64,000 bases of DNA from Podarcis vaucheri (lineage: Eukaryota). Under the pieces are notes generated by a model, which had not been told where the DNA came from, did no database searches, and saw only the letters and a program-made list of their open reading frames with translations. Location of the stretch: the NCBI GenBank assembly GCA_965113315.1, contig OZ220371.1, one strand, 5' to 3'. This document shows, one piece after another, positions 1-64,000 of this stretch. Position 1 is the first letter of the stretch. Each line of letters opens with the position of its first letter. The translations under genes were made by a program, and so were the position numbers.

Positions 1-672
1 TAAGAATCACGATTCAATCCTTTCCTCTTTGAACTAACCACTGGACCTCTCCAGTGTTAGGTTATAATGGGAAACTATGATTACTTTAAAAGAGGAAGCA
101 AGGATGGAGAGGGGAAGGGGACAAGTCTGAGGCTCATTCTTACAACACTAAACCACAGCTTTTGTGCTCTATCTAAAACAGCCCACGTGGGGAGGTAATC
201 TAACTATCGTATTTGTGAAGCATTTACTCTGGTGTTCAAAACACCTTGGGAATAAAGTAAAATTTGTAACACACCTCCCTCCCCTGCAATTGTAACTTAT
301 AAAACTCGACATAATGAATCAATAATTGAAAAAAGACACGGAAGGGTACAGCATACATTTCTGGGAAAGACAGTTTTCTCTAAATATATTTCTTCCCACA
401 ATTGCTTTTAAATGGGAACTGGATCATCTTTCTACACAGTTGCACCACAAAATCTGCATCTGTGTGCTGAAAATACAAACCAATAATGAATTGCAAGACT
501 AAGCACCAAGTATATGATAATGTCTATTACTACACAGTGTACAAATTAAAGTTCTTGGTTGCATGGGCATTTTAATATATGCTATTATAATGCCTTGGAA
601 GTATTCCATAAAATATGGTGCCCAGCTCTTCTCAACTCTATATTGAAGTTGTGAACATCTACCAGCAACGTA

Positions 673-914
673 CAGTGGTACCTCGGGTTAAGTACTTAAT
701 TCGTTCCGGAAGTCCGTTCTTAACCTGAAACTGTTCTTAACCTGAAGTACCACTTTAGCTAATGGGGCCTCCCACTGCTGCTGCGCCGCCAGAGCACGAT
801 TTCTGTTCTCATCCTGAAGCAAAGTTCTTAACCCAAGGTACTATTCCTGGGTTAGCGGATTCTGTAACCTGAAGCGTATGTAACCTGAAGCGTATGTAAC
901 CCAAGGTACCACTG
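673..914 (+). mobile_element. Tc1/mariner (Tigger/pogo-like) MITE, family A
   Basis: TIRs CAGTGGTACCTCGGGTTA / TAACCCAAGGTACCACTG, TA on both flanks, 242 bp; near-identical copies at 12609, 44509 and 63654. Confidence 0.9.
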
Positions 915-2069
915 TACCTAGCTGAGATATGTCTAATTATAGTATTTCCTTTTGTACTCAGAAAATACATGCAGACAAGAATGGAGACAATTCTCTTCAC
1001 TGCCATACACCCATCGTCTGTCTTGAATTATTGCCATGACAACTTTCTTCTGTCTGCAAAAATTAAGACGCAACCTACCCTGAAGTTCTGTATCTTGTCC
1101 AACCAATTGGAGACATCACCAAATCTGTACACATCAGAAAGGAATTTCTAGAATGCTGGAGGTCACATTAAGTTCTTTCAAGTTTCCCTAACCCATTGTC
1201 ATTCAGTGTGTCTGCTATATAATTTTGCATGGACAGAGGCTACAATTGGAGTTATCAAGCAAGCAAATTTGTTCAAACCAAATGAAAGGCATTTCTATAG
1301 CATGAGTCCCTAAGGTTCAAAGCCAATTTTCTTTTCTTTTTTTCCATGTGGACAGGATTGCCTATTATTGGGGATATTTCAGTCCACCATGCGTGTACAA
1401 ATTAATGACATTCTGCTTTGCATTTGAAAGAAACTGAGATTTAAAACTAGTCTACTGCTTTCTTCTTACAATAAGTTAATGAAATGGAAGGATAACAACA
1501 AGATTAACAAAGGGTAATGACTTGGAATGACTGAAGAAAAGTATCTGCCCCGTCACTTTTCTGCTTCTGTAATAAAGACACTTCGGTAACAATGTATTCT
1601 TTTCTCTAAATGAAAGCAAACATCAACTAAATAAAGGTTAGCTTCCCATAAACAAGAACACTACATATTATTTAACCAACTTATCAATACCTTTGTTTAG
1701 TTGTCTGATGAAAGCTACAGAACTCATGTCTTATTGATTGTGGGACAAAAAGTAATTCAAATTATTTGAAAACCCATGTTCTTTTTTCCCTCAGTGACAC
1801 AATACAGCAAATTACAGATCACAACATATTTTGGTTGCTTCCTGGTTTACAGTTCTATTTTTGCACAACCAGAAATATGTGGCCCAACAAATCTACAAAG
1901 CCTTTGTATGAGCTAAATTTTACTTATGCACATATTTTTGGACTGAATGGCCCAATGCATAATGACACTACAGAGAAATATTCACTGCTTCAGAAGCCTG
2001 GGAGTCTCTTTAGTGGTTTAACATGATACAAACAGTTCCTCTGATGGCATAAATAAGATTTTGCTTTCT

Positions 2070-2260
2070 GGTGCTCAAATCCCCACTCGGCCATGAAGAT
2101 TGCTGGGGGATCATGGGAAAGTCACCGTCTTCAGCCTCACCTACCTTGCAGGGCTGTTGTGAGAATAAATAGAGCAGGGAAGAGATCCATGTACGTCATC
2201 TTGAGTTTCTTTGAGGAAAGGTGGGATATAAATGTAACAGTAATGATAATACTATAATAA
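2070..2260 (+). mobile_element. MIR/CORE-like SINE with L2-type tail
   Basis: ctcaaatcccc...cagcctcacctaccttgcagggctgttgtgagaataaa...gggatataaatg; similar copy near 32295-32500. Confidence 0.6.
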
Positions 2261-2422
2261 TAGGAGCTTCTCACTCTCAACTCAAGGGCTGAAATCAAAT
2301 GAATACTTCCCTTGACCTTTTTTTGCTTTGTCTTGTAGCTTTCAACTGTTGATGTGAGACACACACATGCATGCACATGTAGGTTCCTAAAAACATTGTT
2401 TCAGATGGACTACAGAAGGTAT

Positions 2423-2667
2423 TCCTGCCAACCTAGCAGTTCGAAAGCACGTCAAAGTGCAAGTAGATAAATAGGTACCGCTCTGCTGGGAAGGTAAACG
2501 GCGTTTCCGTGCGCTGCTCTGGTTCGCCAGAAGTGGCTTAGTCATGCTGGCCACATGACCCGGAAGCTGTACGCCGGCTCCCTCAGCCAATAAAGTAAGA
2601 TGAGCGCCACAACCCCAGAGTCAGCCACGACTGGACCTAATGGTCAGGGGTCCCTTTACCTTACCTT
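2423..2667 (+). mobile_element. Sauria SINE, 5'-truncated
   Basis: Core gcaagtagataaataggtacc, ACCTTT-type tail, near-perfect TSD TACAG(A/G)AGGTAT at 2411-2422 and 2668-2679. Confidence 0.88.
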
Positions 2668-3435
2668 TACAGGAGGTATACCTTTGCTGCCACCACCAAG
2701 TGCTCAAACAGAAGATGAGAAGACCAGGTTGTACTCTGCAGAGGACCTGAACTCATACCTTCCCCTAGCAGTTGCTATTCCTTCAAAAAGTAGGCTGGAC
2801 TGTTTTTTGGGGGGGGTGGGGGGTGAGGGTAGCGGTGGGAGCAGAGACAATTTGTGGAACATGACCTTTGATATTTCATCCCCCCAATTCAGCTTGAACA
2901 TGTGCTAGAAAGCAGACAAAAATGGATAGTAACCTCAATGTTTGTAATGGCAAAGGCTTAGACATGAATACAGTTGACTCAAAACTTACTCACATTTAAC
3001 TTGCACATTTAACTTGTGCAACCCTTAGTCAATAAATACTTTCTAAAAATGAATTCAAGCAAGGCATCTGAAAATAGTTTGCACCTAAGAACTTTATGTT
3101 TCTCACTGCTGCCCTTAAAGTGACACTAAAAAGCAGGAGGATTTCACTTGTGTTTTCAATTAACCATGGCTATCATTAAGTCTGAACCCAAAAAACTCTA
3201 AAATTGTGCTCAACCTTAAGTCAGAATCATAAACCAGCAATGCTGTAGATCAATTATTCTTCAGTGTTTCTGAGGGTATGAGGGATGAATAGTTTTTTTA
3301 AAAAAGTTTTGATACAACTTTTGCTACTAGGTGAAGTTGCTTTGGTTGCAGCTTTTATTTATTAATAGTTGTATTTATTGTGTTTTGATGTTTTCTTCTA
3401 TTGTTTTGTACATGGCCTATATGTTTTGTGAGCAA

Positions 3436-3477
3436 CAATAAATAATAATAATAAATAATAATAATAATAAATAATAA
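3436..3477. repeat. (AAT)n-like microsatellite, probably a retroelement tail
   Basis: Read directly. Confidence 0.85.
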
Positions 3478-6400
3478 CCTTAGACCTTCCAAATGTTTTT
3501 GGAATCCCAACAACTATCACCAATAGCCAGCAGGCCAATGATCAATGGTCATGGATATGGGAGTTATAGTTCACAACGTCTGGAGCACCACAGATTCCCC
3601 AACCCGGTCATAAAGCAAGGTTTTGAAGCAGAATTGTTTCCCTATACCAATGTTAAGATTAACCACAGTTTGTCACAGGTTTCTAAATAATGATAAACTG
3701 CAGTTACTTAAAACAAAATTAAGAACTTCCGATTTTCTCCTTGATGATGCACTGGAAGATGAGAGGACGGGGAGCTTTTTCACCAAATCTTTACCATAGC
3801 TTACATGGTTATATGTGAAAGAGGCCACAGCTGCAAGGATGCATAAAAAAGCTTGCCAAATCACCTGCAGCTTTGGTAAATGAGGCTATTGCATCTTGTG
3901 CTACAAATCAGATGCAATACTATGATTGTGGTGACAAGAATGAAGTGCTTTTAGAATGGTATATATCTGCATGAACCATAGCCAGCCAAATTCTACCTTT
4001 GCCCTGCTTTATTAATGCAAAAGACCAGCTAACAATGTATTTAAAGACAACAAGATTATAAGGGATTCACCTAACTCGTGTAACGCTTCCTGTTGAAAAT
4101 ATGAGAAAGTTGAGGAGAACTAAATGTAGTGCTTAGTCATTGCTTGCATCTTTTAACCTTCCATCTTCTACAAATGTATCACTTATAAGTCAAATACGAT
4201 CAGTACAATGATTAATGTTATTAATCTAAATAATCATTTCATTTATATCAGTCTGGAATGTTTTTTGTGGGGGGATGTTTCTAAAGGATGTCTGCTGACT
4301 GCAATTAGGCAATGTGAGATACCTGAATGACTATGACAAATACAGACAGAGAGCCTTAGGAAGTCAGATAAAACTGTAATAAAACTGTTATAAGTAATCT
4401 GAATGTGTGGGTAAAGAATGGTATTGAGAAAGATAATGCAAATAATATTTGTGGGAAGAAATGACATAGCTATCAATAGCATTGTTTCCACCTATTTGGT
4501 ATCATTTATGAAAGTGGCTTGTGTAAATCAGAGGAGCGGAATGTGTGGTCCTCAACTGCCATCAGCCCCAGTTAGCATGGCCAATACTCAGGAACGACAG
4601 AAATTAAAGGGCCAAAGGTTCCCTGACCCGTCATAAATAAACCTAAGTTAAAATCCAACTTCAGCCTGAAACACTGACCCTAAATGTACATACCAATGTA
4701 TGAGTGAGACTTTTGGCCTAATATGATCTACTCTGACAAAAAAATGATTCTCTAGTCTTGCTATGTGAAATCCCTTGGATGGAAATGCTTGGGAATAAAG
4801 CACAGCCCTTTTACATGCAAGGCATATACATTTCCATTGACCTGTGGGCTCCTTCCCAAATTTACCACTATCGCTTACCTATTAAAATATTTATACCTTG
4901 CCTCTCAATGGTATGATAAAAATTAATTGATGTTGAAAGAGTAAAACCATTAAATGGAAAAAGTATAATAGAGGCAGGAGGAATAACAGTTATGTAAACA
5001 AGCCATTTGTCACTTTCATGTGCTGGGTTAATTAATATTCTAAAAAGGGCTTCCAAAAGCTGAATACCTCTCAAGCTCTGAATTCATAGGGCTGACCTTA
5101 AGACTTTCTCAGAATGATTTTTAATGCAGTCTGTTATCAGCAAAACCCGTTGAAAACACATGCCCCATCTGCCAGTACCCCACTTGCAAAAGAACTTCTT
5201 ATACTTGCAGACAGTGCAGCTTCTGCCTGCTTCCCTCTCTCTTCTAAATACCAGCTGTATGATAATGAGCGCAAACAGCTGAAAAATACTGCACAGTAAC
5301 AAAGCTGGTACGAAATGGGCAGAACAACGCTCCCACTCAAAGAAGCAGTTGCAGCATGAACTTTGCAGATTAGCCATTGAACAGAGGTGGGGGAGGTTTG
5401 GAAAAAAGAAAAGAAGGGCCTGTACAGATAGCGAGAGAATGGAGAGAAAGGAAAGGGGGGGGGGGAGACTCAAGAAGGGGCACAAGAATCTAATGAAAAG
5501 CCTAAATTCTAAAGTACTTTTGTTAAACTGCATGAACCAATTCTTCACATTTTCTACAGCTTTTTCCTGATGCACTAATGATATGCCAAGTGCCATTCTG
5601 ATCATTTGCAAGTTCAGTGTGTTTCCAAAAAGACACCAACTTGTTAATGAAAGTTTGCTATTCATTAACAAACCACTCCATCAGCTACAGGGGGCTATGA
5701 GAAGGGAAACACATATGAATTAGCACACATTATTTCTCTTATTTAAAAGTTTGCCACTTCATTGAGGGCTGAACAGCAATTACAATCTTCTAATGTTAAC
5801 TTTTTAAAATAGTTTAAAGAGCCCTTCGTATAGTAAAAGCTTTGCTAAAACAGCTGTATGCTTCCAAACTGTGATCCCGCTGTAATGACTTTTCAAAACC
5901 ATGCATGATTGCAGGTAACTTGGTTGGTCAACTAGAAATCCAAAAAGTTTGTTACACAGTAGCTACAATTTAGTGCCAAGTAAACCAAATCCTACATTGT
6001 GTGTAATTTATATGCCACACTAGCTTAAGTTGAATATTTATACCATTTTTCTCTTAGTCATGGGGTGGCAAACTATGTAAGTCACTGAATCCTTCCCCCG
6101 CTATCCACAGGGTAACCATAACCGTCATGCTCTACTTGTTAATTTTTGAGAGGCCAGTGTTAGAAACAGAATACTGGATTAGATGCAAATTGGACTGATC
6201 CAACAAGACAATTGTTTTCCATGTCTGCATGTTGCAATCCCAGAAATCTGAGAATGAACTAAATAGCTTCTGAAGGGCATACGGTTTATAAAAAATATAT
6301 TCCCGTTATTACATCATTTAGCTATGCATTCGCTAGTGAAGCATACATCAGACAAGGTATTAGTAAAATTTTTAAATTAGTAAAATTTCAAAATGTTAGC

Positions 6401-9400
6401 TATTTTAACCTATTTCTATACTGCTTTTCTAGGCAAAGCCCATCCAAAGCAGGTTATGAAACTCTAAATTACAATGATAAAATCGTCTGTATTAGAAAAC
6501 CGGAGATATTTTCCCATCTCAAATATGTCCAACTAAATTATACTCCCAATAGTGTCTCTAGTGCTCCCGAGTTCATCTGATCCCTGCCAAATTCAAACCA
6601 CACCGCAAAGGAACAATCGGGAACACACTTTTGCCACACCCAGTTCTGTCTTTGGCCCACAGAAGGTTGGTCACATTCCAATCTCACCTTTGGACTGAAA
6701 CTAGTTTTCTATCCTTGCAGTAGATCAGTGAAAGCAATGTATGGGTTTCCTCCATGAGTCGTGTTGGTTATAATCCACAAAATTTCTTCTTAAAGTGTAG
6801 TTTCCTTAATGAACTCTGTCGGACATTTCATTCTAGGGATCATTTCCAAGGCATATAGTGCTGTATTCCATAGTCCGTACTTCTTTACTTATTATTTTCC
6901 ATTACACTCTAAATATAGGAATGTAGCATATATAAATATGCAACCCAATTCAGCATGGTAACTCTAACAAACTACAATCTCAAATTCTCAAAGGCTGCTT
7001 AGCATCTGTGAGTTTGTACTTTATAAAACAAAAATAATTTTTAACTATTCACTGCCAAAGAGAAACAAAACTAGATATAATATTTTTCCATGGAGGAAAT
7101 ATTAAAAAGAAGTGGAGACAATTGTGAAACAAATATGATTCATATTAATTAATGCCATGTCATTTTTGTCCATTAATTTTTTACAGTACTTTAGAAATGT
7201 ATTTGGGTGTGATCAATACATCATAGACATCTCTATACTATCACTTTCGCAAAGCATAATGAAGACCTAATCCTGTACCTCCTTATTCACAATGATACTT
7301 GGAAATGAGGTGTTAAATTAGAGTCATGTAAGATTTATCTGGAGTTTTATGCTGAATGTTAATTACGTATGAGTACTGTTTATTGCCACTCTTAATTTTG
7401 AAAATCTTTGAATTGTACAGCATATTAGCCTCTGTTGTATTGGCATATTTCCCCTCCATCACCAAACCAAGTTACATCAAGTAGAATACAGAGGTTGAAA
7501 GTAAAAATTCAATTTTAAGTCACCTATAGAGACTGTTGTTGGGCAGTCAACATATAAATAATACAGAGATATATACTTATGTCACACCAACAGAAAATTG
7601 CTCTAACACAATCAAAGAAAATCAAATATTGACAACAGCGTACATATGGTTTTGCAGTACTTAATTTACTTCAATCATTAGAACAGGCACAATTCTGGCA
7701 ATATCTGCAGATTAGGGAACTTTAAAAATAGTACTACAGTGCCCCTACATGTTCACTGATAGAAGAGCAGCTCAACATATAACTTGCCACAGTCAAGTGA
7801 AAAGCACGTAATCAGCTAAAACATTAGCACATGCTATTATAGTGTGTTTATGTAAACAGAAAATCAGAAATATTCACATTTGGAAGTATGTTCTGCATGG
7901 TAGATGCAGATTTAGACAGATTTCCAGCTGTCTAACAGCTGAAGGGCTTGGCAGTACCTGAAAGATACCCCCTCCCCTGTAAACACTCCATTTACCCTAA
8001 ACTCCTTGCAGTAAAGAGTACACAAATATAACATGTAACTTGGGCACACACAGGTTATAGGATATAAACTGACTCTCACACATGACTGTTAAGTCTAGTA
8101 GTACTTCAATATCACTGAATGTTTACAAACACTTTAATTGATATGGGGCAAGTTTAACTCTGTGCCACTTTTGTGCAAACTCCTTCTCGGTAACAGTCAT
8201 GTGAGACCATAGCAGTTTTGATGATAAATTGAGATCAACAGAATAAATGGAATTATGTTTTTCTTTTGAAAAGATGCTAAAGAACATGAAAAGATGAAAA
8301 TAGTGTCATGGTGGATTCAGAGTTGTAAGCATTGTTGTCAGAGGCATACCTAGGCTCCCCTGCACCCTTGGCAAGGGGATGTAGGACCCCCCTCCAAAAC
8401 CCCCAACATGGTTCAATAATGACAAACTTAGGAATTAACAGCGCAATCCTATACATGTCTACGCAAAAGTAAACTCCACTGAGTTCAATGGGGCTTACTC
8501 CCAGGAAAGTGGGTACACAGGACTGCAGCCTAAATCTGGCAGGAACTTCTGGCAATACCTCGCTTGCCTTTTCATTACTTCCGACAAGGCGCCAGCAGAA
8601 AGGCACTTATTTGGAGGCTGTACCTGATTGCACACTGTACTCAGAAGTAAGCCCTGCTCAAGTCAATGGCCCTTGCTCTCTGGGGTAAACATGCACGTCC
8701 TGGAAACTGGTCAATGTAGGAAAGAAACCAGGGGAAAGCAACTTGCCTGTGCTAAATTAAACATCTCAGCTGATGTTTCTCCGTCACCACATCAGCCCTG
8801 GACAGAGAGTCAAGCAGGTGTGTCCTCACGGGGAGCCCCACTACAGACTGACTGGAGAGGGAACTCTATAGAAATTCCTCTGCTGAAGCACCTAGAGGGA
8901 AGTGATTTTTGCACCCTCTGGCCTGCGCTGTCGGCAAAGGCTAATGCGGTCAATCCCAAGGTACACCTCTGATTGTTTCAGAAAAATGTGGTGAGAAAAA
9001 AATGGGGGTTAAGGTAATCAATAATTATGTTGATTCAGGATAAAGCAATCAATAATCTATGACAAACGACTCTGTCTATTTAAGTAATAAAACTGATGTA
9101 AGATTTGCAATTCCATCCCTTGATCCAGGTCCGATCTATATAAAATGTATTTTTTTAATTTTTAAAAAAATTCTTTCTCTCACTCTCACTCTCTCTGCTT
9201 GCTGCCTACCAACACTTCTTCAGATGTTCTCCCTCAGCTGAAAGTCCCACACCCCTGTGTTAATATGAGATGGAGCTCAGAAATGCTATTTCACAAAGTA
9301 GATGAGCTGCAGGAAGTTAAATCTTCAGTTGGCATAGAAAGTGAGTTGGGTGCTTTCTCAATGCAGGTATGATGTGAGGGCTGTACTGCCTTATAAACAA

Positions 9401-11789
9401 ACTTCTGGGGGTGACATGTCAGTAGTGAGCATGGCCAGAGACAAAAGTAAGTGGAGCAACAGAAGCATCTCTTGCCTTTTTTTACAGGCTACATTTCAGT
9501 CAGTCAGTGGTTTCCTACACACATAAAATCAGAGGCATTACCGCATTTCAAGGACACTTCCTGTCAGGCAAAAGCACTTGAAGAGGGTGTGGAGCAAGGG
9601 CATTGAGGCGTGGGGCCCAGGGAGAGCCACAGGCTCAAAAGAGAAGCCTGAAAAACCATGTCTGTCCCCCACACCTGAGGTTTCCCACTCCCACCTTAAA
9701 TGAAGAATTACACGTCAATAAATCAAATGATTCATTCCAGTTACAATCTTGAATCTCTGCTTTTTAATTACAGGTTCTGTTTTATGCTGTTTCACTGGAT
9801 TGCTAACTAGCAGATTTGAATCCTTATTAGAGGACCCAACTAACTTTGCTGCATTGGGTACTTGTAATGGTGTGTCAAATAAGAGATGGTTATATTGAGT
9901 GAGGTTAGTGGGTTACATTCAAAGCAGCACTAATGTGAACTGGACTGAATCTTCTTGAATTGCAGAGCCCCTCTAGATGTTAAGCATATTCTTCCCTCCA
10001 TTTCCTAAATTCTTTGGCCATTTTCTCAAGCATAAATCTCTACTGTCCTTTCCTTTAGGTTCCTTTGCCTCCTTGCCAGAGAGCTTCCCTGTATCAAGGG
10101 CAGGGGTCCTTAGATTTTTGACTAGCCTTGGTATCCCGACAAAATTGACGCTGGTCATCAATCTTACCAAAGAGGTAAGTTCTTGTCTCTGTCATCATGT
10201 GGGCATTTGAGATATGATTGACACCCCAGAAGCATAGCACAACTTCATGTGGAGAAGATATTCTACCTTCTGAAGCTCAGGAACTCCATCTTTGGGAGGT
10301 GGTATAGGCTCAGCTCTGTGCTTGCCAGAGAAGAGAAGGCAATTCACTATGGCAACTGTGCGGAACAAATTTGTGGACGCAGGATCCTGAGATCTTTTCC
10401 CACTGCTCAGCAGGATTCTGTACAATTTGTAAAGTCAACAAAATGACAACTTTCCTGTCTCTGTAAACTGTAAATTCCATGAGAAACTGGAAATTATATG
10501 CCACCACACCAGCTTGGTCAGTCAGTCAATGTCAGAGGTTTCACACAACATGGATTTTCTGGGATCATTGTAAAGAAAAATAAGCAGACTATATTGGCTT
10601 CACAGCACTTTACAAAAATAAACTATTAACAATATCTATATTGCTTGCATTATACATAATAAAGACAGGAAAGTGATATTTAACTCCATCACATTATTTT
10701 AATTGCACCTACAAACAATAAAGCAGGAAGTAGTCAATGCAACAACATTTTCTGTTGCAACTAATCTTCAAATGTAATAATTTCACACATTTATGTGCTT
10801 TTAATGCTAATATCTATACATTTTATTTTGCCTTTTATCATCTTTATTCAGTACTTTTTTGTCTTTTGCAAATCATGGTCTGATTTAATTTCTGGTATAA
10901 GGAAAGATAGAGTTGCAATGTGTTAACAGCAAATTTACAGGTCTAAGTAAATAAAACCAGTAAGATTATCACAATTTGGAATAAATCCCCTGCTTCCATG
11001 AAAATGTAGCTTGACAGTAATTGGTACCAGTTTAAATATAGATGAAGAGAAATCACAGCAACGATAAAAGCTTTGCACCAACTTAAACATAATAAGCAAC
11101 TAATAACTGTCTGAAGTACAATCTGACAAATACAAATTGAATTTAACAGCAGACAAGATCTAGTAAAACTGTTGCACTGGTGCCAGAGTTAAATTTCTCC
11201 ACTAAACCAGTAAATTTAGGTTGGGTGAGAATTTTCTTTTCTTTAGGAATGATTTAATTACGCTGGTAGAGAATCAAAGGATTCCAAAAATACTCTCAAA
11301 TTTCCAATGTAAATGTTCCTGCAAAGAAAATTATTTATCATGTTTGTGAAAAAGTGTCAACAATGTAGCATGGCAGATTTAAGGTTTGCAGACAAGGGGG
11401 GGGAGCAGTGGATTGATACAATTTTAAAAATGCACATAAGGTATCCTAGACTACATCTGTTACTGTTATATATTGCATGCTAGAGGGCTTAGGCGAAACA
11501 GCTGTCTGCACTAGCAGTATCACATGTTATCTGTGCCCAATAATCATAAAAGAAATGAACTCAAGTTTTCACTGCACCCTATAAATGGCCATTTTTGCAC
11601 TCCACTTCCTGACTTCCTATTGCAAAATGAATGAAAACCAAGCTCTTTGCAGGTGCAAACAAACTCATTTTGCTTTCCCCCCTTTTCCTTCACTATTAGA
11701 AGTAACAGTGTTTCACATTGCTGTTTGCAAGAAGAAGCTGAAAGCCTGGCTCAATTACCATCCCAGAAGCTGGCTATTAATCACAGGCT

Positions 11790-12030
11790 CATAGAATTGA
11801 GGAGCTGGAAGCAGCCACCGGGGGTCATCAAGTCCAACTGTCTGCAATGCAAGAATCACAACTAAAGAATCCCTGGTGGCCGTCCAACCTCGGTTTAAAA
11901 ACCTCTAGTGAAGGAGAGTCCACCACCTTCCGAAGGAAGTCCGTTCCACTGTCAAACAGCTCTGACTTTCAGAAAGGTCTTCCTAATATTTAGTCAGAAT
12001 CTTCTTTCTTGTAATTTGAATCCACTGGTT
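11790..12030 (-). mobile_element. CR1 LINE 3' end
   Basis: catagaat tail; ccaacctcggtttaaaaacc...gttccactgtcaaacagctctgac...ttcctaatatttag. Confidence 0.8.
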
Positions 12031-12608
12031 GCCCTCATCTCAAGATTCCTCCCTTGTTTAGTATACTTCATAAAACTGAATGTTAGGTGCTTGGGTGCAA
12101 TTCTGAAAATTCAAAGTGTATACATAGCAAACATTCCAAACGCGCAGCTCATTAAGAAGGCAGAATGTTTGCAGAAGACATACATAGATTAAATTGGGCC
12201 AGCAAAATATCAATATCTGAAACGAAATCAATTGCTAGTAGGGTTCTGTTTATAGTCATAGACTAACAGGAAGACCACCTCACTCCTGAGAGCAGTATCT
12301 TGGGATTGGCGGAGCCTCTCTAAGTGTGCTGCTGAAGAAAATGTGCTATGAGAAAAATGTGAATGGAATGCAGCAGTACTAAAGCAAATAGTCAAGACTG
12401 CCCGCATTCTTGTCAGCTGTTGGTGTTATCACGAGAAGAAAACATACGGTGGTGCTATTAATAGAAAGTTGCCTTTGGGGAATGTCTACCATTTGTAGTC
12501 TCAGAACAATTAGAAGTACAAGTTCATTTTATCAGTGATGAAACATCAACTATGTAGGTCAGAACCAACATTTAATAGAATGGTTATATTTGAGGGCATT
12601 CATAAATA

Positions 12609-12834
12609 CAGTGGTACCTTGGGTTAAGTACTTAATTTGTTCCAGAGGTCTGTTCTTAACCTGAAACTGTTCTTAACCTGAAGCACCACTTTAGCTAATG
12701 GAGCCTCCCGCTGCTGCCACGCCGCCAGAGCACGATTCCTGTTCTCATCCTGAAGCAAAGTTCTTAACCCGAGGAACTATTTCTGGGTTAGCGGAGTCTG
12801 TAACCTGAAGCGTATGTAACCTGAGGTACCACTG
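12609..12834 (+). mobile_element. Tc1/mariner MITE, family A
   Basis: Same TIRs and TA flanks; 226 bp, lacking one 16-bp subterminal repeat unit. Confidence 0.9.
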
Positions 12835-13169
12835 TATTATCATGTCGCTCCTATGATTCGTCATGAAACACAGAAAAGAAGCCTGGTTCATATTCAAAAC
12901 TAGGAGTTGCCTCATTTGTGGTGATTTGCAATTACTGGTAAATATTTCTCAGGCAGACAAACAGCCATGTTAAATAAGGCAGGGCTACTTTTTCCTCTGT
13001 ACCATGTAAGCTTTCTCACTGCCTTAAAGGTCCTCCACAAACCGAACTGCTGGGATAAGTATGTCTTGAAGACATTTAGAGGAAACAAGTGCTGAACTAT
13101 TTATCTCAGGAGCAGAGCAATAAGAGATCATTGCTGGGCTTCAGAGACATAGGTTGTGCATATCTGGGG

Positions 13170-13554
13170 TAGGGATGAGGGATAAATTGGTTCAGTTTGC
13201 ATTTTCATGTGAACCCACCTAATTTGCACTTCATAAACAAATACACAAACTGGAATGCAGCTTATCCTTCAAAATCTGAACTGCTTCAAATTTGGTGATG
13301 CAGTTCTCTAATTAAAGAGCACACACCCAAAACATCTCTCTGGGGAAATATGTACAAAATGTGGTAAGGGAAAATGTCTGCATATATTATGTTGATAGTA
13401 GGCATCACTGTATACAACACAAATATTATGAGCAATATGCATGGAATTATGCATGTGAATTTTGGTACAGTTTTTTGAAACTGCAAATGGACAGGCACAT
13501 GGAACAAGCTTTAAAATGAGAAAAATACAGCATGGACCTATTTGCCCATCCCTA
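13170..13554. mobile_element. Old non-autonomous DNA transposon (hAT-like)
   Basis: Terminal TAGGGATG...CATCCCTA; no clear TSD. Confidence 0.5.
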
Positions 13555-16500
13555 CTTAGCTGCAACCCTAGCTTAGGTATTTCTGCTGAAGTTATACTGT
13601 TTTGAATGAACGAAATTATTTCATTTTATAATTGCATGATATATTGTTGTAACCCGCCCTGAGACCCTTATTGTGAAGGGCGGGTAACAAATCTGATAAA
13701 TAAATAAAAGTTGGTATTATAATGAAGACAAGACGTTTCCTCCTGCTCATGGTTCCAGCCAGCCAGCCCATTATTCCCATTGTCTTCCCTCACCTTGGTT
13801 TTCTGTTCTTCCAAAGGTCAATAAACATTCCATGCACACCAAACATGCTCAGTCTTCACTGGTTGTTTTATAGGTTTCTCCCTTTAGGTTTCCCCCCTCC
13901 AAATAAAATGTACTTCTCTAAACCTTAAGGCTCCTTGAAGTCCAACGATACTTGCCCTCTAAGTGCATAAATAATGCTATTTTGGCTACACGGGCATCTA
14001 TAATCACAAAATGTGGTTGCTATTAATACCTATGTATGCCGGACAAAACCACACACACACTACAAAAAAGAGCACCATTCCACATTGTGTGTTTCTTATA
14101 TCTGAGACTATCCAACACCCTGAAAAGTGTCAGTCAATGGACATAGTTAGAGAACTAACTCCATGCATTTAGCTGGGCTTCAAAGAGAAAAAAAATCAAA
14201 ATCAAAGTAACTTTTAGAGCTCAAAGAAGTTCCCCAAACTGTAGAGCAATGAATGAAGTGAAGAAAGAAACTGCTGCTGTTCAAATTGGGGGTGGAGGGT
14301 GGGGATTATACTTTATTTAACAGGTCGCAAGCCCTTGTATATGTTTAAATGTGCTCTTGGGATCATGGCTGGGATCACGGTACAAATAAAATGGAAATGT
14401 AACCAAACACCTTTCTTAAATTCTAGATAGGTAAATATTAACACAAAAGACACCCAGATGGTGCAGATCAGGTAGTTGGGTTGCTCAAGGCTAAAATCAT
14501 AGAATTTTTAAAAGAAAACTAAAGGAGAATTTCAGTGCAGTGCTCAAAACATTTTAATTGCATGTCAGTGATCAAAGTCTGGCACAACACCTCCGAGATT
14601 TACCTGCAATATAGCATTAGTAGGGTATTTCTATATCACAATATACTTTTCACGCCAATCCCTCTAGTCTCACTATTTTCATGACATGGGATTTGAAAAT
14701 AGCAATGAAAAAAATCTCTCAGATTTAAACTGACTACAATTTAAATTCTATTTGTATTGTCATACACATTTTAGTATGTGTTCACAGAAGTGAACGAAGA
14801 AATGCAGTTTTCATTTTGGGGAATATTCCAGTCATGTTTAAGATTTAATAGTGAAGAGCTGAGAAAAGTTATGTGGTGTTTTGTGCGGAGTATGTGGTAT
14901 ATAACTTAAGGTAGAGCAGTGATGTGAGAAATGATCTCTTCTGCTGAAATGGATTACAACCCATTGAAACAAATACTAGCTGCAAATTCCCAAATAAATA
15001 CTGAATAAGCACATATAACCTTCATCATGTGCTTAAAATGAAGGGCATCAGTTTAGACAAATAAAAATTAAGTTGCCAGCAATCAGAGGTGGCTAAAGCT
15101 TTCAAATTCCACTAAACCATGTTCAAATGAGTGCATACTTTGATGGAGAGATCATAAACTACAGTCAGGTATGTCATTGTAGAAGCTCAAAAGGTAGCAT
15201 GAACCATGAATGGAACGGGTGAAATGAGCACACCTAAACTGATGCCCATGCCATGCCCAAGAAAAAAATACGTGCCAAATAATTATTATTAAATAATAGT
15301 GGATGTTACTGGAAACTTTAAAGTAGAAAGAAAATAATTTTATAGTATGCACTATGTAATTTACAGTTTACATTAGTCATCAATATTTAATGAGATTAAT
15401 ACCATTCTTATTTACCAGTGTGATACATGTATAATTGCATGGGTTTCTTTATAAATGTTTTGTAGCACGAAACTTCTATTTCATTTAATTGAGAATATAA
15501 AACAGCACATCTGTGGATGCTTTAATTTTAAGAGATACATTTTTAAGTTGATACACTATTAATTCTTCACAATATTATTTTTGTAAGAAGATCTAGCATT
15601 TTTCATACAAAGAAACCAGTAACTAGCACTGAGTCCTACTTTGCATCTTCATAAAGTAATAGAATAATCAGATGGCTAACTGTTGTGTTCTGTGACCATT
15701 TATAGTAATGTGCTCAACACAAGCTGAATATAACTAGTGCTAGAGATGCATAAGACATGAACTGTCAGATCTCATAACAAAAGTATTTTTACTTGCAAGG
15801 ATTACTGTAAACATTTGACTGCTACCTAATAATTGAATTCAAACAAGGAGAAAGTTGGCATCAGTCAACTGAAGGTTTAAGTAATTAGGAGAAATTCAAA
15901 GTGTCATTCATTTCTAGAACTTAAATTTGCTTCCATGTTCTTTACCAGCTGGTTTTTACCAAAGAGAAATTTAGATTTTGCTATAGAAAATAAATCTGAA
16001 ATTTTCAGAAAGCTTGCTCGGCATTACCAAATGTTATTTTAAAGTAAACTGTAGCACACACATGGGCAAGCAGCTCAAACCACTAGCCACTCCAACCTAA
16101 AGTGGAAGTAGACATCTCATTCTGACCCTTATTACGACGCTGAACAAGATATGCCACTCAAGACAGACATAAAGAAAAAAATTATAATTAAGTTGACCAC
16201 TTTTGAATTTTACTTGTAATAAAGTGTTTAAAATCACAAGTAAATTTAAATGAAAAGCTACTGGCTCCATTGCAGGAGTCCCATTTGCAGAGGGGCCAGT
16301 GTTGTTCTGCTATACACAAATTATCCAAGTACACTTAATTTTCCCAACAGCATTATTTAATACAAAAGTTTAAAGCTTGTATTATCTATGAAACATTTCA
16401 TGTAAGGAGTTACAAAGAAAATATTCGCACAGCAGTGCTGAATAACTTATCCTACAAAGACACCATAATTAATTTTTACAATTTGATGTTTTAATTTATT

Positions 16501-16741
16501 CTTCAACAGAATTGGAGAACAATCTTTGGAAACGACATGGGCCAAACATACTGTTAAAGCATGCACATATACATGATTTTTCTAATTTCAAATTATGTAG
16601 GTTCCACAAGAAAATCGCAAAGGAAAATAACGTATGGGTCCTTCATGGACCGAAACTGCCACACCAGAGCTATGGTACTTAAAGATACAGTATACAACAG
16701 CAGGCCTTCACATACAAGGGGACAAAAATAATAGCACTTAC

Positions 16742-16888
16742 CCGTCTACGACAGAAAGGAAGACCTTGCGCAATGATGCTGATGCTAAATATCTTCATCA
16801 CAGTTTGGTGGGGCAATGGCGTTTTTGTACTTGGAAGATCAACAGGAACCAGGCCATGATTTACGGGTGATTTTCCTGGTTTTGACAT
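16742..16888 (-). CDS. FBXW7: FBXW7 gamma-isoform-specific first coding exon, 49 codons (partial CDS)
   Basis: MSKPGKSPVNHGLVPVDLPSTKTPLPHQTVMKIFSISIIAQGLPFCRRR closely matches the human FBXW7-gamma N-terminus as I recall it. Phase-0 donor CGG|GTAAGT after 16742. Confidence 0.95.
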
Positions 16889-17099
16889 TGTACAGTTTTC
16901 ACATGGTCCAGAATTGTTTGTAACAAAAGGGCATTACTAAGAAGCTCAACAAAATTGGTATCTGGTGTAACTGAGGGTTTTAAAGCAAAGGATTCTGCTT
17001 CCCAAGGCCTGTTTTCCTTTGTCTCAATCTTCTCAATCTCTCCTACCAAGTGTCTTGACCTGTCTGCTGCTTAGTGAAGTGCAAGCTATCCTAGTATAG

Positions 17100-17160
17100 A
17101 GCGGAATTATAAACGACTATGCCGACAGACTGTCCCTGCCAATCAAAGAGCTATTGGCCC
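17100..17160 (-). promoter_or_regulatory. Candidate FBXW7-gamma core promoter
   Basis: TATA-like TTTATAAT on the minus strand (17113-17106). CCAAT boxes at 17139-17143 and 17153-17157 in opposite orientations. About 220 bp upstream of the gamma ATG. Confidence 0.55.
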
Positions 17161-17891
17161 ACCCATGCAGTATCACTAACACATACTATCAAAATAGGTG
17201 ACATTTAAAAAAAATTCAATTGCTTAGAACTAAAATAGCAAAGCTTCAAACTAGAATCAAATGTATAAGTTATGGTTTTGACTGAATTTTTGTTAAGTGG
17301 GAGACGAAGCCCTAATACCTTCAGATCAAACAACCTGAAACAAAATACAACATAACATTTTCTAATTATGTAAGAAGAAATTAAACCTCTTCATGTTTGG
17401 GATTATATATAATAATGCAGTACCGTATTAATATGAAGCGTCTTGCCTATGTTCAGAATGACCAAGATACGGTCAGGACTATGTCAACTTTGACCCAATC
17501 TCTTGCTTACAGAACAATGACAGCAGCCACAATGTGAATCGATTTAGTGGATTTGCCAACCCCAGAGTCACTATGAGGGCCAACTCCTTTTTTATTAATT
17601 TGCTCATTGTTGTTCTTTGATGAATATCGGTTTTTCTTATTTTTGTCTGAGATGCTCCCCATGAGTTGATGAGTGTAAGGTGTAACTAGTGGCTGTGTCT
17701 GACTGGAAGGAGAGGGCTTTATCTCCTCAGAAGAAAAGGTGTCTGCATTTCTCCAGGTGAGAGATAGGCAAAAAGGAGTAGCTTTTCCATGTTGTATTTT
17801 GATGCCTTGTATATGATGTGCTTCTGTAGTTCTCAGTTGTTTTACCTATGTACGTAGTTTAGAGCTATTTACTGTTGCCTAATCATGCTGC

Positions 17892-18232
17892 GCTGTGGGT
17901 TAAACCACAGAGCCTAGGACTTGCCGATCAGAAGGTCGGAGGTTCGAATCCCCGCGACAGCGTGAGCTCCCGTTGCTCATTCCTTGCTTCTGCCAACCTA
18001 GCTGTTCGAAAGCACGTCAAAGTGCAAGTAGATAAATAGGTACCACTCCAGCGGGAAGGTAAATGGCATTTCCGTGCGCTGCTCTGGTTCGCCAGAAGCG
18101 GCTTAGTCATGCTGGCAACATGACCCGGAAGCTGTACACCGGTTCCCTCGGCCAATAAAGCGAGATAAGCGCTGCAACCCCAGAGTCGGTCACGACTGGA
18201 CCTAATGGTCAGGGGTCCCCTTTACCCTTTTT
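17892..18232 (+). mobile_element. Sauria SINE, near full length
   Basis: tRNA-like head with B box GGTTCGAATCC, Sauria core, TSD TAATCAT(G/A)CTGC. Confidence 0.9.
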
Positions 18233-19828
18233 TAATCATACTGCTTAAAATGTGGAATACGTTTTGAATGTGTATTTCATATATTCATTCTTTTTTGTAA
18301 AAGCACAGATCTCTCTTGAAACAGGAAGCAGTATGTAAAACAATTAACTAAATAAATAAACTGTTCGTGGTATTTACCTAGATTAGGAGGACAAGCTATA
18401 TAGCACAAGATAGTCAGCATTTTTTTTTCAGGCTATGATGCTAATAGCCATGATTGCTAACCTCATAGAAACAAACAAACAGAAGAGTTGCAGTCATTTG
18501 GGGTGGGAAAGGATAAACAAGTAGGGACACTGCAAATCACAGGAACTAAGAAAACAGGAAGTCGTGGACAAAGTTTGGGGAGATGCAGGAATAAATGCCA
18601 GGGAAAGTATCAGAGGAATGAAGACTGGTGGTCCATTTTCCAGTATCCTATACATTTTGGGCCTGAGCTGGGCTGCCAGCATCATGCTGTTCTCCTTTAA
18701 AGGAAGCATAGAAGAAATATTCTCAGAGCCTAGGAACAATAAGGATCCTTGTGTGAATTTCCAATGGTGCAGAGGGCAATCTTAGTTATGATTACTAATA
18801 AAGTTGGATCATCGTTCACTCAGATTTTTAAAAAGGATATTGAGTTTAAAGGATATTGAGTACAAAGCAACAGCTATTCCCAGTCATGATGTGTTACCCA
18901 TACATTACATTACTCAAAATGTATGTAGAGTGTATAAAAACAAGAAGTGGTGATGGACTGAGAACTGTTACTGAAATTGCTGGACCATTATTGAAATTGG
19001 AATTAACTTGCGGATAGTTGCTGAAATTTTAATTCAGTTATTACGAAAATGGAATTTTCACTGAGCATGTAGTAAAAAGTTGTTTACAATGAAGAGCAGT
19101 ATTACTGAACATATCACTTGCAAGCTGGAGACAGTGAAACTTAACAGAACTCTTATCTTGTGAGCATCTGCCCTCAAATGGATAAGAGTGATCACTACAA
19201 CATTTAGCATTATTTATACTGCTTCTTATGAGATACTTACTATAATACACAAAGCAATCTGGAAGTTAGTTGTTTTTCATAAGTAAGATTTTTTAAAAAG
19301 TTTACCATTAAATATTAACTTAAATCAGGGTGGCAAATTGTTCTTTTAAATGTGATTTGCAACCCACTGCACTCCCTAATTAATAAACACTTCAGATTTT
19401 GCAAAACCTGACTGCTTTACTGTTCCTGACAGACATGGTGGCCTAAGGGCTACACTACACATATTTACGTAGAGACCAGAGTGCAGAAGTACATTAAGTG
19501 TAACAATAACACACCCCACATGAAGTAATTGTTGGTAAGAGATAAGTGAGTAGATTTAAAACAGGTATTCCACAGGATGAGAATAATAATACATCACAAA
19601 GCTGTGTGTCCCAGTTTTCACTGGAGATTTCATGATATTGGTCTGCTTATTATAACTCACCTGCTTCCCTGGATGACCTCAGGAAGGGTTGTGCTACTGT
19701 TATATTTCATAAGGCATAGAAATGAAGAATGATAGGGAAAGGGAAAGGCTCCAAAATCATCTAAGCAGTAACATGCACAACTTTGTTAACTGTACAAAGC
19801 GCAAATTTCATATGCAGAGAACAGAGTA

Positions 19829-20081
19829 CAGTGGTACCTCTGTTTTCGGACCTCTCCCATTGCCAGATGTTTCGGTTTTTGAACGCCAAAAAACTGGAAG
19901 TAAATGCTTCCATTTCCGAATGCGCCTTGGAAGCTGAATGGCTTCCGTTGCGTGTATCTGTTGTTTTTCACAATTTTCTCTATTGAACTGGCAGGTCGCC
20001 CTTTGCGCCTCAGTTTTCAAACGTTTTGGAAGTCGAGCAGTCTTCTGGAACAGATTACATTAGAAAACCAAGGTTCCACTG
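19829..20081. mobile_element. Tc1/mariner MITE, family B
   Basis: TA|CAGTGGTACCTC...AAGGTTCCACTG|TA; interior differs from family A. Confidence 0.8.
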
Positions 20082-21770
20082 TATATGTTTTAAAAAATGC
20101 ATTAGCTAGACATTTGTTGAGTATGTTTTGAACAGGGAAGTATTGTTGTTTTAAATCCTAACTTCTGCTTCACTTGCCCTACCTGCTTTCAAATTAACAT
20201 TTCACGAACATTTGTTTTCCTCCTCCATTAAATATTTCAGAAAGTATTTCAAATATGTAACACAAACCCCACTGATCGTCTTGCATTCTGCAAACATTCT
20301 AGAAATGTCAGTCCAATCCTTATCAGCTATAACATGATTTATCTCATGCTTAAGTATAACTCTTTGGTCGTCTCAGGATAGTACCAGCTGTTAAAGAAGT
20401 ACTACAGCTGCTCTTCAAGAATTCAGTGGCAGATTGCATCTTTGTACCCCAGTACACCTTTCAAACAAAATATACCATAAAACAGCCAAAAAAATGTTCT
20501 TATCATTCTCCAAATGCAGGGAAACGAAAAGATAGGTATGTATACTGCACTTTAATAAGCAACAAGCTTAACTGTCTGAGCTACCACCTTGTAATCTCAT
20601 TTAAGATGTTGACAACTGAGTTTCAAAGAATGTGACATGCCTAAACCCCTCCCTACTTATGTATCTATAGCTCAGCTATGATAAGCCCAAATTCAAGTAC
20701 AACGCTCTATCCATTTTCACATTTTGCCTATTAAAATACTGAATTGAAAAACTTTGTTCACCACTAAGTAAGCCGTGTAAGCATGTACTGGAAAGGTCAT
20801 CAGCACACAGAAATATTCAGTTTAACTAAATTGTAGTACCGTATTTTAAATCTTACTACTCTACATAGAAAATCTTAAGAGGAGGAGGAGAACCACCTGC
20901 AGACTGTTCATTTTGTGAAAAGAACAGTGGGTTGTATCCGACAGGTTAGGAAACCCTCCAGAAAAGATTTGGCAGAAAAGCAGGAGGCTGCAGAGAGGCA
21001 GGGGAAGTCCTGTTGCACAAGTGGAACTCACACAATATTGGACTCAACCCAGTATTTTTAGCAGAAACTTACTTGCCTTTTCATAACTGCATCAATGGAT
21101 TTTAGGTGTGCTACAAATTTAAAATATTTTTAAAAGTTTAAGCACTTAATAACAGAAGCTTCTAATGTTCTTTGATAACATATCTGACTTACTAGAAATA
21201 TTCCATATAATACATATAAGCAAGCAAATGGAAAAACACACACTAACCAATTGTTACATGGCATTCACGCGGTAGTGGCAGTTTAAGCTGCATAATCCTG
21301 TTCAGCTGGCAAATAGCATGCTGAAAAAGAGTGCGGCGTTATTAATAATAGCTCAAGATATGCGAAGTAAAGAATGTTTGAGCTGCCAAAAAAAGGCAGG
21401 TAGTCTGAGGCAGACTGAAATTCTTGATCTGTCTTGTTTGTTCTTATGTGCTTCAGTGATCTAAATAGGTATGGGAAGCATTCTTATGTAAATGGAATTA
21501 ATTATATATACATTAAGATTAAATAGTTCATGCCGACTTTGGCGATGTGACTCAAAGAATGGCACCACTAGTTTAAACACCCTCTAGTTGACCCAATTGT
21601 ATCGTGCTGCCCTCAAGACTAACTGCTGTCAAACTGGTACCTTACTCACTAGACTCCTGTTACCCACTGCTGAGTCCTAATCTATTTGTAAACACTTGTT
21701 CAGAAGACACTTTGGAAATTCTCTGTAAGATTAAACCTTAAATCTTCCAGGGGCAGGAACAACCATACTA

Positions 21771-21978
21771 CAGTGGTACCTCTCATTGCGAACGCAACCC
21801 GTAGCGGTGTGTCTGAGCATGCGCGGATTGCGATTTGCTGCTTCTGTGCATGGCGTCATTTTGCGCGTCTGCGCATGCGCCAAAACCCGGAAGTAACCCT
21901 TTCCGGTACTTCCAGGTCGCGGCGGGACGTAACCTGAAAGAACGTAACATGAAGCGGACGTAACATGAGGTATGACTG
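21771..21978. mobile_element. Tc1/mariner MITE, family C (CpG-rich)
   Basis: TA|CAGTGGTACCTC...GAGGTATGACTG|TA with subterminal CGTAAC(C/A)TGA repeats. Confidence 0.8.
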
Positions 21979-22009
21979 TACTGAAATTCAGAACGGTATG
22001 TATGCGTCT

Positions 22010-22160
22010 GAATGCCAGCTGCTAGGAATCACAAACAGAGAGAGAGTTCTGTTGAACTTAGGTCCGGCTTGCAGACTTTCCATAGGCTGACCACTGTGAG
22101 AACAGGATGATGGATTAGATTGGTATCTGGCTTGATCCAGAAGGGCTCTTCTTATGTTTA
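22010..22160 (+). mobile_element. CR1-type 3' UTR fragment
   Basis: Ends ...tgatccagaagggctcttcttatgtt; a reverse-oriented relative lies near 48817-48930. Confidence 0.6.
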
Positions 22161-24152
22161 TATTAACTACAAGATGTTCCTGTTTGGTCTTCGCTTCTCC
22201 TGTAGCGAGGAGAGCAAGGAACAATTCCTTCCAAAATTTGCACTGAACTAGTCCCTAGTGTCTGCCCTTTTAAAAACTGCTGACTAGCAGCTTAAAAAAG
22301 CTTTGGACCCAGTGGTCTGGTTCAGAAAATGATTCAAGATTTTAAGCAACACAAGTTATGAAACTGGGAATAAGAAGTTTCCTTGCCTTTCTCCCATCAC
22401 ACACGGACTTTGGCACAGAGATCCTGGGTTGTAATAAGCTATGTCCAAACTGAGAAACTCTGACTTAACAACAGACAACAAACAAGGAAAGAAGTCAGAA
22501 TGTGATTAATCATCTGAACCAAGCCACTGCCACACAGCTTAATAATCAAAATATGTGGGAAAATAGAAGGTTGAAGGGCAACTGCAAATACAAGTCATGT
22601 CTGCTTTGTCACAGCCTACAGGAAAATTAAGCAAGTGTCAGATCTGGTCTATAGGCAGTGGGCTAAAGTGAGTTAGAAACTGGGAGTCATAATCAAGAGA
22701 AATCTAGGAGGCAGGACTGCCACAGCAAGTCAGGACCAAAGAGCAAGAGCAGAAACAAAATGTGCATGCACACATGAGAATCCAGCTGCTCAAACAAGTT
22801 TCAATGAAAAGCACGTCCTCCTTATATACTCCATGCTCAGGAGGGATCAATGAGCAGCCGCTGTGGTGGAGGCAGGATTTGGAAGATTCCTCCCTAAGAG
22901 GCTGCAGCTATGTGGCTCACCACATGGGGGAGTGGTTAGCCATTCCTGGCAATAAAGGATATTAGACGCTTATGAAAAATGTAGTACTATATAGAATTTG
23001 CTGGGACAGAACAAAGGAGGTAGTAAGTAGTTAAATACAGTAGAGGCCACTGTAAGTAGGATAGTGCAGAAAGCGGCAACTCTTTCTCCAATGCATGAAG
23101 CAAGCAAAGCTACACTAAAGGGAAGGGATAAACCCTCTGTCAAATATGGCAGAAGTCAGTATGATCTTGCTGCTCCTTGCAGTAGATAGTCTGATCCATC
23201 CAGAGCTGAGGTGTAAGCTGGCCAGCTCCATCTCCCTTGTGGCTGAAACTATGAAGGAAGCTGCTGCCCAGGCCCGTACTGTGAAACTGAGTAAGGAAAC
23301 CCGTCACATAGGGATAATGACAAGTGGTAGTGGACTGGTGACTCAACAGTTATTGCTGATGAATTATTTTTCAGTTATTATTAGTTCCATAGAACTGCAT
23401 TGTTTATGTAATTGTTAGAATCTGCTTTCCTAGCGTGCTCGTAATCTGTTTGATATGGTTATATTTGTTGTTTGCTTGCTTTTAAAAAAAGACACTCTGT
23501 AACTGTTGTGATCCACTTTCAGCTCCGCTTTGGTACTGAAAAAGCAGCATACAAAAGCAGCAACTGCTACAGGATAAAGCAAGAATGGATTTGAATTAAA
23601 GATGAAGGATTTTAATTATTTAGCAACAGAGCAAATTGCAGGCATTGTTATAGACCTCACACTTACCCCTACAGTGGTTTCGAGTTTATAGCATATACAG
23701 TACCATAGGGTTGTGCATTTTCACTATGGATCTCTTCTTGCCTAATGTACACCAATGTTGCCGTGCCCAAAAGCAATATCTGAATTAAAAGGTTCTCCAG
23801 TCATCAGTGTAAGCTTTTAAATTCATGAGATTTCTTTTCCAGACCATGTATGCCATCATCTCACTCATCCACTCCCCTTACCATAGGTTCTCTTAGATTT
23901 TAATATAACTTTTATTAATTTTCAAAAAAAGGTTGTAATAGATTCTGCAAATATAATGTTATCAAACAGGATATTGTGGCAATATACACAGTCCATATAC
24001 AGTTATAGATCACTGTCGAACAGACAGACATATAATAATACCAAAATAAACCACAGTGAAACTAGAACTATTTATGGCACAGACATAATTGTTAAACAAA
24101 ACAAGGTTACAAAACATGAACCTTGTTACATCAAGGGAAGGCAATTAAAGTA

Positions 24153-24563
24153 CCGTATTTTTCGCATCATAGGGTGCACTGGACCATAGGGCGCACCCAG
24201 TTTTTAGGGGGGGAAATCAAGAAAAAAATTATTTCCCCCCCCCAGCCCCAAAGAGCAGCGTACAGGCTGCATACAACCTCTCCCTGCCAGAGGGGTTGCG
24301 CGCAGCTATGGAAGAAGGCAAGGCAGCGAGTGGGATGGACCCCGCTCGCTGTTTTGGCTTCCCCTTTAGCCCCGTGCAGCCTCTCCTTGCCGGGAGACGC
24401 TGCGCAGGGCTAAAGAAGCCATAGCTCCGTGCAGCCTCTCCCTGCCGGAGGGGTTGCGCGCGGCGATGGCACAAGCCGCCTGCATTCGCTCCATAGGACG
24501 CACACACATTTCCCCTCAATTTTTGGAGGGGAAAAACTGCGTCCAATAGAGTGAAAAATACGG
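24153..24563 (-). mobile_element. Non-autonomous TcMar (Tc2/pogo-like) element, short copy, 411 bp
   Basis: TIRs CCGTATTTTTCGC / GTGAAAAATACGG with TA flanks. Confidence 0.88.
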
Positions 24564-25482
24564 TATTCAAATGCCCCAAGTCACTATACCAGCCATACTT
24601 GTTCATAGGTTGAGAAGGGTCCTTGGCCATGTTCCTCCTTGCTTAGAAATGAAATAAAGTCAGAGCAAATCATTATCAACCAACACTCATGAGAATCTTC
24701 CACATTAGGCAGGTAAATATATACAGGTAATTTTATTGCATTTTTCCTGCAGCCACAGGCACTAGCAAAACATTCATCTTTAATCTCTCAGTGTTTACCT
24801 TGGACACAGCCTCTGAAACATACTAAGAAGTGGCGAACGTTAACATGTATGACCCAGGCAATGAATTTCAAAAAATCTACCCCATATTCATGTTGAGGGG
24901 GGTAAGAGATTAGTTCAGCAAAGGAGTGCAAAGCTAATTTAAGCTACGAAAGCAAAATGTGAAGTAAGAGAGTCCCACTGAATGGCATGAGGCTCAGCAG
25001 TTTAAAACTATCAAGGAATACAACTGAGAATATCTATGCAAATTTCCCTCAGTCCAGTCCTCTCAAGTGACTGTGCATGCTTATCACTCTTAGCAGTGGT
25101 GTTTTTATTTTACAATCATCAAGAAAGCCAAGCCAACTAGAGTTCATTCTGGAGCCAACTCCAGTAGCTGGCAAATCCCAGCCCTCCCTTTCCACTTTGG
25201 TTGCCATGTAAAACCTTTCTGGCAGTAGGAGATGTTTGACAGTGGAACTCTTGGAAAGTGGTGGGCTCTCCTTCTTTGGAAGTTTTTAAGCAGAGGTTGG
25301 ATGGCAACCTGTCATGTACCGTATTTTTCGCACTATAGGACGCACTTTTTCCCCTCCAAAAATGAAGGGGAAATGTGTGTGCGTCCTATGGTGCGAATGC
25401 AGGCTTTCGCTGAAGCCTGGAGAGCGAGAGGGGTCGGTGCGCACCGACCCCTCTCGCTCTCCAGGCTTCAGGAGAGCCCCAC

Positions 25483-25905
25483 CGCCAGCCCCACAAGCTC
25501 GGGGGACAGCGGGAGAGGCGCAGCGCGCCCTTCCCGCTGTCCCCCGACTTGGTTAGAAGGCTGGCGGGGGGAGAAGCCTGCTCCTCCCCGTCGCCAGCCC
25601 CGCAAACTCGGGGGACAGCGGGAGAGGCGCAGCGCGCCTTTGCCGCTGTCCCCCGACTTGTCTAGAAGGCTGGCGGGGCGAGAAGCCTGCTCCTCCCCGT
25701 CGCCAGCCCCGCAAACTCGGGGGACAGCAGCAGGGGCGCAACGCGCCTTTGCCACTGTCCCCCGACTTGGCTAGAAGGCTGGCGGGGGGAGAAGCCTGCT
25801 CCTCCCCGTCGCCAGCCCCGCAAACTCGGGAGACAGCGGCAGGGGCGCAGCGCGCCCTTCCCGCTGTCCCCCGACTTGGTTAGAAGGCTGGCGGGGGGGG
25901 AGCCT
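25483..25905. repeat. GC-rich minisatellite, 109-bp period, about 4 copies
   Basis: Units start at 25483, 25592, 25701 and 25810; each holds the hairpin GGGGGACAGCGG...CCGCTGTCCCCC. Confidence 0.95.
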
Positions 25906-26420
25906 GGTTTTGCGGGAGGCGGGGGAATCCCCCCGCCTCCCAGGAAAGCCAGGAGAAGCCGTGCAGCCCTTTTAAAAGGCGTGCGGCTTCTGCCAGTTTT
26001 GCGGGAGGTGGGGGAATCCCCCCGCCTCCCAGGAAAGCCAGGAGAAGCCGTGCAGCCCTTTTAAAAGGCGCGTGGCTTCTGCCGGTTTTGCGGGAGGCGG
26101 GGGAATCCCCCCGCCTCCCAGGAAAGCCAGGAGAAGCCGTGCAGCCCTTTTAAAAGGCGCGCGGCTTCTGCCGGTTTTGCAGGAGGTGGGGGAATCCCCC
26201 CGCCTCCCAGGAAAGCCAGGAGAAGCCGTGCAGCCCTTTTAAAAGGCGTGCGGCTTCTGCCGGTTTTGCGGGAGGTGGGGGAATTCCCCCACCTCCCAGG
26301 AAAGCCAGGAGAAGCCGCGATCTCTTTAAAGGGTTTGCACGGCTTCTGCGGGCTTTTAGGAGAGGTGAGGGAATCCCCTCACCTCCCAGTAAAGCCAGGA
26401 AAGCCCTGTGCAGCCCCTCC
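25906..26420. repeat. GC-rich minisatellite, 89-bp period, 5 copies plus a partial one
   Basis: Units start at 25906, 25995, 26084, 26173, 26262 and 26351; each has two hairpins (GGGAGGCGGGGG-AAT-CCCCCCGCCTCCC and GAAGCCG...TTTTAAAA...CGGCTTC). Confidence 0.95.
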
Positions 26421-28395
26421 GCCAAGGAGAGGCTGCACGGGGCTAAAGGGGAAGCCAAAACAGCGAGCGGGATCCATCCCGCTCGCTGCCTTGGCTTGAT
26501 CCATAGCTGCACGCAACCCCTCCGGCAGGGAGAGGTTGTGTGCAGCCTGTACGCTGCTCTTTGGGTCTGCGGGGGGGGAAAAGATTTTTTTTTCCTTGAA
26601 TTCCCCCCCTAAAAACTGGGTGCGCCCTATGGTCCGGTGCGCCCTATGGTGCGAAAAATAAGGTATGTCTCAGTTAAGTTCCTGCATTGCAGGACGTTGG
26701 ACTAGATGACCCTTGGGGTTCCTTCCAACTCGACAATTCTATATTTCTATAACATAGGCTAAGCATTTGTGTAGATCCTTTGTGGGTGCTACTTGCCAGC
26801 GAAACAGAAAACTATTAGATGAATGCATAAAGAAATTTATAGATAACAAAACCAATGGAGACCTGATTATAACTGTGCGGCATGGCTGCCAAAAACCACC
26901 TCAGGGTAATGGAGACAGACAAACTACAGCAGCGACTTCTGTACCTAGGTACAAACAGCGTTCTAGGGAACAGCTATTCTGAAATGTTGATGCCTGCCAT
27001 ATTCAAACTAGGGTTTTGGAAGCAATACTACTCTGTTTACTTTAGAACAAGGCCCAATACACCTACTTAGAATAGCCACAAGTTAGGCTGTTATACATAA
27101 GGTATCTACCAAATACCTAAACAGTTTTGAGAAAGCAAAGATCAAGTCTGAGAATCACTGAGGTTATACATCTTAGTGTGTGTCTCTGCAGTAGACCAAT
27201 CAGGATGATGATTCATCAGTGGGAGAGTTGTTAGTAAGAGACGCTTCAGTCTCTGGTGGGAGAAAAGCCCAATCTCCAGAAGTCCCAGTCCAATTGTTAG
27301 ATCTATAGCCCTCACTGATTTATGGCTCTGGTCAGCTACTAACTGGCAAAAGGTAGTGCAAGGTGGAAGGTGGGTTTGTGTCTCTCCATCCTTACCAGTG
27401 TCCAGAAAGATTTTCCTGCATTTTCCTCAATACGACAGTAGATGAGAAGAGGCAGGCAGAGGCAGCATCCTAGACCCCACTGAATAGTTGCAGAGGACTA
27501 CAAAAGCATGTACATTCTCACGTTGCATGGGGAAGTCAGCTAGGTGGGAAGCAGCACACAGCTGTTGCGTATACTACTTTGACCTGCCATGTGTCCCTGC
27601 CATTGTCAGGACACATTTCAACATTTACCAAGTGCAGCAGTGGCAGCAGGTCAAAAGAAGCGTAAGGGAGAATCATATGCCACTTCTAATGTAGCCACTA
27701 GAAAAAATTAAGTATATGCTCTTATGTACACGAGTGTTCTGTTTCCACTCATAGAAAGGGCAGGAAGGTATTTTCTGGTCTGGGTTGATATTTGTACAAC
27801 CAGCCATAGGGCAAAAAGCAGCACTTGTGGTTACAACCTAGAGAAAAGAATGGTTTCCTACTAAAAGCATCAGATGCATGTGTGAATTGTAGTAGTACAA
27901 ATTTTCTTTGAATGTGTGAAAATTACTTTATGGTGGTCCAAAATCCAGTGACCAATTGAATGCAATAAGGATAAACCTGCACATCATACATCCTTCTTGA
28001 AGAAAACTTATTGGACAAGTACGGATCTCAATATTCAATGCACTCACAGATTTTTCTACCTGACTTCTTACTCTGCTTACACTTATGAGGAATGGAATCC
28101 ACTAGAAAACTGTTGTCAGTTTTCAGCATATAAGTAAGACAGAAATATTGGAACTTGTATGATGGCAAACATTTCTTAGCCCAGAAAGCTGACAGGCATG
28201 CTGTAGTTAAAAAAGCAAAGAACTTTTTTGATTACCTATTCATGTTTATCAGCACCTTGCCTTCTGGTACATATTTTAAGGAGTTTCTTGTAAAAAAAAT
28301 GCTAATACATACTATTTTGGCAAACATGTACAAAACATTATACACAACTAACAAATTCCATTTCACTTGCTTTGAAGGGGAAAAAATAGCAAAGG

Positions 28396-28727
28396 CTCAA
28401 CCAGAGCCAGGGCTTTTTCGGCTGTGGCTCCAATCTGGTGGAACGCTCTGTCACAAGAGACTAGGGCCCTGCGGGACTTGACATCTTTCCGCAGGGCCTG
28501 CAAGACAGAGCTGTTCCACCAGGCCTTTGGCCAGGGCACAGCCTGACTCCCTCCTTTGGCAATCTTCACAGAACTTTAGCCTAATAGTTGCCATCAATTT
28601 GATTTGAATTAATTTTATAATGAAATGATTTTAGAATGTTGTACTATTTTATTGTTGTTAGCCGCCCTGAGCCCGGCTTCAGCTGGGGAGGGTGGGATAT
28701 AAATAAAATTTATTTATTATTATTATT
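28396..28727 (+). mobile_element. L2-clade LINE 3' end
   Basis: Encodes RARAFSAVAPIWWNALSQETRALRDLTSFRRACKTELFHQAF, then a 3' UTR with a gccgccctgag...gggatataaataaa terminus and (TTA)n. Confidence 0.8.
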
Positions 28728-28992
28728 AAGTGCTTCTTAGAGCAACTGTAAGAGCAGAGCACAGAAGGATCCCAATGCCATTGAACTTAGTGCTTAGTGG
28801 TAGAGTAGTATAATTTTTTTCTTTCACAATAAATATGAAGAATACTTGAACACTGGTATAAAGCCTTCATAGTAAATCAGTAGCTTCATAGGAGTGGATT
28901 ATTCTAGTAATATATATTAATTGCTTAATTCTTATTAAAAAAAAAATCTCCATGCCTCAGTGCTTTGCTTAAAATTACTTTAAATTACTCAC

Positions 28993-29499
28993 CTTTGACT
29001 TTATGTAGAATGGAGATGACTGCTGATGTATTGCTAAGTCCATGATACTATTTGAGTTTGTGACAGTATTACTATTAGTGCGTTCATCATCTCTGCTGCT
29101 TTCATCAGATTGATCAAAATCATCACTGTCCTGGTCCATTTCTTCCTCTTCCTCCATCTCCTCCTCCTCTTGTTCACCAGCATGTTCATCTTCCTCCTCC
29201 TCTTCTTGGTTACCAGAATATTCTTCATCCACTGCAATAAATCTGTTGTTGTTTTCTTCTAACTGTTCTTGCTGGGACTCATTTCTGTGGCAAAGTCCAG
29301 GCTCCCCACCACCTATTTCCCCATTCCTTGCCGCGTGCGCTTCCTCTTGTTGCCGTAATTGTTGCTGCTGCTGCTGTTGCTCCTCCTCCACCACTCGATT
29401 CATCTGCTCTTCATCGACTTGGCTTGAGGAAGCATTACCTCGAACAGACCCACCAGTTCGTCGTCTCTTACTGCCGACAGACAGCAGTTCTTGATTCAT
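28993..29499 (-). CDS. FBXW7: FBXW7 alpha-isoform-specific coding exon, 169 codons (partial CDS)
   Basis: Translation MNQELLSVGSKRRRTGGSVRGNASSSQVDEEQMNRVVEEEQQQQQQQLRQQEE...SSPFYIKSK matches the FBXW7-alpha N-terminus as I recall it (KRRR NLS, SSSQ, acidic tract). ATG at 29499-29497; phase-0 donor AAG|GTGAGT after 28993. Confidence 0.97.
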
Positions 29500-29568
29500 T
29501 TCCAAAAGCCAGCTTGCTACTTCTTGGACCTTTGCTAGACTATCTGAAGATGCAAATGTTTTCACATT
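29500..29568 (-). other. FBXW7: 69-nt 5' UTR part of the alpha exon, following the splice acceptor
   Basis: Minus strand reads tctctacctctgctttttcttcttctcAG|AATGTGAAAAC: a strong polypyrimidine tract with AG at 29570-29569. Confidence 0.9.
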
Positions 29569-30359
29569 CTGAGAAGAAGAAAAAGCAGAGGTAGAGAACA
29601 AAGATTAGACACTTTATCAACGTATCAGTTATTTATACAGAGCTGGGTTTCACGTATTGCCCTGACTCAAGAACAGTTCTAAGCCCAGCATGGAAGCCTT
29701 ATTTTAAACGTGAAGCTGTAATATGGCCATTCCAATACCAAATTAAGCCCTCTTTTTATGCATTTTATAGTAAGTAATTAGTTTTATACCTTTAGATTAA
29801 CTCCAAGTGTCAAGATGGAGGGGGGAAAGAATATGAACACTGAGCACTAAATGGCCCCATTAATATAATAAAGTTTTTGTGGTCCATAAAACCTAAGTTA
29901 GGCACCCTGGGCAGTGCCAATTATAATGAAAGCAATATAGAAAAAGAAATTGATTGTCTCTGAAAAGTTTCTTCTAAAAATTAATTTCCTTCATAACTGG
30001 TTAGGGAGAATGTGCTTTCCACAATTATGCTAATTATTTCATTTGACAATGTATCTTAAGCGAAGTTGTTGATGACAAGATGAAAACATGCAGAAGGTCC
30101 TCAATGTGAAAAACAAACCAGTGGCTATTCAGCTGGATACAAAATATAACCCAAAAAGACTGCATTTTAAAAGGGTATTTGGGGGTCTGTTTATAAGAAC
30201 TCAAGCTGCTAAATTAGAGTAGATGTCATTAATTGATCAATCAGACATTTCTAGATCACACTTTTGTAGAAATACAACATGACAGTGAGCACTATAACAA
30301 AACTCACAATACCAACTAAAGCATCAATAAAACATCAGAAAAAGTCCATAAATACATTT

Positions 30360-30990
30360 TACACATTTCATATTTTAAAGGCCTGTCTAAATAACAGGGG
30401 CAATGTCTGAAAGAAGGCAGGGGTGATTTCTGAACTTTTACTGGCAAGGAGTTCCGTCTGCAGCACATGGCCTGTCACACTAAAGGCTTGATCCCTAGTA
30501 AAGGCCAATCAAACTTGAGGGGTGTGAGGAACTACAAGTAGTGCCCCATCAAAGGATCTCAGTGATCGAGGTGGAGCATAAGAGAGGCAGGCGGTCCTTA
30601 AGGTACATTGGTCCCAAGTTGTTCAGGGCTTTGTGAATTAACCCAAGAACCTCACACCTGACCCAGTAGCAAACTGGTAACCTGTGCAAAGCTCTCAGCA
30701 GAGAAGTCACGTGCTGCCAGTTGCCTGGTCCTGTGAGCAGTCTGGCCATAACATTCTGCACTAACTGCAGCTTTTGGGTAGCCCCACATAAAGAACATTA
30801 CAATAATCAAGTCTTGAGGTTACCAATGGGGCACTGTGATCAAGCTACTGCGGTGCAGGAACAGGCACAGCTGGTAATACTGAGGGAGGCCAGCATGCTA
30901 GCAGAAAAAGGCTTCCAAAGTACCTCGGCCACCCTGCTGGAACCAAAGGCTGCTGTAGCAGCAGCGGTGGACTACCCAGTGTGAAGTCCT
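30360..30990 (-). mobile_element. L2-clade LINE ORF2 C-terminal fragment
   Basis: QNVMARLLTG...HVTSLLRALHRLPVCYWVRCEVLGLIHKALNNLGPMYLKDRL is the typical L2 C-terminal motif. Confidence 0.85.
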
Positions 30991-32510
30991 TAAGGATATG
31001 CAGGAGTTCTTCTATCTGATGCATGTACCCATTTAAAGTATTATCTACGAACAGCAAACACCTGGCGGTTACGGTGAGGGACCCAGATGCTGGGCACAAA
31101 GGAGCCCTTCCTGTCTACCTTCATAGCACTGATCTTAGGTCAGCTGGTGGGCAGAAACAGAACTCTGATTATGATCAGAGCAGCGAAGCCTCTGAGGTGC
31201 GTAGAGATCGCACTTTTTAAAATGTTTATATATGCAGAAGTCTCAGCTAAACACAAATTCATTCCAAATATCTGTGTAATGGAATTAGTATAAGTATTAC
31301 TTTTAAAATTAAACCATGTCATTTTACAAAGGAAGCATACCATGTATTTAAACATAAAATTATTCAACCCCATAAATTCAAGCTGTAGCATGTTGACTGT
31401 AAGTCATGTGGAGTGATAGGATGATGGAGACATTCTTTTATTTTTACCCCAAACATATAACATAACATAGGCCATGATTTCATGTATGATACCTATACAA
31501 AACATACCGTATTACTTGTGAGAAACATGCACCCACTTTTTTCAAAAAAACTCAATGACTGAGAAACATATTTGATTAATTTCAAATTAAAATTTCTATA
31601 AAATTGATTTCCAATGCTATTTGTAACCCATATATTTTTGATGGTTCACTATCTATTTCACACAGATTTCATTTAATACATTGTGCCAGAAGAAGCACAG
31701 TTCTACGTATAAAAATAGCAATGGCAGACATACATATTTCTCAGAAGCATGTGGTGTTGTGTAATATAAGCAGATAAATATACACATTTGTTACAGAAAA
31801 GCCTTGAATTGTGCTTAGTCATTAAGTGAGCGATTACTATCAAATTATATCAAAGGTATAATTTACACTAACCAATACCACTAGCAATAATGAAACAGCA
31901 GCTGTAATTTTTATTGGCTAAGTATGCAGCTTTTGGAATAACTACAAAAAATTCTGGTCACAATCTGAACAAGTATTTTTAAACTAGTGTAAGGGCTTCT
32001 ACTTATCTAGGTAGAGTGAACATTAATTCCCCATACGATACCACAAACTGCTTTTGCAATTCCCTTCCGTTTCAGAGGTCCTATAAAGCCTCTGGAGGAG
32101 AGGTTGTTCAAGAAACAAAAATCAAAAAGACTTTGGAACATGTGGAACTAACTGATCGGTTCTTTATATATGTGCCAACACAGAATAACAGGGCTAACAC
32201 AATTGGAAGATCACCGATAAATTAAGGAATTAATTGATTTACAACATCCCTTCCTTATAAAAATATCATAGATGATACAACATAATGGGTAGTGGCTGAG
32301 AGCCTAACCTAGAAGCTCCCAGTTCAGCTCTCATCTCAGTCCCAAGTTCACTAGGTGGCCTTAGAAAACCTACTTCTCTCAGCCTTGGTCACCACAACAC
32401 ATAGCCCTAGAATAGTAGAATCATCCCCATATCTACTCTAGGGGGGCTGCTGTAAGGATTACACAGCTAGCATGTCAAACTATGAGGAACATTCTAAGGT
32501 ATGCAGGAGG

Positions 32511-32857
32511 TCTAAACCACTGAGCCTAGGGCCTGCCGATCGGAAGGTTGGCAGTTCGAATCCCCACAATGGGGTGAGCTCCCGTTGCTAGGGTCCCTGC
32601 TCCTGCCAACCTAGCAGTTTGAAAGCACGTCAAAATGCAAGTAGATAAATAGGTACCACTGTGGCAGGAAGGTAAACGGCATTTCCGTGCACTGCTCTGG
32701 TTCGCCAAAAGCGGCTTAGTCATGCTGGCCACATGACCCGGAAAAACTGTCTGCGGACAAATGTCGGCTCCTTTGGCCAGTAAAGCAAGTTGAGCGCCGC
32801 AACCCCAGAGTCGTTCGCGACTGGACTTAACTGTCAGGGGTTCTTTACCTTTACTTT
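32511..32857 (+). mobile_element. Sauria SINE
   Basis: B box AGTTCGAATCC, Sauria core, TTTACCTTTAC tail. Confidence 0.9.
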
Positions 32858-33091
32858 AAGGTACATTACCATCATTACCTTGTTAGGTATTATCCCATCT
32901 CCTATGAACAAGCACCTTTGGTTATGGAAAAGCTCTCACAAACACCAGTGCCACACAATGATATTGCAACAGTGAAGTTTAAACATAAAACATACTCAGA
33001 TCGCAACACTGATTAGAAGTACAGTATTGTCAAATATGGTTATGTTGGGAGGCTGAAAAAGAAAATATGTTAAGTGAATTCCCATGTTGAC

Positions 33092-33105
33092 CCACTAGAG
33101 GGCAG
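33092..33105 (+). promoter_or_regulatory. CTCF core motif
   Basis: CCACTAGAGGGCAG matches the consensus CCASYAGRKGGCRS and lies in non-repeat sequence. Confidence 0.6.
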
Positions 33106-33300
33106 CCTCTTCTCTGTATAACAAGTTAACCATGCTAAAAGCAAAACGAAAAAAGTTACTTGTCGACAAAATTTTGTTGAAAAGCACAGCGTGCCATTAG
33201 GATCATCTGCTGAGAAACGTGCATCGGCGATTTATTTTGTCACTTCATAACGGTTTTTTAAATTATGAACTGAAGCTAATAAATTAGTATACATAAAGCA

Positions 33301-33420
33301 GGCAGGATAGATTAGCTGGTTAGAGCGTGGTAGTCATAATGCCAAGGTTGCAGGCCAAATGTATGGGACAGCTGCATATTCTGGCATTGTAGGGGGTTGA
33401 AGTGATCCTCAGGGTCCTGA
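33301..33420 (+). mobile_element. tRNA-derived SINE with CR1-like tail, degenerate
   Basis: A-box-like agctggttagagcgtggt, then aatgccaaggttgcagg and a CR1-like 3' part. Confidence 0.6.
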
Positions 33421-34529
33421 TCTATTTATTATGAAGACAGCATATGCAGACAAGTAGTACTGGATCTCTCTAAGTAGTCTATGATAGCATTACGACAGTA
33501 GATGTATCAAATCAATACCTCATATTTTAGAAATTTGCTATCAAGTTCAGATATGTCTCCACTGACTTACAGTTTATTATTACTTTTTAATAATAAAAGC
33601 TGTCTTTTCCATTTTTATTAGATTTTTCTAATTTCTATCATTCTAACCTATTCAGACTTTCAAATTTGATCTCAAACAGTACTACGGTATCCCATTAAAA
33701 AGTGATCAAGGGGACAGGTAGAGACAACCTGTTTCAGTATTTTCATATTATTTGATCTTTATTACAGAAAACATCCATATCTTCTTATGAAAATGTTTCA
33801 GTGTTGATACCAAAGGTTTAACAGAAAAAAACCATCATCAACTGCAATTGAGATAAAACACAGGATACTCAAAAGCCATTGATATAAATGGGAAAAATAT
33901 TACATTGAAGAATGGTCTTTGAGTTGGAGGATTGAGGTTAGAAATATGAAGTTGAGACCAATGTTGTCACTAGGCAAGCAGAAGACACTTCCCTGTTCCC
34001 TGTCCTCCCAACCTCTGAAGCCCACCATCACCAAATCCTCAAAATCTGCTCCACAGGGGACACCCACCGTGGAAGTCAACTCATGTCGATATAACCTTTA
34101 GTTAACATTATAAAAATTCCAGTTTTCATTTTGTTCGCGCTTAAGTGCTCTACAAATGAAATGTATACACATAATGCATTAAAGTTGTTGGCAGTGTAAT
34201 TCACCAAATGCTGACTTGCTACAGACAATCTGAATTTGTACATTTGTGGGCAATTTGTGCAAAGAATTTGGGGGTATTACATTCCCTATGTTCCCAAATG
34301 GTAAAACCAGAAAATGCTCTTGAAATAGTCGCTGTTGAAATTAGGACAATCTGGGTCTTTGTAGTCTGGTACCATTGGTAACCTTGAGGCTGGATTACTA
34401 CAATATGCACTATGTGTGGGACTGCCCTTAAATGCGACGTGGAAGCTGCTCCCTCTACTGCAGAATGCAGCAGGCAGACTGCTGATGGGAGCAAATGGCC
34501 AACGGCAGGCAACATCTCTGCTAAAGCAG

Positions 34530-34725
34530 GCACCCTGGCTCACTGGGTCAGCTTCAAGGTTCTTGTGTTAATATACAAAGTTGTGAACACCTTGAGTCCA
34601 GCATACCTTCAGGACTGCCTTATATCCTGGTTCAGTCACCGAGATCTTACAGAGGAGGGTTCTTAGCTCTTCCGTGTGCTATAGAAGTCTAGGACTGGCT
34701 TCACCTAGGAGTTGGGCATTTACTG
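34530..34725 (+). mobile_element. L2 fragment
   Basis: Encodes WVSFKVLVLIYKVVNTLSPAYLQDCL. Confidence 0.7.
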
Positions 34726-37700
34726 TTATATGATTTGACATTCCTAATTAACCCAGGAACTAGAAGACACTTTTACTTACCTGAGTAAAACTTGTATTTC
34801 TACTAATTTACTATGGGAAATACAATTATAAGGCAAACAATATTGAACCTATTAAGAATAATATTAAACTTAAAAAACTAGTTGGATTTTATTGAGCTCC
34901 TTGGATAAAAAAATGTGAGAACAGTTCATTTTAGAACTGTACGCAGCACCGATTTCAGACACTTTCCTCCATGGGCAGCCCATTTATTTACAAAGAAAAG
35001 CAAGTCTGCCATGCCCCCCATATAACAATCTATTTGTCTTTCTCCTCCGAGAGTGCCAGCTTGCAAGTGGGGAGCACTTCACTGAGCTCCAGGAAAATGG
35101 GAGAACAGAAGTACCCACAGGACAACAATCCAGACTCAAAACTTCTTATTCTTTTTAATTAATATAAGAAACACATAGTCTTAAGGCACAGCATTCCAGC
35201 CTTGTAACTGCACAGTATTTCTTATTCAATGATAAGTCTGCTGTCAAAAGATGCCAATAAAATCATGATGTTCTTTGAGTACCAGGTCCTTGAAATAACA
35301 AAGAACAACAGCTTGCAGCAGAAGGGGAATTCCATATTCAATAGTATCATGCTTTCTATTACATTCTCCCAGTCAGTTTTATGTATTTGGAGCTATAAAT
35401 GCATTAAAGAAACTCACAACATACATTCACTGATGAATTTTATTAAAAATAACAGCACTATGGCTACCTTGGATTGCAATTCCAAATCCTATGGCTACCT
35501 ATTCAGAAGCTGAATGGGGTTGCTTTCAAATAAATATACAGAGAATTGATGTTTGGGTTTTTTTAAGAGAGAGTTCCGCAGACTAATATAGCTTTTATTC
35601 TGGAAAGCAAGTGAAAGTATTCTTAAATAAAATACTGCCCCTTCCAAAGTTCTGAAACTACACAGAAACTTTGGGGATTGGAGTGCAAGAAAGTTAAAAG
35701 CAAGTAAAAATAAGGAGGAATCCAACAGAAAAGGACTCTGACGGAATGAAAGAATGCAGTAGCTTCAGTTGTCAAAGAGTTCAGACTTGCAAATAAGTCC
35801 ACAAGGGTTACTAGCCTGTGATTTTATTTTTATTTTATATCGGGATGTTGGGGGGCTGGCAGAGAGACAGAGATTTGAATTTCTATTGCAGGCATAGAGG
35901 AGGGGGCTTAATTTCTCTAACAACTCACTTGGCTTCTATGTGGGAAGCAGAGAAGAGATAAGGCCCTTCCAATGCCTACTCTACCAGCCTACATTAAATT
36001 ACTGGTTGCTTCTAGGCCAGTGCTTATATGCGAGGCTGGTAAAGCAAACATAGCACTTACCGGGGGACGGGACCTGAAAAGTAATCCTGGGGGTGGGGGA
36101 GAGGAATCTAAGCAGAAAATTATTAAAACTATGTCAGGTTTCCTTCTTATAGCCAATAAAAAAGATGGCCCATAAAAGATGGGTTGATAAAAGAGACGGA
36201 TCTAAAAAAAAACCCTCCCCCAAAAAAATGTTCCATATTTTAGATTTTTGTCTGGCAAAAAGCTGAAAGCTACATCTACTAAGTGTTATCTCTCTCCCTC
36301 TTAATTATAGCTAGCTATGAGAATAACTCTTTGAATTAAGGGTCTATATTTTTAAAAAATCACTACCTTCCCCATGTGTATGGGATGTCAGGAGAACTAC
36401 TAGGGTTACACAGAGCTTACTGAGGTCCTTCTGTGAATTCTGTGTGTTCAGTATTGCAGGAGAAGAAATGTATATACCCTCATAAAGGGGTGGGAAGGAA
36501 GGCAGCACAGATGAAGTCTACCGGAATTCTGCTGCAACATAAGCACATGTAACATCCTTTATTATGCATTATCTCCTAGATTTGCAACATGAATAAAAGT
36601 TACCTTCTACTGAGAATTAACTACAGTTAACTGGGGGAAAATATGAACTGAATTAAGAACTGCCCCTTTCAAAAGAAGCCTAAGATAATTACAAGGTGGT
36701 CACTCTTCGCTACTACAGTACTGATTTACTAATGAATACTTGCAATATTGCACTTTCAAATATCTAACAAACTTCACATGCAATATCTAGTTGTAATCCT
36801 TACCACAACCCTGTAATCCAAGTCAGTATTACTATGCCCCATATTATATGGGTGAATTGAAGTGAGTATTTGACATATTAGCCATTATGTGAGAGTTAAA
36901 TACGACTGGGCTGGATGTGGAATATATTTCATTTTTTATTAAAATTCATAATTTTAGAAGATGAATCGCAAGGCACAGAAATTGGCAGAGAGAGAGAGAG
37001 ACTGGGTTGAGACAGCGGAAATAAGGTACACACCACCCAGACAGCTGCCAACATAAACCTGTACAACCAGATATGAGCAGTTAAGATTAGTAGCAGCATG
37101 CAGTACAACCGAAAAGACCAACTCCACTTGCTCTGCATGCAATTAAGAAGAGGATGTGGCACTTCTGTGTATCTCTAGCATATGGATGTCCATTCCTACT
37201 ACTCATTTTGATTCTTTTAATCAATTTGTTCACCACATGAAATTTTCTAGGGGAAATGTTTGCTAGTTCTTCATCAATCCACTACCTTCACCTGCACTGG
37301 AGGGATAAAGAACGTCAAACTAGAAGAGGAACTTTAAAATTCTATGGGAACCTGTTTTCCTCCAGATGCTGCCGGACTCCCAACTCCACTTCCTCATACC
37401 AATCCTATAGGCAGATCCAATGGACCCAAGCCAAGTGTGAGCATAATTAATTTTAAGTGTACCAAGCTCAGCTCAGGAAATTGTTTTCAGTACAGAACTG
37501 AGTTCACAGTCGTATCTCACAAAAAATCAGCTCCTGGTTTCTCTCTCCCCCATCACCCCAAACTTTCTTAACCTAAGCAGTCTAATTTAGCAACAAGAAA
37601 GAGGCTCTTTTATGTCTACTGTTAAACAACTGGGAATCAGAATCCTTTCGGGACAACTGCAAATCGCTCAGAAACCTGCCAGCAGATCCCAATCTGCCTT

Positions 37701-38074
37701 CTGCCCATTCCTGTTGTACACAGAGTAAGTCTTTCACAGCTCACTGACCCACTGTAGCACTTCCCACAGGAGAGGGTAGCCAATGGGTCTCAAACCCTTG
37801 GTGAGTTAGGGACTTCCCCAGCATGTTAAGACAGGTCACTTCCAAGTTTTGCTCTGCAGCAAAAGCAGGCAGGATGGCACAGCTCCAGCAGTTTGACTTC
37901 ACCCCCGGAGGCACACTCCATTGTCTCTCGAGACACATGGATGCCAACAACTATTTGCTTTCTAGTGATAAATAATATTAAATTAAAAAGTAAATGTTAC
38001 GTATCAAAGTATTTTGTTCTGTAATGCATTCTGAATTACTGCTATAGAATTGTGGTGATTTAATCTGGACATTA

Positions 38075-38431
38075 AAGGTAAAGGTACCCCTGCCCGTACG
38101 GGCCAGTCTTGCCAGACTCTAGGGTTGTGCGCCCATCTCACTCAAGAGGCCGTGGGCCAGCGCTGTCCGAAGACACTTCCGGGTCACGTGGCCAGCGTGA
38201 CATCGCTGCTCTGGCGAACCAGAGCCGCACACGGAAACGCCGTTTACCTTCCCGCTGGTAAGCGGTCCCTATTTATCTACTTGCACCCGGAGGTGCTTTC
38301 GAACTGCTAGGTTGGCAGGCGCTGGGACCGAACGACGGGAGCGCACCCCGCCGCAGGGATTCGAACCGCCGACCTTTCGATCGGCAAGCCCTAGGTGCTG
38401 AAGCTTTTACCCACAGCGCCACCTGCGTCCC
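38075..38431 (-). mobile_element. Sauria SINE, full length, young
   Basis: AAGGTAAAGGTA tail on the plus strand, CpGs retained, perfect 14-bp TSD TAATCTGGACATTA at 38061-38074 and 38433-38446. Confidence 0.93.
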
Positions 38432-38635
38432 ATAATCTGGACATTACACTTCAGCAAATAGACCTGTAACCTGTCAGGATTTCAAATCAGAAAGCCTCTT
38501 CCAAGTAAACCACTTTATTCCACACTTTCCCCTCCTGAACAGTTAGGCAGCATTCCTTGCCACTGAGCACATCAATCCTTACATGGCTATTTTCATGCTA
38601 CCTCTTTCCTCAAATATATATATATATATATATAT

Positions 38636-38932
38636 ATGCTTTCGTAGATTTTCACGGGTACAGGAATGCAGGTTTTGGTGTCTTCGGGTGTCTTCCCGTG
38701 TAAGAGTCGGGGTGTCTGTGCGACGTTTCGACGAGGTCTCACTCGTCATCTTCAGGCTGGTGCTTTCGGCTTCTTGTTACTGGAACAGAGCAGAGTCTGG
38801 TATTTGAGTTCCTATAAATACTGTTGAGGGGTGTGGTGTATAGCCTCCAACGTTCTGGGCAGAGAGGAAGTTCCTAGATTAGTGTGCCTTTTCTTCTTAC
38901 ACGGGAAGACACCCGAAGACACCAAAACCTGC

Positions 38933-38934
<2 letters not shown>
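38636..38934 (-). mobile_element. Penelope-like element pseudo-LTR remnant inserted in an (AT)n tract
   Basis: Minimal hammerhead motif, perfect 40-bp inverted repeat (38666-38705 / 38895-38934), (AT)n on both sides. Confidence 0.75.
38718..38760 (-). ncRNA. Minimal type I hammerhead ribozyme motif (Penelope type)
   Basis: Minus strand: GC-CUGAAGA-U-GACGAG-UGAGAC-CUCGUC-GAAA-CGUC-GC. Core intact, stem II 6 bp, palindromic ACGU stem III, predicted cleavage 3' of C at 38722; stem I only 2 bp. Confidence 0.7.

Positions 38935-38985
<51 letters not shown>
38933..38985. repeat. Compound (AT)n(AC)n microsatellite
   Basis: Read directly; a second (AT)n tract lies at 38613-38637. Confidence 0.95.
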
Positions 38986-38986
<1 letters not shown>

Positions 38987-41150
38987 CAAAAATACTAATA
39001 CTTTCCCCTTGGATATGGGTATTGCTGTTTAGCTATATAAGAATTCAAATAGAGAGTGATATCCATTCAAGGCATATTCTGAGGAGGCCCATTAAAATGA
39101 ATGGGCTTGAGCTATTTTGATTTTTATTTCAATGGGTCTATTCTGAGAACGACTAATATTGGATATCACCCATACTGTTCATGTCATATACATCCAGTAA
39201 TATAAATTTTCAAAAGTCCATTGTGGGAGGACATCAGTAAAGCAGAGAGATACTAAACAGTGCAATTCGATTAAACTTTTCTCCCATCAAGTTAGCTTTC
39301 TAGACTTCAACTGTAATAATATGAAATAGAAAATAACAAACACAGAGACAAAAAAAATAGTAAAAAAAAATTGAGGCAAGAAACAGGAAATATGAGGCAG
39401 ATTCTGGGACAGAAATGGGAAGAGTTCAAAGCTGGAAAGTACATTCTTAGTATAGAGCTTTGGAAGAGAACCACTAAGAATAAATGTTCTTTAGGACTGT
39501 ATATCATTCTTATATTTAGTAACAGCTGAAACAGCAAGAATAGATGCTTCATAGAATTAACAAGATTACTTTCTGTTTCAAGGTAAATTGGTCTATGCAC
39601 TCAAAAGGAAAAGAACACTATCATAAATGCCACCAATTTAATTTATTAATGTAATGAGATTTAAACTTTCCAAATGAGCAAGATGAAATGAGTCCAAGAA
39701 CAATATCTTCAGCCATTAACATGACTAAGAGCAACATCATTTCTTACAAATGTAAGACAGCCACCATATAGCTCTAGGACAATTTCAACAAAAGTGTTTC
39801 AAATAGATATATAACATAGATATACATACACATATAGATATATAGATATATCTGTTTATGTTCATGGCAGGTTCTAAAAGTGGAGTCCAAGAATGCCAAG
39901 TAGTGCTTCTCCCAATTTTGGAAATCCTTTCGGTCCTAGAGCTCCATCTCAATAGCAAGCAATGAGCGTGCATTTATGCAAGGTGCTTTTCATGGTAGAA
40001 AAAAAAATAAGGCTTTTAACCTAATATTTGAAAAATTATCTAGGCTGGCTTCCCTGCTAGTTTGGGATGACTACCCCATGCTTTTAAAATCCATCGTTCT
40101 ATGATAATAATATAAGAGATACTCTGCATATTTGAGCTATCATACAGGAATGCCTATTCTATATGATATAAAGAAGAAGCAGCAATCCATTTTGCCAACC
40201 TAAAACTACCTTACAAAAATAAAACTTGAGTTTTGTTTTACCTCAGCAGCATTTCATTTCTACAGCAAGTTATACAGCAGAAAGAAAGCTGTTTTATGAA
40301 CTTTCAACATCAACAATATTAGGAAACCTAGAAAATGGAAACCACGAAAAGTATCTATTGCCTCTTTCCTCAACAACCATGAGCTGTAACCAAGATCAAA
40401 CTTCAGTTGCCACTCAGATTTAGTGAAGCAAGAGCTTAACCTTGAGTCCCATTTTGGCCAACATGCTATGCCAAATTTTAGCTCAGTGCAACACGGCAGC
40501 AAAAATGGGCAGAAAGAAAGCAGTGGTGAGCACTTCTCCAGGAACCTGCACGTTAATGCAGTCTCATGAACCCAAAGCATGGCTTAGTGCGTCACACAGA
40601 CCAAGCTAAAACCGCTTCTTTTTGTGAACCAAATGTTCTGTACTGCTGTGTTGTTTTTATTAAATTTATTTTATTTTGGTGCTGTTAAATTGTTTCAAGT
40701 TTCTAGTAAACAAGATTATAAGCATTAACAGAGACTGTACTATAGGATGAGTAATTGGTCACATTTCCACTTGGGAGTAACTTCAATTATCCTTTCACCA
40801 CCCAAGAAAGCAAACTTGCAAATAACCCCTTTTTGCGATCAATCAATTATAACGCCATCACTTCAGCATTTTGGAAATTACTCTTGCTGCCCCCACCCCA
40901 CCATACAGTGATTATGCTAGTGAGCAGCAGTAAATTATCAATCAAAACTAGCTTCCTAAACAGAGTCTGGCATTGAAGCAGCATGGGGACTCAAGTAACT
41001 CTAGGCCATGCCCATCTATCAAGGTGGCAGGAAGGAGAAAAAGAAAGAGTACTATAAAGTTTAAACATGCTCACACACCAGAGCAGCCCTAACCTCTTCA
41101 ACAGTGGCTGAGGCCACAAGTTCCAGTGACTGTGATAAACTAGGGGAATT

Positions 41151-41190
41151 TATTATTATTGTTATTGTTATTGTTATTGTTATTAATTAT
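41151..41190. repeat. (TTATTG)n/(TTA)n microsatellite
   Basis: Read directly. Confidence 0.85.
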
Positions 41191-42194
41191 TTGCGCTTAT
41201 TAGTTGCTTTTTTACCAAAAAGATAAGCAAAGCAATCTAGAAAAATATTAAATGAGCATGTGTCAATTAAAAATGTCCTCACAGTACAATGATGGGAAAG
41301 TCCTAAAATTAGGAGACAAAAATGTTAAGTGCCCACTTAAGGCAGGAGACTTGAAATGAGATGGATGCTATAGGTAACAGATAGGTGAAGATGAGAAAGA
41401 GACAATTTAGTGGCCAACAGATAGAAAGCAGAGAGAGAGAGAGGAATCCAGAACAGCATTAAATGAGCTAGTAAGGGAGGCAACATGCACTTGGCTTTCC
41501 GCTATGTTCTAGGGAAAAGGATCACAAAATCCTTCTCTTCCCCTTCAATCCCGTCTCACTAGATTAAACAATATAGACCACACAAACACCCTTTCATCAA
41601 GGAAATAAGCCCCTATGGTGAAGTCTTCACCCCCACACATGCCGGTAATTTAAAAACTTTCATTTCCTACATGTTTTGAATCTCACAGTTTCAGAAGATT
41701 TTTGCATGAGAACAAGAGCTTGCATTGCTTTGGCAGCATGATCTTCCCATTACAACTAAAAACTAGGATTTGCCAGAGAAATGTGGTGTGTTTCCTTTGT
41801 AGGAAGCAACCTGAACTTGTGACCTTCAATACATCACTCAACTAACACAAAAAAACTATAGGTTGTCACGAAGAAGCTTGATTTCAGCCCATCACATGTA
41901 GCCATTTGGCTGATGCATCAGTTAACAACACCTAACTATAGGTTGTCTCTCCAACAATACTTTGCTGTGACAAGATATTGTGAAGAATAATAGCTGTTCC
42001 GGCTGAAACGCAATATCCAAATGGAATATTATTTTGTATACATTATGACATTGTCAAGAAAGCACTTTAACTCATCGTTCAACATTAAAGCCATGATGGG
42101 AAAGAGTAGGAGACAGAAGTTTTGGAAAGCAGAATTGGAAAAACAGTATAGCAGAACTGGGAAAACTTCAGAAAATGGCAACCAAAAATATTAT

Positions 42195-42540
42195 GAGGTT
42201 GGAGCAACTCCCCTATGAGGAAACATTTAAACTTTTTGAGATTTTTAGTTTGGGGGTAAAGACATGTGTAAAATTAGTCATGAAGTGGAGAAAATAAATA
42301 GATGTATGCTTTTCTCCTCATAACACTAGAAGCAAGAAACATCCAAAGAAGCTGAATGGTTGAAGATTTGGGACAGAAAAAACATGTACTTCTTCACAAA
42401 GAACATTGTCAAACTCTGTGATTTGATTCCAAAGGATGAGGTGATGGTCACCATAATGGATGGCTTTAAAAGAGGGGTTAGACAAATTCATGAAGCTTAC
42501 AGTTATGAATAGCTACTGTACTGCCTCCAGTTTCAGGAGT
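42195..42540 (+). mobile_element. CR1 LINE ORF2 3' fragment
   Basis: ccctatgaggaa...tacttcttcacaaag...gatggctttaaaagaggggttagacaaattcatg, typical of the CR1 end. Confidence 0.75.
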
Positions 42541-43531
42541 AGTATAAGAACTTGAGAAGAGGATCAGACTCGTGGCCCATCCAGCCCTCCTCAGCTCCTG
42601 TCGGTTTCCAACCCCCCCCTCTCTCTCCCCCCCCAATCTCTCTGTATATATATACACACACACACAGTTTAAAAGCTGCTCTGCGACCTTTTTATTTTAA
42701 GCTGGAGGACACATGGGAAAGTGGCTGCTGCGCTACCGCACATATCAGCTGTTAGATGTGGAGGCTGAACAACATAAACAAACCCCCACTGTGCCTCTGG
42801 TCTCTTTGGGGCTTCCTCCACCCTCACTGATGGCCTCACCGGGCTCCAATGAGGGTCTCCTCGTGAGCCACAAGGACTCTCCTGCCATTTCTGGGTTTGG
42901 ATTTAATTATTTCCCAGCACCGTGCATAAACGTGGTCACATGCAAGTCGGTCACACATAAGTGGGCAGACAGCTGTTCATATTAACTAGCACTTTTTTCC
43001 AAATTAAAAATGAGGGAGCAGATAGTCATCAGCACCGCCACACACGAGAGAAGGTTTAAGCCTTCCCACCCCAATCACAATCTCGGGGGACGGGACTCTT
43101 CCCAAAAGCTCCTACTGACATCAACCTCTAAGTTTTTGTTTTGTTTTTACTAGGATCACAACCAGAGAGGGAAAGCTTAAACTTCCTCTCCGTCCACAGA
43201 GTGCTGGCAATGACTATCATTCCCTCATCCAACCTCCACATACCTGTTAATTAACCAATGACACTATTCTAATTAAGTCATTAGTGGCATGTGGCATTAA
43301 GTCCCCAGAGATCCTTTTTCCATTGCTTGTCCATCTGGTAGATGGGAACTAAGTCAAGTATCCCACCAAACAACAACATTTCATTTTACGAAAGAGCAAG
43401 GAACGGCCTTGAGCAAGAGATGGGTGCAGACATTTGGGGACTGTTCTTCCTTTGTTGTTGCTTTTCCAATCCAGTGTCCTCCAAATGTTTGGGCTACAAC
43501 TCTCATCAGTCCCAACCAGCGTGGTCTATAG

Positions 43532-43779
43532 CAGGGGTCAGCAAACTTTTTCAGCCGTGGGCCGGTCCACCATCCCTCAGACCATGTGGTGGGCCAGACT
43601 ATATTTTTTTGGGGGGGGGGGGAATGAACGAATTCCTATACTCCACAAATAACCCAGAGATTAATTTTAAATAAAAGCACACATTCTACTCAGGTAAAAA
43701 CACGCTGATTCCCGGACCGTCTGATTGAGAAGGCGATTGAGCCGCATCCGGCCAACAGGCCTTAGGTTGCCTACCCCTG
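43532..43779 (+). mobile_element. hAT MITE nested in an older palindromic MITE (about 43470-43850)
   Basis: TIRs CAGGGGTCAGCAA / TTGCCTACCCCTG; perfect 8-bp TSD GTCTATAG. Confidence 0.92.
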
Positions 43780-44508
43780 GTCTATAGTCAGGAATTATGA
43801 GAGCTATGGTGTAAAACATCTGGAGAGTACTAGGTTAGGGAAGCTGTGCTGCAACTTTAACTTCAACAATTCATTAAAACACAGAAATTTTGAAGAGTTC
43901 AAGCTATGTTGCTCACATTGTGTTAAGAGTAAATCCACTTTCATTCCCACAAGGGTTGGGGGATATACAGTGTAATGAAGGAGAGTTATTTATGCCTTCT
44001 ATAGCAACTGCCAGACATTCTTTAGGGAGGCCGAAATCAGATTTTGAGAACTCTCAGTCAAGACACAAGGAAAACTTTCATTTTGAAGGAATAACTACTA
44101 GTCTCTCTACTACTGTTAGCCATGCTCTCATTAGACAGAGGAGTTTATAAGTATTTCTGTGCTATGAGAAATGTACTGATACCAGGAAAAGTGCTTATCT
44201 GCTTTTCCCTGATAATTAGTATGAAGCAGAATCAATGGTTGTTGTTACAGAATCAAAATGTGCCAGAAAAAAATAATTAATAAAGTATAATAAATCATTA
44301 GACCCAAACACCACATTGGGGAATTTTGGAGAAGCATTAGGAAGAGGCAGCACCGCTAGGAACAATACAAAATCTCATTAAAATCTACTATTACACAAGA
44401 GAATTGGATTGTAGTGAATGCTCTACTAGAACTCTGCATTTTAAAGCATGTGAGTAGATACAATTTAAGAGAACTGTGAGAAATACCCTAACAAAGAAAT
44501 TAAAAATA

Positions 44509-44750
44509 CAGTGGTACCTCTTGTTACGTACTTAATTCGTTCCGGAGGTCCATTCTTAACTTGAAATTGTTCTTAACCTGAAGCACCACTTTAGCTAATG
44601 GGGCCTCCCGCTGCTGCCGCGCAACCGCCGTGTGATTTCTGTTCTCATCCTGAAGCAAAGTTCTTAACCCGAGGTACTATTTCTGGGTTAGCGGAGTCTG
44701 TAACCTGAAGCGTATGCAACCTGAAGCGTATGTAACCCGAGGTACCACTG
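44509..44750 (+). mobile_element. Tc1/mariner MITE, family A
   Basis: Same TIRs, TA flanks, 242 bp. Confidence 0.9.
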
Positions 44751-44884
44751 TATTTGAAAAATGGCCAGAAGAGGAGCACATATAAAAAGAAGATATCCAA
44801 AGCTTATCAATATAAGAGTTACAGGGCCAAGGAATCAACAAACATAAACTGTTTCTATCCTTTTTTTTTTTAGAATAATCTTTT

Positions 44885-45175
44885 CACAAAGGCCTGTCAG
44901 CAAAAAGGGGGGGGGGCGTGGGTTTTCAAAACACGCCTGAAAGTTATGCCTGATTAATCTGCTGAAGAGTGTTCCACAGCATAGGACAGGCAACACTAAA
45001 AGCCCAGCTTCTGGTTGAGGTCAATCAAGCCTTTAACACAGGGAGACAACTAACACTCCTGCAGGTGATCTCAGTGATCGACAAGGGCTCAGGCTGTCCT
45101 GAAAGTCCCCTTGTCCCAAGTTGTTCTGGGCTTTGAATATCAGCAAAAGAGCCTTGAAACTGGCTCAGTTAAACA
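44885..45175 (-). mobile_element. L2 fragment, degenerate
   Basis: Similar to 30360-30700 (gtcccaagttgttc...gggctttg...ccttgaa). Confidence 0.65.
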
Positions 45176-45262
45176 GTACAAAGGATAGATTCTGGTGTCA
45201 CATGGACAACTGAGATCTCTCTGCACGTATGCATGTGTATATGTATAAATTAGATACAGATA

Positions 45263-45892
45263 TTCTTCTTTGGCGATCACTCGTAGCCGAGTAAGATTGT
45301 ACAGTGGTGTCTCGCAAGACGAAAAGAATCCGTTCTGTGATTCTCTTCGTCTAGCGGTTTTTTCGTCTTGCGAAGCAAGCCCATTGACGGATTAGCGGAT
45401 TAGCGGTTTTTAGCGGCTTAGCGGTTTTTAGCGGCTTATCGGATCAGCTGATAAGCGGCTTAGTGGCTTAGAAAAAGGGGGGAGGGGGAAAACCCGCAGG
45501 AACTCGCAAGACATTTTCGTCTTGCGAAGCAAGCCCATAGGAGATTCGTTTTGCGAAGCACCTCCAAAACGGAAAACTCTTTCGTCTAGCGAGTCTTCCG
45601 TCTTGCGAGGCATTCGTCTTGCGGGGCACCACTGTAATAATGACTGTGGAGGCCAATTCTGGATCCACACGTCCTTCCACAGTGGGGACATTGGTTTCCG
45701 GGTGGGAGTTGATCATGGTGTGGATTTGCCAAGCATGCCTTCCTCCTAGCACGTTTCTCCCTTGCCTCCTGAGTTCAAGTGTCTTCAAAGCCCATGACAC
45801 CTTTGATAAAAGCTGTTCTCCAACTGGAGCGCTCGCAGGCCAGTGTTTCCCAGCTGTCCGTGTTTATACTTCATTTTTAAAGATTTGCCTTG
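45263..45892 (-). mobile_element. RTE-clade LINE 3' fragment, interrupted by MITE D
   Basis: A minus frame gives ...HHDQLPPGNQCPHCGRTCGSRIGLHSH, the RTE C-terminal zinc-finger motif; (GAA)n tail. Confidence 0.85.
45302..45634 (+). mobile_element. Tc1/mariner MITE, family D, nested in an RTE fragment
   Basis: TIRs CAGTGGTGTCTCGCAAGACGAA / TTCGTCTTGCGGGGCACCACTG, TA flanks, internal TTAGCGG micro-repeats. Confidence 0.9.
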
Positions 45893-46036
45893 ATATAGCA
45901 CATGTTAAAAGGGCAGATGGAAGACAAACATTTGCTGCTGTCTAGTGGGGTAGCCATATTCATCTTACAGAAGGTGGCCCCATTCTATCCCAGCCCTCTC
46001 AACTACCACTCATTTCATAATACAGAATAAGTACTA

Positions 46037-46389
46037 CAGTGGTGCCCCGCAAGACGAATGCCTCGCAAGACGGAAAATCCGCTAGACGAAAGGGTTTTCC
46101 GTTTTTGAGCTGCTTCGCAAGACGATTTTCCCTATGGGCTTGCTTTGCAAGACGAAAACGTCTTGCGAGTGTTCCGATTTTTCCCCCCTCCCCCCTTTTT
46201 CTAAGCCGCTAATAGCCTTTTAGCCGCTAATCCGCTAAGCCTTTAATAGCCGCTAATCCGCTAATAGCCGCTAAACCGCTAATAGCGCTAATCCGCTAAG
46301 CTGCTAACAGGGTTGCTTCGCAAGACGAAAAAACCGCTAGATGAAGAGGCTCGCGGAACGGATTAATTTTGTCTTGCGAGGCACCACTG
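46037..46389 (-). mobile_element. Tc1/mariner MITE, family D, inverted copy
   Basis: Reverse-complement homolog of 45302-45634; TA flanks; internal CCGCTAA repeats. Confidence 0.9.
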
Positions 46390-46433
46390 TACTGACCTTA
46401 GAGGCCTGTTGTAAAGATTACCAAGATAATATA

Positions 46434-46651
46434 CATTAAGTCTGCAGTTTATGCACATTTAACTTGTGTGCATTCAGCTTTACACAAGTGGCAATAAACA
46501 AATAAAAAACAAACAAAAAGGAAGTGGAATTCCAAGGAAATGACTTTGGAAATCCCACCTGCCATTGAACCCAATGTGTTTTGATTATACGTAACTTTGG
46601 CTTTAAACGTGATCCCTGTAACGTAACCCCTGTGTAAGTTGAGGGCTTACT
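46434..46651. mobile_element. Old Tigger-like MITE
   Basis: Decayed TA|CA.TAAG...CTTACTG|TA ends; shares gcacatttaacttgtg with a fragment at about 2970-3020. Confidence 0.5.
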
Positions 46652-48484
46652 GTATGGGAAGTACTCTGAAAACTTGAACTGTGCTACAGTATATGAAATA
46701 AATGCCAAATATCATCACTGACTTGGAAGACAATTTTTCCAGTGGTCTGTTTTCTCATTTAACCACGTCTCCTCACAGTTCCCATATGGCTGAATAGAGA
46801 CAATATTTCCTTTAACACATGTCTAATAATTTAAATGCTTAATCATTCCTCAGAGAAACTTACATAAATTAGGTTTGCTGCAAATTAGATATAAACGGAA
46901 CAGAATAGGCTGTTCAAAATCAAAGCTATACATGAGATCAAAGGACCAGGGCACTGTGTTTAGTCGAAACATGGTCTCAACCAGCCAGCTACACGTACAC
47001 CATCTCAAAGCACAACACAATATTTAATGAAACTTATTTTAAATATGATGAGGAATTCTGCAGAAAATATAATGAACCAGACAAAAGACTGATTAATACT
47101 CAGTGATTTAGGATCTCAAGGTTGTTGAACATTTACATGACAATCAAGGATCGCCATATCCATTGAGTGGGCTGAAATATGTCAATGGGAGAGGGAGAGC
47201 AGTCAAAGGCAAGTTATATCAGGAATGAGGTACCAACTTAAGTCAGAGGGCAAATTCTCTGAGGACATTAGCTGGGCAACGTTAGCTAATAGGTACATAT
47301 TTAGTTACATATATTGTGCAGTGTGTTTAGTATAGTGTGTGTGAACATATGACATCACTGTGATGATGTCATTAGCATTTATTCACCATGAATATAGTAC
47401 GGCAGTTCTTAGTAAATTTTGGATATTGTAGCAAACAGAAATCTGAACATCAGTAAAATGTCTATTAACTGTATCCTTTAAAAAAATTAACAAGGCACAT
47501 TTATTGATACTGTAGCTTCATCAGAGAAACAAAATATTGTTGCCCTTTTATCTCATAAAACAGCTGGTTATAAACCATTTATCAAAATGTGACAAATTCC
47601 TTTTCAACAGCAGAGCTTTCTAGCGATTATCTAGCAGTAATCCCAAACCAATGTTACCCAGCTAACTAAAGCACACTCCCCCCCCCACACACACACACCA
47701 AGTTAAAAACTAAAGACATGTTTCTCTTACACCTCAAAAAGTTTTCTTTATGCTAAGTGTGCTAAAGCAGTTTCCCCTTTTTCCTATGAGAGTTCTGGCC
47801 AAGCTTTTCTGAGACCAGAAAGTTTTTCTATGTGTGCATCAGAAGCAAAACAGCTTAATCACATCAGTGAGGACATATGGAAGAATTCCCTCTTCTGAGA
47901 AGAGTGACTAGAAGAAAAGGCTAGAGCTGTGAATCACGTACACATACACCGAAGTCAATTCATCTGTGGGGTAAGGGATTTCGGCTCACAATTCATTAGC
48001 AGTTATCTCATGCAGAACTTGTAAATTACTACCCTAAACATTCTCAACACATTAAACTGCTTTCCCTAAGTAATACAATGAGCCCACACAATTTAAATAA
48101 ATGAATTTCTACTTTTAGGACAAGTCAAAATAGTTTTAATATTTTTTTCCATTTTCTGCTCTACCAAAATGTACAAAAGACTAATAAAATTAAAGTGCAC
48201 TAAGTATTCTAAATTATTTGTAGCTGGATTCCTAACAGATGCTCAGTTTTCTGCAAAGAGCAAAAAGATCCTAAGTCGGGTAGCCAAATGTTAAGGATAG
48301 ACCTTATAATGCTTCTGAAAGATGCACAGGCTTGAAATTAGTAGGCTGATTTCAGACAAATAGTACAATCCTATACATGTCAACTCATAATTAAGTTCCA
48401 TTGCGTTAAATGAACCTTACTGCCATGCAAGAGTACATAACACTGCAGCTTAAATAACTGCATCTAAGTCCTGTTGATTAATAG

Positions 48485-48620
48485 CAGGCTTCCTCAAACT
48501 CAGCCCTCCAGATGTTTTGAGACTACAATTCCTATCATCCCTGACCACTGGTCCTGCTAGCTAGTAATCATGGTAATTGTAGGCCAAAAACATCTGGCAG
48601 GCTGAATTTGAGGAAGCCTG
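48485..48620. mobile_element. Palindromic hAT MITE, 136 bp
   Basis: TIRs CAGGCTTCCTCAAACTCAGCC / GGCTGAATTTGAGGAAGCCTG; TSD AT(T/A)AATAG. Confidence 0.88.
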
Positions 48621-49610
48621 ATAAATAGGAACCAAGTCATGACTTACTTTTCTCATTCATTTCAATGGTACCCACGTACAACTAACTTAAGTCTAGTTTG
48701 AGCTCTTGTCCAAGGAATTCTATCATTGAGGGGCAACCACCAAGAACACCTCTCTCTAGATGGAATATATGTTGTTATGTACATCCAATTGCCCTGCGGA
48801 TATTTGCTCCTTCAAATAAGAACATAAGAAGACCCATCTGGTCCAACATCCTATTCTTACAGTGGCCAACTCCATGCTTGTAAGAACCCACAAGCAGGAT
48901 TTGAGTACAAGAGCACCCTCCCCTTGTTGCAGTGATAATTAAAATGGGTATTACAAAGGGCTTGTGCAAAAGGTAACAAGTTGACCTGGGATGAGGAAAA
49001 CCTATATTCAAAATTTTACCCAAACATGAAGTTCAACAAAGGGGAAGTCAGTAGCATGCAACATAACGCTGGGAAAGAGAAATGCATGAATCAGATTATT
49101 TTTAAAAAATAATCTTTTTTCTTTTGTTGCATATCCTTGGACACTAGTTAGAATGCACTGCTTGGATTGTAAATGCCACCTACATGTTTTCCAAGGCCTG
49201 ACTACAGAACTGTTTATACAAACCACTTATCTCAAGACTAGGAAAGGTACAAACAAAAGAGGTCTGGACGATTTTTTCCCACACTGAACCAACTTAACAC
49301 TCCAAAATTCACCCCTAATCATACAAAAAGAAAAGTAAGAACTGCTTTCTTAAGACATTCAATTGTGCAAATAATCTAAAAAGACTGCAATTTTTATTCA
49401 TTCATAACAATGTAATATAATAGTTCCTCTTAAAAATTAATGGATTTTATAACTATTATTATCATTTATTAAATTTGTATACACCCCTTCATCCAAAGGT
49501 CACAGGGTGGTTTACAGCACAAAAATACTAAATGAAAACACAATATACATATCAAAACAACAACCAACAAACCCCCTCCCACAAACACATTTAAAAGACC
49601 ACTAATTGCT

Positions 49611-49706
49611 TTGTTGTTGTTTAGTCGCGTGCGACTCTTCGTGACCCCATGGACCAGAGCACGCCAGGCACTTCTGTCTTCCACTGCCTCCCGCAGTTTG
49701 GTCAGA
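49611..49706 (-). mobile_element. BovB LINE 3' end
   Basis: Translates LTKLREAVEDRSAWRALVHGVTKSRTRLN with a (CAA)n tail; nested in an older LINE-tail repeat (about 49460-49780). Confidence 0.9.
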
Positions 49707-51040
49707 ATTGTTTGTTTAATCAGAACTGATTGTTTAATCAGCATCAAACCTGGTTACTGAGGAACGTTTTTGTCTGTTGCCTAAATAACTCACTGTTAGA
49801 AGGAATAAAAAGCTACGTTTAGCAAAATAGTAAATATAAACTATGTATCTTATGAAAATGAACAGCCTGAAAGCATAAACCAATTCAATTAATCAATCAA
49901 ACATTTTAACACTGGATAAGTGAATCAATACATTTTTGTAACAATTAAATATTTGATTCATGGGAACTCTAAAAATAAAAAATCCATTATGAAATTAAAG
50001 TCAAATGGTATAATAAAGGTTAACATGAAACAATTCTGCTTTCAATATCATAGAGAACTTATGATGTCCCACTATTGATGGAAGAAAAATTCATGTTACC
50101 ATGAATGAAATCGAATGGCGTTCATGGGCGAGTAGTACATACATTCACACAATGGGGCTTCACTGTCTTTTCCTCTCCTTTACAGATACAGCCCCCAAAA
50201 CTTGGAAGGTGGGGCGAGGGGGGGGAACCACCCTTCACAGCAAATTTAGTGAGAGGCGGTACAGTATGCAAACAGAACAGTATTCACACATCATTGGATT
50301 TTGCCCCACGATTTCAATATTTCTCATTTGGAGGTACAACGTTTTAACTGTGGAATGCTCTCTCCAGAGAGGCTCCCCTTGCACCTTACATATCCTTAGA
50401 CACCAAGCAAAAACATTCCTCTTCTCCCAGGCCCTTGGCTAATTAACCAACATATGCCCCTTCAAACTAGGGGCGGGGAGGGCGTCACCTTCCCAAAGCC
50501 AGGTAAGTGAGCCACTGGACTTTGGGAAGGAGGCATGGGGGCTCTGACAGGGCACTAGAACCCTCCTACCTACTTCCCAAAGCCTAGTTAGCACTTTAGC
50601 AGTCTTGGGAAGGAGGTGGGAGGAATCTAGGACCCTGCCAGCGCCTAGAGCCTTGCTTAGCCAGCCTTGGGAAAACAGCAGGAGAACTGGGAGGGGATCA
50701 AATTTTGGCTTAGTTTCCTCCCTCTCTCTGTGCAGGAGGGCAGTGTGAGGCCCACACCCTGCAGCCCACTTGGTATGAAAATTTGGACTGCCCTGGGCTA
50801 AGTATTCAGTATCAAGTTACCTGTCCCTGTGTCCTATACATAGAATTCAGTCTTCTATTTCTGTACCAAGCACTGGATGATAACATAGAATCACAGAATT
50901 TTAGGCTTGGGGGTTACCCAAGAGTCATCTAGTCCATCTCCTGCAATGCAGGAATTAAAATTATCACAATATATGACCATGTGATTTAGGCCCTAGTCCA
51001 AAAAGCTGAGTTCCACCCACACAATTCAGGGTATCTAAGC

Positions 51041-51285
51041 CAGGGGTCAGCAAGCTTTTTCAGCAGGGGGCCGGTCCACTGTCCCTCAGACCTTGTGGGG
51101 GGCCAGACTATATGGGGGGGGGTGAGCGAATTCCTATGCCCCACAAATAACCCAGAGATGTATTTTAAATAAAAGCACACATTCTACTCATGTAAAAATA
51201 CTCTGATTCCCGGACCTTCTGCGGGCCGGATTTAGAAGGCGATTGGGCTGGATGCGGCCCCCGGGCCTTAGTTTGCCTACCCATG
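51041..51285 (+). mobile_element. hAT MITE, same family as 43532
   Basis: Same TIRs and interior; perfect 8-bp TSD ATCTAAGC. Confidence 0.92.
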
Positions 51286-54200
51286 ATCTAAGCCTTTCAT
51301 TTCTAAGGCAGCCACCAATTCTGCCAGACAACGCAACACCAAAACTTGTAGTGAGTTCAGAATGCCCTGAAACAGGACAATGAACAGCTTCAATAAACAC
51401 ACAGAGAAACAAACCTCAGTGTATGCATTCAACCATTTGCATGCCTCAAGGGCCTTTCTGGATCACATCCTTGAAGTCAATTTATATCTTGATCACTAGT
51501 AGAAGTAATTTACATAATAAACAGTGCCACTGACATGTGTTGATCTGATCCTGCTGAGAGCCTGCAGCTTTAACCAAACTTCAAGGGGTGTGGGGAGAAA
51601 ACAAACTACCAGGAAAATGGCTCTTCTTGAGACTGGAGCATATGAATGCCAACTACCAAGCAATCTGAACAGCGCAGCCCTTGTACTGGGGAACAACAGG
51701 CCACATCCTGCAAAGTATTTGTCCATGGTCAGGTCATCCCCTATGCACTGTGTGGCTTGGATCCTAATAACCGCTCACCTAGTTTCACCCACTGAGAAGG
51801 TTTGGTCATTTTTTTAAAAAAAACATCAGGTTGCCATGCCACATGACAATCCTTTGCAATATAGCATAGGGGTTTGCTACTCAAAGGAAAGCAGAAAGAC
51901 ATTCCATTGGGCTGATCCACACCTCTGAGTGTACCTAAAGCAGCTCTTTAGATACTAGTTTTGATCTGTAAGCACAGAAGAATGGAGCTGTGTTTCTGGT
52001 GCTCCGAGAGATATCTGGATCAGGCTGACTTTTCAGATCTACTAAATTTGATATATGTATGCATAGGGAAGTTAGTTTTACTATGTATCAACTTGTAGAA
52101 TGGGAAGAGAGTGCAAATTTACAAAAGTAAAACCATATATATGGTTTGCATATATCAGTCATGTTCTTCAATTACTTCAGAATTGCACATTATATTGAAA
52201 CATCACAGGTCACAAAACTGGAAAATACTACTGTAATTTGAGCAGAAACATACTTATTTTATAAATACAGGAGCACTGGTGTGGGAAGAAGTTAAGCAGT
52301 TCTTATTCAAACGAGAAACTGTTTCTGAACATCCAGCACTTTTAGAGCAACTCTAAGCTGCAGTCACAAACATCCATTAGAGTGTTCCACAATTCAGAGC
52401 AAGCAAGTGGTTGTCAGTGCAGCCAGTAAATCACCTGATCCTATTACAAAATCAATTACTGCAGCACATTTCTATTGCTACACAACCTGATGATGGCAAA
52501 ATGATATTGGATAGCTGCTGCAAGGTCAAAAAAAACTAAAAACATTTTAAAATGTGTCTTATTTTAGGTCCACATTGCATCTATTTTAAAGGAAATATTT
52601 TTAATAAAGCTGTATAGTTACCTTCTTTGGCTGATTGGGACATTCGATGGATAGTCTCTGCAACTGGTCTGATGTATGGCTGCAAGATAGGAGATCGGAA
52701 CAGCAGGTCGAACGGCCCAGCCTCTTCATTAAAGAAGAAATAATGCTGCAGCCACAGCCACACATTGACTTGCTCATCAGATGAGTTTATTCCTTAAGAA
52801 ATCAGTACTGGTACTGGCCCACACACAATCAAAATTGGCCGACCGCCTCATTCTGCAGCTCCCTGGCAAAAATTAATACTGATAAAAATAAAACAATGGT
52901 GTTTTTTTCCGAAGCTAATGCTAGTAGTCACTGTCTTTATTGCCAAGCAAAGCTCGCAATCTTAAAGTGCCTCTTTCCAGCTACACTTTTGCAAGACAAG
53001 CTGCTTTGATGCTCTCCACTGTTTTGCAAGAAAGCCATGAACTTAAAGTAACAGACACTGCACACTGACTAGAGTTTGTTTCTCTGTAGCACTTCAGGTC
53101 TGCTTTGATAGCCTCTATCCAACCTGTTCCCACTTTGAACACGCAGTCTTCCAACAGCCAACAGAAAATAGCCACACCCCTCTGTGTTCACATGATCACT
53201 ATTCAAGATCCGCTCAATATCTGAAAAAGTACTGTTGCTGCATTGCTGAGAGTAACAACAGTGTAGAGATTACTGGCTGGAATCTAATTTGCCAGTCAGA
53301 GCTCCCGACCCTTCAAGACTCTAACGTTCAGGGTACCTGCCAGTTCCACTTAGATTAATGTATTTTCTTTACTGCCAAACTTTGCCATTTTCCCTATGTT
53401 AAATATACACCCCACTTCAGCCTAACAAACCTAAGAGCAAAGTGCAGAAAGCTGTCTTATGAAAATACAACTCTGGAGAAAAGGCTAACACCATTACAAA
53501 CTTATACATACCAACCCAACAACTAACAGAGCGGGGAACAAATTTCAGCTAAAAAAAGAGCCAAAGCAATGGAAAACATAACAGCCAAAGGGTTTTAGTA
53601 AAGGAAACATGGAATTAACTTATTGGATATCTACCTCAGAGGGGGAAAGTTTGCAAATTGATTCAGACAAGTGGGGGTTATGGGGGGGGAGGAACTAAAT
53701 AAAATCATTTGCCTTGTCTTTGTCTCCCAAAGTTAATGTTTCAATATTTAAATAAAATAACTTTTCCTCAATAACACTGCTGTATTTCTAATTTCCCTTG
53801 TTTAATTGATCCTCAATGTAAAACAGAAAAAACCCCAAACAAATATAAAACATAAAAAGCTTGCAGATGCTTCCATAGCAGTACTAATTGCAAGTGCTAT
53901 ATATCAGTAGATGACATGCTGGTCTTTCAGCTATTAAAAGCAGTGCATTTATCTGTCTTACTGCAGCATGCACTAGAGTATTTGAAAAGAGAGAGAGAGC
54001 TCACGTTAACACAGATGCTCAACCTGATTACAGGATAATCTGCCTTGAAATAATTGTCACTTACATTGATAGAGCTATCAGCCGTTGCCTATAAAATCCC
54101 TTTTATCAAATGGTTAAGAAAAAGCAAGTGGCATGACAGCAGCTTAAGCGCACATATTCAAGCAAAACTTCTTGTTTTCGCTCTGCATCAAAAGCTATAT

Positions 54201-55879
54201 TTGCTCTGTCTCCTCCCCTCTTCCTCCAGCCCTGGTTTACAGCTATATTGAGACAGTACTGCCTCTTCCTTCAACCTTGTTCTGCCCTTTCGATATTCAC
54301 ATTTCTATTAAATCATTTTCCAGTAATATTAAAATTCAAGCAACCAATGCAAATTGAATAAAAAGCCTTTGTGGAGAAAGACTCTGCATGCAAACAAGCA
54401 AATAATGCAGTAACCTTTTACTCGCCTGCTGGAGGTACTGTCTGCTGCATAGAATTTTAAATCCTCATCTGCAGATGCAATTGAGCTGGTATTGCCAAGG
54501 ACTTTGCTCTTCCTGCGCTGATTCTACACAGCTATTCATCAGGAAAAAAACATTATAGGGAAAATGTAAAGTAATATCAGGTGAAATCTCTCAGACGGCC
54601 TGAAATGAGCCAACTTCTAAAAATCAGCTGCCGTCTTGCCTAGTCACATTTCTGAGCTCATAAAGGAAGTGTTATTGCTGATGTATGTTTGCTTGCCACC
54701 AATATGCAAGATAGGGAATCACAGGATGAAAAAAACTAATACATACTGTATTAGAGTGCACCGAGCAACCTTACCCTAATAATTTCCCGATGTCTTTCCT
54801 AGTATAAAATTGCATCTCAAGATGAAACATCTCATAGAACCAAGTAAGACTTCCTGTCCTCCTTCTGCTCCTCCTCCATCTCCCTTTCAATGAATCTCAA
54901 GAGGCAGAGTTCTAATAAAGATGATTACAGCTATGCCATACTGTTGTGCCAAGCAAAGAAATAGCCATCTTTTCCAAAGTTTTTATATAGACTGCTCGTT
55001 TAAAGAAGCATCTGTTATTCATCACAATTACCACTATTGCCCCATCAGTTTCGCCCGTTTCCCCTCACCCACAGAGTGGAAGATATCTGAAGTCCATACG
55101 GGGTGGGGTCCTAAAGGACTAATTTGTTTTTGGCCAGAGAAGACTAAAGCAGTTCTATGTTTTTGGATCTCAGAGCTGCTGCTATTGCCTTGGGATTGGT
55201 ATGCTTGTGTGCCCACCTGATCATTCTGCATATTTTTAAGTTATTACAGAAACATTTAAGTGTCAGAATCCTCTCCCTTCCAAGGAAACAGACCTGGAAA
55301 TTGCCCCTTACTCAAAGTAGTGAGCAGCATAGAACAATGCTCTCATTTTGAACACAATAGATCTAATTTAAGCTTTATTTTTCTTATAGTAGGGAATTTG
55401 ATATAGTCAAACAAAGAAACAGCTTTTGATTATAATTAGTTAAAGGCGGGTATAATCATTTCGAATTAGCATGTGATATGAAATGCATAGATAATTCAGG
55501 GAAACTTGTACTGCCTTTAACAGGAATGAAACACTAGCAGTAAAGGTTGTTATTCATTATTTATGTGCTCCCCCACTCATCTCATGTCAGTTTCCTTAAT
55601 GTACTATTGATTCTCAGGATGCATAAAGATGGAGCCAGTGACAGACCACATATAGGGCAATCATCCAGTAAGTAAACAAAGTGACTGTTTAGGTAGATAT
55701 AATCATGGAAGAATTCCAATATACAGAAGAACTTCAATGACACATGCAGATTTATCTATAATACCTAGCTAGATATTTCAAGAAAGTATCTTAATTTGAA
55801 CAAAGTTCTAAACAATAATTCAGTTTTTGAAAGGCCATTTACACATACTGGATGCGTTCACCTGATTGGATCCTGACTT

Positions 55880-56265
55880 AAGGTAAAGGTATGGTAAAGG
55901 ATCCCTGGATGGTTAAGTCCAGTCAAAGGTGACTATGGGATGCAGCGCTCCCCTCGCTTTTCAGGCCGAGGGAGCCGGCGTTTGTCCACAGACAGCTTTC
56001 CAGGTCATGTGGCCAGCATGACCAAACGCTCCTGGTGCACAGAGGAACGTGACAAGTGCCAGAATGCATGGAAATGCCATTTACCTTCCTGCCGCAGCAG
56101 TACCTATTTATCTACTTGCACTGGTATGCTTTCAAACTGTGAGGTTGGCAGAAGCTGGGACACAGCAACAGGAGTTCACCCTGTCACAGAGATTCTAACT
56201 GCCAACCTTCCAATCGGCAAGCCCAAGCAGCTCAGTGGCTTAGACCACAGCGCCACCTGTGTACC
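55880..56265 (-). mobile_element. Sauria SINE, older subfamily
   Basis: AAGGTAAAGG tail, tacctatttatctacttgcac core, 5' end accacagcgccacc on the plus strand. Confidence 0.88.
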
Positions 56266-56605
56266 TTACTAAGTCAGGATGTGCATGAACTGCACATACC
56301 CACATGAAGACCCTTTGCTGTTGCTTCATTCTTCCCTGCACAAAAACAAAACAAACAAGGAAACCACAGATAACCATAACTCCTTGTCATATAAGAACTG
56401 GAAACACCTATGGAAAAGCTGGAAGCCAACTTGAAATAGTTGGAATAGGCTTCTGAATCCTTGATTGTTTTAGGTACTATAACATTATGGATGGCAAAAG
56501 CAACTTTCTTTCCAAAAGGCTCATATGAGGCGGTGTGGGAGAACAGCAACATTAATTTAATTCTCATTTCTACAATATGAAAGATCTCTTAGATACATTG
56601 TAAGG

Positions 56606-57090
56606 GTTGTTGGCATCTGTCTGTCTCAAAGACAATGGAGTGAGCCTCTGGAAGTGAAGTCAGACCACTGCATTAACAGCACCAAAGTGACCTCCCTGGG
56701 ATGCTAGGCTGGGCAGTGTGTATGGAGCTCCTGGACTGCCCAGACGGCAAGACCGCCCTCTCAGCCTTGCTGATGTGGTCCAAAGGAAAGCAGAGCAATA
56801 CATTTGGCACCAGCTTGGCTGCAGGAGTTGCCAGAAGGAGGTGTGCAAGGCACTATCAAACAGTCAGGGACGCTGCTTGATCTGTGTAGGGTTTACTCCT
56901 TAGCCTTTTCTTCTCCCGAAGACATCCTGCAAGGCAGTGGAGGTTTAGGACCAGAATTTTCCTTCTCCTAGATGGGCTACCTTCCCAGGTGGATGAGCCC
57001 CATCTACCCTGCACTTCCCTCAGAGACCGTCTTCTTGACTGTTAGAGCCACTATTGGTCTCACCCGCTCAATCCACCAGGGCCTGTCTTG
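56606..57090 (-). mobile_element. Non-autonomous RTE-derived retroelement
   Basis: RTE 5'-UTR-like CCTGGGAAGGTAGCCCATCTAGGAGAAGGAAAA on the minus strand and 3' end GATGCCAACAAC; the 3' end matches a plus-strand copy at about 37880-37951. Confidence 0.6.
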
Positions 57091-58430
57091 TGAGGAGCTG
57101 TGTGTTAATCTGAATTTAGGTTTCTCTGTGTAGATCATGGCATAAATATAAGATTGACATAACTAATATGACATGATGAACTCCATGGTAACCTGACACA
57201 AGCCTTACTCTAGCATCCTGAAAGGCATCCAGGATTACACTAAATTCACACACATCTGACTTGAAGATTAACACATGCAAATATAGAATTGCTAAATACA
57301 AGATACTCAGCTACTCAGTGGGATCCATCCACACAATGTTAAGGTGATTTAAAGGCAGATCCCAGACAGAGATGCCTAGGTTCAGATAATTTCTCACTAT
57401 CAGAAGTCTTTCACTCTTTTGTTAAGCAAACAGGAACAGGATCACCAAAGATGAGCAAGGTGACAAAAAGGCAGGAAAATCTGGAAGGGATTATGGAAAT
57501 TGTAGGAATCACTCATTTCACAGCCCCCTCACCTCTCCACTGGCATGCCTTGGCAAAAATGTATTTTAAAAAACCATTAGATTCAAAGGCTAGTGAGCTC
57601 TCACAGTTCCAACAGGACAGAACTTATACAGCGCTCCCTGGGACACAGCACACTTCTGCTTTCCCTTAACAACAGGTATACTTTCCTCTCCCACCCCCTT
57701 CTAGTGTGGGTTTATGGCAAAATTGTCATGCCCATGCTCCTGTAGGCCTTTAGAATAGTTAGGGAATCTTTTACCCTTTAATTAAGGTGTGTGTATTGTA
57801 ATTTGCTACCTGCTTAGACTGTAACTTTGCTATCTAAAGCAGCATTTTTTATATTCTGTCACTCCTATGTCATATAATAAACCAAACTATCTTTATTTCT
57901 TTGTGTGAGAGCTTCTTGTGGGCATAAGATTGAGGGTTAACACATATCCATAACAAGTGCATGTCATCACTCCAGCAAAAGATCCTAAACCTCTCAGCAT
58001 TGTGTATATGAACACACGAGTGCTGGCTGTGTACGTTTGAGTACACACTTGTAACAGTCTTTGCATGCAAGAGAAGTCCCTAACTCACTGATCAAGACTT
58101 CATGGTCTCCATGGCAACAATGACACTGTCTCAAGTAGCTACTGGCCCAACACATAGGGCAGGGTATACTCCGGATCTGGTCTTTGCTCCAAGTGGCATA
58201 TGAAGGCCTGAATATAGATGGGAGTTTGTATGACCCCATTGCTCACTTCCTGGTGAGATCTGGACTGATTGTATGAGGCGCCACAACTTGTTATAGAATG
58301 CATAAGGCCACAATCACAATCACTTCTTAGTGCCCTCTCTGCTGTAGTGGAGCCCAGTCTAAGCCTTTGCATCCTTGAGCTCCAGGTAATGAAACAGGTT
58401 GGACAATGGCTAGAGTGCAGGTGATATAAA

Positions 58431-58765
58431 GGTAAAAGGTAAGGAAAAGGATCCCTGAATGGTTAAGTCCAGTCAAAGGCGACTATGGGGTACACCACTC
58501 ATTTTACTTCAGGTTGAGGGAGCTGGTGTTTGTTCAGATAGCTTTCTGAGTCATGTGACCAGCATGACTAAACCGCTTCTGGCACAACGGAACACCATGA
58601 CAGATTCCAGAGGGCATGGAAATGCTGTTTACCTTCCTGCCACAGCAGTACTTATTTATCTACTTGCACTGGTGTGCTTTCGAACTGCTGGGTTGGCAGA
58701 AGTTGGGACAGAGCAACGGCAACTCACCCCATCGCACAGATTTGAACCACAGCACCACCTGCCCC
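58431..58765 (-). mobile_element. Sauria SINE with internal deletion
   Basis: Sauria core; 12-bp TSD AGGTGATATAAA at 58419-58430 and 58767-58778. Confidence 0.88.
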
Positions 58766-59075
58766 TAGGTGATATAAAACCCACTAGGAGGTCAAACAAG
58801 CATCACTTAGAGCACACAATCACACCAAATGCATGGCAATAGTTGTGACAAAAAAGGCTTACTTTGCTGTCTCCACTGCATCCTTGAGTTCAGTGGAGTC
58901 ATTCTGGGTTGTAGGGAACCTCTTTCTGTTAGGATACTACTTTTGCTAAGCTTAACCCAGCTGCCCTACATCTGATTTCAGATCTGATTTCAGGTGTGGG
59001 GCAGATAAAGGTGCAGCAAAACACAGTTTGCAGAGACAAACCAGGGTATTACTAGTGCTTGCAATCTCCTTAAAT

Positions 59076-59349
59076 CAGAGATCGGCAACCTTATCGAAGG
59101 ATGGGCCGGTTAACGCTCCGTCCGTTGGAGGATGGGCCCGGAGCATGTGCAGACTGCGTCAAGGGGAGCACCCAGAAGTGCACTGGGAATAACGTGTATG
59201 CATGCGAACGGGCGCCATCAACCCGGAAGTTGGTCCCCGCGCCGCGCCAGTAAGAGCGGGGTGGTGGTGGTGGCAGGGGTCGCCATGGGCCAGTTAGACA
59301 AGCCTCGTGGGCTGCTACCAGCCCATAGGCCTTAGGTTGGCGACCCCTG
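59076..59349. mobile_element. hAT MITE with related ends and a different CpG-rich interior
   Basis: CAGAGATCGGCAACCT...AGGTTGGCGACCCCTG; TSD CCTTA(A/C)AT. Confidence 0.85.
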
Positions 59350-62300
59350 CCTTACATAGCTGGTACATTTCAAGTCTAGATTACTGAAACACAGTCTCTA
59401 TTGGTTTGTCTGGAAGTTGCAATTAGTGCAAAACGCAGTCACCAGTGTTATTTTGCAGGGTGGCCTATAGTCAGCATGTATCTTGCCCTGCATAAAGAAT
59501 AAAATTGACTGCCTATATGCTACTAGGCCAAGTTTAAGGTTTTGATTGATAAAGCTTAGGATCAGATTATCTTCCAGGATGCCCAATCTGAAATCTTATT
59601 TGACTAAAATACAATGGTTAGGATTAAGAACCTGGTATTTAATCCAGAAGCAGATTTTACAATTGCTGTTTAATGGGCAATTTATACACGCTTTGCATAT
59701 AAGTACAATTGAACCAATGATCTTGGTAAAACCAAAAGAAAACACTCTGAAAAGGCCAAAACTATAGACTATTACCCACTTACGCTGGAGTATTCTGAAT
59801 ACAACTACTAAAATAATTATAAGATTTATTTTTTTCAATTCATGAACTCAAGTTTACTGAATAATGTTGCAATCTAAACTGTTTGAATATAAATATTGCC
59901 ACTGGTGGAAGGAGTAAATGAGATGGAGGGGGGGGGAATCTCATTTTCCTGCTGCTTCTCAAATCAAGCTCTGCTACAGAACTCAGAATAAGAGATTGGC
60001 TGAGCACTCAGTCCAAAGGGACTATAGGAGTCTGTCCTTAGCAAAGAGAAGCAGCATAACTGTGCTTCCTCCTTTCTAACCCACCGAACACCATTATTCA
60101 CTTTAGAGGCACAGCTCAGCTGAAACATGGCAAAGGCATAATCAATGGGGAAGAAGAAGAAAAGCAGGCCATTCTCTATCCATCATTTAATATCACTGAA
60201 TTTGTCCAGCCTAGTTCACTCAAAAGGCTAAGCCATGGATTGTTTAATCAATATGTGGCTTGCCTGAACACCCTGATGCAGCCCAGCAAACTAATAATGG
60301 TTTGTTTTCTGACAATGATGTGAAGCCATAGTTTGGCTTTGACTTTCTAACGTGCTTAACCATAGTTTATTTGTCCACCCCATTCCAAATGCTTGTCAAG
60401 CTACAAAGGCACGAGACAAAAGCAATTTGAAAACAGGCCATGCTTTTGCTTGTTTACTAATTTGAGAGACAACAAGTGGTTTGTTGAACTACGGTTTAAG
60501 CTTCCTGACACCAAGCAGCCTGAGCTGTTGGAGAAAACTCTTTGGATCCAGAGGTATCTGGATGCCCACACCCTTATTTTTCACAGGAACAGGAGGGGTT
60601 TAATCAAGAGCAAGTCCCTTTCCTGCCCCCAGAATGCACATTTTGCCACCTTCCTCATCCACACACAGATGTGGCATTTAGACCCACAAAGCATTACATA
60701 ATCTTCTCTACCAGGATGAGCTACATGTATTTGCATAAACTGGCAAAAAATTAAAAAGCTAAGTACAACTGTAACCCCTTTTAATTTTCAGCAATTTTTC
60801 ATTTTTCTCCCTTTGAGTGTGAAGGTATTTCCCCCTCTAATATAGACATTACCAAGACAGCAGTCAACATAGTTTGACGAAAAAGCACGCCAATGCTAAT
60901 CCTTAAACCACTCATTAGGCACTTAAACAGGGGTAGGGATGCAATCTTAAAAACAAAAACAAAAACACAAAAAAACGGACAGGAAGTTTCACTGAAGTTT
61001 CATCTTAATTTCCAATTATAATTATAATTTATTCAGACAAATCATCCAGTACTAACAAAAAAGATAAAGACACTCACTTAATACAACAACTCTATTATCA
61101 GCAGTCCGTTTCATTTTGTTTTGTAAGCTAAGCACTGTGAATCCAAGAGTACAACGTTGTGTGGATGAAATATCAAGATAAAGGCTACGCTACCTTTCAA
61201 GTTGGTCCACTGAAAGGCATCTTTTCAAGAGTCAATGTTGTGTTTTTAGGTATATGTGCTGGGAACCAAACAAGAGTCTGCCTGAACACAGGAGCTATGA
61301 AGACTATTTTTAAGTTGCTGAGCTGGAGTCCAAGAATTGTGTTGCAGTTCTCCTTGCGCACTTTTCTTCTTCACAAAAAAACTTTTTATTGTGCTTTAGT
61401 AGAAGGTCAATGGCTATCACTTCACTACTTGAGCACAATGGTGAATTGAAACAAGAACTCATAGCTGTTTGGACCGACAAAGCTACCAGTATGTCTAAGC
61501 CAATAAAGCGATTTGTTCATTAAAGCTACTAATAAAGCAACCTTTTGTTAGTCTATGAAACATCAGAAGCCTCAGAGAATGCATCTAACTGCAATATTTC
61601 TGGCTTTCCCACAAACTCTAGAAACGTCTCTTAAAACAAGTTCAAGGCTTAGTATTTTGATTTTCATATAGGTTGAACACACTAGTTGCATTTAATAATT
61701 CCATGTTCATGTAACAGAAAGCCAGGTTAAGGCACAGCTAAAATGCAAAAGCTGTCAATAAAGCCAACAACAGTAACAACGTATACTTTTGAAACAGAGT
61801 AAATAAAATTACATGACTCTAAAAAAGGAGCAAGCATTTGATAAGGGATGCTCTAACAGCACCCATGATGCTGCTTGACCAAGTTGTGGGTGCCTGTTTA
61901 CTGGGCCAAGAGGTAGGAGTCAACTTCATTCCAGTTAAGTTTAACACTGGCAGCTTTGTGGATTTTGCCCATCCTGTATTTGTTGACTGACAATATAAGC
62001 CAATAGGATACCCTCTATTTTAATGAATTTCTAACTACCCTTTGAAAGCCACGCACCCTAGATCTTAGGACACTTTCCTTATGCATATTTTCCTCAGTCC
62101 ATGGTCCATTGGTCATCTATAAAAGAACCAGAGCACTAACCAGAATTAAGATTAAGCTCAGGATTAAGAGCTCTCCCCAGAATGTAACTAACATGTAGCC
62201 TAGTCCTCAAAAGGGTATGCCATAATAAATCTGCTAGTCTTTTAAGGTGCTAAAAGACTTTGTGTTGCTTTTGCTCCCCTCTGGAAGCTATTATCCAACA

Positions 62301-63494
62301 GGATAGTAAGGCTATCCTCCCAACCTCACAATCGTTACGCAGGCATACATCACAATGCAAATACTGATAATCAATTCTTGGTTGATTGGGGCGGGGCAGA
62401 GGTGACAGAAAAATAAGAGGAATGTGTGAAAAAATCAGTATGCAGAATCTAGAAAATTAATGGAGAATAACAGGATGCAGCAGGGCCTGGGAGAGAGAGA
62501 GAAATACAGGAGCATGCATGGAATGTTACAAAATAATACAAACCAAGAGGAAGAGCTAAATGGTCTAAACCATCAGTTATTTGCTGCACTGTAGATTCAA
62601 CTGATCTACAAAGGCCACAGTCCAATGCACATTTAATAGGGATCAAGTCCCACTGAATTTATTTCTAAATGAGTAGGAACAAAACTGAGCACCAAGACAA
62701 AAACATAGGTGCAGACTGTGGGTTGTTTCGTACATGTATGTGCATCACTCAATTACTAATTCAGATGCTACACATTCAGATAGTTTAGAATTATAAGACT
62801 GAGGCTAACCTCCACCTCAGGCTATTCTCTCCCTTCTTCTGTTTGTTTTTGAGTTTCTAAGTCCCACTGAGTTCAATGGCACCTTCTCCCAGGTATGTGA
62901 GTATATGACTGCTGCCTTAAACAGTCAAAGGGCAATGTAATGAGAATTTTTTTTTTTATGGCATGAACTTTTGGAAACTCATCAGATGCCCAGTTATGCC
63001 TAAGAATGATGTATACCCAGAGTGCAAGGGGGGACAGATTCCTCCAAAATAAATAACAAAAGGAAGATCAAACAATGCAAGAGAAATAGCATTAGGTGTA
63101 TCATAGCAATATGCAGTAGTTCACAAATTAATACAGAACTTATTCAAATTAATACAAGGCCTAATCAGTGTGAGTGTCAAACATGCCTGTAAGCTACTGG
63201 TGATAAACTGATATTACAAGATTGAATCCTGTACACATACTTAAAACAGAGACAATTATGTTTGGGAGTGTACTAGTCATTTCCAGAGTTTGTTTAGACC
63301 AAGGTTCACAATGTCAATTTTCCCTCTGAACCTTTTCTGTTGGAATATGGCAAAAATGAATATTTATTATGCAATACTGAAATTCTCTCCCTATGGTTCC
63401 TGAACATTATTAATTTTAATGTCATATTTGTGTCATAGTGAGACGTTTCATCTTTCTGTTCTCAGGATACCTGCCCACTAGCATGACTGCTTCA

Positions 63495-63605
63495 TTCATC
63501 TAATGAAATGGACTCTTGGTCCACAAAAGCTTGACACAAAAAACTTTTAAGGTGCCAGAAGACTGTTTCTATTGCAACAGACTAACTTGGCTATCCCCTA
63601 CAGAA
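63495..63605 (+). mobile_element. Degenerate Penelope-derived short repeat with a decayed hammerhead core
   Basis: CTAATGA-AA-TGGAC-TCTTG-GTCCA-C-AAAA-GCTT followed by taaggtgcc...cagactaac..ggcta. Confidence 0.5.
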
Positions 63606-63653
63606 GTTATCAAGTAGTTTCATTGCATAGGAGTACAGTCAGAATTTCAGATA

Positions 63654-63887
63654 AAGTGGTACCTCAGGTTTCATAGGCTTCAGGATACATACGCTTCAGG
63701 TTACAGACTCCACTAACCCAGAAATAGTGCTTCAGGTTAAGAACTTTGCTTCAGGATGAGAACAGAAATCGTGCTCCGGCAGCAGCAGGAGGCCCCATTA
63801 GCTAAAGTAGTGCTTCAGGTTAAGAACAGTTTCAGGTTAAGAACGGACCTCCAGAACGAATTAAGTACTTAACCCGAGGTACCACTG
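63654..63887 (-). mobile_element. Tc1/mariner MITE, family A, inverted copy
   Basis: Reverse complement of 673-914 with slightly decayed ends. Confidence 0.88.
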
Positions 63888-64000
63888 CACACCAGAATGG
63901 TGTTTACATGAACGTACAGCAACAGGAACCAATGTTGGACACACCACATGAATTTCAATAAGAGTTCTGATGGTGAAGCTATAGATAATACGTTGAAGTT

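What the first reader, a model, noticed from the sequence alone, without database searches (positions are those of the whole stretch)
16895..29567. Identical start-stop element ATGTGAAAAC in the 5' UTRs of both alpha and gamma FBXW7 isoforms
Seen: the minus-strand 10-mer ATG-TGA-AAAC occurs at 29567-29558, from the second base of the alpha exon, with its stop 62 nt before the alpha ATG. It occurs again at 16904-16895 in a good context (GACC-ATG, A at -3), with its stop only 10 nt before the gamma ATG. Established: start-stop elements can hold ribosomes and repress downstream initiation, and FBXW7 is dosage-sensitive. Inference: two otherwise unrelated isoform leaders may share a translational control device. 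For alpha, the -2/-3 context would be set by whichever upstream exon is spliced on. For gamma, 10 nt is short for reinitiation, which would imply leaky scanning. Coincidence is possible.
Basis: partly seen in the sequence, partly recalled or inferred. Interest (0 to 1): 0.72.

Follow-up and report, generated by a model that had tools for sequence, protein, structure and literature searches.

The report
Hidden long FBXW7 isoform, chance motif
The two matching ten-letter motifs are real but their match is likely chance; the copy in the alpha leader lies in a stretch that reads as the same protein from fish to mammals and joins in frame to an upstream cysteine-rich exon, so FBXW7 likely has a longer, little-studied form, predicted to be lipid-anchored to membranes.

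Summary
The 10-mer is present at both places with the stated 62- and 10-nt gaps, and nowhere else in the window. A shared device is not supported. The gamma copy is the last codon and stop of an 11-codon uORF and a 9/10 copy of the gamma start 16 nt downstream; it is absent from the one outgroup leader seen and from the beta leader. The alpha copy is the +1 reading of N-V-K codons: the 69-nt 'UTR' is open in the alpha frame, its 23 residues are conserved from fish to mammals, and 37 of 53 fish-like records read Ala there, which allows no stop. A 52-codon exon at 52777-52622 (MSKSMCGCGC...) joins it in frame; automated models from sawfish to bats contain this ~780-aa isoform, but my literature searches found no study of it. 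In ordinary alpha transcripts the same bases probably do act as a start-stop; human circRNA arithmetic and a DENR prediction fit this. No RNA or ribosome data were obtained. The scan had not noted this on other DNA.

The parts
29558..29567 (-). Alpha copy of the 10-mer: ATG-TGA in the +1 frame, N-V-K-(T) codons in the alpha frame
29500..29568 (-). 23-codon in-frame extension in front of the alpha ATG (NVKTFASSDSLAKVQEVASWLLE); 5' UTR in canonical alpha transcripts, coding in the long isoform
   Evidence: human counterpart in PhyloSET by inference
28993..29568 (-). FBXW7 alpha exon, 576 nt, AG acceptor and GT donor, phase 0 at both ends; canonical ATG at 29499
52622..52777 (-). Coding part of an upstream cysteine-rich exon, 52 codons (Met at 52777, 52765, 52729), GT donor in phase 0 with the alpha exon
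52777..52851 (-). 24-codon uORF whose TGA overlaps the first ATG of the cysteine-rich exon (TGATG)
   Evidence: whether it lies in the transcript is not shown
16895..16904 (-). Gamma copy of the 10-mer, A at -3; 9/10 identical to the gamma start 16 nt downstream
16899..16934 (-). 11-codon uORF (MPFCYKQFWTM) whose last codon and stop are the gamma ATG-TGA; G at -3
16742..16888 (-). FBXW7 gamma first coding exon, 49 codons, GT donor

Best explanation
The two identical 10-mers are likely unrelated in origin: the alpha copy is the off-frame reading of three codons of a vertebrate-conserved N-terminal extension, which an upstream cysteine-rich exon likely splices onto to give a ~780-aa FBXW7 isoform predicted to be S-acylated, and the gamma copy is the end of an 11-codon uORF, likely a local near-duplicate of the gamma start. 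Shown: the frames, splice signals and phase, and the protein-level conservation. Inferred: with the cysteine-rich exon, ribosomes start at Met1 or Met5 (both weak contexts) and read N-V-K through to the alpha protein. Those that leak past meet the ATG-TGA with A at -3 (exon end AAG), stop at once and may reinitiate 62 nt later. With non-coding upstream exons the same bases would be an ordinary start-stop that damps alpha translation. In gamma, both upstream ATGs use one TGA 10 nt before the start, so gamma would be made mainly by leaky scanning.
For: The extension is stop-free and in frame. A search with it returned 153 proteins of 178 candidates, named FBXW7 in mammals, birds, reptiles, amphibians, sharks and bony fish. 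In 152 aligned records, residues -21 to -9 are mostly conserved with like-for-like changes (columns -8 to 0 were fixed by my search pattern). 37 of 53 fish-like records read N-A-K or H-A-K, where the +1 frame cannot be a stop, while the peptide is kept. The upstream exon is 100% identical to residues 1-52 of three lacertid X1 models and 81% to a teleost's; 83 of 83 candidates match it, sawfish included; 100 of 104 records read MCGCGC at Met5-Cys10. FBXW7 is in the 60-gene PhyloSET (25 codons, PhyloCSF 52, recalculated 59). Gamma: period-16 match of 12/16, met by 15 of 1,216 ATGs (6 of 1,216 for 9/10); no ATG-stop within 400 nt before the gamma-like start of L002; no 10-mer in the 9.5 kb that holds the beta leader, though two other ATG-stops lie upstream of beta.
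Against: The match is nominally rare (0.15% of ATG-stop pairs; 1-3% for any shared 10-mer), and the duplication idea still needs the gamma start to resemble the alpha codons by chance. N-V-K never varies in the 99 tetrapod-like records, and 14 gene calls start at the V position (probably GTG), so the start-stop or a GUG start may be under selection of its own. The long isoform rests on automated models: I have no junction read, footprint or peptide. The PhyloSET row has an empty Ribo-seq field, and FBXW7 is absent from the one supplement of a proteomic survey of translated 5' regions. Human 5' RACE of 115 clones from one cell line found only non-coding upstream exons. No human or mouse record with the full leader appeared; gibbon, camel and mole-rat models start at Met17. 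Protein records are open frames by construction, redundant, and show no synonymous sites. The gamma outgroup is one distant, fish-like sequence.
Confidence: 0.68

Rival explanations
1. One reading: both leaders carry a selected start-stop device, and the shared 10-mer reflects a common functional optimum or a bound factor.
For: Rare match; A at -3 for gamma; start-stops repress more when near the main AUG (PMC13338717); gene-level DENR prediction of 30.3% for human FBXW7.
Against: Gamma copy nested in a uORF; no copy at beta or in L002; alpha bases explained by codons, with the stop lost in most fish records; 13 other identical pairs in the window.
Confidence: 0.1
2. The extension is translated mainly from a non-AUG start, the GTG at 29565 (A at -3), in ordinary alpha transcripts, giving a 22-aa longer alpha protein; the ATG-TGA is a by-product or competes with it.
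For: PhyloSET lists FBXW7 as a candidate non-AUG extension; 14 records begin at this position.
Against: Those 14 are calls by programs that accept GTG, not measurements (inferred from their sources). 37 of 53 fish-like records have Ala there yet keep the peptide. An AUG-started upstream exon explains the coding signal.
Confidence: 0.1
3. The 69-nt segment and the upstream exon are conserved as RNA or DNA elements (splicing, leader structure, the stop of the circ-FBXW7 ORF), and the long isoform is an annotation artefact.
For: No protein evidence found; human RACE found no new ORF; circ-FBXW7 uses this region as IRES and, by arithmetic, this TGA as its stop; DNA upstream of the exon also seems conserved though it has stops in frame here.
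Against: Frame, phase and residues kept from sawfish to bats with like-for-like changes; positive PhyloCSF on the human segment.
Confidence: 0.12

Closest known systems
Human start-stop elements (Rendleman et al. 2026, PMC13338717) and 1-aa stuORFs needing DENR-MCTS1 (Schleich et al. 2017, PMC5473865)
   Same: AUG directly followed by a stop, upstream of the main AUG; 1,417 of 19,514 human genes have one.
   Different: The gamma copy is nested in a longer uORF; the alpha copy doubles as coding sequence. FBXW7 is not named in the 2026 main text; its supplement could not be read.
Automated FBXW7 'isoform X1' models, e.g. Zootoca vivipara XP_060134641.1, Podarcis muralis XP_028600718.2, Rhinolophus ferrumequinum XP_032990139.1
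   Same: Same 52-codon exon and 23-codon extension joined to the alpha protein.
   Different: Predictions only; no function assigned. A review passage lists three isoforms, alpha, beta and gamma (PMC6081812).
PhyloSET candidate extension of human FBXW7 (Fedorova et al. 2022, PMC9789052; addendum PMC10764858)
   Same: Coding signature on 25 codons before the annotated start; taken as the alpha start by inference from the row's tags.
   Different: Framed there as non-AUG initiation; here an AUG-bearing upstream exon explains it.
circ-FBXW7 / FBXW7-185aa (Yang et al. 2018, PMC6019044)
   Same: 620-nt circle minus 558 nt of ORF leaves 62 nt, the gap seen here, so its stop is likely this TGA if the ORF begins at the alpha ATG.
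   Different: A human circle; its small upstream exon was not found here with 3 mismatches.
N-terminal S-acylated cysteine clusters with a basic amphipathic helix, as in RGS4 or GAP-43 (recalled, no call)
   Same: Three Cys within residues 6-10, then a basic amphipathic stretch.
   Different: Acylation untested; no Pfam family or Atlas hit for the leader.

Membership tests
Start-stop element | AUG directly followed by a stop codon | tested here: met
   both copies
Start-stop element | Not nested in a longer upstream or main frame | tested here: not met
   gamma: last codon of an 11-codon uORF if the transcript starts above 16934; alpha: inside the CDS of the long isoform, free-standing only with non-coding upstream exons
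Start-stop element | Lies within the transcribed 5' leader | tested here: inconclusive
   alpha copy is exonic by its acceptor; the gamma start site is unmapped, no reads were laid
Start-stop element | Conserved above its flanks | tested here: inconclusive
   alpha: N-V-K in 99 of 99 tetrapod-like records, lost in 37 of 53 fish-like, codons not seen; gamma: absent in L002 only
Start-stop element | Ribosome retention and repression relieved by mutation | not testable with these tools
   needs Ribo-seq and reporters
DENR-MCTS1-dependent 1-aa stuORF | Strong context on a 1-aa uORF | tested here: inconclusive
   A at -3 for gamma and for alpha after the cysteine-rich exon; no context score computed; human gene-level prediction only
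Conserved alternative coding exon / N-terminal extension | Open frame, GT-AG signals and matching phase | tested here: met
Conserved alternative coding exon / N-terminal extension | Amino-acid conservation across distant species | tested here: met
Conserved alternative coding exon / N-terminal extension | Spliced transcript and protein detected | tested here: inconclusive
   only automated models; no reads or peptides obtained
S-acylated N-terminal membrane anchor | Cys cluster at the N-terminus next to a basic amphipathic helix | tested here: met
   MCGCGC in 100 of 104; hydrophobic moment 0.76-0.79 at residues 12-23; helix 9-20 in a low-confidence single-sequence model of turtle P0068, mean pLDDT 57
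S-acylated N-terminal membrane anchor | Acylation and membrane location | not testable with these tools
   bench test needed
Cys/Arg N-degron (ADO) substrate | Met-Cys start followed by a hydrophobic or basic residue | tested here: not met
   Met-Cys only if Met5 is used; next residue is Gly, not among those preferred (PMC12377780 passages)

The most novel reading that the evidence does not exclude
Jawed vertebrates make a fourth, S-acylated, membrane-tethered FBXW7 (about 780 aa) from a cysteine-rich exon, and the first bases of the alpha exon are a splice-controlled switch: codons of this isoform, or a start-stop that throttles nuclear FBXW7 alpha, depending on which exon is joined.
Probability: 0.33. 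Interest if true: 0.8.

Novelty: new variant of a known kind. Interest (0 to 1): 0.52.

Why it matters
FBXW7 is a dosage-sensitive tumour suppressor whose three known isoforms differ in location (PMC6081812). A conserved fourth N-terminus with a predicted lipid anchor would place this ligase at membranes and change how alpha 5' variants, alpha-exon knockouts and the PhyloCSF signal are read. Dual use of the alpha exon's first bases gives a testable reason why the seven human alpha leaders, with equal numbers of AUGs, translate differently (PMC3498124). The shared 10-mer itself probably matters little.

Tried and rejected
RNA evidence: no RNA holder on record was listed for the gamma stretch, and no reads were laid, so expression, the gamma start site and the exon junction remain open. 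DNA of orthologous leaders: one fish-like gamma locus among 599 pattern hits in metagenomes; none for the alpha extension in genome or viral contigs. The 17 gamma-type homologues start at the gamma Met and show nothing upstream. The human circle's small exon was not found by a short probe motif. Pfam and the Atlas gave nothing for the leader. The fold was low-confidence and was not searched further. Literature: FBXW7 + start-stop, + uORF (10), + non-AUG extension (32), + fourth isoform (46, 0 papers), + palmitoylation (47), + N-terminally extended (52), the peptide motif (56) and N-degron terms (69) listed no study of either element or of the long isoform, judged from listings; subscription journals are not covered. 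Supplements of PMC13338717 and PMC3498124, the per-transcript table of PMC5473865, 2 files of PMC9789052 and all figures were not seen and may bear on novelty. An oxygen-sensing N-degron role was considered and judged weak. Record P0120, named as lamprey, looks teleost-like and was not used for the age of the exon.

Full report
Observation. The window is part of FBXW7 on the minus strand of a lacertid-like lizard, judged by 98% identity of the alpha exon to Zootoca, Lacerta and Podarcis models. ATGTGAAAAC occurs exactly twice, at 29567-29558 and 16904-16895, against 0.31 expected. Gaps of 62 and 10 nt to the alpha ATG (29499) and gamma ATG (16888) are correct. Shared exon 2 and the beta exon lie 8-10 kb beyond the window start.

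Chance. With 20,000 shuffles of the gamma leader, some 10-mer is shared with the alpha segment in 0.9-2.7% of cases and this exact one in 0.025-0.065%; random window pairs give 0.5-2.8%. Of 9,180 pairs among 136 ATG-stop sites, 14 are identical over 10 letters. The match is therefore uncommon for a pair fixed beforehand, which counts against my reading, but it was picked afterwards from 64 kb that hold 13 more such pairs.

Gamma copy. It is in frame with an ATG at 16934 and closes an 11-codon uORF. The defining study removes nested cases from its core set (PMC13338717, sections 6 and 26). The copy matches the gamma start 16 nt downstream at 9 of 10 and 12 of 16 bases; 6 and 15 of 1,216 minus-strand ATGs have such a copy within 60 nt. 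A small local duplication is my inference. The only orthologous leader obtained, fish-like L002, has no ATG-stop within 400 nt of its start. The 500 nt before the beta ATG hold two ATG-stops with other tails, so ATG-stops are common near these exons. Amniote conservation and the gamma start site could not be tested.

Alpha copy. From the exon's first base the frame is open into the alpha ATG and reads NVKTFASSDSLAKVQEVASWLLE. A bank-vole model has the same 23 residues. A search returned 153 proteins of 178 candidates, 120 listed, across vertebrates; a second library agreed (26 hits). Of 166 held records that fit my pattern, all 99 tetrapod-like ones that show the three residues read N-V-K, 14 begin at the V position, and 37 of 53 fish-like ones read Ala in place of Val, which rules out a stop in the +1 frame. 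Records are redundant, not independent species. Human FBXW7 is in the PhyloSET of coding-like upstream regions (supplement rows; method passages), with no Ribo-seq entry; that the row is the alpha leader is my inference.

The upstream exon. Many models carry the same 51-52 residues before N-V-K. They map to 52777-52622, 23 kb upstream, end at a GT donor in phase 0 and join in frame. 83 of 83 candidates match, named from sawfish, teleosts, frogs, squamates, turtles, crocodilians, birds, monotremes and placentals. Met5-Cys10 reads MCGCGC in 100 of 104 records; Met1 is replaced in 3 of 35 records that show it, and one more is out of register. Residues 12-23 are basic and amphipathic. A cysteine cluster beside such a helix is typical of S-acylated membrane anchors (my knowledge); this is a prediction. 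No human or mouse record with the full leader appeared, and some mammalian models start at Met17.

Human links. circ-FBXW7 is 620 nt and its ORF 185 aa (PMC6019044 passages); 620 minus 558 is 62, so if the ORF starts at the alpha ATG its stop sits where this TGA does. At least one human FBXW7 transcript is predicted 30.3% DENR-dependent, near the 37% maximum, which by that paper's formula points to a 1-aa uORF in strong context; others score 0 (PMC5473865 passages and gene table). Seven human alpha leaders with equal numbers of start codons translate differently, and RACE found no new ORF (PMC3498124, parts 1-3 of 5). These fit a real start-stop in ordinary alpha transcripts.

Mechanism. Most likely the alpha exon's first bases serve twice: codons when the cysteine-rich exon is joined, a start-stop otherwise. 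After that exon the ATG has A at -3 and would catch ribosomes that leak past three weak starts. The gamma copy is a separate, probably lineage-limited uORF end. Frames and conservation are shown; splicing in this species, initiation, acylation and repression are inferred.

Novelty. Start-stops are common and known. The long isoform is in automated annotation and its human coding signal in one supplement, but the searches listed under Tried and rejected found no study of it; reviews name three isoforms (passages). The scan's notes held nothing on this gene. Verdict: observation confirmed, shared device unlikely, and a more interesting feature lies beside it.

Noticed in passing
window 52851-52777 (-): A 24-codon uORF ends in a TGA that overlaps Met1 of the cysteine-rich exon. 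30 of 35 homologous records have Leu just before Met1, which would fit a kept TGATG overlap.
   Followed up: partly
window 53193-53188 (-): Another ATG-TGA about 415 nt upstream of the cysteine-rich exon's first ATG.
   Followed up: no
proteins P0036, P0058, P0068, P0079, P0257: Several bird, seal, turtle, snake and bat models join the long leader to the alpha exon and end at about 245-280 aa, without F-box or WD40, like a linear counterpart of FBXW7-185aa.
   Followed up: no
L006, 285 and 135 nt before the beta ATG (G000:C28:40850334): Two ATG-stops upstream of the beta exon; the first also closes a 26-codon uORF, the same nested layout as gamma.
   Followed up: partly
window about 30070-30040 (-): By eye resembles the start of the human circ-FBXW7 small exon given by the paper's probe, but with more than 3 mismatches and no clear acceptor.
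   Followed up: partly
window 25483-26416: GC-rich tandem arrays with periods 109 (3.9 copies) and 89 (5.7 copies) in the alpha-gamma intron.
   Followed up: no
G000:C18:350052-350201 (L005): A 49%-identical match to an FBXW7 shared exon elsewhere in the genome; possible paralogue or remnant.
   Followed up: no
protein P0059 (Marmota): The model uses only the 3' part of the cysteine-rich exon, which suggests an internal acceptor; a CAG sits at the matching place near 52682 here.
   Followed up: no

What the first reader, a model, noticed from the sequence alone, without database searches (positions are those of the whole stretch)
28993..29568. Alpha exon is a 576-nt phase-0/0 exon with no stop in the FBXW7 frame: possible endless-ORF circRNA
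Seen: acceptor to donor is 576 nt, exactly 192 codons, from AAT (N) to AAG (K). It is open throughout, including the 69-nt UTR part. Established: the human ortholog of this exon is part of circ-FBXW7, reported to be translated into FBXW7-185aa, where an extra short exon leads to termination. Inference: back-splicing of this exon alone joins K to N in frame. That gives a circle with no stop codon and could allow rolling-circle translation of a repeated NLS plus acidic domain. The exon sits between long introns, which favours circularisation.
Basis: partly seen in the sequence, partly recalled or inferred. Interest (0 to 1): 0.7.

Follow-up and report, generated by a model that had tools for sequence, protein, structure and literature searches.

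The report
Overlooked longer FBXW7 isoform
The supposed untranslated leader of this lizard FBXW7 exon matches protein sequence conserved from sawfish to mammals and likely belongs to a longer, cysteine-rich form of the tumour suppressor begun by an exon 23 kb upstream, which explains why a circle of this exon has no stop codon; translation of that circle is untested.

Summary
Observation confirmed on the minus strand: 576 nt, AG/GT ends, frame open, alpha ATG at offset 69. The 69 nt are not ordinary UTR. An exon at 52777-52622 encodes a 52-residue Cys-rich N-terminus ending in a phase-0 donor. It and the alpha exon equal residues 1-244 of RefSeq Podarcis muralis FBXW7 isoform X1 (52/52, 191/192). 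Against killifish the extension is 43/52 and 21/23 identical, the acidic part of the same exon 58/139. The circle is real in a sauropsid: published duck circ-FBXW7 is one exon of 558 nt, exactly 69 nt plus 163 mallard codons. The human circle adds a 50-nt exon that stops the frame. Lizard reads were too shallow to show any junction. Rolling-circle translation: no evidence, about 8%. The lead worth following is the uncharacterised long isoform, predicted to be S-acylated and membrane-targeted; I found it in database models but in no paper searched.

The parts
28993..29568 (-). FBXW7 alpha exon, 576 nt, phase 0/0; internal coding exon of the long isoform; would be the stop-free circle if back-spliced alone
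   Evidence: 191/192 identical to residues 53-244 of Podarcis muralis isoform X1 P0094
29500..29568 (-). 23-codon leader: 5'UTR for the alpha isoform, likely coding in the long isoform; predicted helix running into the alpha start
   Evidence: 23/23 gecko, crocodile, echidna, gibbon, 17-21/23 teleosts, 13/23 sawfish; helix 60-82 of a low-confidence model
28993..29499 (-). alpha-isoform coding part, 169 codons from ATG 29499: basic KRRR motif (29469-29458; NLS label from the literature, not tested) and acidic/Gln-rich tract
   Evidence: 49 D/E and 16 K/R in the 192-residue unit; NLS near Ser10 in review passage
52622..52777 (-). upstream coding exon, 52 codons (MSKSMCGCGCSIISSLMKRLG...), 7 Cys, amphipathic helix at residues 10-22; phase-0 donor AAG|GTAACT; second in-frame ATG at 52765
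   Evidence: 52/52 with P0093-P0096; hydrophobic moment 0.65-0.70; 31 of 32 hits at E<=1e-10
52778..52862 (-). candidate 5' untranslated part of the upstream exon if the acceptor before 52862 is used; holds a 24-codon out-of-frame uORF from 52851 whose stop overlaps the ATG at 52777
   Evidence: the exon's 5' end is not shown by any RNA data
29569..29600 (-). polypyrimidine tract and AG acceptor of the alpha exon
28987..28992 (-). donor GTGAGT of the alpha exon
38074..38419 (.). repeat copy inverted relative to copies at 17890-18229 and 2424-2662 across the exon (78-80% over 248-349 nt), 8.5 kb and 10.8 kb from the splice sites; weak possible back-splicing aid

Best explanation
The 69-nt leader and an exon 23 kb upstream match a conserved 70-76-residue N-terminal extension that is likely translated as a longer FBXW7 isoform, so the alpha exon is a phase-0/0 internal coding exon and a circle made from it lacks a stop as a by-product. 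Mechanism: initiation at Met1 or Met5 of the upstream exon (inferred; both contexts weak, so leaky scanning to the alpha ATG is plausible), splicing 52622->29568 in phase 0 (inferred from orthologous models), then through the alpha exon into the common F-box/WD40 exons. The Cys cluster plus basic amphipathic helix is predicted to be S-acylated and to tether this isoform to membranes, against the nuclear signal just downstream (inferred, about 0.4). The exon also likely back-splices at low level, as in duck, most likely as a non-coding AUG circRNA.
For: Window exon + alpha exon = residues 1-244 of P0094. Identity to lizard, upstream exon / leader / acidic part: crocodile 50/52, 23/23, 104/139; echidna 45/52, 23/23, 105/139; frog 41/52, 20/23, 73/139; killifish 43/52, 21/23, 58/139; sawfish 34/52, 13/23, 54/139. 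Of 226 protein records held, 86 carry the upstream exon and 81 join it in frame to the leader; Met5-Cys6 kept in 81 of 86. Of 215 records with the alpha-start anchor, 180 have a homologous open leader, 35 begin at the anchor (uninformative), 0 have anything else. Length differences are whole residues (70-76). In unnamed genomic-type ORFs, similarity begins at Met and ends at K-V, the read-through of AAG|GT, in 24 of 25 true new hits (read by eye): independent of gene models. One copy in the genome; common exon begins in phase 0. S-acylation analogy: EFR3A/B N-terminal Cys clusters are palmitoylated and needed for membrane targeting (PMC11941745 passages).
Against: The 52622->29568 junction was not seen in RNA here; the joined forms are automatic gene models, which can copy from each other. 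The Logan-derived long proteins seen join other 5' sequence to the leader, none the Cys-rich exon, so the isoform may be rare or tissue-restricted. Protein records cannot show species with a broken leader, and counts are records, not species. No codon-level dN/dS (no orthologous DNA; one search found none). No human or mouse record with the extension appeared; the gibbon model starts at Met17 and has Cys26->Ser. Human 5'RACE of 115 clones reported no new ORF (PMC3498124). Acylation is untested; models of the extension are low confidence (pLDDT 51-77 alone, under 50 in full length).
Confidence: 0.85

Rival explanations
1. The single-exon circle is translated round and round into repeats of the 192-residue unit (basic NLS plus acidic tract), and this product is under selection.
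For: Frame 0 of the circle has no stop and holds the alpha ATG. Duck circle is one exon, 558 nt = 69 + 163 codons of mallard P0191, and its 158-bp divergent amplicon is exactly what a 69-nt leader gives. IRES activity reported for the 120 nt before the human ORF (PMC6019044 passage). Endogenous infinite-ORF circles are listed in a review.
Against: The open frame needs no circle to explain it. The human circle includes a 50-nt exon and terminates. Infinite ORFs occur in 8% of AUG circRNAs, and Ribo-seq shows no frame bias across back-splice junctions as a class (PMC6487579 passages). The duck circle had 5 versus 1 reads, FDR 1, and the passages read report no translation test.
Confidence: 0.08
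2. The leader is conserved as RNA (IRES, splicing or circularisation signal) and the upstream 'exon' is a conserved non-coding element with an accidental ORF copied between gene models.
For: AUG circRNA 5'UTRs are more conserved than control exons without ORF conservation; IRES activity reported; no RNA junction seen here.
Against: Similarity starts at Met and stops at the phase-0 donor in unnamed genomic ORFs; indels are whole residues and changes mostly conservative across fish and amniotes.
Confidence: 0.05
3. The open, in-phase leader is a coincidence of this genome.
For: Single-genome chance is 0.05-0.10.
Against: Homologous open leader in 180 of 180 informative protein records from sharks to mammals, subject to ascertainment bias.
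Confidence: 0.02

Closest known systems
FBXW7 alpha, beta, gamma isoforms
   Same: Alternative N-termini spliced in phase 0 onto common F-box/WD40 exons; N-terminus sets location (review PMC6081812 passages; Pfam F-box-like and WD40 on P0094).
   Different: The long form extends alpha by 70-76 residues from a further exon rather than replacing it; not among the three isoforms described; no Pfam family for the extension.
RefSeq model 'FBXW7 isoform X1' (Podarcis muralis P0094 and orthologues)
   Same: 52/52 and 191/192 identical over the two exons: this is that model.
   Different: Automatic prediction without described function; junction not verified here.
Duck circ-FBXW7 (novel_circ_000094, PMC10570413)
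   Same: Single alpha exon, same splice sites by arithmetic, multiple of three, leader open in mallard.
   Different: 558 versus 576 nt; treated as a miRNA-binding RNA in the passages read, which do not note the stop-free frame; not shown in the lizard.
Human circ-FBXW7 / FBXW7-185aa (hsa_circ_0001451, PMC6019044)
   Same: Contains the orthologous exon and ATG; 167 residues shared with alpha.
   Different: Two exons, 620 nt; the inferred 50-nt exon shifts the frame and gives a finite ORF.
Infinite-ORF circRNAs (circEGFR, circ-E-Cad, circCORO1C, circASPH, tau 12->7)
   Same: Stop-free circle with an in-frame AUG (review PMC11263353 passage).
   Different: No translation evidence here.
EFR3A/B N-terminal palmitoylated Cys cluster
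   Same: Three Cys within the first ten residues, present in only some isoforms, membrane-targeting.
   Different: Analogy only; no sequence homology shown (one search found no credible hit outside this exon family).

Membership tests
FBXW7 alpha exon orthologue | Sequence homology, single locus, splices to common F-box/WD40 exons | tested here: met
Internal symmetric coding exon of a long isoform | Upstream in-frame coding exon with start codon and phase-0 donor | tested here: met
Internal symmetric coding exon of a long isoform | Protein-level conservation of exon and leader across vertebrates | tested here: met
Internal symmetric coding exon of a long isoform | Spliced junction present in RNA of this species | not tested
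   the two exons lie 23 kb apart; no lay covered both
Internal symmetric coding exon of a long isoform | Translation shown (ribosome footprints, peptides) or codon-level purifying selection | not testable with these tools
   no such data; no orthologous DNA found
Exonic AUG circRNA | Back-splice junction reads in this species | tested here: inconclusive
   exon depth at most about 5, acceptor end not covered, no returning joint listed
Exonic AUG circRNA | Orthologous single-exon circle, RNase R resistant | tested here: met
   duck, published; identity with this exon by length and amplicon arithmetic
Exonic AUG circRNA | Long flanking introns or close inverted repeats | tested here: inconclusive
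   23.1 and 39.4 kb to known coding neighbours; best inverted pair 78% and 8.5-10.8 kb away
Rolling-circle-translated circRNA | Length multiple of three, no stop, in-frame start | tested here: met
Rolling-circle-translated circRNA | Polysome association, junction footprints or peptide, multimeric product | not testable with these tools
   none found in searches (listings) or the passages read
S-acylated N-terminal membrane anchor (EFR3-like) | Conserved N-terminal Cys cluster next to a basic amphipathic helix | tested here: met
S-acylated N-terminal membrane anchor (EFR3-like) | Palmitate incorporation and Cys-dependent membrane location | not testable with these tools
   bench test needed
Cys/Arg N-degron (ADO) substrate | Met-Cys start followed by a preferred basic or hydrophobic residue | tested here: not met
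   MCG is a non-preferred motif in PMC12377780 passages; 63 of 86 records start at Met1, not Met5

The most novel reading that the evidence does not exclude
Jawed vertebrates keep a fourth FBXW7 isoform whose Cys-rich N-terminal extension is lipid-modified and moves the SCF-FBXW7 ligase to membranes, with a different substrate pool; it was missed because apes and perhaps rodents have eroded or rarely express it. A bolder add-on (about 0.08): the resulting stop-free single-exon circle is translated as a concatemer in sauropsids, while a 50-nt exon caps it in humans.
Probability: 0.4. Interest if true: 0.72.

Novelty: new variant of a known kind. Interest (0 to 1): 0.5.

Why it matters
FBXW7 is a major tumour suppressor whose isoforms are defined by where their N-termini send them. 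A conserved, uncharacterised extension with a candidate lipid anchor is a directly testable route to membrane substrates and changes how the alpha '5'UTR' and the proposed circ-FBXW7 IRES should be read. It also shows a trap: conserved stop-free leaders in AUG circRNAs can come from hidden linear isoforms. The duck circle offers a validated endogenous stop-free circle for a clean rolling-circle test.

Tried and rejected
Run search: no RNA holder listed on record among 24 rows; not evidence. Read lay on 28000-29470 with 4 of those 24 runs: exon bins had depth 0-5.2 in two raw RNA runs of one study, all first mates on + (fits a minus-strand RNA in a usual stranded library), none in the two contig sets; output dominated by a repeat at 28400-28700; no returning joint; 37 loose ends not shown; the acceptor end was not covered. 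No power either way. Nearest flanking repeats (28200-28800 versus 30200-31100) gave no significant inverted match. Strict scan for further small exons between the two exons returned none; uninformative. Metagenome scan for orthologous DNA: 596 pattern matches, none confirmed. Pfam and ESM Atlas: nothing for the 52-residue exon; one weak repeat-protein hit (P0252) dropped as spurious. AlphaFold models too weak for a fold search. ADO/N-degron idea dropped. P0056, labelled lamprey, looks teleost-like and was not used to date the exon. PMC12045569 mentions FBXW7 only as a ligase. Earlier-findings look-ups returned nothing.

Full report
Observation. The feature lies on the minus strand, 29568->28993: 576 nt, 192 codons from AAT to AAG, no stop, with a CAG acceptor after a pyrimidine tract and a GTGAGT donor. 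Around the circle frame 0 has no stop, the others 9 and 20; the alpha ATG is at offset 69. The locus is single-copy in the genome. In one genome this state has a chance of about 0.05-0.10.

The leader is protein sequence. Searching with the 192-residue translation gave 67 proteins among 484 candidates; many cover the whole query, and snake, turtle, crow, seal, frog and teleost records continue upstream into the same Cys-rich peptide. That peptide is encoded in this window at 52777-52622, 52 codons ending in a phase-0 donor, 23,053 nt from the alpha acceptor. A search with the extension found 68 longer proteins among 89 candidates. The two window exons equal residues 1-244 of RefSeq Podarcis muralis isoform X1 (52/52 and 191/192), followed by the common exon, which in this genome starts in phase 0, 39,382 nt downstream.

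Conservation. For 20 hand-picked orthologues, the upstream exon and leader are better kept than the acidic part of the alpha exon: killifish 43/52 and 21/23 against 58/139, sawfish 34/52 and 13/23 against 54/139. Over the 226 records then held, 86 have the upstream exon, 81 joined in frame to the leader; 63 start at Met1, 16 at Met5, 5 at Met17, 2 otherwise; of 215 with the alpha anchor, 180 have the open leader, 35 start at the anchor, none differs. These are redundant records found by searching with this sequence, and a broken leader could not appear in them. A model-independent check: phmmer over 1.84 billion representatives gave 32 hits, 31 at E<=1e-10; in the 25 true new ones similarity starts at Met and in 24 ends at K-V, the read-through of the AAG|GT donor (read by eye). 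Against: joined forms are automatic models; the Logan-derived long proteins seen use other 5' sequence; the gibbon model lacks the first 16 residues; no human or mouse record with the extension appeared; human 5'RACE found five non-coding exons and no new ORF (PMC3498124, parts 1-2 of 5 read; its figure and Table S2 not seen and may bear on whether one of them is this exon).

The circle. Human circ-FBXW7 is 620 nt from two exons spanning 1227 nt, with a 185-residue ORF sharing 167 residues with alpha (PMC6019044 and PMC13018996 passages; the supplement was listed but not opened). With a 69-nt leader these numbers give 570 + 50 nt, a 607-nt intron and a stop at leader nt 5-7, where the lizard has TGA. 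In duck, circ-FBXW7 is 'one_exon', 558 nt, checked by RNase R and Sanger sequencing, with 5 versus 1 reads (PMC10570413 passages, section 3.2 and one supplement row). The mallard protein has the open leader and 163 alpha codons, 558 nt, and the 158-bp divergent amplicon matches a 69-nt leader exactly. In lizard reads the exon depth was at most about 5 and the acceptor end was not covered, so circularisation here is open. Inverted repeats across the exon are distant and about 78% alike.

Mechanism. Shown: the exon, its open frame, the upstream exon, their match to a conserved extension. Inferred: splicing and translation of the long isoform (0.85). Predicted: Cys6/8/10 and Cys25/26 with an amphipathic basic helix at 10-22 (hydrophobic moment up to 0.70; helices 11-19, 36-44, 60-82 in a weak model; no docking on the body in a weak full-length model) act as an S-acylated membrane anchor, by analogy with EFR3 (PMC11941745 passages); about 0.4. 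An N-degron role is disfavoured (PMC12377780 passages). Any internal symmetric coding exon gives a stop-free circle, so the open frame is no evidence of rolling-circle translation. As a class AUG circRNAs have infinite ORFs in 8% of cases and show no frame bias over junctions (PMC6487579 passages), though some endogenous infinite-ORF circles are reported translated (PMC11263353 passage). I put functional rolling-circle translation at 0.08.

Novelty. A review lists three isoforms (PMC6081812 passages). Searches for an extended, palmitoylated, unannotated or fourth isoform and for the literal peptides (listings only, open-licence library) showed no paper describing the long form, and searches for a rolling-circle or single-exon FBXW7 circle (listings) showed only the duck paper. 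The isoform is therefore in databases but apparently uncharacterised: a new variant of a known kind. Interest 0.5.

Noticed in passing
window 52851-52777 (-): A 24-codon out-of-frame uORF ends with a TGA whose last base is the A of the long isoform's first ATG (stop-start overlap), a possible reinitiation or dampening device if this stretch is in the mRNA.
   Followed up: partly
window 29567-29562 (-): Minimal start-stop ATG-TGA at exon nt 2-7, out of frame; the same TGA position is inferred to end human FBXW7-185aa.
   Followed up: partly
window 25483-26416: Two adjacent GC-rich tandem arrays in the downstream intron, period 109 (3.9 copies) and period 89 (5.7 copies), giving a CpG-rich patch.
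   Followed up: no
window 28400-28700 and 30400-30900: Interspersed repeats flanking the exon; the first draws many reads from other copies, the second has an open frame resembling a LINE end (label recalled). No significant inverted match between them.
   Followed up: partly
proteins P0002-P0008, P0182, P0183, P0191, P0217: Several species have models in which the long N-terminus and alpha exon end in short unrelated tails without F-box or WD40, suggesting truncated alpha-only products comparable to FBXW7-185aa.
   Followed up: no
protein P0121 (gibbon): Model starts at Met17 and has Cys26->Ser, hinting at erosion of the Cys cluster in apes.
   Followed up: no
protein P0056: Record labelled Lampetra planeri reads like a teleost sequence; possible mislabel.
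   Followed up: no
window 671-916, 12604-12824, 44504-44752: Three copies of a ~250-nt repeat about 90% alike in direct orientation, and further 82% repeat copies at 2423-2669, 17901-18229, 32513-32858.
   Followed up: no
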